A stretch of 61,832 nucleotides of DNA, counting the filler, from Spirochaetales bacterium (lineage in GTDB: Bacteria > Spirochaetota > Spirochaetia > Treponematales > UBA12059), in NCBI GenBank assembly GCA_016928955.1. It is 5 parts of 5 records of this genome, joined end to end, with 100 filler letters (N's around TTAATTAATTAA, not from the genome) between each part and the next. Parts side by side here need not be neighbours in the genome. Positions count along the whole stretch, not along the records: positions 8,941 to 32,515 come from JAFGJV010000011.1; 4 more parts are not named here. One strand, 5' to 3'. A model generated the notes under the pieces. The model had not been told where the DNA came from. It did not search any database and was given only the letters and a program-made list of their open reading frames with translations. Below, piece after piece: positions 1 through 61,832 of the stretch. The translations under genes and the position numbers were made by a program. Within the stretch, counting starts at the first letter, position 1. Each line of letters begins with the position of its first letter.

Positions 1-87
1 AACATCTGAGCAGTGGCTCAACGGCAAACGGTATCTACCGGCTGAACAGACCCAATCGTAAATTTACAGAAAAGAGCTTGACCAATC
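1..87 (+). mobile_element. IS256-family element right end (transposase C-terminus plus terminal inverted repeat), cut by window start
   Basis: 2..61 reads TSEQWLNGKRYLPAEQTQS*, like the IS256 transposase tail (E-W..G.RYL). It is followed by AAATTTACAGAAAAGAGCTTGACCAATC, resembling IS256 IRs. An identical 86-bp copy lies at 38729-38814 with a different flank. Confidence 0.8.
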
Positions 88-201
88 GCCGTCTATGCAG
101 TATTTGACCGGACAGACCGCTATGCACATGTGGCAGTTGACGCATTTGTCCTTGTCCACGCCTATGACGGGAAACAATGGTTTGACGGCATATTCTGACA
201 T
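88..201 (-). pseudogene. 5' fragment of a 4Fe-4S ferredoxin-domain protein (resembles N-terminus of [FeFe]-hydrogenase-like sensory proteins), interrupted by the IS
   Basis: MSEYAVKPLFPVIGVDKDKCVNCHMCIAVCPVKYCIDG has CxxCxxCxxxCP; the frame runs directly into the IS end at 87. Confidence 0.7.
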
Positions 202-414
202 CCTGCGCTCCCCGGGCATTTGCCCACATGGAACTGCCGCCGGCCCGAAGGCACCCGACCCGCCAGCCCCCAAACCCGGGGCCAGGGCGGCCGTGGCGCT
301 TGAACTGCTGGGCAGCCTGACCAGCGACGTATCTGCAAGTGTAGGTTTTTTGGTTGGGAAATCAATATCAGGGTCCGAAATCGGTTGCAAAATGTCTGTT
401 TTGTGCATCAAACT

Positions 415-588
415 AGTGTCACGAAGCTTTGATGTGGCTGCAATCGAAACTAGTCGGCCTTCAGGGAACGGCAAAAAGCCAGTACCCGAAGGCTACTAGG
501 GCTTACATGCATGCTTTTTGTGAACTGAATGCCCTTCCCAAGCATAACGACAAGGGGTTTTAGAGAGACATCAAAGGTTCGTCACACT
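415..588. mobile_element. MITE-like element with 21-bp imperfect terminal inverted repeats
   Basis: AGTGTCACGAAGCTTTGATGT (415-435) and ACATCAAAGGTTCGTCACACT (568-588) match 19/21 as an inverted repeat; the same terminus recurs at 8755-8775. Confidence 0.55.
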
Positions 589-671
589 CAGGAACGATTG
601 CGTCTCGTTGCGCGGGTGGCCATACGCTATACTGGCCGGGAATTCGGAAAACCGCCGCTTCAGGGGATCAC

Positions 672-2012
672 ATGCACACCGAGCCTTCCGGAAAAACCGC
701 CATCAGGGTTCTAGCGGCCGTATGGCCCACCCAGATCCTGTCCACCCTGGCGTCGGGCATGTCAGCCTTTGCCCTGTCCATCTGGATGTATGAGCAAACC
801 AGGAGCGCGGCCTCCATGGCCTTCATCCACGCCAGCTACATTACGCCTTTCTTATTGGTATCGGTGGTGGCCGGCCCCCTGATAGACCGCTGGAACCGCA
901 AGCTGACCATGGCCATGAGCGACGCTACCGCCGCGCTGGGCACGGCCGCCGTCATGGTAGCCTTTGCCCTGGGCCAGGCGGCTCCCTGGATGCTCTGCGT
1001 GTCTGCCGCCCTGAGCGGTATAGGCAACGCGTTCCAGTGGCCGGCCTTCTCGGCGGTCATAGGCAGCCTGGTGCCAAAAAAACAGCTGGGCAGGGCCAAT
1101 GGCCTCATGGCCTTGATAGACGCTGGCCCCGCGGTACTGGCGCCCATCTTGGCAGGCGCCCTACTGCCGGTGCTCGGCATCACGGGCGTCCTGATATTGG
1201 ACCTGGCCACCTTCGTGCTGGCAGCCGCGTGCATACTGGTGTCGCCCATACCATCTCCGCCCGTAACGGCCGAGGGAACAGCGCTAGGCAAAAAGAGCCT
1301 CTTGGCCGACGCCGCCGTGGGCTTCAGGTACATATTCCAACGGCCAAGCCTGCTTGGGCTCCAGGTTCTGTTCCTGGGCGCCAATCTTTTTGCGGGAATG
1401 GCACAGATCCTGGTGTCGCCCCTGATTCTGGCCAGGAACGCCATGAACCCGGCCGCCCTTGGCACACTCAGGAGCGCCACCGCCCTGGGCGCCTTTGTAG
1501 GAGGACTGGTCATGAGCGCTTGGGGTGGCCCCAAAAAACGCGTGGCCGGCGTGGCTTCCGGCTGGATCCTATACTCGGTCTTTGGCCTGGTGCTCTTTGG
1601 CCTCAACCTGCCCCTGCCTGCGGCCATAGCCCTGTCAGCCATGGCCATGGCCCTGGGGCCGGTGGTCAATGGATCCAACCAGGCTCTGTGGCAGTCCAAG
1701 GTGCCGCCAGACTTGCAGGGCCGCGTGTTCTCGGCACGGCGCCTTATCGCGTGGGTGACCACGCCCCTGTCACCGCTCATCGCGGGCTTTCTGGCCGACG
1801 CCGTGTTTGAGCCGGCCATGGCCCCGGGCACGGTTTTGGGGATGGCCCTTGGTCCCCTGTTCGGCACGGGAGCGGCGGGCGGGATGGGCGTGCTCACCGC
1901 CCTCTGCGGGCTCGCCACGTTGGCCGTGGTTGGCCTGGCCTGGTCCCGCCGTTCGGTGCGAAGGGCCGAGGAGCTGGTACCGGACTGGAGCCCGGCGGAA
2001 ACTAGCGCCTAG
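672..2012 (+). CDS. MFS transporter (DHA3/macrolide-efflux-like)
   Basis: 446 aa, ~12 hydrophobic segments, motif A GPLIDRWNRK and LWQSKVPPDLQGRVFS. Confidence 0.85.
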   Translation: MHTEPSGKTAIRVLAAVWPTQILSTLASGMSAFALSIWMYEQTRSAASMAFIHASYITPFLLVSVVAGPLIDRWNRKLTMAMSDATAALGTAAVMVAFALGQAAPWMLCVSAALSGIGNAFQWPAFSAVIGSLVPKKQLGRANGLMALIDAGPAVLAPILAGALLPVLGITGVLILDLATFVLAAACILVSPIPSPPVTAEGTALGKKSLLADAAVGFRYIFQRPSLLGLQVLFLGANLFAGMAQILVSPLILARNAMNPAALGTLRSATALGAFVGGLVMSAWGGPKKRVAGVASGWILYSVFGLVLFGLNLPLPAAIALSAMAMALGPVVNGSNQALWQSKVPPDLQGRVFSARRLIAWVTTPLSPLIAGFLADAVFEPAMAPGTVLGMALGPLFGTGAAGGMGVLTALCGLATLAVVGLAWSRRSVRRAEELVPDWSPAETSA

Positions 2013-2437
2013 CTTGGCGCGTTATCCGCCACGAACTCCTTGACCGCAGCCTCAATCTGGTCGCGTACGATGCGCACGCGTTCCATGATGGCCTCGTCGG
2101 TGCCGGTGAACGACGAGGGGTCGTCAAACGGCCAATGGCGGCGCTCCACGCGACCGGGGAACACAGGGCAGCGCTCGGCCGCCTCCTTGGAGCACACGGT
2201 GACCACCACGTCAAAGCGGCGCCCGGCATCCCGCAGGTCAAAGACGCTCTTGGTCGGGCGCCCCGCCACATTGATGCCGACCTCGGCCATGGCCCGGGCC
2301 ACATAGGGATTGATGGAGCCCGGCTCGAGCCCCGCGCTCTCCGCGGCAAAGCGCCCGGCGTCATGCCGCTCCAGGAAGGCCTGGGCCATCTGGCTACGCG
2401 CGGAATTGTGCACGCAGAGGAACAGGACGCTCGTCAT
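2009..2437 (-). CDS. arsC: Thioredoxin-dependent arsenate reductase (LMW-PTP family)
   Basis: [16 protein letters not shown]-loop, resolving Cys pair [19 protein letters not shown]. Confidence 0.9.
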
Positions 2438-2452
2438 CGTCGCCTCCCTATC

Positions 2453-3637
2453 TTACGCCCAAGCCCCGAACGCCATGCCCGCTCCCGCTGACAGAACGAC
2501 GACCAGGACCATATACACCAGGGTCTTTTTCCAGCCCAGCTCGCCGGCTATGACCAGTATGGACGGCAGTGACAGGCTCGGCCCCGCGAGCAGGAGGGCT
2601 AGAGCCGGGCCTTGGCCCATGCCTGAGCCGATAAGTCCCTGCACAATAGGTATCTCGGTCAGCGTGGCAAAGTACATGAGGGCGCCGGCAACGGACGCGC
2701 CAAGGTTGGACAGGACGGAGTTACCGCCCACCAGCGACGCCACCCATTGGGTCGGTACAAGGGCCTCATGGCCGGGCCTGCCCAGGAGAAAACCGGCCAC
2801 AAGGACACCGCCGAAAAGAAGCGGAAGTATCTGCAGTGAAAAATCCCGCGTGGCGACGAGCCATTCCAGCCGCTCTTCCCTTTTAAACCAGGCGATCACG
2901 CTGTAGGCCAGAACCAGGGCAAAGCCGCCTGCTATCCAGAACCTGGCCGCGTGCACGGCGTCCCAGGCAGGGCTCCCGCCCCGAGAGTCTGCCCAATTGG
3001 CAAACACCAGGATCCCGACCATGCCGGCCATGTACACGGCCATCTGTCCCAGCGAGCGCGTAGGCTTTTCATCGGGCGGCGCGAACAAGCGAGCGTCCGC
3101 GGCGCGCTTCTGGTCGTCCTTCCTGAAGATCAGGGCCATGACCAGTCCTATGACTATGGAAAACAGGACGGCGCCCACGGCGCGGGCAAGGCCGAGCTTC
3201 CAGCCGAACACCTTGGCAGACAGCACGATGGCCAGGATGTTGATGGCCGGCCCGGAATAGAGAAAGGCTATCGCCGGTCCCAGGCCGGCGCCTTTCTTGT
3301 ATATGCCCTTGAAAATCGGCAGGACCGTGCACGAGCACACCGCCAAAATGGCCCCGGACACGGACGCCACTCCGTAGGCCACGCCTCGGCGGGCATCCGG
3401 CCCCAGGTAGCGCGTGACGGCGCGCTGGTTCAGGAACACGGTGATGGCTCCGGCAATGAACATGGCGGGCACCAGGCACAACAGCACATGGTCGCGCGCG
3501 TATTCCGCCAGCATGAGCACGGCCTCATGGACGGCGGCGGACACTCGGACGGCTTCCCAGGGCACAAAGTACGCTATCAGGAAGACGCCGGCCACCACGG
3601 CCAGCTTCCGGTTCGGAGACAGGTTGCCGCCGCTCAT
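2453..3637 (-). CDS. ArsP-family (DUF318) permease
   Basis: [20 protein letters not shown] and [11 protein letters not shown] motifs; ATG at 3637 overlaps the upstream stop. Confidence 0.85.
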
Positions 3638-3867
3638 GGCTTTAAGAGAGCGGCCACCTGGTCGGCGGAGAGGACCTTGCCCGAGCTCAGCACCTTTCCG
3701 TCCACGGCCAGGGCCGGGGTCACAATCACGCCCATGTCCAGAATCGCGTCCATGTCCGTTACCTTCTGGATATCTGCCTCCAGGGCGAGCGCTTCCAGGG
3801 CTGCCTTGGCATTGGCTTCCAGCTGGCGACATTTGGGGCAACCGCCCCCGAGTATCTGAATAGTCAT
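3634..3867 (-). CDS. Small redox-active disulfide protein (MTH895/ArsE thioredoxin-like)
   Basis: MTIQILGGGCPKC...TPALAVDGKV, 77 aa, GGGAGG RBS. Confidence 0.9.
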   Translation of the reverse strand: MTIQILGGGCPKCRQLEANAKAALEALALEADIQKVTDMDAILDMGVIVTPALAVDGKVLSSGKVLSADQVAALLKP

Positions 3868-3888
3868 TGTTGTCCCTCCCACCTAATA

Positions 3889-3906
3889 GTTGCCAAGTAT
3901 GGCAAC
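3889..3906. promoter_or_regulatory. Probable ArsR operator
   Basis: Perfect inverted repeat GTTGCCA-N4-TGGCAAC between the divergent regulator and the ars operon. Confidence 0.6.
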
Positions 3907-3966
3907 CATGGCGCGGACAGTCAAGACGGCATTGACAGACACGGCTGGCGTCGACAAGGTAGGGGT

Positions 3967-4257
3967 ATGGACGCCAAGCGCGACGACTACTGGCGAGAGC
4001 AGGCCGAGCTCTTCAAGGTACTGGCCAACCCGACCCGTCTCATCATCCTGGACAGGCTCAGGCAGGGTCCGCGCTGCGTGTGCGCGCTGGCTGCAGAACT
4101 GGGCCTGGAAAAATCCGTGGCGTCCAAGCATTTGTCAAAACTGAGAAACCTGGGGCTGATCGGCCAGCGGAAAAACGGCACCCTTGTGGAATACCGCCTC
4201 CTTGCTCCCTGCGTGCTGGACATGGCCGTCTGCGTGACCCAAAAGCGGGACGCCTAG
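3967..4257 (+). CDS. arsR: ArsR/SmtB-family repressor
   Basis: AELFKVLANPTRLIIL...RCVCAL...SVASKHLSKLRNLGLI; divergent from ars genes. Confidence 0.85.
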   Translation: MDAKRDDYWREQAELFKVLANPTRLIILDRLRQGPRCVCALAAELGLEKSVASKHLSKLRNLGLIGQRKNGTLVEYRLLAPCVLDMAVCVTQKRDA

Positions 4258-4652
4258 CGCTGGGGCCTGCCCTCGCCGGCCAGCCACAGCCCGAGCGCTG
4301 TCAGGGCCAGGCCGCCTAGCACGTTGACCGACAGGTTCAAAACCCCTCTGCCCCACAATCCAGCCGTGAACATGCGCAGGCTCTCCAGGGAGAACGTGGA
4401 AAAGGTGGTAAAACCGCCCAAAAATCCCGTTGCCAGGAACACGCGGAAGCCGCGCGTCATGATGGCCCTGTCGGCCAGGCCGACCACCACGCCTATCAGG
4501 AAACAGCCGGCCAGGTTGACAAGCATGGTGCCCCAGGCAAAGGATCCGCCCAGGCGCTCGGCGGCGGCCGTGGACGCCAGCCAGCGCGCGCCGGCGCCCA
4601 AGGCGCCTCCGGCAAGGACCAGGGCGGCGTCCGCCCACGACACAGCGCTCAT
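4254..4652 (-). CDS. crcB: Fluoride efflux channel FluC/CrcB
   Basis: GGALGAGARW, GTMLVNLAGCF and GFLGGFTTFSTF signatures. Confidence 0.92.
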   Translation of the reverse strand: MSAVSWADAALVLAGGALGAGARWLASTAAAERLGGSFAWGTMLVNLAGCFLIGVVVGLADRAIMTRGFRVFLATGFLGGFTTFSTFSLESLRMFTAGLWGRGVLNLSVNVLGGLALTALGLWLAGEGRPQR

Positions 4653-6484
4653 ATCTCGTTCCCCTTGAACTGGCTGACGTACAGCCGGTGGTAGAAGCCC
4701 CGCGCTGCCAGAAGCTCGTCATGCGTGCCCCGCTCCACAATGCGCCCGCCGTCTATCACCACCACCAGGTCCGCGTCCCGGATGGTGGACAGGCGGTGGG
4801 CTATTACAAAGCTGGTGCGGCCTTCCATCAGTCGGAGCAGGGAGCCCTGGATCCGCGCCTCAGTGCGCGTGTCCACGGAACTGGTCGCCTCGTCCAGGAT
4901 CAGTATGGACGGGTCTGACAGGATGGCCCGGCTGATAGCCAGCAGCTGGCGCTGTCCATGGCTCAGGTTGCCCGCGCGTTCGGACAGCTCGGTAGCATAC
5001 CCCTTTGGCAGCTGGCGGATAAAGTGGTCGGCATCGGCCAATTTCGCGGCTGCCACGCATTCGTCGTCCGTGGCGTCAAGGCGCCCGTAGCGTATGTTCT
5101 CGAGCACCGTGCCGGAGAACAGGAACGTGTCCTGGAGCACCAGGCCCATGGCCGACCTGAGACCGTTTCTTGGCAGGTCTTGTATGTCTATGCCGTCCAC
5201 CAGGATGTTGCCAGAGTCCAGTTCGTGGAAGCGGGTGAGCAGGCTGATGATCGTTGTCTTTCCGGCGCCCGTAGGCCCCACAAGGGCCACGGTCTGGCCT
5301 GCCTTTACCTCCAGGCTGAAATCCCGGATCACCGGCCGGTCGGGCACGTAGGAAAAATCCACGCTCCGTATGCTTACGTCCCCGCGGAGGGGTACGGGCA
5401 TGGCGGCGCCCGTGCGGTCCGCCTCCTCCGTTGGCGTGTCCATCACCTCGAACACGCGCTCGGCCCCTGCCAGGGCCGCCTGCACAGAGTTGTACAAGTT
5501 GGCCAGGAGCCTGAGCGGAGAGGTGAAGTTGTGCCCGTAGCCTATGAACGTTGCTATGGTGCCCACGCTTGCCATACCTCTCAATGCCAGCCACGCCCCA
5601 AAGCCCGATAGCACCACCACAAAGAAGTTGCCCAACACCTGCATGAGCGGCATCAGAAGCATGGCAAAGGAGTTGGCGTACACGGCCGACTCGAACACGG
5701 CCCGGTTGCGCTCGCGGAAGGCGGCCACGGCCGTTTCCTGGCGCCGGAAGGCCTTGAGCACGCGCTGGCCGCTGATGGTCTCAACGGCCACCGCGTTGAG
5801 CCCGCCAAGATCGGCCTGGAGCCTCCTGAAACCCTTGCGCGTGAACACGGCCACAAAGCGCGTGAACCCGACCATCAGGGGCACCACAAAAAGGCTGGCC
5901 AGGGCCAGGAGGGGATTGAGCGCGAACATGGCCACCAGGATGCCGATCATGGACAGGGTGCCGGCCACCAGCGAAGTGACGTTTTGCGACACGGCCTGGT
6001 TCACCGCCTCTATGTCGTTGACCAGGCGGCTCATCAGGCCTCCGGACGCGTTGGCGTCAAAGAACGACAACGGCAGGTCCTGCATGCGGGCAAACAGGTC
6101 GCCGCGCAAGGTCTTGAGCGCCGACTGGGACACTGACGCCATGATCCAGTTGGCCGCCGCGCTGCACGCGCTGGTGCCCAGGTAGCCGCCCAGCATGGCC
6201 AGGGCCAGGAACCCAAGGCCCTGCGCGCGGCCCGCCCCGATGAAGCGGTCTATTGCCGTGCCCATCAAGTAGGGCCCCAAAAGCCCGAACATGGACGACG
6301 CGAATATCAGGCCGACAACCACGACAAGCGTGGCGCTATACGGCTTGAGGTAGGCGGCCAGGCGGCGGAGCGCCTTGTTCGCGTCGCGGGCCTTCTCAAA
6401 GGTTCTCGGCCTGCCGCCCCTGCGCTGGAAACTGGAGCGGAGGTCCACGGAGGCCACGTGGTCGTCGCCATCATGCCTGGCCAT
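4649..6484 (-). CDS. Heterodimeric ABC exporter subunit (TM288-like)
   Basis: TMD+NBD; GPTGAGKTT, LSHGQRQ, LILDEATS, IAHR. Confidence 0.9.
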   Translation of the reverse strand: MARHDGDDHVASVDLRSSFQRRGGRPRTFEKARDANKALRRLAAYLKPYSATLVVVVGLIFASSMFGLLGPYLMGTAIDRFIGAGRAQGLGFLALAMLGGYLGTSACSAAANWIMASVSQSALKTLRGDLFARMQDLPLSFFDANASGGLMSRLVNDIEAVNQAVSQNVTSLVAGTLSMIGILVAMFALNPLLALASLFVVPLMVGFTRFVAVFTRKGFRRLQADLGGLNAVAVETISGQRVLKAFRRQETAVAAFRERNRAVFESAVYANSFAMLLMPLMQVLGNFFVVVLSGFGAWLALRGMASVGTIATFIGYGHNFTSPLRLLANLYNSVQAALAGAERVFEVMDTPTEEADRTGAAMPVPLRGDVSIRSVDFSYVPDRPVIRDFSLEVKAGQTVALVGPTGAGKTTIISLLTRFHELDSGNILVDGIDIQDLPRNGLRSAMGLVLQDTFLFSGTVLENIRYGRLDATDDECVAAAKLADADHFIRQLPKGYATELSERAGNLSHGQRQLLAISRAILSDPSILILDEATSSVDTRTEARIQGSLLRLMEGRTSFVIAHRLSTIRDADLVVVIDGGRIVERGTHDELLAARGFYHRLYVSQFKGNEI

Positions 6485-8219
6485 TGAGTCCTCCCCCCAG
6501 CTGCGAATCAAAGATTTCGCGGTATATGCCACCCGATGCCAATAGTTCGGCGTGCGTGCCGACCGACGCCACCCGCCCCCCGTCGAGCACGACGATGGAG
6601 TCCGCGTTCAGCACCGTGCTCACCCGTTGGGCGACCATGAATACCGTGCCGCCGCGCAGGTAGGCGGACAGGGAATCGTGCATCCGCGTTTCCGTCTCCA
6701 CGTCCACCGCGCTGGTGGCGTCGTCCAGGATCAGGATGCCAGGTCTTGCTATGATGGCGCGGGCTATGGCCAGGCGCTGCTTCTGCCCGCCGGACAGGTT
6801 GACGCCGCGTTCCTCAATATGTGTGTCGTAGCCCTCGGGTAGGCCGGCCACAAAATCGTGGGCGCAGGCCGCGCGGGCCGCCTCCTCAACCTCGGCATCC
6901 GTGGCGTCCGGCTTGCCCCACCGTATGTTGTCGGCCACCGAGCCCGCGAACAGCACGGTCTCCTGCGGCACGATTGCTATGCGTCGCCTGAGTGACGCCT
7001 CCGACGCCCGCCGGACGTCCACGCCGTCAAGCGCCACGGAACCCCGTTCGGGATCGTAAAAGCGCGGCAAGAGCTTGGCCAAGGTGGATTTTCCGGCGCC
7101 CGTGGCGCCAAGGACGGCGACCACGCTGCCCGGCTGTATGGTCACGTTCACATCGTCCAGGGCGGGCTCATCCCTCTCTCCGTCATAGCGGAAGGTCACG
7201 CCCCGAATGTCGGCGCCGCTGGCGGCTTTGGCCGGAAGATCCTCGGGCCGCTCGTCTTCCACGATCAAGGGCTGTTCGTCCAGTATCTCGTTCACGCGCT
7301 TGGCCGACGCCAGGCCGTTGGCCCAGGTTGTGGACAGCTGGGTCATCAACACCAGCGGATGCAAGGTGGCCACCAGGTAATTGGCAAAGGCGACAATCTG
7401 GCCCACTGATAACCCGTCCCGCCCCCCGCGGGAGCCGCCCAGCCATATCACCAGCACGATGCCAGCGTTCACCAGCACCGTGATGACCGGGGACATGGAC
7501 GCCATAAACTTCATGGTCCGCACCGAGCCTTCCATCAGCCGCTCGTTGGCCTGCCCGAAACGCTCCTCTTCATGGCGCTTTCTCACAAAGGCCTTGACCA
7601 GCCGCACGCCCGCTATGTTTTCCTGCAGGATGGTGTTCAGCCTGTCCAGCCGTTCCTGCACGCCTCGGAATACCGGTTCCATGCGCGCGCTGAACAGCCA
7701 GATGATGAGCCCCGCGGCCACGAGCAGCGGCATGATGGACAGGGCCAAGGTCGGGCTTGTGACGAACATCAGCACCACGGCTCCCAGACCGGACAGGGGC
7801 GCTCGCGTCCCAATGCGAAGAGTCACCTGGACCAGACGTTGTACCGCGGCCGTGTCGCTAGTCAGCCGTACCAGAAGTTGGCCCGTGGAGAATTTGTCCA
7901 AGTTTCCGTGGGACAGGCCCTGGATGTGCTCGTAGAGGTTCTGCCTGAGGTCGCGCGCCACGCTCTCGCCCACTCGTATGGACGACGTGCTGTTGAGCAC
8001 AGCCACCGTTACGTGCGCCAGGGACAGACCCAGCATGACCACGGATAGCCTGATGACCACTCCCAGGTCCAGCTGGCGCACGCCCTCGTCTATCAGGCGG
8101 CCAACCAGCCGGGGTATGGACAGGTCCAGGACGACCATTGCGGCCAGCATAACCAGCGAAAAAAGCGCCGTGCCCGAGTAGGGCGTGACAAAATGCCACA
8201 GCTTCTTGATATCCTTCAC
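6471..8219 (-). CDS. Heterodimeric ABC exporter subunit (TM287-like, degenerate site)
   Basis: GTG start; GATGAGKST, LSGGQKQR, LILDDATS (E->D), VAQR (H->Q). Confidence 0.9.
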   Translation of the reverse strand: MKDIKKLWHFVTPYSGTALFSLVMLAAMVVLDLSIPRLVGRLIDEGVRQLDLGVVIRLSVVMLGLSLAHVTVAVLNSTSSIRVGESVARDLRQNLYEHIQGLSHGNLDKFSTGQLLVRLTSDTAAVQRLVQVTLRIGTRAPLSGLGAVVLMFVTSPTLALSIMPLLVAAGLIIWLFSARMEPVFRGVQERLDRLNTILQENIAGVRLVKAFVRKRHEEERFGQANERLMEGSVRTMKFMASMSPVITVLVNAGIVLVIWLGGSRGGRDGLSVGQIVAFANYLVATLHPLVLMTQLSTTWANGLASAKRVNEILDEQPLIVEDERPEDLPAKAASGADIRGVTFRYDGERDEPALDDVNVTIQPGSVVAVLGATGAGKSTLAKLLPRFYDPERGSVALDGVDVRRASEASLRRRIAIVPQETVLFAGSVADNIRWGKPDATDAEVEEAARAACAHDFVAGLPEGYDTHIEERGVNLSGGQKQRLAIARAIIARPGILILDDATSAVDVETETRMHDSLSAYLRGGTVFMVAQRVSTVLNADSIVVLDGGRVASVGTHAELLASGGIYREIFDSQLGGGLNGQA

Positions 8220-8671
8220 GCCGTGCCCTCCGGGCCGCCGAACACCAGCCGGAGGCTGTCCAGCGCCGCTCGGACTACTTCTAGCTGGCCGGCATCCAAA
8301 GATGCCAGCCGCCCTTCTATCCACGCCCGCGTCTCGTCGAGCTTGTCATCAAGCACTTTTGCGGCGAGCGGCGTCAGGGCAAGCGCCACGCGCCGCCTGT
8401 CGCCTTCCTCCTGAGCCCGCGTAACTAGCCCCTTGGCTACCAAGGCGTCAATGGCCTGGCTGATGGCCGGCACGCTGACCTGGCGCCGCGAAGCCAGTTC
8501 CGTGGCGTTCCCGCAACCTGCGCGTATATGCCTGAGGACATGGAACTGTTCCAAGGTCACGCCCAGGCTACCCGTGGACGCCTCACGTATCACCGAGCGC
8601 ACGCGCTCCCACACCAAGGGGATAGTGTCCAGAACTTGAGCCGCCACGGGGCCTCTCCGAGCCTTGCCCAT
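8216..8671 (-). CDS. MarR-family regulator
   Basis: LTLEQ-type helix, wHTH with GLVTR...DRR; first gene of the ABC-fluC operon. Confidence 0.88.
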   Translation of the reverse strand: MGKARRGPVAAQVLDTIPLVWERVRSVIREASTGSLGVTLEQFHVLRHIRAGCGNATELASRRQVSVPAISQAIDALVAKGLVTRAQEEGDRRRVALALTPLAAKVLDDKLDETRAWIEGRLASLDAGQLEVVRAALDSLRLVFGGPEGTA

Positions 8672-8688
8672 ATAGATAAGCTCCTTAA

Positions 8689-8708
8689 TAGTTAATCTAC
8701 TTAAGTAG
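8689..8708. promoter_or_regulatory. Probable MarR operator
   Basis: AT-rich inverted repeat TAGTTAA-N5-TTAAGTA overlapping palindrome CTACTTAAGTAG just upstream of marR. Confidence 0.5.
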
Positions 8709-8754
8709 TATACGTGTAAAGGCCGGCACGAAGCAAGCGTCTATACCTTTGCTT

Positions 8755-8840
8755 AGTGCGACGAAGCTTTGATGTGAAATTCTGATAACTTCCGTTGGAC
8801 TAGCACAACCTTCTTTGAAATTAGGGAACGTCTCGGTTTC
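8755..8840. mobile_element. End of a second MITE/IS of the 415-588 family, cut by contig end
   Basis: AGTGCGACGAAGCTTTGATGT at 8755-8775 matches 415-435 at 19/21; the interior differs. Confidence 0.5.
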
Positions 8841-8940
8841 NNNNNNNNNNNNNNNNNNNNNNNNNNNNNNNNNNNNNNNNNNNNTTAATTAATTAANNNN
8901 NNNNNNNNNNNNNNNNNNNNNNNNNNNNNNNNNNNNNNNN
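8841..8940. other. Artificial contig linker
   Basis: N-run with TTAATTAATTAA six-frame stop, 100 nt. Confidence 0.98.
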
Positions 8941-9052
8941 CCGCTTCGCGTATCTGCTCCCGGAATAAAAAAAAGCCGAGTTCAGAGGGGGCGCGCTGAG
9001 GCGAGTGCCGCGCCCTTAAGGGGCGGCACTCGCAGGTGGGTGCATTGATCGA

Positions 9053-9940
9053 TTATGCGGATTCATAGAAAAGGTCGGGAGGGGAAGAAGGGGGGCGGCT
9101 GCTTAGGGCGTTGGGAAGGGTATCAATGGGTGATTTTACGTTGGCGTAGTAGCCGGTGTGCAGGTGAAGGTAACGCATGGTCGTCTGGATTTGGGCATGA
9201 CCTAAAAGGCGCATGATGACGAACAGGTTGGTGCCGTCTTCCATTAAATGGGTTGCAAAACTATGCCTGAGGGTGTGAATGCGAACGGCTTTGTCAAAGC
9301 CGGCGCTGTTTGCGAGTCTGCGGAACTGTTTTTGTATGGCGCCTGCGGAAATGGGCCGACTAGGGTCGGTATTGCTAGGGAAGAGCCATTCGCTTGTGCG
9401 CTTGGATTTGATATACATGGTTAGTATCTCAAGGGATTTTTCACCTAACAGCGTGTATCTGTCCGCTCCTCCTTTGCCGTTGCGGACAAAAATCGTCTTG
9501 CGCTCTATGTCGATATCCGTTTTTTTCAAGTGCAGTGTCTCGGAAATTCGCAGGCCCGCCGAGTAGCTGATGGTCATAATCGTCTTCAGCCTTAGGTTCC
9601 TGCATTCAGAGAGCAAGCGCCTGACTTCAGCCTTTCCGAGTACTGCGGGTAGTTTTGTCCGTGCTACTCGCAGGTGGAGATGCTGTGTCACGGCGGGAAG
9701 TTTGTGGAGCCGGTAAAAATACTTGATTGCGGCCACATACATGTGCACGGTGGCGTCACAGCGACCAGTTACCCTGAGATGATACAGGAAGTCACTGATG
9801 TCCTCGGCTACAAGGCTGAGAGGCGAGCTGTGGTGGTAACGAGATAAAACGGCAATACACGTTGTATACAAATCTATGGTCTTGTCCGAATAGCCCTGAA
9901 CTTTCATGTGCTCGATCATTTGGTTCCGTATCAAACCCAT
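9053..9940 (-). CDS. Tyrosine recombinase/integrase with N-terminal SAM-like domain
   Basis: Intact catalytic set: GLRISE, GKGG, HTLRHSFATH, LGH, TMRYLH; C-terminal VKSPIDTL; AGGAG RBS; visibly lower GC than neighbours. Confidence 0.9.
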   Translation of the reverse strand: MGLIRNQMIEHMKVQGYSDKTIDLYTTCIAVLSRYHHSSPLSLVAEDISDFLYHLRVTGRCDATVHMYVAAIKYFYRLHKLPAVTQHLHLRVARTKLPAVLGKAEVRRLLSECRNLRLKTIMTISYSAGLRISETLHLKKTDIDIERKTIFVRNGKGGADRYTLLGEKSLEILTMYIKSKRTSEWLFPSNTDPSRPISAGAIQKQFRRLANSAGFDKAVRIHTLRHSFATHLMEDGTNLFVIMRLLGHAQIQTTMRYLHLHTGYYANVKSPIDTLPNALSSRPPSSPPDLFYESA

Positions 9941-10233
9941 AATCTCTCCTTTGGCAGGTTTCGCCTCATGTAGTTCCCGCATACTGCTGCTTGGGAACCT
10001 TTAGAAATCCGATGGCCCTAATAGTATCCCCGAGCTTATGGTCGCAAGCGTGTTGTTTCTAAGGCCCCTCCCAACTGCCGGAGCTTCCGGGGCTCGTTTT
10101 TGTGTGCATAATTTGCTGTAGAATGGAAGGATATCGAGAACCCGGGGGGTATGATTCGGTTCCGCTGTCCGGACGTCGCTGTTTTTTGATGTATGAAGAC
10201 GGCCTTGAAAAACCGGCAGGCTGCGGTATCTTT

Positions 10234-10271
10234 AGGTAGCCTCTCAAAGCTTCAGTTTTTAGAGGCTACCT
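10234..10271. repeat. REP-like palindrome (CCTCTAAAAAC...GTTTTTAGAGG family)
   Basis: AGGTAGCCTCTCAAAGCTTCAGTTTTTAGAGGCTACCT; relatives at 27223, 36717, 36791, 55492. Confidence 0.7.
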
Positions 10272-10354
10272 TTATGCGGGAACAAACCTGCCAAGCTCCA
10301 TGGGGATCCACGTCGTTAGGGATCCGGGGGACGAACCTCTGAGGGAGGATGAAA

Positions 10355-10759
10355 ATGAGAAAGTTTTTTGTTGCATTGCTCGTTGGGCTGTGCCTTTCGG
10401 GTGCCTTTGCGGGAGGCTACAAGAAGCCTGTTGTTGTGAAGGAAATGAACTTTACGGCAAGCTACGAGGGCGGAAAGGTGTACTTTACGTGGAGTAGGTA
10501 TCTCAGGGACGATTTTCTCTATTATAAACTGGTAAAATCCAAGACGAATGCGGATCCGGTATATCCGGACGACGGGTATATCTTCTACGGGGAACAGGAC
10601 GCAAAATCGTGGGTGGAGGAGTCCCCTGAAGCGGGCACATGGTATTACCGCCTGTGCATCATCACCCAGAATGGGGACCGTTGGGTGAGCCCTGTCATCA
10701 AGATCACGATAAGCGGACAGGCATCGGGCGTACCAACGGCCAAGGATTTTGCGCCGTAA
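10355..10759 (+). CDS. Secreted hypothetical protein (probable small beta-sandwich/FN3-like fold)
   Basis: Signal peptide ending AFA, GGAGG RBS, aromatic-rich beta pattern (VYFTWS, TWYYRLC). Confidence 0.7.
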   Translation: MRKFFVALLVGLCLSGAFAGGYKKPVVVKEMNFTASYEGGKVYFTWSRYLRDDFLYYKLVKSKTNADPVYPDDGYIFYGEQDAKSWVEESPEAGTWYYRLCIITQNGDRWVSPVIKITISGQASGVPTAKDFAP

Positions 10760-10822
10760 GGGCGTAGGGGTACCGCTCCATCAGATGTATCTCTTCTGAC
10801 CCCTGTGCTTGCCCGTGAATGC

Positions 10823-10858
10823 CCGCCCATATCCGAATGGATGTGGGCGGTTTTTTTT
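10823..10858 (+). terminator. Rho-independent terminator
   Basis: CCGCCCATATCC-GAAT-GGATGTGGGCGG followed by T8. Confidence 0.8.
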
Positions 10859-11147
10859 GCTCGGTGTTACCGGGTACGTTCCCAAGTCCAACCGGCGGAG
10901 TGTTTATTCCTCAGCTCACTTTTGTCTGGCAGACATCCAGGAGCCGCGTAGGGTTCTCAGCTGGCGTTCAGACGGGGACTGGGGTGGGCAAGTTTAGATG
11001 GTCCTGGTTCGGTAAGCTTTTGAGTCGCAAAGCAGGCGCCTGGCCGCATGGTTCCTCCCTGATGGGACAGGGTGTGGGTATTCTGGTGACGCGAGTCACA
11101 CGGGTTGTTCTTGCCCTCGGTACGCCGGCATGGTAGTATGCGCGCCG

Positions 11148-12470
11148 ATGTTGCGTGGCGTATCGAGCGACAAGCTTATAATATTCGGCTACTTCCTGGC
11201 TGTCATCGCGGCCGGGGCCGCCCTGTTGTCCATACCGGCGGCCTGGGGAGGCCCAGACAGGCTGGGCTTCCTGGACGCGCTGTTCACGTCCACCAGCGCC
11301 GTATGCGTCACCGGGCTCATCGTGGTGGATACGGCTGAGTTCACGCGCTTTGGCCAAATCGTGATCATGGCCCTCATCCAGTTTGGCGGCCTGGGTATCG
11401 TCACCTTTGCCACCCTGTTCGTGGCCATTCCGAGGAGGCGCCTGTCGCTCCTGAACCGCGGCCTGATACAGGAATTTTACCTGGGTGAGGTGGAGGTGAA
11501 TCCGCGCAGGATTGTCGCGGCAATCGTCGGCACCACGGTCCTGATCGAGCTGCTGGGCTTCCTGGCGCTGCGTTCCAGCTTTGGATCGGCGGGCGTGGAT
11601 AATCCGACGTTTTCCGCAGCCTTCATTGCCGTGTCTGCTTTCTGCAACGCGGGTTTTGCCGTGTTTTCCGACAGCCTCAATGGTTTTGTGAACAGCTGGT
11701 CCGTCAACCTGACGGTAATGCTTCTCATCGTGACCGGGGGCCTGGGTTTTGTGGTCATCCAGGATCTGTATAGCGTGCTCATGAGGAGAAAGCGTCGCCT
11801 CAGCTACCATTCTCGGGTGGTTTTGAGGACGACCCTGATACTGGTATGCGCGGGCGCCCTGGCTTTTCTGGCGCTGGAGTGGACTGGAGCCTTGTCCAAA
11901 CTGCCCGTCGGATCAAAAATCATGGCCGCTCTGTTCCAGTCCGTGACGACCAGGACGGCCGGTTTCGACACGGTTCCCCAGGCAAGCTTGGGCTTGCCCT
12001 CGGTCGCCTTGGTCCTTCTCCTGATGTTCACCGGGGGCTCGCCGGGATCCACGGCGGGCGGGGTCAAGACCACCACCATGTTCCTGGCTTTCCACACGGC
12101 GTTTGGAGGCACGGAAAGCGACGGTTCGCTTACCCTGCGTGGAGGGGCCGTATCCTCGGGTAGCGTGGCGCGGGCGCTGTCGTTGCTGGTCAAGGCAGCG
12201 GCTATAGTCGCGCTGAGTTTTTTGGGATTGTTGATTTTTGACGGCATGTCGGCGGGCTTTCAGGATTTGTTCTTTGAGGCCGTGTCGGCGTTTGGAACCG
12301 TCGGGCTTTCCCGCGGCATCACGTCCGCCCTGTCCGACCCCGGCAAGCTCGTGCTCATCATGACGATGTTCGCGGGCAGGGTCGGGCTGTTCGCCATGGC
12401 CGCCTTCAGGAGGCCGGACCGTATCGAGCGCTGGGCGGACTACCCGCGAGAAGACCTGATGCTTGGATAA
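11148..12470 (+). CDS. ktrB: Ktr/Trk K+ uptake membrane subunit
   Basis: Four pore loops: TSAVCVTGL, SAFCNAGF, TTRTAGF, SAFGTVGLS. Confidence 0.88.
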   Translation: MLRGVSSDKLIIFGYFLAVIAAGAALLSIPAAWGGPDRLGFLDALFTSTSAVCVTGLIVVDTAEFTRFGQIVIMALIQFGGLGIVTFATLFVAIPRRRLSLLNRGLIQEFYLGEVEVNPRRIVAAIVGTTVLIELLGFLALRSSFGSAGVDNPTFSAAFIAVSAFCNAGFAVFSDSLNGFVNSWSVNLTVMLLIVTGGLGFVVIQDLYSVLMRRKRRLSYHSRVVLRTTLILVCAGALAFLALEWTGALSKLPVGSKIMAALFQSVTTRTAGFDTVPQASLGLPSVALVLLLMFTGGSPGSTAGGVKTTTMFLAFHTAFGGTESDGSLTLRGGAVSSGSVARALSLLVKAAAIVALSFLGLLIFDGMSAGFQDLFFEAVSAFGTVGLSRGITSALSDPGKLVLIMTMFAGRVGLFAMAAFRRPDRIERWADYPREDLMLG

Positions 12471-12480
12471 GGAGGCCTGC

Positions 12481-13254
12481 ATGAGGCAGTACGCCATCAT
12501 AGGGCTGGGAAGTTTCGGCCAGCGCTGTCTTGAGAAACTGTCGGACGTAACCGACCAGATTATCATCGTTGACAAGGACAAGGACCTGGTGGAGGCCAAC
12601 AAGGATCTGGCCGCACGAGCCTTCATAACCGACGTGCTGAACCTGGAGGCTTTGGCCAAGATCGTGCCCGAGGGCATAGACGTGGCAATCGTCGACGTGG
12701 GCAGCAACCTGGAAGTCGCCATCCTTGTCACGAACTCTCTCAAGAAGCTGAATGTACGCCAGATCATTGTCAGGTCCGACTCGGACGAGCACGGCGAGAT
12801 TCTGGGCATGGTCGGGGCCACACGGATCGTCTATCCGGCGCGAGAAGCTGCAGACAAAGTCGTGCCCATGCTGGTGTCCCAGACCCTCTTCAATTTCATG
12901 GCCATCAGCCCGAGCCTGGTGATCGCCGAGCTCAAGGTACCCGAGCGCTATGTTGGAATGACGCTGGTGGAGGCGAATTTCCGGCAGGCCAAGGGCATCA
13001 ACGTGGTGGCCATCCGGAAGGAAGACAACGACGAGTACCGCTATTTCGAACCCAAATACCGCCTCAAGGACAGCGACGTGCTGTTATGCGCGGGCGCGGA
13101 AGACGACATGACGGCGTTCACGGGAACCCGGATAGCCGCGCGGCACAACGTCATTGCGGACATGCTGAAAGGAATTTTTGGCAACCGGAAAAGCCAAAAA
13201 CCTAAAAACGGCGAGGCGCAGGACAAGGGCAAAAACCAGAACAACGGAGCTTGA
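12481..13254 (+). CDS. ktrA: Ktr/Trk RCK regulatory subunit
   Basis: IIGLGSFG Rossmann motif and C-terminal TrkA_C domain; follows ktrB. Confidence 0.85.
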   Translation: MRQYAIIGLGSFGQRCLEKLSDVTDQIIIVDKDKDLVEANKDLAARAFITDVLNLEALAKIVPEGIDVAIVDVGSNLEVAILVTNSLKKLNVRQIIVRSDSDEHGEILGMVGATRIVYPAREAADKVVPMLVSQTLFNFMAISPSLVIAELKVPERYVGMTLVEANFRQAKGINVVAIRKEDNDEYRYFEPKYRLKDSDVLLCAGAEDDMTAFTGTRIAARHNVIADMLKGIFGNRKSQKPKNGEAQDKGKNQNNGA

Positions 13255-13925
13255 GCGTGAAAAATGATGTACAGTCCCTGTCGCCGCTGGTGGGCGGCGC
13301 CATAGTGCTTGCGGGCGGATACATAGCCGCCCAGATGCTGTCCGATATAGGCAGCCTGAAGATAGCCCGCGTCCTTGGCATGGCTGTAGACGCGGGAACC
13401 TTTGTGTACCCAATAACGTTTACCCTGCGAGATCTCATCCATAAGCGGCTGGGAAAGAAAGCCGCCCGCCTGACCATATTCCTGGCTGCCGGCGTCAACG
13501 TACTGATGGCGTTGTACTTCTGGCTGGTGGGCCTCTTGCCTCCTGACGCGTCCTGGGCCCTCTGGGAAGGCGCCAACGTCAGCATGAACGACGCGTTCCA
13601 GCGCGTTTTGAGCCCCGCGTGGACCATAGTGCTGGCCAGTATCGCGGCGGAGATCCTGAGCGAGTTGGCCGACACGGAGGTATACCATCTGTGGACGCTG
13701 AAGGTGACCAGGAAGTACCAGTGGTCCAGGGTGCTGGTGTCCAACCTGGTATCGGTGCCCCTGGACAGCTTGGTGTTTTCCTGGCTGGCCTTTGGGCTGG
13801 GTTTTGGCATGCCGGCCGCCGAGGTGTGGGAGATTTTCTGGTTCAACGTGGCGGTCAAGGGCGCCGTTACCCTGCTCAGTTTGCCTGCCATTTACCTGAC
13901 CCGCGCCGAGTCCGGAGACATCTAA
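13251..13925 (+). CDS. Queuosine precursor transporter (Vut_1/YhhQ family)
   Basis: DAGTFVYPITFTLRDLIH...G and RVLVSNLVSVPLDSLVF motifs. Confidence 0.8.
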   Translation: MSVKNDVQSLSPLVGGAIVLAGGYIAAQMLSDIGSLKIARVLGMAVDAGTFVYPITFTLRDLIHKRLGKKAARLTIFLAAGVNVLMALYFWLVGLLPPDASWALWEGANVSMNDAFQRVLSPAWTIVLASIAAEILSELADTEVYHLWTLKVTRKYQWSRVLVSNLVSVPLDSLVFSWLAFGLGFGMPAAEVWEIFWFNVAVKGAVTLLSLPAIYLTRAESGDI

Positions 13926-13984
13926 CAGGAGAGTGGGAACTCGGCGCTTTCAAACGTTCCGATGAAGCCGGGGCCGGCGCCCCA

Positions 13985-14014
13985 TTGACCCAAGGCAAGG
14001 CCGAAGCATACTAT
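13985..14014 (+). promoter_or_regulatory. Sigma70-like promoter
   Basis: TTGACC-18 bp-TACTAT about 165 nt upstream of the CDS at 14179. Confidence 0.5.
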
Positions 14015-14178
14015 TCCCCGTCCGGGAGCGCTTAGTCGCCCTGGGCGCCGGCGCGTTCCATCGCGCGAGCGCCGGCATCGTACCGGGACTTGATACAACT
14101 CGTTCCGGATACAACGGGCGGCCCAATAGCCGCCGCTACCCGAGGCCGGAAACAACCGCGCTCGGGGAAGGAGTCTTA

Positions 14179-15360
14179 ATGGACGTTTTTCAGAAGTGCT
14201 TTGACTTTGACCTGGACAAACAGGCCATGGCCAAGGGCATCTACCCGTATTTCCAGCCGCTGGACAATACGGAGGGCACTGAGGTTACCGTAAACGGTCG
14301 CCGCGTGCTCATGATCGGATCCAACAACTACCTGGGCCTGACCACCCACCCCAAGGTACGGGAAGCGGCCATGAAGGCCCTGGCCGAATTTGGGCCGTCC
14401 TGCACCGGCAGCCGTTTTCTCAACGGTACCCTCAAAATCCACATGGAGCTGGAGCATCGTCTTGCGGCCTTCATGGGCAAGGACGACGCCCTGGTGTTCT
14501 CCACGGGCATGCAGACCAACCTCGGCTCTATTTCGTCGCTCTTGAGCCGCGACGACGTGGTATTTGTGGACAAAGACGACCACGCGTCCATCGTGGACGC
14601 CTGCCGCCTGGGTATGGGCGAGATGAAGCGCTTTGTGCACGGCGACCTGGACCAGCTGGACCGCATGCTGGAAAAGACCCCGGACAGCAAGGGTAAGCTG
14701 GTGGTGGTTGACGGCGTGTTCTCCATGGGTGGCGACATCGTCGACCTTCCCAAGCTGGTGACCATCTGCAAGAAGCGCGGTGCCCGCCTCTATTGCGACG
14801 ACGCGCACTCCATCGGCATCCTGGGTGGCGGACGCGGTACGGCCGTGCACTTCAACCTGGTGGACGAGGTGGACCTGACCATGGGCACCTTCTCCAAGAG
14901 CTTTGCGTCGCTCGGAGGCTTCATAACCGGCGACAAGGACGTGATCAACTGGATCAGGCACACGGCCAGAAGCTTCATCTTCTCCGCTTCACTGCCCGCT
15001 CCCAACCTGATGGCCGCCCTGGCGGCGCTTGACATTATGGAAAACGAGCCGGAGCACGTTCAGAAGCTGTGGGACAACACGCATTTCATGATGAAGGGCT
15101 TCCGCGATCTTGGCTTTGACATTGGCCCGACCCAGACGCCCATTATCCCCGTGCTCATCGGCGAGGACATGACCTGTTTTGCGTTCTGGAAGGAGCTTTT
15201 TGAGGCCGGCCTGTACACCAATCCGGTTATCAGCCCCGCCGTGCCCAAGGGCATGGCCCTCCTGCGCACCAGCTACATGGCCACCCACACCAAGGAGCAG
15301 CTCCAGCGCGCCTTGGACATTTTTGGCACCGTGGGACGGAAATTCGGCATCATTAGCTGA
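14179..15360 (+). CDS. PLP-dependent alpha-oxoamine synthase, serine palmitoyltransferase-like
   Basis: GIYPYF, GSNNYLGL, GSRFLNGT, DHASIVD, DDAH and PLP-lysine motif GTFSKS. Confidence 0.85.
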   Translation: MDVFQKCFDFDLDKQAMAKGIYPYFQPLDNTEGTEVTVNGRRVLMIGSNNYLGLTTHPKVREAAMKALAEFGPSCTGSRFLNGTLKIHMELEHRLAAFMGKDDALVFSTGMQTNLGSISSLLSRDDVVFVDKDDHASIVDACRLGMGEMKRFVHGDLDQLDRMLEKTPDSKGKLVVVDGVFSMGGDIVDLPKLVTICKKRGARLYCDDAHSIGILGGGRGTAVHFNLVDEVDLTMGTFSKSFASLGGFITGDKDVINWIRHTARSFIFSASLPAPNLMAALAALDIMENEPEHVQKLWDNTHFMMKGFRDLGFDIGPTQTPIIPVLIGEDMTCFAFWKELFEAGLYTNPVISPAVPKGMALLRTSYMATHTKEQLQRALDIFGTVGRKFGIIS

Positions 15361-15382
15361 CGGTAAGCAAAGTCTCCAACGG

Positions 15383-15415
15383 ACAAAAGCCGGCCTCCAA
15401 CAGGCCGGCTTTTGT
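15383..15415. terminator. Bidirectional terminator
   Basis: ACAAAAGCCGGCCT...AGGCCGGCTTTTGT between convergent genes. Confidence 0.8.
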
Positions 15416-15429
15416 AGTATGGTGCCATC

Positions 15430-16110
15430 CTACCGAGGCCGGAGCTTGCCGGACTCCACCAGGCTGATCCAGCCGTCCTGAGAGAATATGACATGGTCCA
15501 AGAGGGGTATGCCCAAAACCTCGCCGGCCTGCCGCAGTCTCTCCGTTATGTCCAGATCCTCCGGCGACGGTTCCAGGCGGCCGCTGGGATGGTTGTGGCA
15601 GGCTATCAGGGCGCAACTTCTTGCCGCAACCGCCTCCGCGTATATTTCCCTGGGGTGGACTATGGTCCGGTTGATAAGACCAACGGTCACGGCTTTAACA
15701 TCTATCACGTCATTGGCGCCGTTGAGCATGCAACAGATAAACCGTTCCTGCCTGCCGTCGTCAAAATGCCTGACCAGCTGCCACACGTCCTCTGGGCCGC
15801 TTATGCGCCTGCCCCGGTGCCCGTAAAAGCGCTTGCCAAGCTCCAAGGCGGCGCTGATCCTGCAGGCCAAGGCCCGGCCCATGCCCTGGTGGGCTGAGAG
15901 GGCTTCCACCGACGGGACTCCCCGGCTTAGGTCGCTCTTGGCGACGATATCCCGCGCCAGGGCACGCACATCCTTGTTTCGGTTGCCTGACCCCAACACG
16001 GCCGCCACCAGCTCCCAGTCGGCAAGGCCACCGGGCCCGTCACGCTCCAAGCGCTCCCGGACATCAGGGCGCTCGGAATATTCAGCGTCGCCACGTTCGT
16101 ACAGCTGCAT
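15430..16110 (-). CDS. radC: RadC-family JAB domain protein
   Basis: ERL...G..L.D.EL N-terminus; VHPRE, HNHPSG..EPSPED, LLDHVI. Confidence 0.9.
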   Translation of the reverse strand: MQLYERGDAEYSERPDVRERLERDGPGGLADWELVAAVLGSGNRNKDVRALARDIVAKSDLSRGVPSVEALSAHQGMGRALACRISAALELGKRFYGHRGRRISGPEDVWQLVRHFDDGRQERFICCMLNGANDVIDVKAVTVGLINRTIVHPREIYAEAVAARSCALIACHNHPSGRLEPSPEDLDITERLRQAGEVLGIPLLDHVIFSQDGWISLVESGKLRPR

Positions 16111-16308
16111 CGCTTTCCCACCCCCGGAGGGCGATACGCCGTTTGGACGGGCCGCGCTTGCGATAGGCGCGCATATAACTGCGGCGCGCAGACGGGGCCC
16201 AGGCCCAGGCCCGACCGGCTTTTTTATTTGCCTGGGGGACTTCTTGTGCGTATACTAACAAAGTCGCGGAGGCTTGCCTGACGCGCCAACCACACTCAAG
16301 GAGAGTCC

Positions 16309-16884
16309 ATGAAAAGTGTTAAGGGCACCCAGACGGAAAAAAACCTGATGGCGGCCTTTGCGGGCGAATCCCAGGCACGAAACAAGTACACGTTCTTTGC
16401 CAGCAAGGCCCGCAAAGAAGGCTACGAGCAGGTAGCGAACGCCTTTGAAGAGTCGGCCAACCAGGAAAAGGAGCATGCCAAGCGCCTGTTCAACCTGATG
16501 GACGGGGGAGAGATCACGATAACGGGAACCTTTCCTGCGGGTCCCGTGGGCACCACGGAAGAGAACCTGCTTGAGGCGGCCACGGGAGAGAACCACGAGT
16601 GGCAAGAAATGTACCCGGGCTTTGCCAAAACGGCCAGGGAAGAAGGTTTTGAGGCCATAGCCACCATATTTGAGTCCATAGCCGTGGCCGAACGCCAGCA
16701 TGCCAGGCGTTATGAAAGCCTCAGGGCCAACATCCAGTCCGGCAAGGTATTCAAGCGCGACAAGGTGGTGACCTGGCGCTGTCTCAACTGCGGTTACCTG
16801 TATGAGGGCACGGAGCCGCCCAAAGCCTGCCCGGCCTGCGCCCATCCGCAGGCTTACTTCGAGCTTCTGGGCGAGAATTGGTAA
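16309..16884 (+). CDS. rbr: Rubrerythrin
   Basis: [21 protein letters not shown] diiron ligands; C-terminal CLNC...CPAC. Confidence 0.95.
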
Positions 16885-16894
16885 GGAGGGCATC

Positions 16895-17275
16895 ATGACC
16901 GAGATTCTGCAAGTGTACAAATGCGACAAGTGCGGAAACGTCGTGGAAGTGGTCCATGGCGGTGCCGGGGAGCTGGTATGCTGCGGGGAGCCCATGCGGC
17001 TGCTCAAGGAAAATACCAGCGACGGCGCCAAGGAAAAGCACGTTCCCGTGGTCGAGCGCACAGCGGACGGCTGGCGGGTCACGGTCGGCGCTGTTGCCCA
17101 TCCCATGGAAGAGAAGCACTACATCGAGTGGATAGAGCTGATCGCCGACGGCGTGGTGCACCGGGCACAGTTAAAGCCCGGCGATAAACCGGAGGCCGAA
17201 TTCAAGGTGCAGGCCAACCGGGCCTACGCCCGCGAATACTGCAACCTGCACGGCCTGTGGAGGGCGGAAGCCTGA
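16895..17275 (+). CDS. dfx: Desulfoferrodoxin (superoxide reductase)
   Basis: CDKCGN...[23 protein letters not shown]. Confidence 0.95.
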
Positions 17276-17384
17276 CAATATACGTCTAGTCTCACGCGCG
17301 TGGACTGGAGACTGCGCCAGCCAGGGTGATGCCGGCAACCCGCGGCTATGACAGCCGCGGATGAACTGAACGGAGGATACCGGT

Positions 17385-17546
17385 ATGAAGAAGTACGTAT
17401 GCGATGTGTGCGGCTATATCTACGACCCGGCCGTGGGCGATCCCGACGGCGGCGTTCCCGCAGGCACGACCTTTGAGGCCCTGCCGGACGACTGGGTGTG
17501 TCCGGTGTGCGGCGCGGGCAAGGATAATTTCAGCCCGGCTGACTGA
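17385..17546 (+). CDS. Rubredoxin (53 aa, not in ORF track)
   Basis: [61 protein letters not shown]. Confidence 0.95.
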
Positions 17547-17663
17547 CGCTTGTCGCCTTGCGCTCGCGCGGGCGAAACTGGTACTATAGGGAACCGCCGA
17601 GAGCCATTGCTTCTCGGCGGTTCTCAGCGTTTTTGGCCGAAAGCGCGATGGCTTGGAGGGCGC

Positions 17664-17954
17664 ATGATTTCACGCGAGGATTTCATCTTCACGATCGGGT
17701 ACGAGGGAGAGCTGGCCGTGGTGGACAAGAGCGCCCGCGCTCGCTATGGCAAGCTCGATACCCAGGCTCTTGTGCGTGAAGGTCTGCACAGGGCCGCTTT
17801 TGCCTCCGCCCTGTACTCCGGCAAGGACGACGAATTCCAGCAGTTCGCGGCCGCCTACAACGCACAGGCTGGTACCTCGTATACCAAGCCCGAGGATTTC
17901 CAGCGCCTGTTCGGCGTCAAGCTGGAAAACGTAAGACGGGTCATGTCGCTCTGA
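17664..17954 (+). CDS. Hypothetical protein (96 aa)
   Basis: GGAGG RBS, MISREDFIFTIGYEG..., host-like codon bias. Confidence 0.7.
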   Translation: MISREDFIFTIGYEGELAVVDKSARARYGKLDTQALVREGLHRAAFASALYSGKDDEFQQFAAAYNAQAGTSYTKPEDFQRLFGVKLENVRRVMSL

Positions 17955-20900
17955 TCAGGACACCGGGCCTTGGCCGGCGTGGTAGCCCCTGGCCGCCAGC
18001 GTCTTATCTATGAAAACCTTCCATGCCGGGTCTTCCGGCAAGTCCCGACCCAGTTCCAGGAAGGCCGCGTACGCGTTTTCATAGTCGCCAGAATCGTACA
18101 TGAACACGGCTCTCTCAAAGCGGCCCCTCAGCTCCGCTTTGCGCGCGGTGGCCTGGCTGCCGTCGGGCAGGATGAGCTCGTACATGGGGACCGGGCTGTC
18201 CTCCGGCCTGAACTGGCCGGTTCCAAGGTACCGGATGGTGTACTCGTCCTCGTCGGCCTGCTTGAGTCCTTCCACAACGGTTCCGGACACGATTACCTGG
18301 GCGCCGAACAGCTTGGTTTGGGTTTCCAGCTTGAAGGCCAGTTCCACGGCGTCCGATATGATGGTCCTGTCCATGCGCAGGGTTTCCCCAACGGTACCGA
18401 GCATCAGGTCGCCCGTGTGTATGGCTATGCCGGCTTCTATGCGCTCCTCTCCGGTTGCGGAAAGTTCATCGTTGTACTGGCTCAGGGCCGCCCGCATGGC
18501 CACGGCCGCCCTGACCGCGTCCTTGGGTGAACGCGGGAATATGGCCATCAGCGAGTCGCATATGTACAGGTCAATGAAGCCGCCGTTGGACCTGACCGCC
18601 GGCCCTATTTTGGACAGGTAATTATTGACCCGCTGGAAGATGGCGCTGGGACCCAGGCGGCTGAACAGCTGCCTGAACCCGCGTATGTCCGACACCAGGA
18701 GCGTCATGACGCCCTGGACATGGTCGCCCAGAGCGGTCTGGAGTATGCCGTCCCTGCCGAGAAGCCCCAGAAATTCGGTGGGCACGAACCTGGAGTATGC
18801 TTCCGTTACCTTGGCCAGCTCGATGTGGGTTTTCAGCCGCGCGCGCAACTCGATGATGGACACTGGTTTGGCGACGATGTCGTTGGCGCCGACCATGAAC
18901 GCCGACTCAATGTCCGCAGGCCGGGTGCGGGCGCTCATCAGTATGACCGGCAGGCTGGCGCCGGGCCGCTCCTTTCGTATCAGCGAGCACACCTCAAAAC
19001 CGGACAGCTTGGGCAGCATGACCGACATGAGCACGAGGTCTGGAGCGGGGCTTTCGGCCAGGCGCGTGAGAGCATCCTGCCCGTTGGCCGCCACCAATAC
19101 GTCGTAGCGGTCACGCAGGCCGTTTTCCAGGATGCGGAGGCAGGCGGGGTCGCCTTCCACAACGAGCACGCGGAAACGGGTCGAGTCAGAGAAGGGTCCT
19201 TCGTCGTCCAGGGGTATGAGGTCGTCAACCTCGTCGATGATCGGCGGGGCATCGGGGATGGAGGCAGGCTGGGCCTGGTCGGGGCGGGCGGCGGCCGCAA
19301 GCTCGAATTCGAACTGGCTGCCCTGCCCCGGAAGGCTCTCGGTTTTCAGCGTGCCGCCGTGCAGGTCCACAAGCAGGCGCGCTATGGGCAGGCCAAAGCC
19401 GCCCGCTGTGCCGCCCGCGCTGTGCGAAGGGTCTCCGCCCGTATCCGTTACGGATATTCTGACCGTCCGTCCGTCGCTGTGGGCCTTGACGCTGATGGCG
19501 CCGCGCTCGGTGGATCCTGCCGCCTGTCCTACCAGGTGATAGAGTATCTGCTCAAGCCTGGATTCGTCCGCCAGGACAAATATGTCTGGATCAACCAGGT
19601 TGAAAAAGCCCACGTCCGGTTTTTTAAGGTCCGCGCAGAACCTCAGGGCTATGTCGGTCAGGGGCTTGAGCTCAACGGGCTTTTTCTGGATGGACAGGTC
19701 CTGGTGCTCGAGCCGGGAGTAGTCCTGGATGTCGTCTATGAGCCCGTACAAGCGCCTGCCTGTCCGGGCTATCAGGTCGGCTGTGTCCCTTTCCGCTCCG
19801 CCCAGCTGAGGGGCGGACAGCATGGTTTCAGCCAAAGCGACCATGGTGTTGAGCGGAGAACGCAGTTCGGCCGACGTGGTGGCCAGAAAATCCGCCTTTA
19901 TCTCAGCCTGTTTTTTGAGCTCGCGGTTCTGGGTCAGGAGGGTGGTATGGGCCTCTTTGAGCTCGGCGCTCATGCGGTTAAACGAGGCCGTGAGGCGGCC
20001 AACTTCGTCGTTGGTGGATACCTCAAGTGGTTCCAGTTCCTGGTCCGATTCCAGGCACGATAGCAAGGTCTCAACACCGTTGGCCAGGTTGGTGATGGGT
20101 TGGACAAGCTGGCGCGACAAAATGAGGCCGGCGGCCAAGGCCAGGATGACAGCGGCCATGGTGATGGCGGCCACATAGGCGGCCGCTTCAGACACACCCG
20201 TATCCGGGCTGGGAAGCGATACAGCGGCCAGGTAGCTGGCTGACAGCACGTCCGGCAGCTTGGTCGACCTGACGGTCCTATACGCCCCGTCGCCGCTGAG
20301 GGAGCGCGAGGGCGCGCCCAACGACGAGCCGTTTCCGGGCTCCGGCAAGGGAACGGCAAAGGCCCCCGCCAGGTTCCTGCCAAAGGGGTCGCGGCGCGTG
20401 GTCAGGAGAACCCGCGCCTTTTGTCCCGTCGCCTTGTCTATGATGTCAAAATCAGCGTCCATGGCCGTGGAAAGCACTTCCAACGCGGAACGCTCGATAG
20501 ACACGGCCCCGATGAGGGCTGTGCCGCCCTGGGTGCTAACCCTGCAAAAAATCCTGATGCCGCCCGTATCCACGGTGGCGCTCAGCGGCGGTCCGGTAAG
20601 CCCGGGCCCGTATCCGGCGGCCTCAAAGTCTATCTCGCTCAAAGCATGCGAGCGTAGCCCGCCGTCAGTTTGTTCCCAGGCCAGCCCGTCCAGCTCGTAT
20701 TCGGCCGCCAGGACAGCCAGGCTGGTGGCCAGCTTACCGTTGTCGTGGGCCAGCTCTGTGTAGCGGGGGTCTTCCGACAACTGCCTGGTCCGGGCGACGA
20801 CAAAGCTGACTTTCCGGTTGACGGTGTCGCTGAGATAGGCGCTGGCATACGCAAAGCGGTCCTCAAGACGGGCAGTCTCAACCCCGCCCGATATGCGCGT

Positions 20901-21011
20901 CAGCATCAAGGACAAACCGAGTATGGGCAACCCTATGACAATGGCAAAGGTCAGGAATACCTTGTGGCTGATCCTGGAACTGCTTGCTGATCCTGATTTT
21001 TCCCTCTTCAC
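17955..21011 (-). CDS. Membrane hybrid protein: extracytoplasmic sensor-HAMP-HisKA-HATPase-REC-class III cyclase, all catalytically degenerate
   Basis: Two TM helices, HAMP (DEVGRLTASFNRM), H-box SAELRSPL, REC DLVLMSVMLP, cyclase SDIRGF...GFIDLYICD...DAVELAFKLE. Confidence 0.85.
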   Translation of the reverse strand: MKREKSGSASSSRISHKVFLTFAIVIGLPILGLSLMLTRISGGVETARLEDRFAYASAYLSDTVNRKVSFVVARTRQLSEDPRYTELAHDNGKLATSLAVLAAEYELDGLAWEQTDGGLRSHALSEIDFEAAGYGPGLTGPPLSATVDTGGIRIFCRVSTQGGTALIGAVSIERSALEVLSTAMDADFDIIDKATGQKARVLLTTRRDPFGRNLAGAFAVPLPEPGNGSSLGAPSRSLSGDGAYRTVRSTKLPDVLSASYLAAVSLPSPDTGVSEAAAYVAAITMAAVILALAAGLILSRQLVQPITNLANGVETLLSCLESDQELEPLEVSTNDEVGRLTASFNRMSAELKEAHTTLLTQNRELKKQAEIKADFLATTSAELRSPLNTMVALAETMLSAPQLGGAERDTADLIARTGRRLYGLIDDIQDYSRLEHQDLSIQKKPVELKPLTDIALRFCADLKKPDVGFFNLVDPDIFVLADESRLEQILYHLVGQAAGSTERGAISVKAHSDGRTVRISVTDTGGDPSHSAGGTAGGFGLPIARLLVDLHGGTLKTESLPGQGSQFEFELAAAARPDQAQPASIPDAPPIIDEVDDLIPLDDEGPFSDSTRFRVLVVEGDPACLRILENGLRDRYDVLVAANGQDALTRLAESPAPDLVLMSVMLPKLSGFEVCSLIRKERPGASLPVILMSARTRPADIESAFMVGANDIVAKPVSIIELRARLKTHIELAKVTEAYSRFVPTEFLGLLGRDGILQTALGDHVQGVMTLLVSDIRGFRQLFSRLGPSAIFQRVNNYLSKIGPAVRSNGGFIDLYICDSLMAIFPRSPKDAVRAAVAMRAALSQYNDELSATGEERIEAGIAIHTGDLMLGTVGETLRMDRTIISDAVELAFKLETQTKLFGAQVIVSGTVVEGLKQADEDEYTIRYLGTGQFRPEDSPVPMYELILPDGSQATARKAELRGRFERAVFMYDSGDYENAYAAFLELGRDLPEDPAWKVFIDKTLAARGYHAGQGPVS

Positions 21012-22552
21012 GGCGTGGTTATCCTGCCCAGGGTTCCGGGTGCCACGCTGGACCGGTCCTGGAGCGCGGATTCAAGGATTCCCAGAATGGACGGCTCGTA
21101 GAAGCGTTCGCGCGCCAGGCCCATATCCGCAAAGTCGGTGTATCCGTCTCCCCCGCCAAAAATATACGCTTCCGTGCCCAACAGGTACACGGCATTGGGA
21201 TCCAGGGCCTTCCCGCCCACGCGGACGCTGGAAGGCAGCACCTGGTTCATGGGCGCGCGTTGCGGGTCCCAGGCAAAGCTTATGCCGGATACCTGGAGGA
21301 AGCCCCTGCCAGCCTGGGGCGCGCCCACAAAGGTGCAGCTTCTGTTGAGGATGCGCAGGAGCTGGGCTCCGGTCACCCGCGCCGTTACCACGTTGCCTCC
21401 GAAGGGAAGCGTGTCGTACACCTGCTTGCGCGTGATGGGTCCTTGCTGGAACGACGATCTGATCTTGCCAGAATTAAGCAGAAACACGTCGGCGCCGCAG
21501 TATTCCCTGAGTATGTCGGTGACCAGGTTGCCCATGCTGCATTCGTTTTCCGGGTCAAGGAAAAAATCGGCCGTGGCGGTGGCCACGGTGGCGTTCATGG
21601 TGCCCGACGTGGCGTTTTCTATGGAGTAGAGCAGGTCCGCCAGGGCCTGGTCCGGAGAAAACTCCCTGGAGTCGACGCTGACCGGCCGGAAGCTTGAGCC
21701 CTCCGGAGACGTGGCTATCAGCGTGTCGGCCACCATGAAGCCGTTGGTATAGCGGGCGCCGGACTGTATTACGATGACGCGGGGCCCGAGTTCCGTCTCC
21801 AGGACAGTCATGCCGTCCGGGAAGTCCGGCGACGGCGACCCGAACCAGTACTGGTCGATGCCTTCCAGCCTGAGGAGACGCTCCGCCGTTACGGCGTCTT
21901 GTGAGCCCTCAGGCGCTCCCCACACCACGCCGCCGGCGAACAGGCCTATGGTCTTGGCCCCGAGCCTGGACAGCTCAGCTAGCGTCTCGGATACGGCCTG
22001 GACCTCGTCAACCAGCTCAAGGCCTCTGACGTTCTGTTCCAGGTTTTGCTGGATGAGCTGTCGCGGCGCAAGGCCTATGAGGCCGACCTTGGCCCGCTGA
22101 TCCCAGAAATACGGCTTGAGGTAGGGAACGGGTGTGCCGTTGGCCAGGCGGACGTTGGCGGCCAGGAAGGGGAAGTCGGCCTTGCCCGCGAGGGTTTCCA
22201 GAGCATTGAGCCCGAAATAAAATTCGCGCGGGCCCACCACCAGGGCGTCAAAGCCGGACGCGTTCATCAGCTCCACCACGGCCTGGCCCTCGGAAAAATG
22301 GGCCTCTGGGGTGCCATGTATGGCGTTGAACACGGCCACCGTGTATACCGGCTGGCCCTCTGACAGGTTTTTGGCCTTTTTCAGGGCGGATGACAGGAGG
22401 GAGAAGCCTCCGCGGTACACACCGTCCTGTTCGATAGGCCACAGTTGGCCCCTGAGCGAGTTGACATGGAGCACGCGCGCCTTCTGCGCGGGGGAGCAGG
22501 AAAAAGCCAGTACGGAAAGCACGACGATACGCAAGAGAACCGATCTTTTCAT
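21008..22552 (-). CDS. 5'-nucleotidase-fold lipoprotein with degenerate metallophosphoesterase site
   Basis: Lipobox LAFSC; FPFLAANV; C-domain NSGKIR, LPFGG, FLQVSG, GGGDGY; metal motifs replaced (HVNSLRG, GPREF). Confidence 0.85.
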   Translation of the reverse strand: MKRSVLLRIVVLSVLAFSCSPAQKARVLHVNSLRGQLWPIEQDGVYRGGFSLLSSALKKAKNLSEGQPVYTVAVFNAIHGTPEAHFSEGQAVVELMNASGFDALVVGPREFYFGLNALETLAGKADFPFLAANVRLANGTPVPYLKPYFWDQRAKVGLIGLAPRQLIQQNLEQNVRGLELVDEVQAVSETLAELSRLGAKTIGLFAGGVVWGAPEGSQDAVTAERLLRLEGIDQYWFGSPSPDFPDGMTVLETELGPRVIVIQSGARYTNGFMVADTLIATSPEGSSFRPVSVDSREFSPDQALADLLYSIENATSGTMNATVATATADFFLDPENECSMGNLVTDILREYCGADVFLLNSGKIRSSFQQGPITRKQVYDTLPFGGNVVTARVTGAQLLRILNRSCTFVGAPQAGRGFLQVSGISFAWDPQRAPMNQVLPSSVRVGGKALDPNAVYLLGTEAYIFGGGDGYTDFADMGLARERFYEPSILGILESALQDRSSVAPGTLGRITTP

Positions 22553-22950
22553 GGTGCCTCCCCCGGGCAGCCTCGTCATACGCCAACGCACGACCCCGAA
22601 CGGCGATGTTATTAACAGCTTACATTATTACACTCATGCTGACGCCGAGGAAGTATATAATATTGTGGGGCGGAAAAACAGGCGGAATCGTTCTTGTCGC
22701 CTGCCCGCGTCTTGGCTATATTTGGTTAGGTTCCGGTGCCTTGCGTAGTGGTGTGTTCCCGCTGTCTTGATGGGCACATACGTTTTTGGTTCCGGTATCA
22801 AGCAGCCCTTGCCAGCGCCCGGTGCGCGCTCGGGGGCTCTGGTCTCCTGGTTTGACCCGGATATGCCGTCGCGCGTTCGCGGACGGGAATTCCGGTACCG
22901 CGCCCGTTGTAGGGGCGGATCATACGCGGCACTGCCGCTGGAGGATCAGT

Positions 22951-23658
22951 ATGAGAAAAGGATTCTTTATCGTTACGGCTGCCACCTTGGCCGTAGCCGG
23001 CGCCTCGGCCCTGAGCGTCAAAGGCAACGGCACGGTGGTTACCCAGGAACGAGACCTGTCGGGCTTCACATCCGTATCCGCGACCTCGGTGGAGGAAGTT
23101 TCCATAGAAAAAGGGAACGAATTCTCCGTTACGGTCACCATGGACCAAAACCTCCTGTCCAGTTACGAGACAAACGTGTCCGGCGGAACCCTGCACCTGG
23201 GCTTCAAGTCCGGCGTATCCGTATCGGCCATTACCAAGCTGCATGTCCATGTGGTCATGCCCGAGCTCAGGTCGGTCAGCGGTTCCGGTACGGGCACGTT
23301 CACCATAGCCAAAGGCTTCTCCGGAGCCGAGTTTGCGGCCTCCCTGTCCGGCACCGGCTCCCTGCGCGCCCATCTTGACTACAAAAAGGTCAGGATAGAC
23401 ATCAGCGGCACGGGCCAGGCCGAACTGAGCGGCAAAGCGGACGACGTCAAGGTTGCCATATCCGGCGCCGGGTCGCTGTCCGGCAGGTCCTTCCAGGCAA
23501 GGACGGCGACCCTGTCCATCAGTGGCACCGGTTCCATGAAAATCAGCGTTACCGACAACCTGGACGCCGTTATCAGCGGCTTGGGATCAATAATCTATTA
23601 CGGCTCGCCCAAGGTGGATCAACGCATATCGGGCTTGGGCAGCGTACAGAGGGGCTGA
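22951..23658 (+). CDS. Secreted GIN-domain (DUF2807-like) protein
   Basis: Signal peptide, VKGNGTVVTQER..GF, repeated ISGxGS beta-helix motifs, YYGSP tail. Confidence 0.85.
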   Translation: MRKGFFIVTAATLAVAGASALSVKGNGTVVTQERDLSGFTSVSATSVEEVSIEKGNEFSVTVTMDQNLLSSYETNVSGGTLHLGFKSGVSVSAITKLHVHVVMPELRSVSGSGTGTFTIAKGFSGAEFAASLSGTGSLRAHLDYKKVRIDISGTGQAELSGKADDVKVAISGAGSLSGRSFQARTATLSISGTGSMKISVTDNLDAVISGLGSIIYYGSPKVDQRISGLGSVQRG

Positions 23659-23732
23659 GCGGGCGGGGCTGTGCGGCACCCGCCGCACGGCCCTTTCGCA
23701 AGCGCCATGCTTCCTAGTACCATACTGTCTGT

Positions 23733-25085
23733 ATGGCAACAAAAACCAGTAAATCCAGTTTTGAATGCTCGTCCTGCGGCCACCGTGAGCCAAAGTGGCT
23801 TGGGCGCTGCCCGTCATGCGGCGAGTGGAACACCATGCGCGAGACCCAGGCGCCTGTGTCCGGCGGCAGGGCCGCGCGTCAGGGAGCCTTGACCCTGCCC
23901 CTGTCGGCCGTGGACCCTGCCGAGGGCGCGCGCCTGTCGTCAGGCAGCCCTGAGGTGGACCGGGTACTCGGTGGCGGCATCATGCGCGGATGCAGCGTTT
24001 TGGTGGGCGGCGAGCCGGGCATAGGCAAAAGTACCCTGCTTCTGCAGGTGGCAGCCAGGGCCTCCGTGCCCGGTCGCGTTTTGTACGTGTCCGGAGAGGA
24101 AAGCGCCGCCCAGATACGTCTGCGCGCCGACCGCTTGGGTTTGACCCGGGACGGGCTCGAGCTTATGTGCTCCGGCGACCTGTCCCAGATCATCAGCGCA
24201 CTCGAGCGCGTCAAGCCGGATCTCTTTGTGGTCGACTCCCTGCAAACCGTGGCCTCCGCCGAGGCCGGCGCTGTTCCCGGCACGGCCAACCAGGTCAAAT
24301 ACTGCTCGCTGGAGCTGGCTGACTGGGCACGGGAGCGCGGCTCGGCGTGCTTCCTGGTGTCCCACGTGACCAAGGACGGTGTCATTGCCGGGCCCAAGGC
24401 GGCCGAGCATACGGTGGACGTGGTGCTGATGTTCGAGCAGAGCGACAGCGACGTCAGGTTCCTGCGGTCGGCCAAGAACCGTTTTGGCTCAACGGACGAG
24501 GTCGGCTTGTTCCAGATGGGCGAGCGCGGCCTTGAGGAGCTGGATGACCCCTCCAGCGTGTTCCTGGTCCGCCGCGACGGCGCCAATCCGCCCGGTTCCG
24601 CGGTGGCGGCAACCTGGGAGGGCACCAGGTCCATCCTGGTCGAGATCCAGGCCCTGACGGTGCCAGGCAAAGCGTCGCTTACCCGCGTGTTCTCGGAGCG
24701 GGTGGACGCGGCCCGCGTGTCGAGGGTGGCGGCGGTTCTGGAAAAGCACGTGGGCCTGCGGTTCTCAGACCAGGACATATACGTCAACGTGGCTGGCGGG
24801 ATGCGCCTGTCCGAGCCGGGCATAGACCTGGCCCTGGCCGCGGCCCTGTACTCGGCGCGTAGCGGTCTGCCCCTGCCGCCAAGGGTGGCCCTGGCCGGGG
24901 AATTGTCCCTGGCCGGCGAAATCCGGCGGGTCAGACGCATGAAGGGCCGCAGTCGCGCGGCCAAAGCCCTGGGTTTTGATACGGTATACGGGCCGCAGGA
25001 TACCGCGGCGGCAAGCTCTGAGGCCGGAGATGGCTGGTCTGTCGTCGGACGGGTGGATGAGGCGGTGAAAAAACTCTTTTCGTAG
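23733..25085 (+). CDS. radA: DNA repair protein RadA/Sms
   Basis: C4 zinc finger, GEPGIGKST, KNRFG, Lon-like C-terminus. Confidence 0.95.
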   Translation: MATKTSKSSFECSSCGHREPKWLGRCPSCGEWNTMRETQAPVSGGRAARQGALTLPLSAVDPAEGARLSSGSPEVDRVLGGGIMRGCSVLVGGEPGIGKSTLLLQVAARASVPGRVLYVSGEESAAQIRLRADRLGLTRDGLELMCSGDLSQIISALERVKPDLFVVDSLQTVASAEAGAVPGTANQVKYCSLELADWARERGSACFLVSHVTKDGVIAGPKAAEHTVDVVLMFEQSDSDVRFLRSAKNRFGSTDEVGLFQMGERGLEELDDPSSVFLVRRDGANPPGSAVAATWEGTRSILVEIQALTVPGKASLTRVFSERVDAARVSRVAAVLEKHVGLRFSDQDIYVNVAGGMRLSEPGIDLALAAALYSARSGLPLPPRVALAGELSLAGEIRRVRRMKGRSRAAKALGFDTVYGPQDTAAASSEAGDGWSVVGRVDEAVKKLFS

Positions 25086-25181
25086 CCGTTACGCGGGTGG
25101 CCGGGCCTACATCGTCGTCGCCTTAACCGGTTTAATTGCCCAGACGGGCCATGATCGCTATACTGGCAGACCGGAGGCTCC

Positions 25182-27164
25182 ATGCGGTTTAAACATCTCG
25201 GCCGGCACAGCACCGGTTTGGCCATGGCCTTAGGATCCGTTCGGACACACAAAGGTTGGCGCGTGGGAGAATATCCCGACCTGGCCCAGTTGGGAACGCT
25301 TGCGGCCAGCTCTGGGTTCAGCCTGATCCAGCTCCTTCCGTTGAACGACTCGGGCGGCCAGAGTTCCCCGTACTTTGCCCTGTCAGCCCACGCCCTGCAC
25401 CCTCTGTACATACGGGTGCGGGATTTGCCGGAGGCAGCAGGGGCGCCGGACGCCGTCAGACAGCTCGATGACTTTGCCAAAGCGGCCCGCGCGGGCGAGC
25501 GCTTTCCCTACCATGAGGCCCTGGCCGTCAAAATATCGGCCTTGCGTGCCGTGTACGACGCGTCCGCTGAGGAAGCGCAAGCCGGCTCCAGCCTGGAGAC
25601 CTTCATCAAGGACAACGACTGGGTGCGTCCATACGCCGTATACAAGCGCCTCAAGGCCTTGAACGCCGAGCGCTCCTGGCGGGAATGGGACGACTATCGT
25701 GACCCGGCGCCTGGGGATATCGAGCGCCTGTGGGGCGACCCTGCCCTGAGGCGGGAGCATTATTTCCACGTGTGGTGTCAGAGCGCGGCCTGGAGCCAGC
25801 TTGGAAAAGCGGCCGCCGAGCTTGAATCCCTGGGCATAGACCTGATGGCGGACCTCCCCATCCTCATGAACGAGGACTCGGCGGACGTATGGGCCGACCG
25901 GACCTTGTTCAGGCTGGACCTTCGCGCCGGCTCGCCTCCGGACGCCGGTTCGCCCCAGGGCCAGAACTGGGGCTTTCCCGTGTACAACAGGGAGGAACGT
26001 TCCGACACGGTGGCCGAGTTCTGGAAAACCAGGATACGGCTGACCGACCGTTACGCATCGTGCTACCGCCTGGACCACGTGTTGGGATTTTTCCGCCTGT
26101 GGGCCCTTCCCGAGCGCGAGCACAGCGGCGTCTTGGGGCGGTTTTTGCCCGGTAGTACCATCACGGAAGCAGAGTTGGGCGCCGCCGGGTTCTCGCCAGA
26201 GCGCGTTCGCTGGCTGTCCCTGCCCCACATCAGCAGCGCCGAGCTTCATGACGCGGCCAACGACCTGCCGGACGCGTCCGGGGCCGCCCTGGCCGTTACC
26301 ACGAGGGCCCTTGAGCGCATAGGGTCGGAGGAACTCTTCCTGTTCAGGAAAGGCATCACCGGCGAGCGGGACATAGACGCGCTCGGGCTGGACGAGCGCA
26401 TGGCCACGTGGCTCAAGCGACGCTGGAGCGACCGGACGCTGGTAGCCGTGGATACGGGCGGCTATGTGCCTGCCTGGGACTACCGCGCATCCAGCGCCTG
26501 GTCCAGCCTGTCGGACCAGGAGCGCGGTGTCCTGGAAGCGCTCCTGTCCCGGAAACGCGCCGACGATGAGCGGCTGTGGCTGGAGGGCGGGCGCTCGTTC
26601 CTGGCCATGCTCAAGGCGGAAAGCGGCATGCTCCCCTGCGCCGAGGACCTTGGCTCCATACCGCCCGGCGTGCCGGAAACATTGGCCGACCTTGGCGTTC
26701 TTGGACTCAGGCTGCCGCGCTGGACCAGGATTTGGCACCAGGAAGGACAGCCCTTTCTGCCGCTGTCCGACTATCCGCGGCTGTCCGTGTGCACGCCCAG
26801 CGTCCACGACACGTCCACGCTCAGGGGCTGGTGGGAGCTGGAGGATGGTCGGGAAGCCCTGGCTGGCGCGTATTGCCCGGATCTCCAGCCCGTACCCCGG
26901 CTGATGGATGCCGGCACGGAACTGCGGGTGCTCAAGACGCTGGCCCGAGCGGCGTCGCTGTTGTACGTGATCCAGATGCAGGATTTATTGGACCTGTCTG
27001 ACCGGTACCGATCGGACGACCCCTCGGCCGATCGGATCAACGTGCCGGGGGCCGTGGCAGAGTTCAACTGGACCTGGCGCATGGGCCCCCAGGTTGAGGA
27101 TCTCGTGTCAGACACGGGCTGGCTGGACGCCCTCCGGTCCATAGCGGCGGCCCGACCGGACTGA
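25182..27164 (+). CDS. malQ: 4-alpha-glucanotransferase (GH77)
   Basis: QLLPLND..SSPY, GQNWGFP, YRLDHVLGFFRLW, AEDLG, HDT, RINVPG. Confidence 0.92.
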   Translation: MRFKHLGRHSTGLAMALGSVRTHKGWRVGEYPDLAQLGTLAASSGFSLIQLLPLNDSGGQSSPYFALSAHALHPLYIRVRDLPEAAGAPDAVRQLDDFAKAARAGERFPYHEALAVKISALRAVYDASAEEAQAGSSLETFIKDNDWVRPYAVYKRLKALNAERSWREWDDYRDPAPGDIERLWGDPALRREHYFHVWCQSAAWSQLGKAAAELESLGIDLMADLPILMNEDSADVWADRTLFRLDLRAGSPPDAGSPQGQNWGFPVYNREERSDTVAEFWKTRIRLTDRYASCYRLDHVLGFFRLWALPEREHSGVLGRFLPGSTITEAELGAAGFSPERVRWLSLPHISSAELHDAANDLPDASGAALAVTTRALERIGSEELFLFRKGITGERDIDALGLDERMATWLKRRWSDRTLVAVDTGGYVPAWDYRASSAWSSLSDQERGVLEALLSRKRADDERLWLEGGRSFLAMLKAESGMLPCAEDLGSIPPGVPETLADLGVLGLRLPRWTRIWHQEGQPFLPLSDYPRLSVCTPSVHDTSTLRGWWELEDGREALAGAYCPDLQPVPRLMDAGTELRVLKTLARAASLLYVIQMQDLLDLSDRYRSDDPSADRINVPGAVAEFNWTWRMGPQVEDLVSDTGWLDALRSIAAARPD

Positions 27165-27172
27165 GCCGCATG

Positions 27173-27213
27173 AAAAACGGGCCGCCCGAGATCGGGCGGC
27201 CCGCTCCTTTTTT
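27173..27213. terminator. Bidirectional terminator
   Basis: A5-CGGGCCGCCCGA-GA-TCGGGCGGCCCG then T6, between convergent genes. Confidence 0.75.
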
Positions 27214-27222
27214 AGAAATCAG

Positions 27223-27258
27223 GGAGCCTCTAATAACCATGGGGTTTTTAGAGGTTCC
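27223..27258. repeat. REP-like palindrome
   Basis: GGAGCCTCTAATAACCATGGGGTTTTTAGAGGTTCC. Confidence 0.7.
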
Positions 27259-27268
27259 AATCAGCTAC

Positions 27269-28849
27269 TCAGAATCCAGCAAAGGTGCAGAACTCGTCCC
27301 AGCTGGTGTTCACGCACAGGTCCAGCTGGCTGTAGGTGGTGGTGTCGGCCATCATGGTGATGGACGCGCCGTAGGCCTTGCCGGTCCAGGTGGAGCCGGT
27401 CCAGTTGCCAAGCACCATGTTGCTGATGGCCGTGCGCACGTTAGCGGCGGCCGTCTTGACGGTGGAGGTCATGGAGCTGGAGTTGTAGATGTTGGTCATG
27501 TACGCGTACAGGTCCTTGGTGTAGCCGGAGAAGCTGGGCAGGCTGGTCATCAGGGACTTGAAGGTGGAGCCGGAAATTCCGGAAGCCATGGCCGCGTCGG
27601 CAAAGGCGTCAATGGCGGTGCCCAGGGCGGCGGCCTTGGTGATGTCCACGTTGCAGAAGGTCACGTCCGAGTAGGACGAGTACCAGGCCGCGTAGGTCTC
27701 GCGGATGCGCTGGGTGAAATACGCGCCGGTGCTGGTCGGGCTGGACTTGATGCTGGACAGGAAGGCGTAGTTCCAGCCGTCGCCGGGCTCGGTCTGCTCG
27801 CTGGCGGCCATGTAATTGGCCACGTTGCGGTACTGGTAGTACACCTCGGCGGTGGCCATGAGGCAGGCGTCAAAGCCCACGGCTTCCACGTTCTTGCCGA
27901 TCTTGCCCTTGAGGTAGGTCATGATGGACAGCTGCTCAACCTCGGACAGGTGGTCGCCGGAGTTCGTGTCGTCCCAGCAGACGCCCCTGTACACCGGGCG
28001 GTCAACGGCGCCGCCGTGGTTCCACCAGATCCAGGCGAACTTCTGCGCGGGGAAGTTGGCCGTGGCCCAGTCTATAAAGGCGTTGGCGGTGGCGGTGGCG
28101 CCCATGTTCACCTCGCCCACGTCCTTGAGCAGGGTGGCCTTGCCGGCCTCGATGTAATAGTAGCCGTGGGTGGTGCTGGCGTTGTCCCAGAGGACCACGA
28201 TGTTCAGGTTGGTGGCGTCGGAGCCCACGCCGTACATCTCGGCTATGTCCTTGGTGGCGTAGGTGGACAGGTTGTTGTCGCCGTCCAGGTACACGAGCAC
28301 GGTCCAGGCCTTGGAGGGCTGGGGCAGGGTAATGGTGCCGCCGCCGCCGCCGCCGGAAGTTACGCTGATGTTGTAGCCGCGGTTCGAGCCGGTGCGTCCG
28401 CCGTATGAGTAGGACCGGATGTAATAGGTCTTGGTATACGGGGCTGTCCATACGATCTTGGAGCCGTAGTCGCCGGAGGCTTTGTCGTCGTTGCTGGCCT
28501 TGACCGTGTAGTTGTCGTACACGTACAGGTAGGTGTCGCCATAGCCGAGCACCCAGGTCTCGATGGTGTACTGCGTGCCCGCCACGGCGCTGAGCTTCAT
28601 GTAGTCGTTCGCGTCGTCATAGAAATTGTGTTCCTGCGCGGCCGCGTTGGTGGTGATGGTCTTGGCGTAGGTGCGGGTGTCGTCGTTCTCGTACGCGTCC
28701 GGAGAGGTCAGGCTGATGGCCCTGACCGGGTCGCGGTACACTTCCTCTTTGGGAAGCGCGAGGTCGTCGCTCACGGCGCCGAACGGGCCGGAGCAGGAAA
28801 CGGCGAGCAGTACCAGTGCCGCCGCCACGAACAATGCACACTTTTTCAT
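27269..28849 (-). CDS. Clostripain-family (C11) cysteine protease lipoprotein with N-terminal PPC-like domain
   Basis: Lipobox LAVSC; WTVLVYLDGDNNL, catalytic WNHG and FDACLM; DAYENDD and poly-Gly linker. Confidence 0.88.
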   Translation of the reverse strand: MKKCALFVAAALVLLAVSCSGPFGAVSDDLALPKEEVYRDPVRAISLTSPDAYENDDTRTYAKTITTNAAAQEHNFYDDANDYMKLSAVAGTQYTIETWVLGYGDTYLYVYDNYTVKASNDDKASGDYGSKIVWTAPYTKTYYIRSYSYGGRTGSNRGYNISVTSGGGGGGTITLPQPSKAWTVLVYLDGDNNLSTYATKDIAEMYGVGSDATNLNIVVLWDNASTTHGYYYIEAGKATLLKDVGEVNMGATATANAFIDWATANFPAQKFAWIWWNHGGAVDRPVYRGVCWDDTNSGDHLSEVEQLSIMTYLKGKIGKNVEAVGFDACLMATAEVYYQYRNVANYMAASEQTEPGDGWNYAFLSSIKSSPTSTGAYFTQRIRETYAAWYSSYSDVTFCNVDITKAAALGTAIDAFADAAMASGISGSTFKSLMTSLPSFSGYTKDLYAYMTNIYNSSSMTSTVKTAAANVRTAISNMVLGNWTGSTWTGKAYGASITMMADTTTYSQLDLCVNTSWDEFCTFAGF

Positions 28850-29188
28850 GAAATCCCCCCAGAAAACAGCATGGGCGGCTTTAGGTCGGCAGGCATACGC
28901 CAGCGCTATGGCCAAAACCGAGCTTGCGCCGCCGGCAGGGCGCTTGTGCGGCTCCCGGCCGAATCCCCACATCCAACGGACAGCGCGGATTAAGCTGATG
29001 CTATACCAGCCATGGAACGTGTCAACGTATGAAATATTCACACCTCTACGCAGAAACGGCATATTTTAGTAAAAGCACTACACATTTGTGGGTGTGTGGA
29101 AAAAAGGCGCCAAAATTGTGCTGTTTTGGGCTGCAAACGCGCCAATGGGCGCTTCCGGCTTGCAAAAATGCCCGTTTGCATGACAATT

Positions 29189-31846
29189 ATGCCTGTGCAG
29201 TCTTCCAACACCCCATGGCGCCTCTCCATACTTTCCCGAGACGACGACGAGCGGGCGGTCCTAGCGCGTGCGTGCGCGGATGCCCTTCCCGCCTGCCGCG
29301 TGGAAGCTCCGGAGCGCCTGGATGACCTTGCGGCCGCCCTTTCCGGCGCGGATGCGCTGATAGTATCACGCGGCGCCCTGAGCGATATCCCGGACAACGC
29401 GGCTGATGGTGTGCCCTGCGCCGTGATAGGTGGGGACCAGAGCCTGCCAGCTGGTTTTGAGCAGGCCTTTGTCCTTGAGGCGGGTCCCGGTGCCGGTCCG
29501 CTGGCCGCTGCGTGGGCGGCCGGGGTGTTTACGCGGCCGGGGCGGAAGGGACCGTCCGATGCCCTGTACGAGCGCCGCTATGAGGATTTGGTGCGGGCCC
29601 TGCCGGATATCGTCTACGAGCTGTCTGTGGACGGAACCGTGACCTTTGTGAATGACTCCGTCTCCCTGCTTGGCTACACACCCAGCGAGGTCATAGGCAA
29701 GCATTTTTCAGTCCTCCTGCACGACGACGACGCGGAGGCGGTGGACAGGGACCGCGTGCTCTCGGACTATTTGGGATCCAAGACCGGCCAGACGCTCAGC
29801 CCCAAGCTGTTCAACGAGCGGCGGGGCATAGAGCGCCGGACCAGCGAGTTGGAAGTCCGTCTTAGGCGGAAGCACCAGGGGCCGAGCGCCATGCAGGACC
29901 TCATAGGCGAGGTCATATCCTACGGGGAAGTGTCCGCGGCCGGTGAGTACGACGAAGAGGGTTCGGGCGAGCTCCGGGGAACCGTGGGCATCATACGCGA
30001 CGTGACCCTCAGGCGGAAATCCGAGGAAATGCTCCGCAAGCTGTACCAGGCCGTGGATCAGTTGGGCCTGTGCGTCTTTGTGGTCAACCACGCGTTCGAG
30101 GTCGAGTACGTCAATCCCGCATTTTTCCTGCTTACGCTGTTTTCCCCCGCGGATGTGCTGGGCACGTCCATCTTCCGGTTTTTTGCCTTTCCGCCGGAGA
30201 AGGCCGAGAGCATACGGAAACACGTGCAGGATGGCTTTGAGGTGCGCTATGAGGTTTTGGTGCCCCGGGCTAAGGGTGGCCACATCCACGCGGAGTTTTC
30301 CATGTTTCCCGTCCGCTCGCCGGGAGGCATCGTCACCCACGCCATAGCCATAGCGGAGGACATAAGCGCCCGCAAGTCCATGGAGACGCTCCTCAGGGGC
30401 GCCAGGGACGAGGCGGACAAGGCCAACCAGGCCAAGACCCGCTTCCTGGCCAGTATGACGCACGAGCTCAAGAATCCCATCACCGGCATATTGTCCGCCG
30501 CCAACCTGATCAGGCTCGCGCCCCAGGAAGCGGCCAAACGGGCAGGCCTGATAGAGGAATACGCGCAAACCTTATTGGACATACTCACGGGCATACTCGA
30601 CTATGTCCGCTCGGAGGGCAGCGACGTGTCCATACAGCGCCTGTCCTTCCCCCTGAAGGCCTTCATTGAAGGACTGTGCGCCACCTACCGGGAACGGGCA
30701 CGGCACAAGGGGCTGGAATTCGCGGTGCGCATAGGCCAGGACGAGAACGTGGAGAGCGATCCCGACCGCCTGGGCCGGGCCATAGGCATACTCCTGGACA
30801 ACGCGGTGAAATTCACCAGTTCAGGTTCGGTGACCGTGGACGCCAGGGTGGAGCGGCAGGAGGGGAACGTCCCCCATGTGGTGGTGGACGTGCTTGATAC
30901 CGGCGTTGGCATAGTGCCTGAGGACAGGGATCGCATTTTCATGCCCTTTACCCGCGTTGGCCAGCTCAGGGGCGCGGAAGCCAGGGGCGCGGGCATAGGA
31001 CTGGCCCTGGCCAGGAACCTGGTCCGCGTGCTCGGCGGGGAGATACGCATGGACAGCGACCCGGGCAAGGGCAGCGCGTTCAAGCTTGTGGTGCCGTCCG
31101 GGGCTCCGAGGGTCGGTACCCCTGGTTCCCATGCCGAATCTTTTGTGCTTCTGGTTGTGGACGACAACGAAGTCAACCTGGAATTCATGCGAACCCTCAT
31201 GGAAAACGCCGGCTTTACCGTCCGCACCGCGGCCAGCGCCCCGGAAGCCTTCAGGGTCCTGGAAGAGCGCTATGTGGACGCAGCCATCCTGGACATACAG
31301 ATGCCCGGCTATAGCGGCATAGAGCTTGGCAAGGCCATCCGGGCCTATGCCGGATCCCGGTACTCGCCCAGCATGCCCCTGTTTGCCCTTACGGCGCACG
31401 GCCCCGGGGAGCTTGAAGGGCAGGAACAAGTGTTTCACGCTGTGTTCAACAAACCGGCCGATCTCAGGAGGCTTCTGGAAGGCGTGAGTGCGGCGATCCG
31501 GGAGCGGGAAACCGTATCCACCGCCTATTTCAGCGCCATGTACGGAGGCAAGCGGGGCGAACGCCTTGTGGCGGTCGACACGATGCTGGCGTCGGTGACG
31601 GAGGCTGTCGAGCGGCTGCGGGAAGCCCTGAACGGCGGCGACGGGCGCATAGACGTACGGGCTGAAGCCAACATACTCATGAACACCCTGCAGCGTTTTG
31701 CCCATCCCGCGGGCATGGACCTGGTCCGCCTGTTCATAGAGCACTATGCCGACGAGGATCGGGATCTGCTCGAAAGCCTGCTCAACCGCGTGGCAGGCAT
31801 GTGCGTAAAGGCCTTGCACGACGCGGCCAGGGACGATGTCCTGTGA
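29189..31846 (+). CDS. Cytoplasmic PAS-PAS hybrid histidine kinase with REC (start uncertain)
   Basis: Two PAS domains, intact THELKNP, DNAVKFT, DTGVG, GIGLA, REC ILDIQMP. Confidence 0.88.
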   Translation: MPVQSSNTPWRLSILSRDDDERAVLARACADALPACRVEAPERLDDLAAALSGADALIVSRGALSDIPDNAADGVPCAVIGGDQSLPAGFEQAFVLEAGPGAGPLAAAWAAGVFTRPGRKGPSDALYERRYEDLVRALPDIVYELSVDGTVTFVNDSVSLLGYTPSEVIGKHFSVLLHDDDAEAVDRDRVLSDYLGSKTGQTLSPKLFNERRGIERRTSELEVRLRRKHQGPSAMQDLIGEVISYGEVSAAGEYDEEGSGELRGTVGIIRDVTLRRKSEEMLRKLYQAVDQLGLCVFVVNHAFEVEYVNPAFFLLTLFSPADVLGTSIFRFFAFPPEKAESIRKHVQDGFEVRYEVLVPRAKGGHIHAEFSMFPVRSPGGIVTHAIAIAEDISARKSMETLLRGARDEADKANQAKTRFLASMTHELKNPITGILSAANLIRLAPQEAAKRAGLIEEYAQTLLDILTGILDYVRSEGSDVSIQRLSFPLKAFIEGLCATYRERARHKGLEFAVRIGQDENVESDPDRLGRAIGILLDNAVKFTSSGSVTVDARVERQEGNVPHVVVDVLDTGVGIVPEDRDRIFMPFTRVGQLRGAEARGAGIGLALARNLVRVLGGEIRMDSDPGKGSAFKLVVPSGAPRVGTPGSHAESFVLLVVDDNEVNLEFMRTLMENAGFTVRTAASAPEAFRVLEERYVDAAILDIQMPGYSGIELGKAIRAYAGSRYSPSMPLFALTAHGPGELEGQEQVFHAVFNKPADLRRLLEGVSAAIRERETVSTAYFSAMYGGKRGERLVAVDTMLASVTEAVERLREALNGGDGRIDVRAEANILMNTLQRFAHPAGMDLVRLFIEHYADEDRDLLESLLNRVAGMCVKALHDAARDDVL

Positions 31847-32220
31847 TGGCCCTGGTCGTGGACGACGACGCGGCCAACCGCGACATACTCGGCCGCCTGC
31901 TCGAGCGCTCCGGGTGGCTGTACGATCTGGCCGACAACGGCCAGGCAGCCGTGGACGCGTGCGCCAGGACCCATTATGATCTCATCCTCCTGGACCTTTT
32001 CATGCCCGGCATGGACGGCGTTACCTGCGCGACGCGGATCAGGGGGCTGTACGAGCGAGCGGACAAGGCTCCGGAAGGCTCACCGTACACGCCGAGGATC
32101 GTGGCGGTGACCGGATCAGAGGGCCCCGGGGCGGAAGCGCGGTCCCTGTTCGACGCGGAATTGCCCAAGCCATACAGCATGGATGAGCTTAAAGCCATAC
32201 TGGATTCCTGCCCAAGCTAG
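31846..32220 (+). CDS. Single-domain response regulator
   Basis: LVVDDD, LLDLFMPGMDG, KP; TGATG overlap with the kinase gene. Confidence 0.85.
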   Translation: MALVVDDDAANRDILGRLLERSGWLYDLADNGQAAVDACARTHYDLILLDLFMPGMDGVTCATRIRGLYERADKAPEGSPYTPRIVAVTGSEGPGAEARSLFDAELPKPYSMDELKAILDSCPS

Positions 32221-32258
32221 CCATTTTGGGGCGGAAACGGGGAATCTTTCCGCGGATG

Positions 32259-32287
32259 TTGACATTTTTTTTCGTTTTCTGTATTGT
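32259..32287 (+). promoter_or_regulatory. Sigma70 promoter of tRNA
   Basis: TTGACA-17 bp-TATTGT. Confidence 0.75.
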
Positions 32288-32301
32288 AAGCTCAAGAACG
32301 A

Positions 32302-32374
32302 CGCAGGGTAGAGCAGTTGGCAGCTCGTCGGGCTCATAACCCGGAGGTCGTAGGTTCGAGTCCTACCCCTGCTA
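32302..32374 (+). tRNA. tRNA-Met(CAT), initiator type; CCA not encoded
   Basis: Cloverleaf with CAT anticodon, GGG/CCC anticodon stem, unpaired position 1:72, GGTTCGAGTCC T-arm. Confidence 0.95.
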
Positions 32375-32780
32375 AAAAACAAAGGCCGCGCATGAGCGCG
32401 GCTTTTGCTTTTTGACGAAGCAGGAGTGGGACTCGAACAGTAGCGAGCGCGCGCCGCATAGGCGCGAACAGCGCGTATGATACGCGCGGAAGCGAGCGGA
32501 TGCGTCCGAGGGCCCNNNNNNNNNNNNNNNNNNNNNNNNNNNNNNNNNNNNNNNNNNNNTTAATTAATTAANNNNNNNNNNNNNNNNNNNNNNNNNNNNN
32601 NNNNNNNNNNNNNNNATGATACGCGCGGAAGCGAGCGGATGCGTCCGAGGGCCCGAGCCAGGACGGCATGGGCCCGAGGAAGAGTCCTACCCCTGCTAAA
32701 AAGCAAAGGCCGCGCATGAGCGCGGCCTTTGCTTTTTGACGAAGCAGGAGTAGGACTCGAACAGTAGCGAGCGCGCGCCG
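32358..32780 (+). repeat. tRNA-linked tandem repeat (~185-bp unit), spans a gap
   Basis: GAGTCCTACCCCTGCTAAAAA + hairpin + AGCAGGAGT(G/A)GGACTCGAAC at 32358 and 32682; 39 identical bp on both sides of the gap. Confidence 0.85.
32516..32615. other. Artificial contig linker
   Basis: N-run with TTAATTAATTAA. Confidence 0.98.
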
Positions 32781-32876
32781 CGGGAAATCATGGCCCTGCA
32801 GGACAAAAAGCAATAATGAGCAGATGCATGTCGGAGCGTCTTTGACTCGATACTAAAAGATGACTAAATTAGTAAT

Positions 32877-33251
32877 ATGAAAAGCCCGGAGACCGTCGAC
32901 GAGTATATACAGCAATTCACGCCTGAGATACGGGAAATTCTTGAGGACATCAGGGCTGTCATAAAGGAAGCCGCGCCGGATGCCAAGGAACGCATCGCGT
33001 ATAACATACCAACCTATACCCAGAGAACGAACCTGGTGCATTTTGCCGCGTTCAAGAACCATATAGGCTTGTATCCGACTCCAAGCGGAACGGAAGCGTT
33101 CGAGCGTGAACTTTCAACGTATGCGCGCGGCAAGGGTTCAGTGCGGTTTCCGCTCGATAAGCCGATGCCGTTGGATTTGATCCGGCGGATAGTCCTGTTC
33201 AAGGTTCAAGAAGGCGCGCCAGCCGGCACCGGCACTGAGGAGAGGGCCTGA
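32877..33251 (+). CDS. DUF1801/YdhG-like protein
   Basis: TVDEYI...APDAKERIAYNIPTY...HFAAFKNHIGLYP...KGSVRFPLDKPMP. Confidence 0.85.
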   Translation: MKSPETVDEYIQQFTPEIREILEDIRAVIKEAAPDAKERIAYNIPTYTQRTNLVHFAAFKNHIGLYPTPSGTEAFERELSTYARGKGSVRFPLDKPMPLDLIRRIVLFKVQEGAPAGTGTEERA

Positions 33252-33439
33252 CCCGTAGGAGCTTGCTGTAGTCCTATCCAGGTATCTTCGTAGCACTCCA
33301 CCCAGGTCCGGCTTTGCGGGCGTTTCTGCAGTTTGTCGAATTCCCGTTGCATGTCGATGCTGGCCGATGGAGACGCCAGTATGCGCAGGGATGCGACTGG
33401 GAACCCTTCAGTCTCGATCGCTTATTTCAAGGTAAGCTA

Positions 33440-33955
33440 CTAGCTGTTCTTTAACCCGCTGAACCAAGGCATTTGCTTGCCGCTTATAAACTGGAGCCTG
33501 AGTCCCAGTTGGGCTGCATGATGCTGGATATGCCGGATGTTGTACACATACAGTTCGGCCCGACTCATGGTACGGAAATCTATCCCAGAACCACCCGTCA
33601 TGCTCTCCACGGTTTCGTTCGCGACGCGCGCCCGCAGTTTCGCATAGCAATGGGCTAGATATTCCAGGCAGAATGGTTTTCCGTACATATTCGCCGGGAT
33701 TCGGTCTTCTAGCTCCTCGTAGTCCCCGAAATCTTCCTTGTGTTGAGCATGGAACGCTTGTTCCCTGAAGGGTTCCGAGTCTCGGCCAAGATAAAAATCG
33801 GTAAAAAAGAGCGTATGGAACACCACCTGCGAGAAGGGAGCGTCGTTATGGTAATCTTGCCAGGCGTTTTCAGGACACGCGTCGACACAGTATTTGAGTG
33901 TATCGAGGGACGCGGCCATCTGGCGCGTGATGAGTTGCTGTATGGTATCTATCAT
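33440..33955 (-). CDS. DinB-family protein
   Basis: FHTLFFTDFYL and YNIRHIQHHAAQL His pattern; GGAGG RBS. Confidence 0.8.
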   Translation of the reverse strand: MIDTIQQLITRQMAASLDTLKYCVDACPENAWQDYHNDAPFSQVVFHTLFFTDFYLGRDSEPFREQAFHAQHKEDFGDYEELEDRIPANMYGKPFCLEYLAHCYAKLRARVANETVESMTGGSGIDFRTMSRAELYVYNIRHIQHHAAQLGLRLQFISGKQMPWFSGLKNS

Positions 33956-34151
33956 GGTTATAGCCCTCCAACTGACATTCTCCGAGTACTCTAGCAGGCC
34001 GCGGGAATAACAGGTAGCGATATACGAGGTTTGTTGGCCCGTGTGCCAGGAATTGCCCTTGCCGGCGTCGTTGCCCTGGAATGCTCCTTGAGGCATGGGG
34101 TCCGCAGACCGCGCTTGACCTCACCATGCTGACATGGTACTTTGATTTGTC

Positions 34152-35993
34152 ATGAGAATAGCCTATGTTGATGGCCGCCGCCTCAGGCGGGGTCTTATAG
34201 CCGGCGCAAAGCGCCTTGCGGAAAGCGCGGGGCTCCTGGACCGGATCAATGTGTTCCCCGTTCCGGATGGCGACACGGGAGCCAACATGGCCGCCACGGT
34301 GCTGGCCCTGTCCAGCGGCGTGGCCGAAGGCGCAACGCCCAGCGTCGGTCGGACAGCCCGTATGGCCGCGGACGCTGCGCTCAACGGGGCGCGGGGAAAC
34401 TCGGGAGCCATACTGGCGCAGTTTTTTCACGGTTTGGCCGACAACCTGGCCCACGAGGCGCGAATAGGCACCAGGCGCTTTGCCGAGGGCGTGAAGGCGG
34501 CGGCCCATGCCGCCCGCATGGCGATATCGTCGCCCAAGGAAGGCACCATCATAACGGTGCTCCATGACTGGGCTGAGGCCGCCCACCGTGTCGCGGCGCG
34601 CACGGACGATTTCATGGACCTGATCAAGGATACCCTTGCGGAAGCCCGGCGCTCGCTCAAGCGCACCATCGACCTGCTCCCCGAACTCAAAAAGGCCGGC
34701 GTGGTTGACGCCGGCGCCTTGGGGTTTGTGCGCTTTGTGGAAGGCGTCTACAACTACATGCTCAGCGGCCGTATGAGGGACGCTGACGGGCGCGGTCTGG
34801 TTTTTGCCGACGATGCTGCCGAATTCTCCGAATATGGCGACAACGCCGGGTTTGAGGATATCCACGACGAGGCGCCGGACAGGCGCTATTGTCTGGAAGC
34901 CATGCTGGACGGTGACGCCTTGGATTCCCAGGCGGTCAGGGCAGGGCTACAGTCGCTGGGCAACTCGGTGGTGGTCGCCGGCTCGACGCGCAGGCTCAAG
35001 ATCCACACCCACACTGACCAGCCCCAACGCGTGTTCCGTTTCCTTGAGGGCGCAGGCCGGGTTGACCAGCCCAAGGTGGACGACATGGTGTTGCAGGCCG
35101 CCCGTTCCCAGGCCGGGCACCGGGCCTGCGCCGTCCTGAGCGATTCGGCGGCTGACCTTCCTGAAAGCGACAGGCTGGCGCTCGGCATCGAGCTGGTGCC
35201 CCTCCAGCTGACCCTGGACGGGAAAACCAGGCTTGACGGTGTGGGCATGAGCGCACAGGAGGTGGCCGCCTACCTCAAGGACGCCCGGCCGGGGCAGGAT
35301 TTCCCAACCACGTCCCAGCCGTCACCCGCGGCCTTTGCCAGGAAACTGGACCTTGCCCTGTCCAAGGCGGACGAATGCGTGTACATAGGCGTGTCGGGAG
35401 CCCTTTCAGGAACCTTGGAAGCGGGAAAGCGCGCGGCTCTGACCTACCGCGATCCCGGGCGCGCTCGGGCGCTGGATTCCAGGCAGATATCCGTGGGCCA
35501 GGGACTGATCGTCAGGGCGGCCGCGCGCGCGGCAGCGGGCGGAGCGTCAGCGGACGCTGTGGAAAGCGCCGCGCGCGCGGCGGCGGCCCGCGTACGGCTT
35601 CTGGTGTCCGCCCCCAGCCTTGAAGGCCTGGTGCGGTCGGGACGGCTCAAGGGCATGAAGGCCGTGGCGGCCCGGGCTTTGGGCATACGGCCCGTGATAA
35701 CCTTGGACGACCAGGGCAAGGCCGGTCAGGCTGGCCTGTACTTCGGTACCAAGGCCGGGAGGGCGGCCATGCTGAGGATGCTCTCAAAGATCGCGCGTCC
35801 AGGCACCCGTCTGGAGGCCTTGATAGCGCACGTGGACGCCGAGGACGAGGCCCGGTTGTTGGCCGCAGAGCTGGCCGCGGGCTGGGTAGTCGACCCGGCG
35901 CCGGAAATCGTCTGGGCGGCGCCGGCGCTGGCCGCCCACGGCGGCCTTGGAGCCCTGGTGCTGGCTGTCTTGCTGCCGGAATCCAAAGCATGA
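34152..35993 (+). CDS. DAK2-DegV fusion (fatty acid kinase FakA-FakB-like)
   Basis: INVFPVPDGDTGANM, GARGNSG, VDAGA, KIHTHT, then DegV DSAADLP, TTSQPS, LSGT, SGR. Confidence 0.88.
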   Translation: MRIAYVDGRRLRRGLIAGAKRLAESAGLLDRINVFPVPDGDTGANMAATVLALSSGVAEGATPSVGRTARMAADAALNGARGNSGAILAQFFHGLADNLAHEARIGTRRFAEGVKAAAHAARMAISSPKEGTIITVLHDWAEAAHRVAARTDDFMDLIKDTLAEARRSLKRTIDLLPELKKAGVVDAGALGFVRFVEGVYNYMLSGRMRDADGRGLVFADDAAEFSEYGDNAGFEDIHDEAPDRRYCLEAMLDGDALDSQAVRAGLQSLGNSVVVAGSTRRLKIHTHTDQPQRVFRFLEGAGRVDQPKVDDMVLQAARSQAGHRACAVLSDSAADLPESDRLALGIELVPLQLTLDGKTRLDGVGMSAQEVAAYLKDARPGQDFPTTSQPSPAAFARKLDLALSKADECVYIGVSGALSGTLEAGKRAALTYRDPGRARALDSRQISVGQGLIVRAAARAAAGGASADAVESAARAAAARVRLLVSAPSLEGLVRSGRLKGMKAVAARALGIRPVITLDDQGKAGQAGLYFGTKAGRAAMLRMLSKIARPGTRLEALIAHVDAEDEARLLAAELAAGWVVDPAPEIVWAAPALAAHGGLGALVLAVLLPESKA

Positions 35994-36658
35994 GTCCTGT
36001 TGTATCCGTCGGGCTGTCCGTGGTTCTGTCCTATCTGGCCGGATCGTTTCCCACGTCCATAATCATAGGCAAGCTGTTTTTTGGGCGGGATCCCAGGCTG
36101 GAAGGCTCGGGTAACGCCGGAGGGACCAACAGTTTTCGCGTGTTCGGCTGGAAAGCCGGCCTGGCCGTGTCCTTGCTGGACGTGGCCAAGGGCGCTCTGG
36201 CCGCCGGCCTTTTGTCCCGGCTGGTCCCGGCGGACGTCCTGCCACCCGAAGCGTCCATGATGCTCTGCGGCCTTGCGGCTGTGGCGGGCCATGTGTGGAC
36301 GGTATTTGCCGGCTTCAGAGGCGGCAAGGGCGTGGCCACGGCCGCCGGAGCCATCCTGGTGTTCGCCCCGGCCAGCTTTGGGGCCGCCCTGCTGGGCTTT
36401 GCGCTTGTGCTTTTGTCCACCGGCATCGTGTCCGCGGCGTCCATCACGGCGGCCGTGGTGTTCTCAGCGAGCGCCCTCATCATCGAGCTGTCCGGGCCCG
36501 CTCCGTCGGGCTGGCTGATAGGTTTTGCGTGCCTGGCCGCGCCGTTCATCATGTTTACCCACCGATCAAACATAGGGCGCCTGGCGCGGGGTGAGGAAAA
36601 ACGCTTTGATAAGCTGGCCCTATTGGGCAAGCTGTTCCGGAGGCGGACCGGAAAATGA
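35990..36658 (+). CDS. plsY: Glycerol-3-phosphate acyltransferase
   Basis: GSGNAGGTN, DVAKG, GH...FRGGKGVAT, HRSNI.RL..GEE. Confidence 0.93.
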   Translation: MSPVVSVGLSVVLSYLAGSFPTSIIIGKLFFGRDPRLEGSGNAGGTNSFRVFGWKAGLAVSLLDVAKGALAAGLLSRLVPADVLPPEASMMLCGLAAVAGHVWTVFAGFRGGKGVATAAGAILVFAPASFGAALLGFALVLLSTGIVSAASITAAVVFSASALIIELSGPAPSGWLIGFACLAAPFIMFTHRSNIGRLARGEEKRFDKLALLGKLFRRRTGK

Positions 36659-36716
36659 GCGCTCCCCGGACGCGCTGGTGCGCGGATGCTCCGGGGAAGC
36701 GACCAAAACGACGCTT

Positions 36717-36820
36717 GGGAACCTCTAAAAACCCCATGGTTTTAAGGTTCCCTTGTGTTTTCAGCCGAAAACACAAGGTTCTTCAAGGAAGACCTCTAAA
36801 AACTGAAGTTTTTAGAGGTC
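36717..36820. repeat. Composite of two REP-like palindromes flanking a third hairpin
   Basis: 36717-36752 and 36791-36820 with CTTGTGTTTTC-AGCC-GAAAACACAAG between them. Confidence 0.7.
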
Positions 36821-36831
36821 CCTGCTTGTGC

Positions 36832-38628
36832 TCAGGGGCTGACGCCAGGCAATCCTATGCCTTGCAGGGCTCCGGCTCCCAGGGCCGCAACCTTGGCTTC
36901 CAGTTGCTTGAGCTTGTCGTCCAAAGCCTTCTTGTAGGAATCCATGGCCTTGTCGTCGCCCTTTGCCGCCGCGAGCAAGGCGTCAAAGTCTTCCTTTGAG
37001 CCGAGTTTGCCGTCCAGTTCGGTTTCCACGTAGTCGCCCAGGGCTTGTTCCAGGTCGGCTGTGGCTTGCTTGGCGTAGCTTGCCGCAAGGGCGGACACGG
37101 CCTGCCCCACGATCGTGTCTATGCTGGTGGTCAGGGAAAATTCCGATTCGCCTCCGGCCGATTGTGCGGCGCGTATGCCCGCGTCCACCGATTCCGAGCG
37201 TTCAAGGGCGTCCGCTATGGCCTGTGCCAGGGTCCCCTCCGGTGAAGGCACGCGGGCGTCAGCCAGGCCAAGGTCGGCTCCGAGTTCCCAGATATCCGCC
37301 GACCGCCCTTGGGCCCGGGCCTCTGCTCCAAGCGTTCCGGTGAGGCCGGCAAGGCCGGCCTTGGCAAGGGCGTCGCCCAGGTCCACCGCCAGGTCGTTGG
37401 CGCTGGCCGTCAGCGAGAAGGCCAGGGCGGCTGTGGCCTTGCCGTCTGCCTGGGCTTTCACGACAATGCGTCCGCCCGAGTCGCGCTCCATGCTGAGGTC
37501 CAGGGTGCTCGGGGCGGGCACCAAGTCTGGCTCGGTGGACAGCTCGCGGATATCTATGGACCATGCAGCGCCGCCTGCCGGGAATTCGGACGCCAGACGG
37601 CCAAGCCGGAAGGCAGGGTAATCGGCGCCGGGGAAATACACGTTCCGTCCCTTGGGCGACGGGACGGCACGATCGTCGTCCTTGTCCTTGTTGCCCGAGC
37701 CGGATCCGGCTTTGACGCGCAAGCGGCCCAGGATGTCCAGGGCGCGGCGGCCGTAATACAGCCAGGTTTCGCCCTGGTCGGACAGCATGGCTTTGATGCT
37801 CGGCTCCAGCGCCGCCATGGCGGCGCCGCTCCCCGGCGTGACAAAGCCTTTGAGGTAGGCCAGGTCGGTCTTGACCGAGCTGGCGGCGGCGCCGGACAGG
37901 TCCTTGAGGGTGGCCGCGTCCTTGCCTATGCCATCCGACACGGCCTTGGCCTCCGTGCCCACCGTTTTTGCCTGGCTTATGGCGGTTTTTACCGTGGCAA
38001 TGGCCGCTGTGGCCTGGTCCAAGGTTTTTATGGCCCCCAGGTCTATGGCCAGGGCGGCTTTGACGGACGTGCCGGCGTCCGCCACGGCCTTTTTGGACGA
38101 GTCCGCGCGGGCTTCCCAGCGCTGCACGGCATCGTTGTACGCCGTTCCCGCTTCCTCGTAAGCAGCCGTGCACAACAGCTTGTCTTTTTCCTGCTGGATC
38201 AGGGCTTTGGCGTCAAAGCGGGAAAGATCCACCAGGGGCGGGGTATCCGGCGCCGTTTGCTCGGCTTGGGGCGGCGGCTCTGGCGCGTCCGGCAGGGCGC
38301 CTGACATGGCTCGCGGTGTGCCCAGCGCTATGGTCGCCACGCTGGCTTCCTCAATGTAAACGCGGCCCCTGAGCATGGCGGACGGATTCAGCCTGAGTTC
38401 CGCCTGGCCGGTTTCGAACAAGTTGCTCATGGGCTTGTCGCTGTCTGCGACCGCGAGCGACGAGTACGCCAGGCGCATGCGGAAGGGCTGGAAGCGCAGG
38501 CCGACGATTTCCGCCCGGGCGCCGAACACCGCCTCAAGCCCGGCTTCGGCCGCGCGCTCGAGCAGGGGATTCATCAGGAAGAGCCCGAACACGACCACGC
38601 CGGCGACCAAAATACCGACGGCCAGCAG
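36832..38628 (-). CDS. TIGR03545-like membrane-anchored protein, 5' end lost in gap
   Basis: TM helix then LEAVFGARAEI...AVADSDKPMSNLFE, coiled-coil, KGRNVYFP; family call from recall. Confidence 0.65.
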   Translation of the reverse strand: MLAVGILVAGVVVFGLFLMNPLLERAAEAGLEAVFGARAEIVGLRFQPFRMRLAYSSLAVADSDKPMSNLFETGQAELRLNPSAMLRGRVYIEEASVATIALGTPRAMSGALPDAPEPPPQAEQTAPDTPPLVDLSRFDAKALIQQEKDKLLCTAAYEEAGTAYNDAVQRWEARADSSKKAVADAGTSVKAALAIDLGAIKTLDQATAAIATVKTAISQAKTVGTEAKAVSDGIGKDAATLKDLSGAAASSVKTDLAYLKGFVTPGSGAAMAALEPSIKAMLSDQGETWLYYGRRALDILGRLRVKAGSGSGNKDKDDDRAVPSPKGRNVYFPGADYPAFRLGRLASEFPAGGAAWSIDIRELSTEPDLVPAPSTLDLSMERDSGGRIVVKAQADGKATAALAFSLTASANDLAVDLGDALAKAGLAGLTGTLGAEARAQGRSADIWELGADLGLADARVPSPEGTLAQAIADALERSESVDAGIRAAQSAGGESEFSLTTSIDTIVGQAVSALAASYAKQATADLEQALGDYVETELDGKLGSKEDFDALLAAAKGDDKAMDSYKKALDDKLKQLEAKVAALGAGALQGIGLPGVSP

Positions 38629-38728
38629 NNNNNNNNNNNNNNNNNNNNNNNNNNNNNNNNNNNNNNNNNNNNTTAATTAATTAANNNNNNNNNNNNNNNN
38701 NNNNNNNNNNNNNNNNNNNNNNNNNNNN
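38629..38728. other. Artificial contig linker
   Basis: N-run with TTAATTAATTAA. Confidence 0.98.
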
Positions 38729-38814
38729 ACATCTGAGCAGTGGCTCAACGGCAAACGGTATCTACCGGCTGAACAGACCCAATCGTAAATTTACAGAAAA
38801 GAGCTTGACCAATC
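38729..38814 (+). mobile_element. IS256-family right end, second copy
   Basis: Identical to 2-87. Confidence 0.8.
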
Positions 38815-38829
38815 ATGTTTCGCCTCCAT

Positions 38830-38951
38830 CATTACTATCCGCGGACATTTTCATTACTATCTGGAGCGCAAATCTATACTATCCGCCGGTCAAATCCTTA
38901 CTATATTTTTGGGTTTTTCCTTACTATCTACGGGAGGTTTTCCTTGCTATC
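38830..38951. repeat. Six phased direct repeats, 22-23 bp period
   Basis: TACTAT cores at 38833, 38855, 38877, 38899, 38922 and TGCTAT at 38945. Confidence 0.8.
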
Positions 38952-39202
38952 TGAGGAAAAATAGGTCGACAAGGCTGCATTCGCGGGATACAGTAGGCTG
39001 GGATTGGCTCGTGACCTGAGTATGTTTCGGCGACCAGGTTGCGTGTTTCCGACATGTAATCTCCAGAGCCGATGAGTAAAAAATTCAATCGGTATGATAG
39101 AGGGAGTATACCGCCTGCGTGCAGAAAGCGCCTGCGCGACACGCATATGATAGGGTGACCCTAAGAATCTTTCGCCTTTCCCATACCAGGTACGAGGTAG
39201 CC

Positions 39203-40732
39203 ATGAGAAAAACCATCAGTGCGTTGTTCGTCTTGACCCTTACCCTTGGGGTATCGTCGTGTGGCCAGAGGGAGCTTACGCTCGGCGAGTTGGTGCCGCA
39301 AAACGCAGCCGCCGCGCTCCACGTTCCGAGCCCGCGGGCCTTCCTCCAGGGCATGGCGGAGTTCGCCAAGCAAAGCGGCGCGGCCGGGTTTCTGGGCGAC
39401 GATACGCTTCCGGAAGGTGTTCTGAAACTCCTGGGCATGACCGATGATGAGGCCGCGGGCTTCCTTGCCGCCTTGGACATAGACCGGGCTCTGGGCGCCT
39501 ACGCTACCTTGGGCGAATCGGGCGGCCTTGGCATATACATACTCGTTCCGGTGACGGGACCGGGCGCCATCCTGGGAAAAAGGATGGCCGGCGCGGGCCT
39601 GGCGGTGGACGGGCCCTTCGGCGGCTATCTGGTGGTCAGGGACGCGGCCACGGCAGAGTTCCGGCGGCCCCGAAAAGACGCCGCCTTGGGCGGGCTCCTG
39701 TCGGGCGACGATCCAGGGCGGGCGTACGTAGTGCTCAGGCAGGCCAGTTTGCCCGGAGCGGCCTTAAGTCCCTCCGGGGTAGGGAGCGCGGCGCTTCCTG
39801 ACGCCTGGGTGAGCTTGAGCGTGGGGGCGGACGCCGAGTCCGTGTACGGCGGCCTGGCCGCAGGCGGTTTGACCTCGGGCGGCAAGGCAGAAACCGGGGC
39901 GTCAGCCACGGACGCCGACACGCAGTCCCTGGTGTTTTCCAAGGAACTGAACACCCTAGAGTTTTTCGGCGTCGTTTCCGTGTCCACCGGGGCCTCCGGC
40001 GCCCTCCCCGGAGCTTACCCGGGGGCTGAGGCCTTTGGCCAGTCCATGGATGCCTTCAACAAGCTGGCCGCGGAACTGCGGGGACGCTCGTACCTGTCGG
40101 TGCGCCTGGATCCGCGGGCTTTGGACTGGCCTCCCGATCCCGATTCCCTGTCCCTGGGAGCCACGCTGTCATTAGGGGATACAGACGCGTTCCGGAGGGC
40201 TTTGGACGGCTTTGCGCAGTCGCTGAACGCCGCCTTGCCGGCTCTGCTCGGCAAAGCGGCCTCGGACTCCAGGCCGCGGGTGGAACGGATACCCACAGCG
40301 AACGCGGCAAACCAGGATGCCTTCGCGCTCCGCGACGGCGGTTCGGAGCCGGGCATGCTGGTCACGGTAGACTATTCGGGTGGTACGGCTGCCGTGAGCG
40401 CGGTTCAGGCGGGCCGGGGAGCGTCGGTGCCCGTCATGGAACCTGGCGACGCCGACCTCCTGTCGGGCATGGACGCGTACCGGGTACTGGCGCGGCGCTT
40501 GCCGTCCAGCCTATCAACGCTGGGCCACCTGTCCCTGGCCCAAGCGGCCAACGCCCTGGCCAGGGCTCGCGGGCTGTCGGTTCGCTTCAACGAGCGTACG
40601 CCTGGCCTGGTCTTTGGCGCCGAGCGCGGCGGGGATACCGTGGCCGTGGAGTGGGCCGTGGGCACGGATGAAATCTCCGTTTACCTCTTGGACCTGTTCC
40701 CGGTCCTGGCCGCAGGCCGCCCACCGCGCTGA
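39203..40732 (+). CDS. Hypothetical lipoprotein (509 aa)
   Basis: MRKTISALFVLTLTLGVSSC lipobox, GAGG RBS. Confidence 0.75.
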   Translation: MRKTISALFVLTLTLGVSSCGQRELTLGELVPQNAAAALHVPSPRAFLQGMAEFAKQSGAAGFLGDDTLPEGVLKLLGMTDDEAAGFLAALDIDRALGAYATLGESGGLGIYILVPVTGPGAILGKRMAGAGLAVDGPFGGYLVVRDAATAEFRRPRKDAALGGLLSGDDPGRAYVVLRQASLPGAALSPSGVGSAALPDAWVSLSVGADAESVYGGLAAGGLTSGGKAETGASATDADTQSLVFSKELNTLEFFGVVSVSTGASGALPGAYPGAEAFGQSMDAFNKLAAELRGRSYLSVRLDPRALDWPPDPDSLSLGATLSLGDTDAFRRALDGFAQSLNAALPALLGKAASDSRPRVERIPTANAANQDAFALRDGGSEPGMLVTVDYSGGTAAVSAVQAGRGASVPVMEPGDADLLSGMDAYRVLARRLPSSLSTLGHLSLAQAANALARARGLSVRFNERTPGLVFGAERGGDTVAVEWAVGTDEISVYLLDLFPVLAAGRPPR

Positions 40733-40831
40733 CGGGCCGGCGCCGGGAATGGCCAGGCTTGCGGCCCGGGGTATCCTCGGGTATAATCGCCCACAATCTT
40801 TTCGCTCCGAATATACAAAGGTGGATCTCCT

Positions 40832-42247
40832 ATGCACGCATCCCGCTTACGCATGCTCGCGGCGGCCTGGGCCGTCGCGCTGATAGCCGCCATGTCATGG
40901 TCCTGCTCCAACAACAACGAGGCCTTCCAGTCTGCCTATGCAGCCGCCCTGGAGAGGGTCAAGGGAGGGGCGGACGCCCTGTCCACGCTGATGGCCTTGG
41001 ACCAGGAATTCCCCGACCAGCTGTCCCTGAAACGCGAGATCGCCGCCATGCTGATTACCAAGGGCGAGATCGAGTCAGCTGAGGTGTACCTGTCCGTGAT
41101 CGAGAAGATGGCTCCGCGCAAGGACAAGGAGCTCAACGCGGCGGTGGCCGGCGTGCGCGCGCGCATAGCCCTTGCCAGGCAGGAATGGGCCCAGGCCCTG
41201 GCGGCGGCCGACAAGGCCTTGGCCCTCGATCCCCAGGGGTCGGGCTCGGCCGGGTTCTCAAAGGGCCGGGCCCTGGCCGCGCTGGGTCGCGTTCCGGAGT
41301 CCGTAGACGCCTTCAAGGCTGCGTTTGCGACCAGTGGCGACGAGGCGTCCGCGGATGACTGGATGGCCTACGTGTCCACCCTGTCGGACGCGGACCCGGG
41401 CGCCGCCCTGGCCGCGTTGGCCGAGTACGACTCGCGCTTTCCCTACGAACCGGGCATGGGCCTGGTGGAGTCGGCGCTCAGGGAGAAGTCCGGCGACCTG
41501 GCCGGGGCCGTGTACGCGGTGTGCAAGGACGTGGAGTACGCCCGGGCTGTCGGCGCCATAGACGTGGCCACCGCCCTGGACAGGCTCGCGCAGGTGCGCG
41601 TGGCGCTAGGCGGTATGGCGGGCTCGGCCGAGGGCACAGCCGCGCTGGATACCTGCGACGCTTTCATCCGCGGCGACTGGGTCCTGGCGCAGCGGGGACT
41701 TTCCGCGTACCGGGGCGACCAGCCCATGCCGTCTTGGATGTACCTGGCCTCGCTGGCGCGGACCGCGCCACTGAGCCCAGAACAGCTGGACGCGTACGGT
41801 CGGCTGGCCGCCACGTTCTCGGACCTGCCGTCCTATTGGCATGTGCTCCTTACGTCCATGGAACGCGCGTCCAGCGGGGCGAGCGCCGCGGACAGGCGTA
41901 GGGCCGCTGAGCTGTGCATAGACGCCGCGCCTGAAGGTCCCCACGCGTCAGACGCGCGGCGGGCCCTGGCCCTGTCCATAGGCTTGGGCTCCGACGCCGG
42001 CTCGTCGATCCTGACCAAGGCTGAAATAGAGAATCTGGGTGCCCGCTCCGTGGGCGGCGGCGGGGCGGAGGTGCTGGATCCCATCTACCGGCTCCTAACG
42101 CTGCCGGACAACGACTACACCCTGTACGCCGTAGGCATGCTCAAGGGCCTGTCCGCTGAAGCCTTCTACCGGGCCATTTTTTCCGAGCGGGCCCGCTCGG
42201 CGTCCGGCCGGCTCCTGGAGCGGCTGACCTACGTGCTGAACGAATAA
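40832..42247 (+). CDS. TPR-like lipoprotein
   Basis: Lipobox SWSC; helical repeats (ALAAADKALALDP, GRALAALGR). Confidence 0.75.
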   Translation: MHASRLRMLAAAWAVALIAAMSWSCSNNNEAFQSAYAAALERVKGGADALSTLMALDQEFPDQLSLKREIAAMLITKGEIESAEVYLSVIEKMAPRKDKELNAAVAGVRARIALARQEWAQALAAADKALALDPQGSGSAGFSKGRALAALGRVPESVDAFKAAFATSGDEASADDWMAYVSTLSDADPGAALAALAEYDSRFPYEPGMGLVESALREKSGDLAGAVYAVCKDVEYARAVGAIDVATALDRLAQVRVALGGMAGSAEGTAALDTCDAFIRGDWVLAQRGLSAYRGDQPMPSWMYLASLARTAPLSPEQLDAYGRLAATFSDLPSYWHVLLTSMERASSGASAADRRRAAELCIDAAPEGPHASDARRALALSIGLGSDAGSSILTKAEIENLGARSVGGGGAEVLDPIYRLLTLPDNDYTLYAVGMLKGLSAEAFYRAIFSERARSASGRLLERLTYVLNE

Positions 42248-42263
42248 GATGCGAGGCTGGACC

Positions 42264-42917
42264 ATGAAGCAGGCAAAAACCGCCGCCCTGGCGGCTTTGA
42301 TACTGGCGCTATCCTCATGCGGGGAGCCCGGCTTGACCGACGAGCAGACGCGGACCTACGCCAGCGCCGTGGGCGCCTACCAGGCGGGGGACTTTGCCCG
42401 CGTGGTGGATCTCGCGTCCGCTCTGGAAACGGAAGCTCCGCGCTTCGCCAAGAGCGCGCTGTTGCGCGGCAAGGCGTTGTGGTTCTCCGGCTCCGGGGAC
42501 GAGGCCCTGGCCGCCCTGGACAAGGCCATAAAGATAGATGGCTTGGACCAGGAGGCGTGGCTGTGGAAAGCCAAGGTGCTGCGCAGCCTTGGGCGGGCGG
42601 AAGAGGCCGGCCTGGCGCTGGATCCGGTCCTGTCCCGGGATCCTGAGGATTTCCGCCTGCTCTACCTGAAAGCCCAGCTCCTGCTGGACGCTGATGACAC
42701 GCAGGCGGGCATCGCCTTCCTGGACAAGGCCATAGAGTCGGGCTCGGAACTGGCGTTGGCCTATATGGAGCGCGGCAGGATAGCCTATCTTTTGGGGCAG
42801 ATCGACCAGGCCCGGCGCTACTTGGACGTGGCGCGCGCCCTGAGCCAGGACTCCCCGGGAGTGCTCAAGGCCATAGACGGAGTGCTGGCGGCCATGGGCG
42901 GGAAGGACTCCGAATGA
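42264..42917 (+). CDS. TPR lipoprotein
   Basis: Lipobox LSSC; 4-5 TPR motifs (AWLWKAKVL, AYMERGRIA). Confidence 0.8.
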   Translation: MKQAKTAALAALILALSSCGEPGLTDEQTRTYASAVGAYQAGDFARVVDLASALETEAPRFAKSALLRGKALWFSGSGDEALAALDKAIKIDGLDQEAWLWKAKVLRSLGRAEEAGLALDPVLSRDPEDFRLLYLKAQLLLDADDTQAGIAFLDKAIESGSELALAYMERGRIAYLLGQIDQARRYLDVARALSQDSPGVLKAIDGVLAAMGGKDSE

Positions 42918-43420
42918 AAGCGATGACGCGCGCCGCGCTCGGAATGGCCGTGCTGGCCCTCATCCTGGCGGCCGGATCCTGCTCCAGCGTGGGCAGGTCC
43001 AAGCTGAGCTCCTTTGAGGGCCTGGCGGCCGGGCAGGCCGCGGTGGCCGTCGGACTGGCTGAGGTGGTCGTCCAAAAGGACGCCCGCCAGGAGCTGGTGG
43101 CCGACGAAGTGGAGCGGCTCGCCGCGTCCCTGCTCCTGGAGAGAGGCTACCAGCCCGAGCCCGGCGGCCGGGAAGCGTCCCTGATCCTTTCCATATTTGT
43201 GTCCGAACACGAATTCGTCAAAGGCCTGTACCGCATCCGGAGCGTGCTCATAGAGGCCGCGCTCCTTGAGTCGGGTACGGGCAGGGTGGCGCACAGCGTT
43301 CGCCTGGCCCAGGAAACGGACAACTCCGTGGATTCGTCTCTGTATCTCGGAGAGGTCCTGGGCGACGTGCTCAACAAGCTGCTGGACGGCTATGAGGACG
43401 GCGTCAAGCGGGACTCATAG
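42914..43420 (+). CDS. Hypothetical lipoprotein
   Basis: Lipobox AGSC; ATGA overlap with previous gene. Confidence 0.7.
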   Translation: MKAMTRAALGMAVLALILAAGSCSSVGRSKLSSFEGLAAGQAAVAVGLAEVVVQKDARQELVADEVERLAASLLLERGYQPEPGGREASLILSIFVSEHEFVKGLYRIRSVLIEAALLESGTGRVAHSVRLAQETDNSVDSSLYLGEVLGDVLNKLLDGYEDGVKRDS

Positions 43421-43471
43421 CGGCATGCTGAAGCACTCGATGCTCTTCTGCGCGCCGAGGGGACGGCGTCC

Positions 43472-44866
43472 GTGAGCTTCCATCTCAAGACCGCGTTGGC
43501 AGTCATGGCCGCCCTCCTGGCCCTTGGCCGCGCCCAGGCAGACGGCCCCCTGACCCTGGACATAGAGACGGCCAAGCGGCTTGCGGCCGCGGCGTCGCCG
43601 GAACTGCGCCAGGGCGAGCTGGACGCGCGGGTGGCCGCCGAACAATGGACCTGGGGCGTCCGAGCCTTCCTGCCCACTTTGAGCGTGAGCGCGAGCGGTG
43701 ACGAAAGCGTGGCCACAGGCGGCCCCGATTCCATGAGCAAGCGCTTCAGCCTCAGCCTGAGCCAGCTGGTGTTCGACGGCGGCAAGCTGTCCTACCAGCG
43801 CAGGCTGTCGGCCATCCAGCTGTCCATGGCGCGCAAGGACCTGGACCGTAAGCGGCGCGAGGTGGAATACCAGGCGGCCAACCTGTTCTACGCCATCGTG
43901 GCCGGCGAGCGGAAGCTGGCCATCACCAGGGACCTGGTCGAGCTGTCCAGGGCCCAGGAGGGCATAGCCGCCAAGGAATACTCCATGGGCAAGATCACCG
44001 AGGTGGACCTCATAGAGATCCAGACCAAGGTGCTTGAGGCGGAGCTGGACCTCAAGAAGGCAGCCCAGGAGCTGGACGACCAGTACTTCGAGCTCGGGCG
44101 CATGCTTGGCCTGGACGAGGGAGACGAGCTCTTGCTGGAAGGCGACGCCGATCCGGGCTACGCCGGCGTGGACCTGTCCGGCCAGCTCGAGCGGCTGGGC
44201 GTGGATGTTCTGAGGGCGAGCGACCAGTTGGAGCAGGCCCGCCTGGAGGTGGAGAGCCTCCGGGCTCAGTTGTCGTTCTCCGAGCGGACCTGGATACCGG
44301 ACGTCAGCCTGTCCCTTGACTGCTCGCTGTCCGGCGAGCGCTTACCCCTGAACGGCTTCAACTATGGCCTGTCCCTGTCCCTATCGTTTCCGGACCCGTC
44401 CTTTCCGTCTTCGCTGGACATTGGCGGGCGCGGCTCGTCGCTCGGGGAGCGGGGCTTGTCGGAATCGGCCAAGGTGGAGCTGTTCCGCAACCCGGCCGCC
44501 TTCCTGGACGTGGCGTCGGCCAAGCTGGCCATCCAGTACAAGCTGGAGGCCCTGGACACGGGCCGCCAAAGCCTCCTTAAGGGCCTCCAGCGGCTGGCGC
44601 TCCGCTACGAGAACGAGCGGACCGTGCGCTCGCTGACCCAGCGCAAGCTGGAGCTTGCCCAGAAGAAGCGGGATATAGCCCTCAAGCGCCTGGACCTGGG
44701 ACAGGTCACCCGGAAGGACTACGTGGTGGCCGAGAGCGAACTGGCCCAGGCCCGGATAGAGCTGTTCTCCGCCTGGCTGACGATACGGGCCACCGAATGG
44801 GAGCTGGAATCCGCGCTCGGAATAGGATCCGGCGCGCTCGAGACGTACGTGAAGGGCAATCCATGA
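43472..44866 (+). CDS. TolC-family outer membrane channel
   Basis: Signal peptide; two OEP repeats (FLPTLSVS, LSLSQLVFDGG, YSMGKITEVDL, LGQVTRKDY). Confidence 0.85.
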   Translation: MSFHLKTALAVMAALLALGRAQADGPLTLDIETAKRLAAAASPELRQGELDARVAAEQWTWGVRAFLPTLSVSASGDESVATGGPDSMSKRFSLSLSQLVFDGGKLSYQRRLSAIQLSMARKDLDRKRREVEYQAANLFYAIVAGERKLAITRDLVELSRAQEGIAAKEYSMGKITEVDLIEIQTKVLEAELDLKKAAQELDDQYFELGRMLGLDEGDELLLEGDADPGYAGVDLSGQLERLGVDVLRASDQLEQARLEVESLRAQLSFSERTWIPDVSLSLDCSLSGERLPLNGFNYGLSLSLSFPDPSFPSSLDIGGRGSSLGERGLSESAKVELFRNPAAFLDVASAKLAIQYKLEALDTGRQSLLKGLQRLALRYENERTVRSLTQRKLELAQKKRDIALKRLDLGQVTRKDYVVAESELAQARIELFSAWLTIRATEWELESALGIGSGALETYVKGNP

Positions 44867-46212
44867 ACCATACATTGAAAGCGTCCGGTCTCTGCCTTCT
44901 TGCCGCGCTCGCGGCTCAGGGCTGCGCCAAGGCCGGCCCGGAGGCGGCGGACGGAGGTCCGCGCGTGGTGAGGGCCTTCGTGGTCAAGGAAGAGGAGCAC
45001 GAACGCTCGCTGGAGAGCTACGGCACCATCACCTACAAGAACAATATCGAGCTGTCCGCGGCCGTGGAAGGCACGGTGGAGTACTTCCAGGTTAAGGAAG
45101 GCGAGCGCGTGCGGGCCGGGCAGCTGTTGGCTCGGCTCAAGAACATGCAGCTGGCCCTGTCGCGCGACCGCGCCGCCATAGAACTGGAGAACGCCAAGAC
45201 GGCCCTGTCCCTGGCGGAGGCCCGCGTCAAGGAAGCCGACCTGTCCATGGAAGCCAAGTTCATAGCCATAGACAAGGCCAAGCTGGACCTGGAGCAGAAG
45301 CGCAAGAACCTGGCCGAGGCCGAGCGCAAGCTGGCCGACCAGGTGGCCTTGCGAGACGTGGGCGGCGTGCCTGACGAGACCATACGGGACATGCAGACGC
45401 AGATAGACTCGCTCAAAGTCCAGATACGCATGTCCGAGCAGGACCTGGAGAGCCTCATGATAGGGTTCCGGGACAAGGACCTTCTGGCCTTCGGGAGGGC
45501 CGTGCCGACCGATCCCGAGGCCAAGAGGCGCGCCTTTGTGGAGATCAACACCATCATGGTCCGGGCCGAGCTGGACGCCGCCCGGGCGCGGGTGCGCACC
45601 TCGGAGATGGAGCTTGAGTCGGCCAACCTGGCCCTCGGCGAGCTGGAAATCAGGAGCCCGGTGGCAGGGGTGGTTGGAGCCAAGTACTACGAGGTGGGCG
45701 AACGGGCCAAGGCCTCGGAGAAGGTGGTCACCATAATGGACACCGAGGTGGTGTACGCCATCTTTCCCGTGCGGGAGGACGACGTGGGCGGCATAGCCCG
45801 GGGCACGGCCGTGTCCATGAGCGTGGACGCCGCCGGCGGCGCCGTGTATGCGGGCGTGGTGGACGTGGTGTCTCCCTCAGCGGATCCGTCCGTCGGCGCT
45901 TTCATGGTCAAGGCCGTGGTGTCCAGGCCGGACGCACGCGTCAAGCCCGGCATGTTCGCGCGGGTGACCGTGCTCCTGGGCGCCAAGGAAAGCCAGCCCA
46001 CCGTGCCCATACGCTGCCTGCTCAACAGGAGAGAGGACAAGGCCACCGTGCAGACCATCGTGGGCGGCAAGATAGTCCTCAAGGAAGTGACCCTGGGCAA
46101 GGAATACGGCCAGAACGTTGGGATAGTGTCCGGGATAGCCGCGGGCGAGGTTCTGGTGGAGAGCCCGGATCCTACCCTCCAGGAGGGAAGCGATGTGGAA
46201 ATCGCGCGCTAA
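44863..46212 (+). CDS. RND periplasmic adaptor (MFP) with long coiled-coil
   Basis: Lipobox AQGC; VKEGERVRAGQLLA, IRSPVAGVV, KPGMFARV. Confidence 0.9.
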   Translation: MNHTLKASGLCLLAALAAQGCAKAGPEAADGGPRVVRAFVVKEEEHERSLESYGTITYKNNIELSAAVEGTVEYFQVKEGERVRAGQLLARLKNMQLALSRDRAAIELENAKTALSLAEARVKEADLSMEAKFIAIDKAKLDLEQKRKNLAEAERKLADQVALRDVGGVPDETIRDMQTQIDSLKVQIRMSEQDLESLMIGFRDKDLLAFGRAVPTDPEAKRRAFVEINTIMVRAELDAARARVRTSEMELESANLALGELEIRSPVAGVVGAKYYEVGERAKASEKVVTIMDTEVVYAIFPVREDDVGGIARGTAVSMSVDAAGGAVYAGVVDVVSPSADPSVGAFMVKAVVSRPDARVKPGMFARVTVLLGAKESQPTVPIRCLLNRREDKATVQTIVGGKIVLKEVTLGKEYGQNVGIVSGIAAGEVLVESPDPTLQEGSDVEIAR

Positions 46213-47653
46213 GCCGCTGTTGGCCGCCGCCCTGGCCTTGACCGCCCTGTCCTGCGACCTGGTGGACCTACGAGGCCTGGACGTGACCATATACCCGACG
46301 GGCCAGGGCTCCATCCTCCCCTCCGGCGGGATCCCGCGCATAGAGTTCTCAGAGGGCGTGGACAGGCTGTCCGCGGAGCGCGCGGTGACCTTCTCGTCCC
46401 AGCGCGGCGGCGTTGAGGCAGACTACCAATGGTCGGGCCTGTCCCTGTCCCTGTCGCCGCGCGCTGGGCTGGAGAACGGCGTCCGCTACACCGTGTCGGT
46501 CAAGGGCCAGATCACCAAGTCCAACCTGAACGCCGTCAGCGTGGACGCGTCGGCCACCTTCTACTACGCCACGGACGAGGCATTCCCGACCATCCTGTCC
46601 ACCCTGCCCGAGTACGGCGCGGTGGTGGGCGTGGCCGCGACCGTGGAATTGCGCTTCTCCGCGCCCATGGACAGGGAGTCCGTGGAGGACGCCTTCAGCC
46701 TGTCGCCGTCCGCCGAATGCCGCTACTCTTGGCCGTCGGACGACGTGATGGTGGCCACGCCGGTGGAAGCCCTCTCTCCCCTGACCTATTACTCATGGCG
46801 CCTGTCCAACGACGCGGCCACCCAGACCGGCGTGCGCGTATGGAGCGAGCGCGAGGGTACCTTCTATACCGCGGCGGATTTCCAGAGCCCGGACGTCCTG
46901 TCGGTGGACAAGGCCCGCTATGACCAGGCCAGCGGGCAGTACGTGGACGTGGTACCGGGGGCGGACGGTTTGGCCAGGGGCCAGGTCCTCCTCGTCACCT
47001 TTTCCGAGCCGGTGGACATGGCCGAGGCCGTACGGTCGATACGCGTGGAGACAGGGTTCCGTGGCACGGTGGTGGCCGTGTCGTCCACCGTGGCTGCCTT
47101 TGAGCCCGAGCCTGCCAACAACTTTGGCCTGGATTACACCCTGGTAGTCCCCAAGGAGATCCAGGACCTGTCAGGCATAGCCATGCAGGAGGACTACCGC
47201 CTGGACTTCAGCACCGCTGACATGGGCCTAGACATAGAGGAGGTCAGCCTCCAGACGGACACGGCCATGCCCGCCATCGTTGCGGGCGCCAATCTGTCCG
47301 CGCCCACCGCGGTCAGGATGAGCGACTTCGAACCCTATTACGACCTCCGGATCACCATAGTCTTTTCCCTGACCTTTGCGGACGCCGCCGCCAGGCTGGC
47401 CGCCGTGGACGCCATCATGTTCGACCCCTACTTCCCGGCCGGAGCGCCGTCGCCGACCCTGTTCAACGTGTCCTGGCCCGACGCCAGGACCCTGGTCCTG
47501 CACTACCAGGGCGTGGAGGGCGGAGACGACCCGGCCTTCAACTACTACAAGCTGATCGTGCCCAAGGGCATCAAGACGGACACGGATTCCGACTTCTACT
47601 ATGCCACCACGGACGAGGCCTGGCTGTATATCGAGATGGAGGCCGGCGTATGA
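46193..47653 (+). CDS. Lipoprotein with tandem Ig-like (Big_5/SbsA-like) domains
   Basis: Lipobox LSC; repeats IEFSEGVD, LRFSAPMD, VTFSEPVD, IQDLSG. Confidence 0.8.
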   Translation: MWKSRAKPLLAAALALTALSCDLVDLRGLDVTIYPTGQGSILPSGGIPRIEFSEGVDRLSAERAVTFSSQRGGVEADYQWSGLSLSLSPRAGLENGVRYTVSVKGQITKSNLNAVSVDASATFYYATDEAFPTILSTLPEYGAVVGVAATVELRFSAPMDRESVEDAFSLSPSAECRYSWPSDDVMVATPVEALSPLTYYSWRLSNDAATQTGVRVWSEREGTFYTAADFQSPDVLSVDKARYDQASGQYVDVVPGADGLARGQVLLVTFSEPVDMAEAVRSIRVETGFRGTVVAVSSTVAAFEPEPANNFGLDYTLVVPKEIQDLSGIAMQEDYRLDFSTADMGLDIEEVSLQTDTAMPAIVAGANLSAPTAVRMSDFEPYYDLRITIVFSLTFADAAARLAAVDAIMFDPYFPAGAPSPTLFNVSWPDARTLVLHYQGVEGGDDPAFNYYKLIVPKGIKTDTDSDFYYATTDEAWLYIEMEAGV

Positions 47654-49209
47654 GAGCTACGCGTTTGCTCGCCGCGGCCGCCCTGGCCGCCCTGGCCTCG
47701 TCGTGCAGCATCCTGGGCGCCGATTCCCTGGCCGTGAGCGCCTGGTCGCCGTCAGACGCCGTGGTGGCCGATCCGGCGGCCATCCAAGTATGGGTTGAGT
47801 TCTCGGCTCCGCCAAGCCGCCCCTCGGCCGAGCGCGCCTTCAGCCTCAAGGCCAACGGAGCCATGATGGAAGGGCGCTTCATATGGGACGGGCTCAGGAT
47901 GGGTTTTGTGCCCTTTGACGGTTTTGAGCGCGGCGTATCCTACCTGATGTCCGTGTCCACGGACGCGGAGGCAGAAAACGGCGCGTCGCTTGGCCTGCCC
48001 TTCGAGAGCCGCTTCGAGACCAGGGTAGAGGCCGAGCGCCCGCGCGTGGAGTTCACCCTGCCCGCGGACGGGGGCGTCCTGGACAACGCCGCGCCCGAGA
48101 TCGTGGTGAATTTCTCCGAGCTCATGGGCTACGACCGTTTCCTTGCCGCCGTGACCCTGTCGCCGTCCGTGAGGGGCATGTGGACCCATGACGACTCGGG
48201 CGGCTATTCCGCCTTCACCTTCCACCCGGTGGAGAGCTACACGGAATACGAGTACCGCCTGACCCTGGATTCCAGCCTGGCCGATCCCAACGGCAACGAG
48301 CTGGCCGAGGATTTTTCCGCGTCGTTCTTCCTGTACCTGGACCGGGACCCGCCGGAACTTGCGTCCGCGTCCCTGATCCACAACTCCGCGTCCGTACCCA
48401 TAGCGGAAGACGTTCTGGATGACGGCGTCATCACCGCGAACCCGGGCATGGATACGGATGACGGGCTCGAGTTCGTCTTTGCCGAGGACATCCAGCTGGA
48501 GTCGTTCAAGAACGCTTTCAGCGTGGAACCCGCCATGCCGGTGGAATACGAAACCTCCGGCGAGTTCGTGTCCGCGGTGCGCCTGCGTTTCGGCCAGAGC
48601 CTGTCCTGGGGCAAACGCTACACCGTGCGCATTAAGGCCGGCCTGGCCGACCGTTACGGCAACAAGACAGACTCCGAGCGCCTGTGGTACCTGGACGTGG
48701 ACGGCGAGGCCACGAGGCCCCCCGAACCCCTCCTGGCGGCGTTCAAAAAACAAAAGGACGCGGGCGGCTACGTTGAGGGCACCGTACTGACGGCGGGTAC
48801 CGAGTTCGACACGCTCCTCATCAGCGGCTACGTGGAGTATTATGACCCGCACCAGGCCTACGTGGACCTGTACTTCCGCACCGCCCCGGGAGGGCGCGTG
48901 GATATCTTTACCCTGATGCAGGCTCTGTCCTTCTCCGCCTACGGCAGCGGGGGCTCAGCCACCAGCGTCAAGGTGACGAGCATGGCCCATCTCGATATGT
49001 CCACCCTGGCCATCGAGGACCTGGACCTTATTCGGGCGGCGCTCGCCGACCCGGCACTGACCGACGTGAGCGCGGTAAGGGTCAATGTGAACTTTACGGC
49101 CGGCGCCGTGGGTAACGTGGTACAGGTGCAGGTGTCGTCCGGCCTGGCCGACGAGGACGGCAACACCCGCGCCTCCGACTGGTCCCTGGCCGCCACCCTG
49201 GTCCACTAA
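47650..49209 (+). CDS. Second Ig-like domain lipoprotein
   Basis: Lipobox ASSC; VEFSAPP, VNFSELM, LADPNGN, LADRYGN, LADEDGN. Confidence 0.8.
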   Translation: MRATRLLAAAALAALASSCSILGADSLAVSAWSPSDAVVADPAAIQVWVEFSAPPSRPSAERAFSLKANGAMMEGRFIWDGLRMGFVPFDGFERGVSYLMSVSTDAEAENGASLGLPFESRFETRVEAERPRVEFTLPADGGVLDNAAPEIVVNFSELMGYDRFLAAVTLSPSVRGMWTHDDSGGYSAFTFHPVESYTEYEYRLTLDSSLADPNGNELAEDFSASFFLYLDRDPPELASASLIHNSASVPIAEDVLDDGVITANPGMDTDDGLEFVFAEDIQLESFKNAFSVEPAMPVEYETSGEFVSAVRLRFGQSLSWGKRYTVRIKAGLADRYGNKTDSERLWYLDVDGEATRPPEPLLAAFKKQKDAGGYVEGTVLTAGTEFDTLLISGYVEYYDPHQAYVDLYFRTAPGGRVDIFTLMQALSFSAYGSGGSATSVKVTSMAHLDMSTLAIEDLDLIRAALADPALTDVSAVRVNVNFTAGAVGNVVQVQVSSGLADEDGNTRASDWSLAATLVH

Positions 49210-49220
49210 AGGGGGCGGGC

Positions 49221-52200
49221 ATGAAAGGGCTCATCAGGGCGGCCGCGAGGCGGCCCGTGGCCACGGCTATGGTATGGCTGGGCATCCTGCTCTTTGGCGC
49301 CATGGCCATGACCGAGATACCTCTGGACTACCTCCCCGAGATCAGTTACCCGCGTGTGGTGGTCAGCACGAGCTATCCCGGCATGCCCGCCGAGGAGGTG
49401 CGCACCCTGGTGACCGTGCCGCTTGAGGACGCCTTTGCGTCCATCAAGGGCGTCAAGACCATACAGAGCGTGTCGCGCGAGGGGCGCTCGGTGGTGTCTT
49501 TGGACTTCCACTGGGGAGAGGACACGCTGTCCGCGTCCATACGCACGCGGGAGGCCATAGACGCAGCCTACACGGGCCTGCCTGAGGGCTGCGACAAGCC
49601 GGTGGCCTTTCCGTCCGACCCGGGCGCCGTGGCTGTTATCACCCTGGCTTTGGTGCCCACGGGCGCTGACCTGACCCTGACGCGCTCCCTGGCCGAGACC
49701 GACGTTCGCACCCGCCTCCAGCAGGCAGAGGGCGTGGGCGCGGTCAACCTGGTGGGCGGGGCCCAGACCGAGTACCGCGTGGCCGTGCAGGAAGACAAGG
49801 CGGCGGCCCGCGGACTGACCGTGTCAGCCGTGGCCCAGTTCCTGGGGCGGGAGAACTTCGACTACCCCGTGGGCTCCATCCGCTCGGGCGAGTCCGAGAT
49901 CATCATCAAGACGCGCGGCCGGGCGTCCACCGCAAGCGAGCTCGAGTCCCTGCGCATACCCATGGAAAACGGAAGCCTCCAGCTGTCCCAGATAGCCGGC
50001 GTGGAAGAGGCGGAGAAGCACCGACTGAGCGTGTACGCGTTCGGCGGCAAGGAAGCCGTGGCGCTTGAGGTGTTCCGGCGCAAGGGCTCAAACCCGGTGG
50101 CCGTGGCCCAGGCCGTGCGGAAGGAAGCGGAGCGCGTGGCCCAGGCATACGCCGGGGACTTTGAGGTGGCTGTGGACTACGATTCGTCCGTGGCCATTGT
50201 GGAGTCCATACGCAACCTGGCCGTGGCCGCGCTGTCGGGCATACTCATCACCTTTGTCGTGCTCCTGGCGCTCACCCGCGACGCCAAGGGGAGCGCGCTC
50301 CTGGTGGTCACCATACCCGTGTCCATCATGGTGGGCGTGGCCGCGCTCAGGCTGATGGGCCGGACCCTGAACACCATGTCGTTGGGCGGCATAGCCCTGG
50401 GCATAGGCATGATCGTGGACAACGCCATCGTGGTGCTGGACGTTCTCAAGCGCCTGCCCGCCGCGCGCCGGCGAGACCCGGCGGCCGTGTCCGCCCAGGT
50501 GGAGCGGGTGTTCACGTCCATCATGGCGTCAACCATCACGTCGCTCATCGTGTTCGTGCCGGTGATCTTCCTGCCCGGCGTGATAGGCGCCATCTTTACG
50601 GACCTGGCCCTGTCCGTGATCTTTACGCAGTTCGGCGGCTTTCTCACGGCCATCACCGTCATACCCGTGGCCTTCATGTCCTTCCGCTGGAAGGACGACG
50701 CCGGAGCGCGTGACCCCATGGAACCGGCGCGCAAGCTGTACGCCAGGGCCCTGGACGCGTGCTTCCGGCGGCCGGCCCTGGTGGCTCTGATCATAGGCCT
50801 GACCTTCCTGGCTGGAGCCGGAGCGGCCACCGCCCTGGGCTTTGAGTTCATGCCCGTGGACGACGCTCCCCTTCTGGAGCTGGAGGTGGCCTTTCCCTAC
50901 GGCACCAGGCTGGAGCATATAGCCGCCGAGGCCGCCGTCATGCAGGGGAGCATCCTGGCCGACGGGGCCTTCCTGTCCGTGTCCGCCAGGGCCGGCGGTG
51001 AGCGGGAAGACGCCCTGTACCAGTCCGATCCGGCGTCCCGGCCGGAGCGCCTGATCATGCGGGCCGTGCTGGACCGGAAGCGGGCGAGCGTAGAGGAGGC
51101 CATGGACCGGGCCCGGAAGGCCGTGGAGTCCCTGGGCTACGCCTGCGAGGTTCGTCCTCCCAAGGACGCGGTGGAGACCCTCCTGGGCGTGGGCGGGTCC
51201 ACGCGGTCGTGGGCGGCCTACGGCAAGGATCCGGAGGAGGCCCGGGCGCGGGCGGCCCTGGCGCTTCTGCACGCGCGTTCCGTTGCGGGCGGGGACCGAG
51301 CGCTGAGCCTGAACCCCGCCGGAGAGCGGGACGAGATACGCGTGTCGCCAGACCGGGCCGCCCTGGCCGCCCTGTCCGTTGGCTTTTACGACGCGGCCAC
51401 CGCCCTGCACGCGGCCGTGGAAGGCGAGGTCGCGTCCAGGATCGTGGTGGACAGCCGCGAGAAGGACGTGCGCGTTGGACTGGCCGGCGCGGACGGACAG
51501 GCGCCGGACATAGGACGGGTGATCATCCGGCCGCAGGGGCCCATACGCGTGGCCGACGTGGCCCGGGTACAGGCCCAGAGCTCCGTGCCCCTCTTCCTCC
51601 GCGTGGACCGCAAGGACGCCGTGCTCCTGGAGGCTGAGGCTACCCCCGGCGGCCGCGACGACCTGGCCGCGGCCATGGCCGACTTCTCCGCAGGGCATGA
51701 GTGGCTGGAATCCGCGGACGCGTCGGCCCTGGCGGAATACGGCGGCCGCATACTCCTGACCCTGGGGATCGTGGTGGCCCTGTTGTACCTGACCCTGGGC
51801 GCGCAGTTCGAGTCGTTCTCCCTGCCCGTCCTCCTCCTTGTGACCATACCCCTGTCCTTTTCCGGCATAGCCCTGGCCCTGGCGCTCTCGGGCACCACCG
51901 TGAACTTCGGCTCGGCCCTGGGCGTGATCGTGCTCTTTGGCGTGGCCGTCAACAACTCCATCGTGCTGTACGAGGTGACGTCCCAGAAGGCCGGCGAGTC
52001 CGGGGCGGGCGACGAGGCCGAGCCCGGCCGCAAGCGGTCGCTGGCGGCCGCGGCCGCGCGCGCGGGGGCGCTTGAGCGCCTGTCGCCCATCCTGTCCACG
52101 GTGCTGACCACGGTGGTGGCCATCTTCCCCATCCTCCTGTCGCCCAGCGGGGCGTCGCAGAAGGCCATGTCCATAGCCGTGATAGGCGGGCTCGTGGTGT

Positions 52201-52286
52201 CCACCGTGCTCACCCTGTTCACCGCGCCCTTGGTGTTCGCGCGGAGGCTGGGCGGAAAGGCTTCCAAGGGACGGCATGAGGCTTGA
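49221..52286 (+). CDS. RND permease (AcrB-like) subunit 1
   Basis: RRPVAT, YPGMPAEEV, GMIVDNAIVV, AQFESF, GVAVNNSI, RLSPILST. Confidence 0.92.
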   Translation: MKGLIRAAARRPVATAMVWLGILLFGAMAMTEIPLDYLPEISYPRVVVSTSYPGMPAEEVRTLVTVPLEDAFASIKGVKTIQSVSREGRSVVSLDFHWGEDTLSASIRTREAIDAAYTGLPEGCDKPVAFPSDPGAVAVITLALVPTGADLTLTRSLAETDVRTRLQQAEGVGAVNLVGGAQTEYRVAVQEDKAAARGLTVSAVAQFLGRENFDYPVGSIRSGESEIIIKTRGRASTASELESLRIPMENGSLQLSQIAGVEEAEKHRLSVYAFGGKEAVALEVFRRKGSNPVAVAQAVRKEAERVAQAYAGDFEVAVDYDSSVAIVESIRNLAVAALSGILITFVVLLALTRDAKGSALLVVTIPVSIMVGVAALRLMGRTLNTMSLGGIALGIGMIVDNAIVVLDVLKRLPAARRRDPAAVSAQVERVFTSIMASTITSLIVFVPVIFLPGVIGAIFTDLALSVIFTQFGGFLTAITVIPVAFMSFRWKDDAGARDPMEPARKLYARALDACFRRPALVALIIGLTFLAGAGAATALGFEFMPVDDAPLLELEVAFPYGTRLEHIAAEAAVMQGSILADGAFLSVSARAGGEREDALYQSDPASRPERLIMRAVLDRKRASVEEAMDRARKAVESLGYACEVRPPKDAVETLLGVGGSTRSWAAYGKDPEEARARAALALLHARSVAGGDRALSLNPAGERDEIRVSPDRAALAALSVGFYDAATALHAAVEGEVASRIVVDSREKDVRVGLAGADGQAPDIGRVIIRPQGPIRVADVARVQAQSSVPLFLRVDRKDAVLLEAEATPGGRDDLAAAMADFSAGHEWLESADASALAEYGGRILLTLGIVVALLYLTLGAQFESFSLPVLLLVTIPLSFSGIALALALSGTTVNFGSALGVIVLFGVAVNNSIVLYEVTSQKAGESGAGDEAEPGRKRSLAAAAARAGALERLSPILSTVLTTVVAIFPILLSPSGASQKAMSIAVIGGLVVSTVLTLFTAPLVFARRLGGKASKGRHEA

Positions 52287-55200
52287 GTCCTGGTACTCCC
52301 GGCCCATAGCCGCGGCCTGCGCCCTCCTGGCCCTGGTCATGGTGTCCGCCGCCGCCCTGTCCGGCGCGCGCATAGGGCCGAACGAGACGGCGTCGAACTT
52401 TGCCTGGGCGGTGACCATCCAGCACTACGGCGTGGACGCATACGAGATGCAGCGTACGGTGACCGAGCCCCTGGAGAACGCCCTGTCGGCGGTGGCCGGG
52501 CGCACGGAGATGCGCTCGTTCAGCGAATACGGCAAGAGCCGCGTGATCCTGTACATGCGCGACTCGGACGACGAGACCTACGCAACCATACGCGACGCGG
52601 TGGAGCGCGTGTACGCCACCCTGCCGAGCTCGGCCCAGCGCCCCGTCATCAACTCCACCAGCGAGGGCCGCCAGCCCGTGTGGCTGGCCGCCGTGCGCGC
52701 GGACGGCATGGACCGCGAGGACTTTGCCCGCGTCCTGGACAAGGGCATGAAACCGGCCTTTGAGAAGCTGGACGGGGCCGGCGAGGTGGAAACCTACGGC
52801 ACGGGCATGCCCGAGATCAGCGTGACCATAGACCCCGAGCGCGCCGCCAGCCTGGGTCTGGACCCGTCGGCCTGCGCCCAGGCCGTGGCGGCCTCCGACT
52901 TTCTGGGCACCTGCGGCGTATGGCGCTCGGACGAGCTTGGCCTGGCCATCGTGGCCTACGGAAGGACGCCGGGCATAGAGGCCCTGAAGGACCTGCGCGT
53001 GCCCGTGGGACAGAGCGGCACCGTGCCCCTGTCCGCCGTGGCCGACGTGCGCCTGGCCGAGCGCGAGTACGAGAGCCTGTCCCGCGTGGACGGCCGGGAG
53101 GAAACCATCCTGGCGCTGCGACCCGGCGGCAAGGCCAACCTGATAGGCCTGTCGGCGGCCATCGCGCGGGAGAGGGAGGCCTGGGAGGCGGAAGGGTTTA
53201 CGTTCTCGGTGATCGTGGACACGGGCAAGGAGCTGGCGGAATCCTTCCGCGGCATCCTGTCGGCCATGCTCCAGGGCATGCTGGCCGTGGCCATCATCAT
53301 CCCCTTCATGGCGCGCGGCCTCAAATCCGTTGCCGTGGCCGCACTGGCCGTGCCCCTGATCACCCTCCTGTCCGCGGCCGCCATGGCCGCCCTGGGCTAC
53401 ACCTTTGACCAGAACGCCCTGTCCGGCATAGCCATAGGCCTTGGCACCAGCGTGGACGCCGTGGTGGTTGCCGTGGAACGCCTCAAGGATGGCCCGCGGC
53501 CAGCCGTGGCCGCCGAGCGCATGTCGCGCCTCATACCCTCGCTGGTGGGCGGCGCGCTCACGAGCGTCATCGTGCTCCTGCCCCTCATGGGCATGGGCTA
53601 CGCCGACGAAGGCATACGCGCCACCGCCCTGTCCGTGGGGCTGATCGTGGTCATAGCCTTTGGCGTGGGGGCGTTCCTGGCGCCCGTGTTCCTGTCGTCG
53701 GTCCACGCCCGGGCTGACGCGGCCGCTCCGGCGCACAGGCAGGTCAGCGCGGTGTCCCGGCTGGCGGGCAGGCTCAGGCTCGCGTCCAGGCCCCTTGCGC
53801 GCGCGGCCAGGCGCGGCTTTGCCCGCGCGGTGCTGTGGTCGGCCAAACGGAAGACCCTGGCCCTGGCGGTATCCGCCGCAGTGTCCGCGGCGGCCGTGGC
53901 CATCCTGGCCACCTCGCCCATGGACTTTTCCGGCGGCTCGGAAGGCTCGGCCCTGTCCGTGCGCGTGGAATGCGAGCCCGAGGCGTCCATTCAGAGCGTG
54001 GACAGGAGGCTGACTGCATACGCAGACGCCCTGGGCGCAGAGCCCGGCGTGACCACCGTGCAGACCACGGCCAAGCGCGGCTACGGAGACGTGGAGCTTA
54101 CCTACGACCCACAGCTCATCGGGCGCGAGGACGTGGCGCGCCTGGCCCGCTCCCTGGGCGAGCGCGTGCCCAACGCCTTTGTCTTCCTGAGCGAGGGCGC
54201 CGATCCCGGCGAGCGCTCCTACGAGATAACCGTGTCAGGCGACGACGACGCCATACTTCGGGAGCTGGCCGCCGCCGCGGCCCGCCTGGTGCGCGAGCTC
54301 CCCTTTGTGTCGGACACCGTGCTCAACTTCAAGGAAGGCCCCCAGACCGCGATCATAGACATAGACCACGCCGCCGCCGCCCGGTACGGCACCGACGTGG
54401 CTACCGTTGCCGACACGCTCAGGCGCTACGTGCAGGGACCCGTGGGCCACAAGAAAGTGCTGGGTGACCGCGAGCTGGACGTACGCTTTTTGTCCGAGCG
54501 CTCGCGCGTGGCCAGCGTGGACGAAGTCCTGAGCCTGCCCATCCTGACCCCGTCCGGCGGCACCGTGCCGGCAGCCGCCCTGGCCACGCTGTCCTACGAG
54601 CGCGAGCCGTCACGGCTGTACCGCAAGAACCGCCGCAACGTGGCCTTCTTCACGGCGCGCGTTCGCGGCGCGGACGTGGCGGCGGCCAGAGACGGCATCA
54701 TGGACATCCTGGGCGGCATGGAGCGGCCGGCGGGCTACGCCTTTGAGTTCGACCGCTCGGCCCTGGAGTTACAGGAGCGCTACGCGGCCAGCCGCTCGGC
54801 CTTTATCCTGGCCCTGGCGTTCATATTCATAGCCCTGGCCGCCCTGTCCGAATCCCTGGCGTCGCCCCTGGCCGTTTTGTCCATTTTGCCGGTGGCCATG
54901 TTCGCGCCCGTCCTGGCGCTGAGGCTGGGCTGGGGCGGCATACGGCTGTCCGGCATGGCATCGCTGGTGGTGCTGTCAGGCGTCATCGTCAACATATCGA
55001 TCCTGATCGTGGACGAGGCGCGCGAGCGGGCCGCTCCCGGCAAAGGCTCCCTATCCTGGCTGTACGGCACCGTGAGGTCGCGGGTGGTGCCCGTGGCCTT
55101 CATGACCCTGACCACGGTGGCCGGCGCCCTGCCCCTGGCCTTTGTGCGGGATCCCGGTGCCGAGTTCATGAAGACCCTAGCCCTGGCCACAGCCTGGGGC

Positions 55201-55296
55201 GCGGTAGGCGCCCTGGTGGCGTCCGTCATATCCTTGCCGGCCCTCCTGTCAGCGGCCCCCTCGCTGGCCAGGAAACAGAGCCGTGATACGGAATGA
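52276..55296 (+). CDS. RND permease subunit 2 (divergent)
   Basis: VTEPLENAL, GTSVDAVVV, GVIVNISI, RVVPVAFMT; RND length and topology. Confidence 0.85.
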   Translation: MRLESWYSRPIAAACALLALVMVSAAALSGARIGPNETASNFAWAVTIQHYGVDAYEMQRTVTEPLENALSAVAGRTEMRSFSEYGKSRVILYMRDSDDETYATIRDAVERVYATLPSSAQRPVINSTSEGRQPVWLAAVRADGMDREDFARVLDKGMKPAFEKLDGAGEVETYGTGMPEISVTIDPERAASLGLDPSACAQAVAASDFLGTCGVWRSDELGLAIVAYGRTPGIEALKDLRVPVGQSGTVPLSAVADVRLAEREYESLSRVDGREETILALRPGGKANLIGLSAAIAREREAWEAEGFTFSVIVDTGKELAESFRGILSAMLQGMLAVAIIIPFMARGLKSVAVAALAVPLITLLSAAAMAALGYTFDQNALSGIAIGLGTSVDAVVVAVERLKDGPRPAVAAERMSRLIPSLVGGALTSVIVLLPLMGMGYADEGIRATALSVGLIVVIAFGVGAFLAPVFLSSVHARADAAAPAHRQVSAVSRLAGRLRLASRPLARAARRGFARAVLWSAKRKTLALAVSAAVSAAAVAILATSPMDFSGGSEGSALSVRVECEPEASIQSVDRRLTAYADALGAEPGVTTVQTTAKRGYGDVELTYDPQLIGREDVARLARSLGERVPNAFVFLSEGADPGERSYEITVSGDDDAILRELAAAAARLVRELPFVSDTVLNFKEGPQTAIIDIDHAAAARYGTDVATVADTLRRYVQGPVGHKKVLGDRELDVRFLSERSRVASVDEVLSLPILTPSGGTVPAAALATLSYEREPSRLYRKNRRNVAFFTARVRGADVAAARDGIMDILGGMERPAGYAFEFDRSALELQERYAASRSAFILALAFIFIALAALSESLASPLAVLSILPVAMFAPVLALRLGWGGIRLSGMASLVVLSGVIVNISILIVDEARERAAPGKGSLSWLYGTVRSRVVPVAFMTLTTVAGALPLAFVRDPGAEFMKTLALATAWGAVGALVASVISLPALLSAAPSLARKQSRDTE

Positions 55297-55490
55297 GGAC
55301 AGGATAAACAGGATGGTGCAGGATGGACAGGATGATGAGGTAGGGTAAGATTCTTTTATTATTTTATCCTGGTAATCCTTTCTTATCCTGTACATCCTGT
55401 CCTCATTCAAACAGCAGGCCTAAATCAAGAATTAGGACAGGATAAACAGGATGGACAGGATAATGCGGTGGGGGAAAGCCTTCCTTATTA
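55291..55490. repeat. CAGGAT hairpin repeats: unit 1 (55291-55408) and left half of unit 2
   Basis: GAATGAGGACAGGAT...ATCCTGTCCTCATTC perfect 15-bp terminal inverted repeat. Confidence 0.85.
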
Positions 55491-55491
55491 A

Positions 55492-55526
55492 GGAAGCCTT
55501 TAAAAACTGAAGTTTTAGAGGCTCCC
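55492..55526. repeat. REP-like palindrome
   Basis: GGAAGCCTTTAAAAACTGAAGTTTTAGAGGCTCCC. Confidence 0.65.
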
Positions 55527-55552
55527 TTTTGAAATTAGCTCGAAAACTAAGA

Positions 55553-55780
55553 TTATTTTCTGTACAGCGCCACGAACTGGTCTACTTCCAAGCCCGCGAA
55601 TCTGATGAGCTTTCTCAGGGTACCTGCGGCCAGCTCTCCGTGGTTGGGCACCGATAGATTGGCCGTATGTCCAGCCTTGGTGAGTACCATGTGGCTACCT
55701 ACCTGCCCTCTAAGGATCCAGCCTGCCTTCTGAAATATCTTGACCGCCTGTTTGCCAGATACTCGCGGTAGGTGGCTCAT
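55553..55780 (-). CDS. hicA: HicA-family toxin
   Basis: MSHLPRVSGKQAVKIFQKAGW...GSH...VPNH..LAAGTLRKLI. Confidence 0.9.
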   Translation of the reverse strand: MSHLPRVSGKQAVKIFQKAGWILRGQVGSHMVLTKAGHTANLSVPNHGELAAGTLRKLIRFAGLEVDQFVALYRK

Positions 55781-55989
55781 ACGGTAACGAGAATTGGCTC
55801 TTTTCCGTCTTTCTTCACCACGTCCAGGGATTTCTGGTCTTCGGCCCAAAGCCAGGCCTGGATGGCTTCTCGGATGTTCGAGAGGGCTTCCCGCTCATCC
55901 TTTCCTTGGGAAACGCAGCCAGGCAGAGCGGGACATTCCGCGACTATCCAGCCACCCTCATCATTCTCCAGGACAACATGGAACATCAT
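55777..55989 (-). CDS. hicB: Short HicB-family antitoxin (no DNA-binding domain)
   Basis: GGWIVAECPALPGCVSQGKDEREALSNIREAI; AGGAGG RBS. Confidence 0.9.
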   Translation of the reverse strand: MMFHVVLENDEGGWIVAECPALPGCVSQGKDEREALSNIREAIQAWLWAEDQKSLDVVKKDGKEPILVTV

Positions 55990-56246
55990 GAACGTTTGTC
56001 CCTCCTAGGCGCGCAGAAGAGCGGTAAAGCGAACCATCCGTGGGCTCCATGGCCTGAACCAACAAGGTGGCACCGGTCCAAACCAAGCTCGGCTATCAGG
56101 ACGGGCTTGTATGTGCCGGCAACGTGAGCCACGGCCCCGGGTACTTCCAAGACTAAAGTATACTACTCCTTGCGTTCCAGGAAAACAACCGATCTGGGAC
56201 GCGGGTAAACACAGTCACCTTGGCTGTTCTTTCGCTCTATCGCAAG

Positions 56247-56824
56247 CCTGTTATCCTGTCTTGATTCTTACTGCCTAGGCCGTCTTGTGGAATGAGGACA
56301 GGATAAACAGGATGGTGCGGGATGGACAGGATAAAGGAGCGGGGGGATAGCTTTCCTTTCTTATTCTCCAATCCTGTTAATCCTTTCTTGTCCTGTACAT
56401 CCTGTCCTTATTCAACTGCCAAGCTCTAATAATGAATAAGGACAGGATAAACAGGATTGAGCAGGATAGACAGGATAATGCGGTGGGGAAAAGCCTTCCT
56501 TATATTACTATCCTGTTAATCCTCTTCCATCCTGTACATCCTGTCCTCATTGCTCCTGAAGACGAATCCAGACAGGATAAACAGGATTGAGCAGGATAGA
56601 CAGGATAATGCGGTGGGGAAAAGCCTTCCTTATATTGCTATCCTGTTAATCCTCTTTCATCCTGTACATCCTGTCTTGATTCTTACTGCCTGTGCCATCT
56701 TGTTGAATCAGGACAGGATAACAGGATGGTACAGGATAGACAGGATAAGGAAGTGGGGCAGGATTCTACCATTATTGTACTGTCCTGTTAATCCTCTTCC
56801 ATCCTGTACATCCTGTCTTGATTC
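56247..56824. repeat. CAGGAT hairpin array: a right arm plus four units
   Basis: Units at 56290-56413, 56434-56552, 56564-56682, 56705-56824. Confidence 0.9.
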
Positions 56825-56887
56825 TTACTGCCATGGGCCGGCCTTTGACGCCTGATTGCCAAGCTCCAAGGATGCTGGTAAAATGCC

Positions 56888-56987
56888 NNNNNNNNNNNNN
56901 NNNNNNNNNNNNNNNNNNNNNNNNNNNNNNNTTAATTAATTAANNNNNNNNNNNNNNNNNNNNNNNNNNNNNNNNNNNNNNNNNNNN
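56888..56987. other. Artificial contig linker
   Basis: N-run with TTAATTAATTAA. Confidence 0.98.
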
Positions 56988-57138
56988 AAGCGGGGCGTTG
57001 TGGCCGCAGGACGCGGCCAGCTGCCCGCCCCATGCGACGCATGGGTACGGCATGGACGCCGCCAACGCCCCGGTGCCGCAGGAGTATGAACTGTATTTCT
57101 AAGAAGCGGGGCGTTGTGGCCGCAGGACGCGGCCAGCT
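56988..57138. repeat. 35-bp direct repeat, 116-bp period
   Basis: AAGCGGGGCGTTGTGGCCGCAGGACGCGGCCAGCT at 56988 and 57104. Confidence 0.75.
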
Positions 57139-57228
57139 CTGATCGGATTGGATCCCGGAAGGGCTTTCAGGAAACGCTCTTGGAAGCCCTTCCTGATTTG
57201 ACACTGGACGCAGCCAAGGAGGATCGCG

Positions 57229-58857
57229 ATGGCATTCGAAACTTTGATGGGCGACGAGGCTATCGCGCTCGGAGCCGTGCACGCGGGTCTGGGCGGAGCC
57301 TTTGCCTACCCGGGCACGCCATCCACGGAAATCATGGAGACCCTGCAGGACCTGGCCGAGCGCCAGGCCGCGGGCAAGCTGGCCGGTGTGGCGTCTGCCT
57401 TCGCGGCCCAGTGGTGCGCCAACGAGAAAACGGCCTACGAGAGCGCCCTGGGCGCGTCGTTCGCGGGCAAGCGCGCCATGGTGTCCATGAAGCACGTGGG
57501 CCTCAACGTGGCGGCCGATCCCTTTGTCAACTCGGCCCTGGTCAAGGTGAACGGCGGCCTGGTCGTCGTGGTGGCAGACGACCCCGGCATGCACTCGTCG
57601 CAGGACGAGCAGGACAGCCGCTGGCTGGCCGACTTTGCGCGCGTGCCCTGCCTGGAGCCCGCGGACCAGCAGGAAGCATACGACATGACGCTTGAGGCCT
57701 TTGAGCTGTCCGAGCGCTTCGAGCTGCCCGTGATGATCCGCATAACGACGCGGTTGGCGCACAGCCGCTCGGTGGTGGAAACGCGGGCGGCCAAGGCCCA
57801 GGGCAGGATACACAAGCCCGAGTCCGGCATGGACTGGGTCCTGATGCCGGCCGTGGCGCGCAGGCGCTGGCACGAACTCCTGGGCAAAATGGCCGAGATC
57901 AAGAAGCTGTCCAACGCGTCGCCCCGCAACCCCCTGAAAGAAGGCGGCAAAAAGCTGGGCGTCATCACGGCGGGCCTGGCCAGGCAGTACTACCTGGAAA
58001 ACCTGGACGACCTTAGCGCCGCGCGCGGACAGGCGCCCGAGCACCTGCACGTGGGCTTCTATCCCATCCCTGAGGACAGGATACGCGAGCTGTACGCGGC
58101 CTGCGACCAGATCCTGGTGATAGAGGACGGCTACCCCCTGATCGAGCGCCTCCTGCGCGGCATCGTGGCGCCGGGCAAGCGCATCATGGGCAAGGAAAGC
58201 GGCGAGATTCCGTACGAGGGCGAACTCAACCCGGATACCGTTCGCGCCGCCCTGGGCCTGCCGGAGCGCAAGGGCCTGTCAGTAAAAGAGCTCGTGCCGC
58301 CTGGCCGCCCGCCCCAGCTCTGCCAGGGCTGCCCGCACGCCGACAGTTACGGCGCCCTGAAGGAAGCCCTGAAGGACTATCCCCTGCACGCGGTGACCAG
58401 CGACATAGGCTGCTACACGCTCGGCGCCCTGCCGCCGTACAACGCCATAGAGACCACCGTGGACATGGGCGCCAGCATAGGCATGGCGCGGGGCGCGGCC
58501 ACCGTGGGCCTTGAGCCCGTGGTAGCGGTCATAGGCGACTCCACCTTCTACCACTCAGGACTGACCAATTTGATCGACGCGGTCAGCCACCAGACCAACA
58601 TGACCGTGGTGATCCTGGACAATTCCACCACCGGCATGACCGGCGCCCAGCCCACCATCCTGCCGTCCAGCCGCCTGGAAGGCGTCCTCAGGGGCGCCGG
58701 CGTGGACCCGGCCCACATACGCGTGCTTAGAGCCCACCGCAACGAGCACGCGGGAAACGTGGCCGTGTTCAAGGATGAGCTGGCCTACCAGGGCCCCTCG
58801 GTCATCGTGATGGTCCGCGAGTGCCTGGAAGCCCTGAAGAAAGCGAGGAAGGCGTGA
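57229..58857 (+). CDS. iorA: Indolepyruvate:ferredoxin oxidoreductase alpha subunit (no C-terminal ferredoxin domain)
   Basis: YPGTPSTEI, MKHVGLNVAADP, DDPGMHSSQ.EQD, LCQGCPH, DIGCY, GDSTF.HSG. Confidence 0.92.
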   Translation: MAFETLMGDEAIALGAVHAGLGGAFAYPGTPSTEIMETLQDLAERQAAGKLAGVASAFAAQWCANEKTAYESALGASFAGKRAMVSMKHVGLNVAADPFVNSALVKVNGGLVVVVADDPGMHSSQDEQDSRWLADFARVPCLEPADQQEAYDMTLEAFELSERFELPVMIRITTRLAHSRSVVETRAAKAQGRIHKPESGMDWVLMPAVARRRWHELLGKMAEIKKLSNASPRNPLKEGGKKLGVITAGLARQYYLENLDDLSAARGQAPEHLHVGFYPIPEDRIRELYAACDQILVIEDGYPLIERLLRGIVAPGKRIMGKESGEIPYEGELNPDTVRAALGLPERKGLSVKELVPPGRPPQLCQGCPHADSYGALKEALKDYPLHAVTSDIGCYTLGALPPYNAIETTVDMGASIGMARGAATVGLEPVVAVIGDSTFYHSGLTNLIDAVSHQTNMTVVILDNSTTGMTGAQPTILPSSRLEGVLRGAGVDPAHIRVLRAHRNEHAGNVAVFKDELAYQGPSVIVMVRECLEALKKARKA

Positions 58858-59429
58858 AATACGACATCGTGCTCTGCGGGGTGGGCGGCCAGGGCGGCAT
58901 ATCCGTGTCCGTGGTCATAGCCAAGGCGGCCATGGCCGAGGGCCTCCGCGTCAAGCAGTCCGAGGTGCACGGCATGAGCCAGCGCGGAGGCGAGGTGCTG
59001 GCCAACCTGCGCCTGTCCGACACCGAGCCGGCCAGCCCCATGATACCGCGCGGCGCCGCGTCGCTCATACTGTCCTTCGAGCCGCTCGAAGCCCTGCGCT
59101 ACCTGCCCTGGCTGGCCGCCGACACGGGCGTGGTGATCAGCGCGGTGACGCCCATCAAGAACATGCCGGCCTACCCGGACACGGACAGGGTGCTGGCGGA
59201 GCTCAAGGCCATGCCGCGCGCCGTGCTCCTGGACGCCGACGCCCTGGCCAAGGAAGCCGGAAACGTCAGGGCGGCCAACATCGTGCTGGTCGGCGCGGCG
59301 TCCAAGCTCCTGCCCCTCAAGCCCGACAGCCTCAGGCAGGCTATCAGGGACCAGTTTGCCCGCAAGGGTGAAGCCGTCGTGGAAGCAAACCTGAAGGCAT
59401 TCGAACATGGACGAAACGCGACTATCTGA
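58854..59429 (+). CDS. iorB: Indolepyruvate oxidoreductase beta subunit
   Basis: GVGGQG, SEVHGMSQRGG, FEPLEALRY; GTGA overlap. Confidence 0.92.
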   Translation: MKYDIVLCGVGGQGGISVSVVIAKAAMAEGLRVKQSEVHGMSQRGGEVLANLRLSDTEPASPMIPRGAASLILSFEPLEALRYLPWLAADTGVVISAVTPIKNMPAYPDTDRVLAELKAMPRAVLLDADALAKEAGNVRAANIVLVGAASKLLPLKPDSLRQAIRDQFARKGEAVVEANLKAFEHGRNATI

Positions 59430-61686
59430 GATACTGGCTCGCGCCAAGGCCGAGGGCCGGGACGCCCTGACCGAGGTCGAGGGCCTGGCACTCCTGGACG
59501 CCATGGGCGTGCCCCACGCGCGCCACCACCTGGTGGCAGGCTCGGCCGAGGCCGCCGCCCTTGCGCCCTTCCCCGGCGAGCGGGCCGTGGTCAAGGTCAT
59601 ATCCCCCGAGGTGCTCCACAAGACCGAGGCGGGCGGCGTGGCCATTGTGCGGAACGACCCGGCCGAGATACGCGCCGCTGTTGCCGACATGGAGGCGCGC
59701 TTCAAGGGCGTGCGCGTTGACGGCTACACGGTCAACGAGTTCGTCGGCTTTGAGCCCAGGCTCGGCCACGAGATCATCGTGGGCTACCGCTTTGCCCGGG
59801 ACTTTGGCCCCGTGGTGTCCTTTGGCCCCGGCGGCATATACACGGAATTCCTGGCCTCGCAGTTCAAGGCCGGGGCGGCCAACCTGTTCTGGAGCCCGGC
59901 CACCGCGGACCGCGCCCTGGTCGAGCGCTGCCTGGCAGGCAACGCGGTCCGCCAGCTTCTGTGCGGCGGCCTGCGCGGCACCAAGGCCGCCCTGGACGAG
60001 CGCCTCCTGGTGGACGCGGTTATGGCCTTTATAGAGGCGGCTCCAGCCCTGGCCCGCGCCGGCGTGTCCGAGTTCGAGATCAATCCCTTCGTGGTCAGCA
60101 AGGGCCCGGACGGCCACGGCCGCCTGGTCGCCCTTGACGCCCTGGTAAAACTGGAAGACCTGGCCACAGGCGACCTGGCCTTGTCGGCCAACGGCCTCCT
60201 GGTCAACGCCGCCGGCGAGCGCAGGCCCGTGTCCAAGCTCGGCAGGCTTCTCAAGCCGTCCAGCGCGGCTGTCATAGGCGTGTCGGACAAGTCCGTCAAC
60301 AACGGCCGCATCATCCTGCGCAACCTGCTGGCCAACGGCTTTGAGAGGGACAGGCTGTACGTGGTCAAGGAAGGCGCCAAGGAGGTGGACGGCTGCCGCT
60401 GCGTGTCGGACATAGCGTCGCTCCCCGAGAAGGTGGACCTCTTTGTGCTGGTCATACCCGCGGCCGCGGCTCCCGACTGCATAGCTGAGCTGGCCGAGCT
60501 GGACAAGGCGGAGAGCGTCATCGTCATACCCGGCGGCCTTGAGGAAAAATCCGGCACGGAGGCCATCGTCGCCCACATGAAGCAGGCCCTGGACGCGTCT
60601 AGGCGCACGCCGGGCGGCGGGCCCCTGTTGAACGGCGGCAACTGCCTGGGCGTGCGCTCGGTGCCCGGCCGCTACAACACCCTGTTCATACCCGAGTACA
60701 AACTGCCCATGCCCTCGGGGCAGATGGATCCCGTGGCGCTCGTATCGCAGTCAGGGGCCTTTGCCATCAGCCGCATATCCAAGAACCCCGGCGTCAACCC
60801 CAAGTACGTGATCACCTGCGGCAACCAGATGGACCTGACCGTGGGCGACTACCTGGACTACCTGGCGGACGACGGGGACATCCAGGTGTTCGCCGTGTAC
60901 GTGGAGGGCTTCAAGCCCCTGGACGGCGACAAGACGCTCCGCGCCTGCCGCAAGATCCGGGACAGCGGCAGGGACGTCATCTTCTACCGCGCCGGGCGCA
61001 CGGCGGCGGGGGCGGCGGCCAGCGCAAGCCACACGGCCAGCATAGCGGGCGACTACCCGGTAACGCGGGCCCTCCTTGCGCAGGTGGGCGTGGTGGTGGC
61101 GGAGAGCCTGGACGAGTTCGACGACCTGGTGTTGGCCTTCACCCTGCTCAGGGGACGGAAGGCCGGGGGCTGGAACCTGGGGGCCGTGTCCAACGCCGGC
61201 TTTGAGTGCGTGGCCATGGCCGACAACCTGGGCCGCCTCCGCATGGCCGAGCTGGGTCCGGCCGCCAAGGCCCGCCTGGAAACGATTTTTGCCGGGGCGC
61301 GCATCAGCGACATCGTGGACGTGCACAATCCCATAGACCTGACGCCGATGGGCGACGACGACGCGTACTACCAGAGCTTCCGTGCCCTCCTGAACGACGA
61401 CGGCATCGACGCGGGCCTGGTGGGCCTGGTGCCCTTTACCGCGCGCATGAACACCCTGCCAAAAGGCCACGGCCACGACGAGGACCTCAGCCGTCCGGAT
61501 TCCCTGGCCCAGCGCTTTGGCCAGCTGGCGGCCGAGGGCGGCAAACCCTGGGTGGCAGTGGTGGACGCCGGCGAGCTTTTTGATCCCTACGCAAAGGAGC
61601 TGGCCAGGCGCGGCGTGCCCACCTTCCGAACCGCGGACCGGGCCCTGCGCATCCTGAACGCATGGCTCAGTTCGAGGGGCGCCTAG
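59407..61686 (+). CDS. ADP-forming acyl-CoA synthetase, fused, ATP-grasp domain N-terminal
   Basis: HKTEAGGV, EINP, AVIGVS, GGNCLG, SQSGA, ASHTAS, SNAG, NPIDLT. Confidence 0.88.
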   Translation: MDETRLSEILARAKAEGRDALTEVEGLALLDAMGVPHARHHLVAGSAEAAALAPFPGERAVVKVISPEVLHKTEAGGVAIVRNDPAEIRAAVADMEARFKGVRVDGYTVNEFVGFEPRLGHEIIVGYRFARDFGPVVSFGPGGIYTEFLASQFKAGAANLFWSPATADRALVERCLAGNAVRQLLCGGLRGTKAALDERLLVDAVMAFIEAAPALARAGVSEFEINPFVVSKGPDGHGRLVALDALVKLEDLATGDLALSANGLLVNAAGERRPVSKLGRLLKPSSAAVIGVSDKSVNNGRIILRNLLANGFERDRLYVVKEGAKEVDGCRCVSDIASLPEKVDLFVLVIPAAAAPDCIAELAELDKAESVIVIPGGLEEKSGTEAIVAHMKQALDASRRTPGGGPLLNGGNCLGVRSVPGRYNTLFIPEYKLPMPSGQMDPVALVSQSGAFAISRISKNPGVNPKYVITCGNQMDLTVGDYLDYLADDGDIQVFAVYVEGFKPLDGDKTLRACRKIRDSGRDVIFYRAGRTAAGAAASASHTASIAGDYPVTRALLAQVGVVVAESLDEFDDLVLAFTLLRGRKAGGWNLGAVSNAGFECVAMADNLGRLRMAELGPAAKARLETIFAGARISDIVDVHNPIDLTPMGDDDAYYQSFRALLNDDGIDAGLVGLVPFTARMNTLPKGHGHDEDLSRPDSLAQRFGQLAAEGGKPWVAVVDAGELFDPYAKELARRGVPTFRTADRALRILNAWLSSRGA

Positions 61687-61775
61687 AAAGCGTCCGTATC
61701 AAGCGAGCGCTGGCAAACGCTCCAGAGCATCGGCCCCCGGCATGGACGGGGCCACTGAAAAAGCCGACTTAAGGG

Positions 61776-61811
61776 AGGCAGGGGGGCCAACGAGGCACCC
61801 CTGCCTTTTTT
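61776..61811 (+). terminator. Probable terminator
   Basis: AGGCAGGG...CCCTGCCT then T run. Confidence 0.5.
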
Positions 61812-61832
61812 AGTGTAGAATTCTCTTGGTCC

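Follow-up and report, generated by a model that had tools for sequence, protein, structure and literature searches.

A candidate phosphorylation-independent receptor assembled from degenerate enzyme domains in a Spirochaetales bacterium

Two overlapping genes of a Spirochaetales bacterium (genome G000, positions 17955-22552 of the window, i.e. the whole analysed stretch of 61,832 nucleotides) encode five enzyme-type domains in which key catalytic residues are missing. As these residues are lost while the domains are kept by selection in relatives, sensing and signalling probably proceed by shape change rather than by chemistry. The best reading of the pair, which we hold to be somewhat more probable than all else, is a phosphorylation-independent receptor with a pseudo-nucleotidase as co-sensor, because the phospho-accepting His, the receiver (REC) Asp and all nucleotidase metal ligands are lost clade-wide and dN/dS is low in a sister genus. 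The original prediction of a maintained receptor of this kind is in line with the losses, the synteny and the constraint; the loss of cyclase residues, however, is not conserved (see below).

Results and discussion

Locus and gene linkage

Both genes read open on the minus strand and overlap by four nucleotides, in agreement with the two uninterrupted, overlapping ORFs described at the outset. The features are:

21008..22552, minus strand: pseudo-5'-nucleotidase lipoprotein gene, 514 aa (ORF, Pfam 5_nucleotid_C, AlphaFold/Foldseek)
22496..22552, minus strand: signal peptide with putative lipobox (VLAFSC, Cys19), read from the sequence
21653..22483, minus strand: N-terminal metallophosphatase-fold domain, metal and catalytic positions all replaced (alignments to UshA, 3ivd and paralogues)
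21128..21553, minus strand: C-terminal 5'-nucleotidase substrate-binding domain (Pfam 5_nucleotid_C, residues 334-475, E 1.3e-36; UshA alignment)
17955..21011, minus strand: membrane receptor gene (pseudo-hybrid-kinase/cyclase), 1018 aa (ORF, Pfam, GTG start)
20187..20894, minus strand: periplasmic sensor (residues ~40-275) between two TM helices, dCache-like double-PDC (AlphaFold, Foldseek)
19956..20120, minus strand: HAMP (298-352; Pfam E 2.8e-7)
19704..19898, minus strand: HisKA/DHp (372-436), phospho-accepting His replaced by Ala381 (Pfam, alignments)
19296..19568, minus strand: HATPase_c-like (CA) domain (482-572; Pfam, motif tables against 15 canonical relatives)
18834..19169, minus strand: pseudo-receiver (615-726; Pfam E 7e-21, alignments to PleD and others)
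18234..18707, minus strand: class III cyclase-homology domain (769-926; Pfam Guanylate_cyc, 30.0 bits, cut-off 21.9)
17958..18176, minus strand: C-terminal helical tail (946-1018), common to cyclase paralogues (tblastn)

The open frame of the lipoprotein gene is unbroken over 21008..22591 (minus strand), and its likely start is the ATG at 22552, directly after GGGGGAGG. At the junction (GTGA), the lipoprotein stop TGA at 21008-21010 overlaps the receptor start GTG at 21009-21011. The receptor has the order dCache-like sensor, HAMP, HisKA, HATPase_c, REC and class III cyclase.

Adjacency of the two genes on the same strand was found in 9/9 genomes with a lipoprotein orthologue, so that the pair is syntenic beyond G000. 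The overlap is 4 nt in G000 and G008; at the other orthologue loci 4-65 nt lie between the ORFs, or the open frames overlap (G019). In G001, a divergent member, no lipoprotein gene is present within the 383 bp remaining upstream on the contig. The flanking order, i.e. radA, DUF2807, the pair, desulfoferrodoxin, rubrerythrin and radC, is itself syntenic across the family; adjacency therefore partly reflects shared ancestry and is not independent evidence of coupling.

The lipoprotein

Loss of the metal ligands in the partner protein had been claimed, and alignments to the solved structures of UshA and 3ivd and to two canonical paralogues of G000 bear this out at every metal and catalytic position. 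Relative to UshA, D41 is replaced by S32, H43 by R34, D84 by N76, N116 by P108, H117 by R109, D120 by Y112, H217 by A206, and H252/Q254 by S239/S241; in comparison with UshA and CD73, none of the seven metal ligands is left, and the Asp-His dyad of catalysis is replaced as well. 5_nucleotid_C is the sole Pfam match, with none to Metallophos. As conserved Arg, Asn, Tyr and Pro stand where the di-metal site was, hydrolysis should be impossible; it is covered by the two canonical 5'-nucleotidases that G000 carries at other loci. Degeneracy does not extend to the C-terminal nucleoside pocket, which is still complete in the UshA alignment (R365 of LNSGKIR, F384 of PFGG, Y463, and D469 of GGGDGY). 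These four pocket residues are invariant in 26/26 family sequences, as are N76, P108, R109, Y112 and A206, and a Cys occupies the place of lipobox Cys19 in 10/10 orthologues. The AlphaFold model (pLDDT 90.2) matches full-length 5'-nucleotidases in Foldseek (E 1e-38 to 1e-34). The full two-domain fold with its C-terminal substrate pocket is thus shared with UshA and CD73, as is the predicted periplasmic or lipid-anchored location. We infer that the retained base-stacking and ribose/phosphate pocket binds a nucleoside or nucleotide, and that the protein may close on its ligand like true 5'-nucleotidases.

The sensor and its partner

The sensor domain has no Pfam match. Its AlphaFold model (pLDDT 84.1, pTM 0.75) retrieves PctA, DctB, Tlp3 and McpH in Foldseek (E 1e-7, probability 1.0, TM 0.42-0.56). 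In LuxP-LuxQ and TorT-TorS, the gene for a distinct periplasmic protein that binds the ligand adjoins that for a membrane-bound hybrid kinase, and the periplasmic domain of LuxQ and TorS is of the double-PAS/PDC type. By analogy, the dCache-like domain would dock the lipoprotein much as LuxQ docks LuxP. LuxP and TorT differ from the spirochaete partner in having periplasmic-binding-protein folds instead of that of a dead 5'-nucleotidase; moreover, LuxQ and TorS are active kinases/phosphatases, whereas the spirochaete receptor is without phospho-sites and its lipoprotein binding is a prediction. NCBIfam models of LuxQ and TorS match the cytoplasmic part of the receptor below cut-off.

Complex prediction for lipoprotein and sensor domain weakly supports such docking, with an ipSAE of 0.37 against 0.00 for the best of three controls. 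At least 97% of contacts are the same between runs, and the partner pLDDT is at least 78. For ipSAE at 0.60 or under, the mark was reached by 18/157 solved complexes and by the two mismatched pairs out of 215 that passed; the tool itself rates this as a zone where a prediction fails more often than not, except when the pairing was likely beforehand. The earlier proposal that the lipoprotein presents a ligand is not supported as it was stated. Together with the conserved neighbourhood, which makes adjacency alone a weak argument, and the fact that dCache domains usually bind small ligands directly (compare the Foldseek matches), the low score leaves room for a doubtful alternative: the lipoprotein may have a nucleoside- or nucleotide-binding role of its own, in scavenging or hand-over to a transporter, and sit next to the receptor by inheritance only. 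Against this, the genes overlap or lie close and always share a strand, and no transporter gene adjoins the pair in the seven loci with scanned flanks. Furthermore, the sensor domain occurs in the same nine of 40 relatives as the lipoprotein, plus one more with a more divergent copy from a 67%-complete genome. Both families have few members, all within one and the same lineage: 27 lipoprotein clusters, and 20 representatives with the sensor domain out of 1.84 billion.

The pseudo-kinase core and pseudo-receiver

Substitutions in the kinase, REC and cyclase domains were read residue by residue from alignments to solved structures and to canonical paralogues of G000. The H-box reads SAELRSPL in place of the SHE found elsewhere, which confirms the reported His to Ala exchange (Ala381, codon 19869-19871), while the surrounding E382, L383, R384, P386 and L387 are kept. 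The reported damage to the ATP site was likewise recovered: both N-box Asn are gone (H492, Q496), Lys is replaced by Gly499 (YHLVGQAAGST against NLxGNAxKFT elsewhere), and a segment between G1 and G2 that makes up most of the ATP lid is deleted. In REC, the phosphoacceptor Asp is Ser663 (19023-19025, PDLVLMSVMLP) and the acidic pair DD is EG (619-620), but Ser693 and Lys715 are retained.

Across the family, His is absent in 12/14 readable sequences with this sensor domain, which have A, S, T, Q, R or K instead, and is retained in G008 and G019; the REC Asp is absent in 9/10 members. G012 and P0054 have intact CA motifs, which in other lineages are broken in differing ways, as relaxed constraint on ATP binding after kinase loss would give. 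G000 is the most degenerate, being alone among close members in having the EG pair and in lacking the first N-box Asn and the cyclase Lys and Asn. The anticipated conservation of the same losses thus holds for His, the REC Asp and the nucleotidase ligands, and fails for the cyclase.

Conversely, 15/15 non-orthologous HisKA-HATPase-REC(-cyclase) relatives with other sensors keep His, both N-box Asn, G1/G2 and the REC Asp, and 14/14 of those with a cyclase keep its Asn and Arg. From these intact phosphorelay residues, the cytoplasmic chain of the receptor is best explained as a descendant of a real phosphorelay-controlled cyclase. The relatives (P0055-P0069, of CyaC type) have the same cytoplasmic order and are 33-37% identical to the receptor over about 63% of the protein, yet differ in their sensors (TPR, GAF, dCache, 7TMR-DISM, Reg_prop). 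Cyanobacterial CyaC works by phosphorelay. Of 149 columns near-invariant in the 15 canonical relatives, G000 has changed 12/19 that were a priori catalytic or nucleotide-binding against 40/130 others (Fisher one-sided p=0.007), so that the losses fall on such positions more often than chance would give.

With His, the ATP site and the receiver Asp missing, any signal must pass conformationally, presumably via the dimeric scaffold. RetS acts on GacS, and DivL on DivK/CckA; both are among the sequence matches of the receptor to solved structures. It is accordingly conceivable, if rather improbable, that the pseudo-kinase core alone works, binding and modulating another kinase or regulator or removing the phosphate from a regulator under ligand control, and that the REC-cyclase tail is vestigial. 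Lipoprotein, sensor, HAMP, DHp and CA are common to all members, five of which end after CA without any REC-cyclase part, and two of these short forms are also without His (R in P0112, S in P0114). The conserved residues beside the lost His and the strong constraint on DHp (see below) point the same way, and pseudo-histidine kinases at work inside two-component networks are described in PMC12632262. The same paper argues that phosphatase activity is unlikely as a general function of pseudo-histidine kinases. In addition, no gene for a partner kinase or regulator lies beside the pair in the seven loci with scanned flanks, and REC ranks second among the domains in constraint, which is at odds with a vestigial part.

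Selection and integrity

Between G002 and G013, the lipoprotein has a dN/dS of 0.086 and the receptor one of 0.113; the single receptor domains come to 0.04 (DHp), 0.06 (REC), 0.11 (HAMP), 0.12 (cyclase), 0.15 (sensor) and 0.16 (CA), values that describe the sister genus rather than the G000 lineage, at a dS of 0.9-2.1 near saturation. DHp is the most conserved receptor domain in the orthologues, with 92% identity between G002 and G013. The 4.6 kb are free of stops and frameshifts in G000 and in five other assemblies, whose full-length variants are 99% identical. Both genes look intact and maintained rather than decaying, and the earlier claim of maintenance is upheld by six open assemblies and the low sister-genus dN/dS.

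Still, constraint in orthologues need not apply to the G000 lineage, where the locus could be a decaying, functionless remnant. This we consider highly improbable, even though G000 is the most degenerate close member and, among the 40 of 53 strain differences listed, the eight in the lipoprotein (2 synonymous, 6 non-synonymous) give a pN/pS of about 1. The receptor differences among the same 40 of 53 (13 synonymous, 11 non-synonymous) give a pN/pS of about 0.29, and G000 and contig L040 differ by 7 synonymous against 3 non-synonymous codons over residues 620-1018. G000 also keeps 97 of the 149 near-invariant columns. The cyclase domain of G000 shares 53-57% identity with orthologues, and a hand calculation puts its divergence no higher than that of the other domains. 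RNA-library contigs span 17705-22900 almost wholly, although DNA carry-over may contribute; one of 2260 nt crosses the gene junction. In one 1545-bp metagenome contig, which could be counted in favour of decay, the frame is split by an additional 44 nt between REC and cyclase.

The cyclase-homology domain and output

Alignment to Cya2, CyaB, bPAC and 11 other cyclase domains of G000 shows Lys replaced by Leu815, Asn by Glu890 and Arg by Lys894; both metal Asp (D775, D819) and Thr883 are retained. The reported loss of Lys, Asn and Arg is thereby confirmed for G000, but the domain is only partly degenerate. The Lys position is variable in the cyclases of the 14 canonical relatives (Q in nine, K in three, R in one, S in one). 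All six residues (D,K,D,T,N,R) are still present in G022, the closest orthologue; two further members are without Arg alone, and G011, P0113 and P0115 have lost every cyclase motif and the Pfam match. Cyclase degeneracy is not a conserved family trait; retention of catalytic residues in close orthologues, which would speak against the original prediction, is partly seen for this one domain.

The two faces of class III cyclase sites come from different subunits, as in mammalian C1/C2. The retained metal Asp and Thr883 are compatible with residual or heterodimeric activity; L815, E890 and K894 replace residues of the other face. The output could hence still be a cyclic nucleotide, made by low activity of the domain itself or at a composite site to which it would bring its two metal Asp and a canonical paralogue the Lys/Thr/Asn/Arg face, which we regard as unlikely. 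Twelve cyclase-domain matches are available in G000, and C54, a 7TMR-DISM cyclase with 40% identity over residues 727-1009 and the nearest paralogue, is fully canonical; the complete set of residues in G022 and the sister-genus dN/dS of the domain fit as well. None of the G000 paralogues, however, shows the mirror pattern (Asp missing; Lys, Asn and Arg kept), and C25 (379 aa), which keeps Asn and Arg, is also without Lys. Arg is lost in 8/9 members with the region, three members have no recognisable motif, and the five that end after CA imply that cyclase output cannot be a conserved family function. Without Lys, Asn and Arg, cAMP from a cyclase homodimer is most likely not the output in G000. 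Regulated protein-protein contact through DHp, the pseudo-REC or the cyclase-like dimer would be the more likely output of what appears to be a two-part envelope receptor made of former enzymes.

Comparison with known systems

Pseudo-histidine kinases and pseudo-receivers are recognised classes. DivL, RetS and PsmA, the last a hybrid histidine-kinase-like protein without His according to PMC12963549, likewise signal without autophosphorylation of their own. A cyclase domain and a pseudo-nucleotidase partner are absent from all three, and the partner kinases or regulators on which DivL and RetS act are known. In hybrid kinases such as ShkA and CikA, an Asp-less REC acts by docking or ligand binding (PMC12632262); there the kinase itself is active, which that of the spirochaete receptor does not seem to be.

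The closest parallel is Dictyostelium ACR. PMC3009899 describes a His-less HisKA that is essential for cyclase activity and enforces cyclase dimerisation, while phosphorelay is not critical. Both are membrane proteins with a His-less HisKA, HATPase, receiver(s) and a class III cyclase, and conformational signalling through the spirochaete scaffold may resemble that of ACR. ACR, however, is eukaryotic, with seven TM helices, two receivers that keep Asp, and an active cyclase. The spirochaete receptor has additionally lost the receiver Asp, the ATP site and, in G000, the cyclase Lys, Asn and Arg, and it has a dCache-like sensor with a dedicated lipoprotein partner. ACR can thus serve as a partial precedent, and the statement that no such system has been described does not hold for a His-less HisKA-REC-cyclase; a pseudo-nucleotidase lipoprotein as receptor partner appears undescribed. 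As a minor observation, the tblastn match of the C-terminal tail to paralogues C54 and C52 runs to residue ~1005-1009, and the tail of C52 bears a TPR_2 match.

The gene pair

The two genes lie in positions 8941-32515, a single contig of 23,575 bp; the genome to which it belongs (G000, Spirochaetales bacterium) measures 2.87 Mb and is 99% complete. The window joins several contigs, with N runs at 8841-8940, 32516-32615, 38629-38728 and 56888-56987. The features of the flagged region are:

21008-22552, minus strand: lipoprotein ORF, 514 aa; most likely start ATG at 22552, 5 bases after GGGGGAGG
21008-21010, minus strand: lipoprotein stop codon TGA
21009-21011, minus strand: receptor start codon GTG
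17955-21011, minus strand: receptor ORF, 1018 aa

Both ORFs are uninterrupted and overlap, just as the original prediction had described; the overlap lies at 21008-21011 (TGA/GTG). The N-terminus of the first product, MKRSVLLRIVVLSVLAFSC, reads as a signal peptide followed by a lipobox Cys, and a Cys occupies the equivalent position in 10/10 orthologues. A search of 40 relatives found lipoprotein orthologues (44-63% identity) in nine, all of them members of one family and spread over five genera; the next matches share ≤33% identity. In each of these nine genomes the lipoprotein gene is followed by that of the receptor on the same strand, within the reach of the contigs, so that the search for the pair in relatives gave the expected answer. 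The neighbours radA, DUF2807, desulfoferrodoxin, rubrerythrin and radC are likewise syntenic across relatives, and adjacency alone is therefore weak evidence for a coupling of lipoprotein and receptor.

The lipoprotein

In Pfam, the C-terminal 5_nucleotid_C domain (126.5 bits) is the sole domain found in the lipoprotein, with no Metallophos match at E ≤ 0.1. The predicted structure (pLDDT 90.2) matches full-length 5'-nucleotidases in Foldseek (Thermus 2z1a, CD73 and UshA, E 1e-38 to 1e-34) and comprises the two-domain 5'-nucleotidase fold with its C-terminal substrate-binding domain. The UshA di-metal ligands D41, H43, D84, N116, H217, H252 and Q254 and the catalytic dyad D120-H117 (numbering confirmed on the 1ush alignment) served as reference. 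Alignments to UshA and to the canonical paralogues of the same genome place S32, R34, N76, P108, A206, S239 and S241 at the di-metal positions, and Y112 and R109 replace D120 and H117, respectively. The loss of metal ligands noted in the original prediction thus extends to every ligand and to the dyad, but that reading overlooked the nucleoside pocket of the C-terminal domain, which is kept (R365, F384, Y463 and D469). Judged from these alignments, none of the residues required for hydrolysis is left in the lipoprotein. N76, P108, R109, Y112 and A206 are invariant in 26/26 family sequences; the family comprises 27 clusters, none with a Metallophos match, and is set apart by a gap from the canonical enzymes (≤27% identity).

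G000 also encodes two canonical 5'-nucleotidases (contig 15, 27376-29031, L044:3377-5032; contig 43, 22917-24518, L045:1918-3519), both with a Metallophos match and intact NDxH, GD, GNHEF and GHxH motifs, so that the pseudoenzyme represents an additional copy that has diverged.

The sensor, pseudo-kinase and pseudo-receiver

Pfam assigns HAMP, HisKA, HATPase_c, REC and Guanylate_cyc domains to the receptor, each above its curated cut-off. The HisKA (38.0 bits, cut-off 26.9) and HATPase_c (45.8 bits, cut-off 26.4) domains are followed by a Response_reg match of 74.9 bits (cut-off 30.2). Alignment to solved kinases and to 15/15 canonical relatives, i.e. non-orthologous hybrid kinases with other sensor domains, puts Ala381 at the position of the phospho-accepting His, precisely where this exchange had been predicted. 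The N-box reading YHLVGQAAGST (N492 to H, N496 to Q, K499 to G) and the ATP-lid deletion were equally borne out; six lid columns and the second G1 Gly are missing and the first G2 Gly is Ala, while D523, G525, G538 and G540 are kept. In the receiver, Ser663 replaces the phospho-accepting Asp at the predicted codon and E619-G620 the acidic pair DD. The conserved Thr/Ser (Ser693) and Lys (Lys715) are retained, however, a point missing from the original account. With these residues the receptor can neither autophosphorylate at the canonical site nor take up phosphate on its receiver, and it lacks the ATP-site residues. The canonical relatives share 149 near-invariant columns, 97 of which G000 retains. 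Among the 19 columns designated as functional a priori 12 are changed, compared to 40 of the 130 others (p = 0.007); the losses are concentrated at functional columns, in agreement with the focus on catalytic positions proposed at the outset.

The periplasmic region lies between two transmembrane helices and is modelled (pLDDT 84.1) as a dCache-like double-PDC fold, with a long N-terminal helix and two alpha/beta PDC modules. Foldseek matches PctA, DctB, Tlp3 and McpH (E ~1e-7, probability 1.0, TM 0.42-0.56), and no Pfam model, those for dCache and sCache included, matched residues 1-297 at E ≤ 0.1. Carriers of this sensor domain are rare: a full HMMER search, used to widen the family, returned 20 of 1.84 billion representatives at E ≤ 0.001 and nine at E ≤ 1e-30, compared to two proteins in a word-index search with the sensor region. 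Six distant relatives (P0119-P0121 and P0124-P0126, E 1e-13 to 1e-4) join the domain to SpoIIE/PP2C phosphatase outputs in place of a kinase-cyclase, hence the sensor has been reused with other outputs. Two distant relatives, P0118 and P0120, show sub-threshold sCache_3_3 matches.

The cyclase domain

The C-terminal domain is recognised as a class III cyclase (Guanylate_cyc, 30.0 bits, cut-off 21.9), with PDB matches to Cya2 (E 1e-19) and CyaB (2e-14). The predicted loss of the Lys, Asn and Arg holds, as Leu815, Glu890 and Lys894 occupy these positions; both metal-binding Asp (D775 in SDIRGF and D819 in ICD) and Thr883 are kept, which the original prediction had missed. The transition-state Asn and Arg are both present in 14/14 cyclase-bearing canonical relatives and in 8/11 other cyclase domains of G000. 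At the substrate-specifying Lys position, for which Glu and Gln variants are also known, the canonical relatives themselves vary (Q in nine, K in three, R and S in one each, n = 14). With Lys, Asn and Arg gone, the G000 residues do not describe a competent cyclase output, while the cyclase of the orthologue in G022 has six of six catalytic residues. Candidates for the output in G000 are a regulated protein-protein contact, pairing with a canonical cyclase as a heterodimer and, in the manner of DivL/RetS, an effect on another two-component system. The domain shares 53-57% identity with its orthologues and shows no extra acceleration relative to the other domains of the same protein in a hand three-point comparison of identities.

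Class III cyclase domains were matched 12 times in G000 (contigs 1, 3, 4, 6, 15, 22, 25 (two), 31, 41, 52 and 54). The proteins on contigs 6 and 4, ~1000 aa long with an N-terminal cyclase domain, carry Ala at the Asn position. A mirror-image, C2-like partner was sought and not found among these 12 domains.

Ancestry and residue states across the family

Among non-orthologues, the closest are HisKA-HATPase-REC-cyclase hybrids that carry different sensor domains (cytoplasmic part, 33-37% identity). All 15 of them retain the His, the two N-box Asn, G1/G2 and, in the receiver, DD, Asp, Thr and Lys. We conclude that the module descends from a genuine phosphorelay-controlled cyclase. Within the family, 12 of the 14 members in which the His position can be read lack the residue, a count that leaves out one masked and one truncated member; A, S, T, Q, R and K take its place, and it is kept only in two short g9 forms. 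Nine of the ten receiver-bearing members lack the receiver Asp, the exception being the database protein P0054. ATP-site motifs are intact in P0054 and in the relative genome G012, and are broken differently in each other lineage. All six cyclase residues are found in one of nine readable members (G022); in G013, G002 and P0053 the Arg alone is missing, in P0054 the Lys and the Arg are each replaced by Glu, and G011, P0113 and P0115 have lost all cyclase motifs together with the Pfam match. Five members are short forms ending after the CA domain. The cyclase degeneracy of G000 is thus lineage-specific, whereas the losses of phosphotransfer and of nucleotidase chemistry are a clade trait.

A lipoprotein tree rooted on two canonical paralogues (outgroup branches 5.5 and 9.7) did not settle its deep forks, with five of nine inner branches open; it speaks neither for any order of the losses nor for or against a basal place of the His-bearing g9 forms.

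The sensor domain occurs in the same nine genomes and in G001 (67% complete), among the 40 relatives. The G001 copy (contig 131, L046:2614-5679, minus strand; 1021 aa) is more divergent, with His to Lys, REC Asp to Gly and no cyclase motifs, and the 383 bp between it and the upstream contig end hold no lipoprotein gene. At L033 (G015, contig 430) the H-box codons are masked as N; a 71%-identical protein, P0112, has Arg there.

Selection and strain variation

Between G002 and G013, the lipoprotein has a dN/dS of 0.086 and the receptor one of 0.113, with dS (0.9-2.1) near saturation. By receptor domain the values are 0.04 (DHp), 0.06 (REC), 0.11 (HAMP), 0.12 (cyclase), 0.15 (sensor) and 0.16 (CA). 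These data show that selection maintains the two genes in the relatives. The expectation that the substitutions be conserved at dN/dS below 1 holds for the phosphotransfer and nucleotidase losses but not for the cyclase loss, which is lineage-specific.

For G000 itself, the strain comparison comprises 99%-identical strains only. Five full-length variants are intact, with 8-10 residue differences. Four runs gave 53 differences, 40 of which are listed; among these, 13 synonymous and 11 non-synonymous changes fall in the receptor (pN/pS ~0.29), and two and six, respectively, in the lipoprotein (pN/pS ~1.0, from tiny counts). A lineage-specific dN/dS was attempted on two short contigs, the sole relatives found at the DNA level; at 99% identity, their 10 and 4 codon differences were too few. 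In a 99%-identical metagenome contig (L040, 1545 bp), 44 extra nt between REC and cyclase (408-452) split the frame into ORFs P0098 and P0099; the insertion could stem from the assembly or reflect an allele that is truly disrupted.

Proposed mechanism and relation to known systems

In the modelled complex of lipoprotein and sensor domain, ipSAE reached 0.37 compared to 0.00 for the best control, with a contact agreement between runs of at least 97% and a partner pLDDT of at least 78; with a score of 0.60 or under, 18 of 157 solved complexes attained this mark, as did both mismatched pairs that passed (2 of 215). The modelling envisaged in the original prediction thus lends weak support to docking of the lipoprotein on the sensor. 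A complex of an accessory protein with a sensor domain is the arrangement of the LuxPQ/TorTS type, with which the predicted pair may be compared.

Most probably, the lipoprotein would bind a nucleoside or nucleotide via its intact pocket and then close on the ligand, Arg34, Asn76, Arg109 and Tyr112 standing in for the metals. It would dock on the dCache domain of the receptor, and the signal would pass conformationally along the HAMP-DHp-CA-REC scaffold, for which Dictyostelium ACR offers a precedent. As a whole, a 5'-nucleotidase turned metal-free periplasmic receptor for nucleotides or nucleosides, docking on a dCache sensor and driving an all-pseudoenzyme chain of kinase, receiver and cyclase, is a tentative reading that we put forward as possible rather than probable. 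If true, it would represent bacterial sensing of extracellular nucleotides devoid of catalysis before the final output.

ACR is reported to possess a His-less HisKA domain that is essential for cyclase dimerisation, the phosphorelay not being critical (PMC3009899). The G000 receptor similarly joins a His-less HisKA to REC and cyclase domains; unlike the ACR design, its cyclase lacks Lys, Asn and Arg by residues. Descriptions exist of pseudo-histidine kinases, of pseudo-receivers and of the ACR design. Full-text literature searches (subscription journals lie outside their coverage) found no catalytically inactive homologue of 5'-nucleotidase as the dedicated partner of a sensor kinase, nor any signalling chain with degenerate forms of the kinase, the receiver, the cyclase and the partner enzyme together.

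The family would form a natural series from a phosphorelay-controlled cyclase to a purely conformational receptor, with P0054 (His lost; ATP site and receiver Asp intact) and G012 (His and Asp lost; ATP site intact) as surviving intermediates and G000 and G011 having lost all. It would add the dead 5'-nucleotidase as a new kind of accessory sensor beside the known binding-protein co-sensors. The family is small and tractable, which suits it to the question of what such pseudo-kinase and pseudo-receiver scaffolds actually transmit. The source databases label these genes "5'-nucleotidase" and "sensor histidine kinase ChiS", and neither activity is supported by the residues.

Occurrence and flanking features

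The stretch carrying the pair is present in sludge, wastewater, digester and sediment runs from 11 studies. One RNA library yields contigs across nearly all of it, the gene junction included, with DNA carry-over possible. Logan contig depth was not taken as an expression rank, since neither level nor strand nor transcript ends can be read from contigs. The orthologous proteins bear the source names "Spirochaetaceae bacterium" and "Spirochaetales bacterium", with one "Clostridia bacterium".

A scan of the locus gave three promoter-like sites compared to 1.2 expected and eight terminator-like sites compared to 4.8 expected, none of them positioned to define the transcript of the pair. The DUF2807 gene (22786-23658, plus strand) adjoins the pair divergently, as it does in G013, G002 and G011. 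A VWA/CsgG-LpoB-like gene is seen in the upstream flank of six orthologue loci, with none between DUF2807 and radA in G000. The orthologue loci listed for these flanking genes are L029, L031, L032, L034 and L036. Downstream, at 17589-17625 on the plus strand, a 15-pair hairpin followed by a T-run falls within the listed 134-aa ORF 17550-17954. It resembles a terminator for the rubrerythrin/desulfoferrodoxin genes; if it is one, the small convergent ORF probably begins later, at MISREDF.
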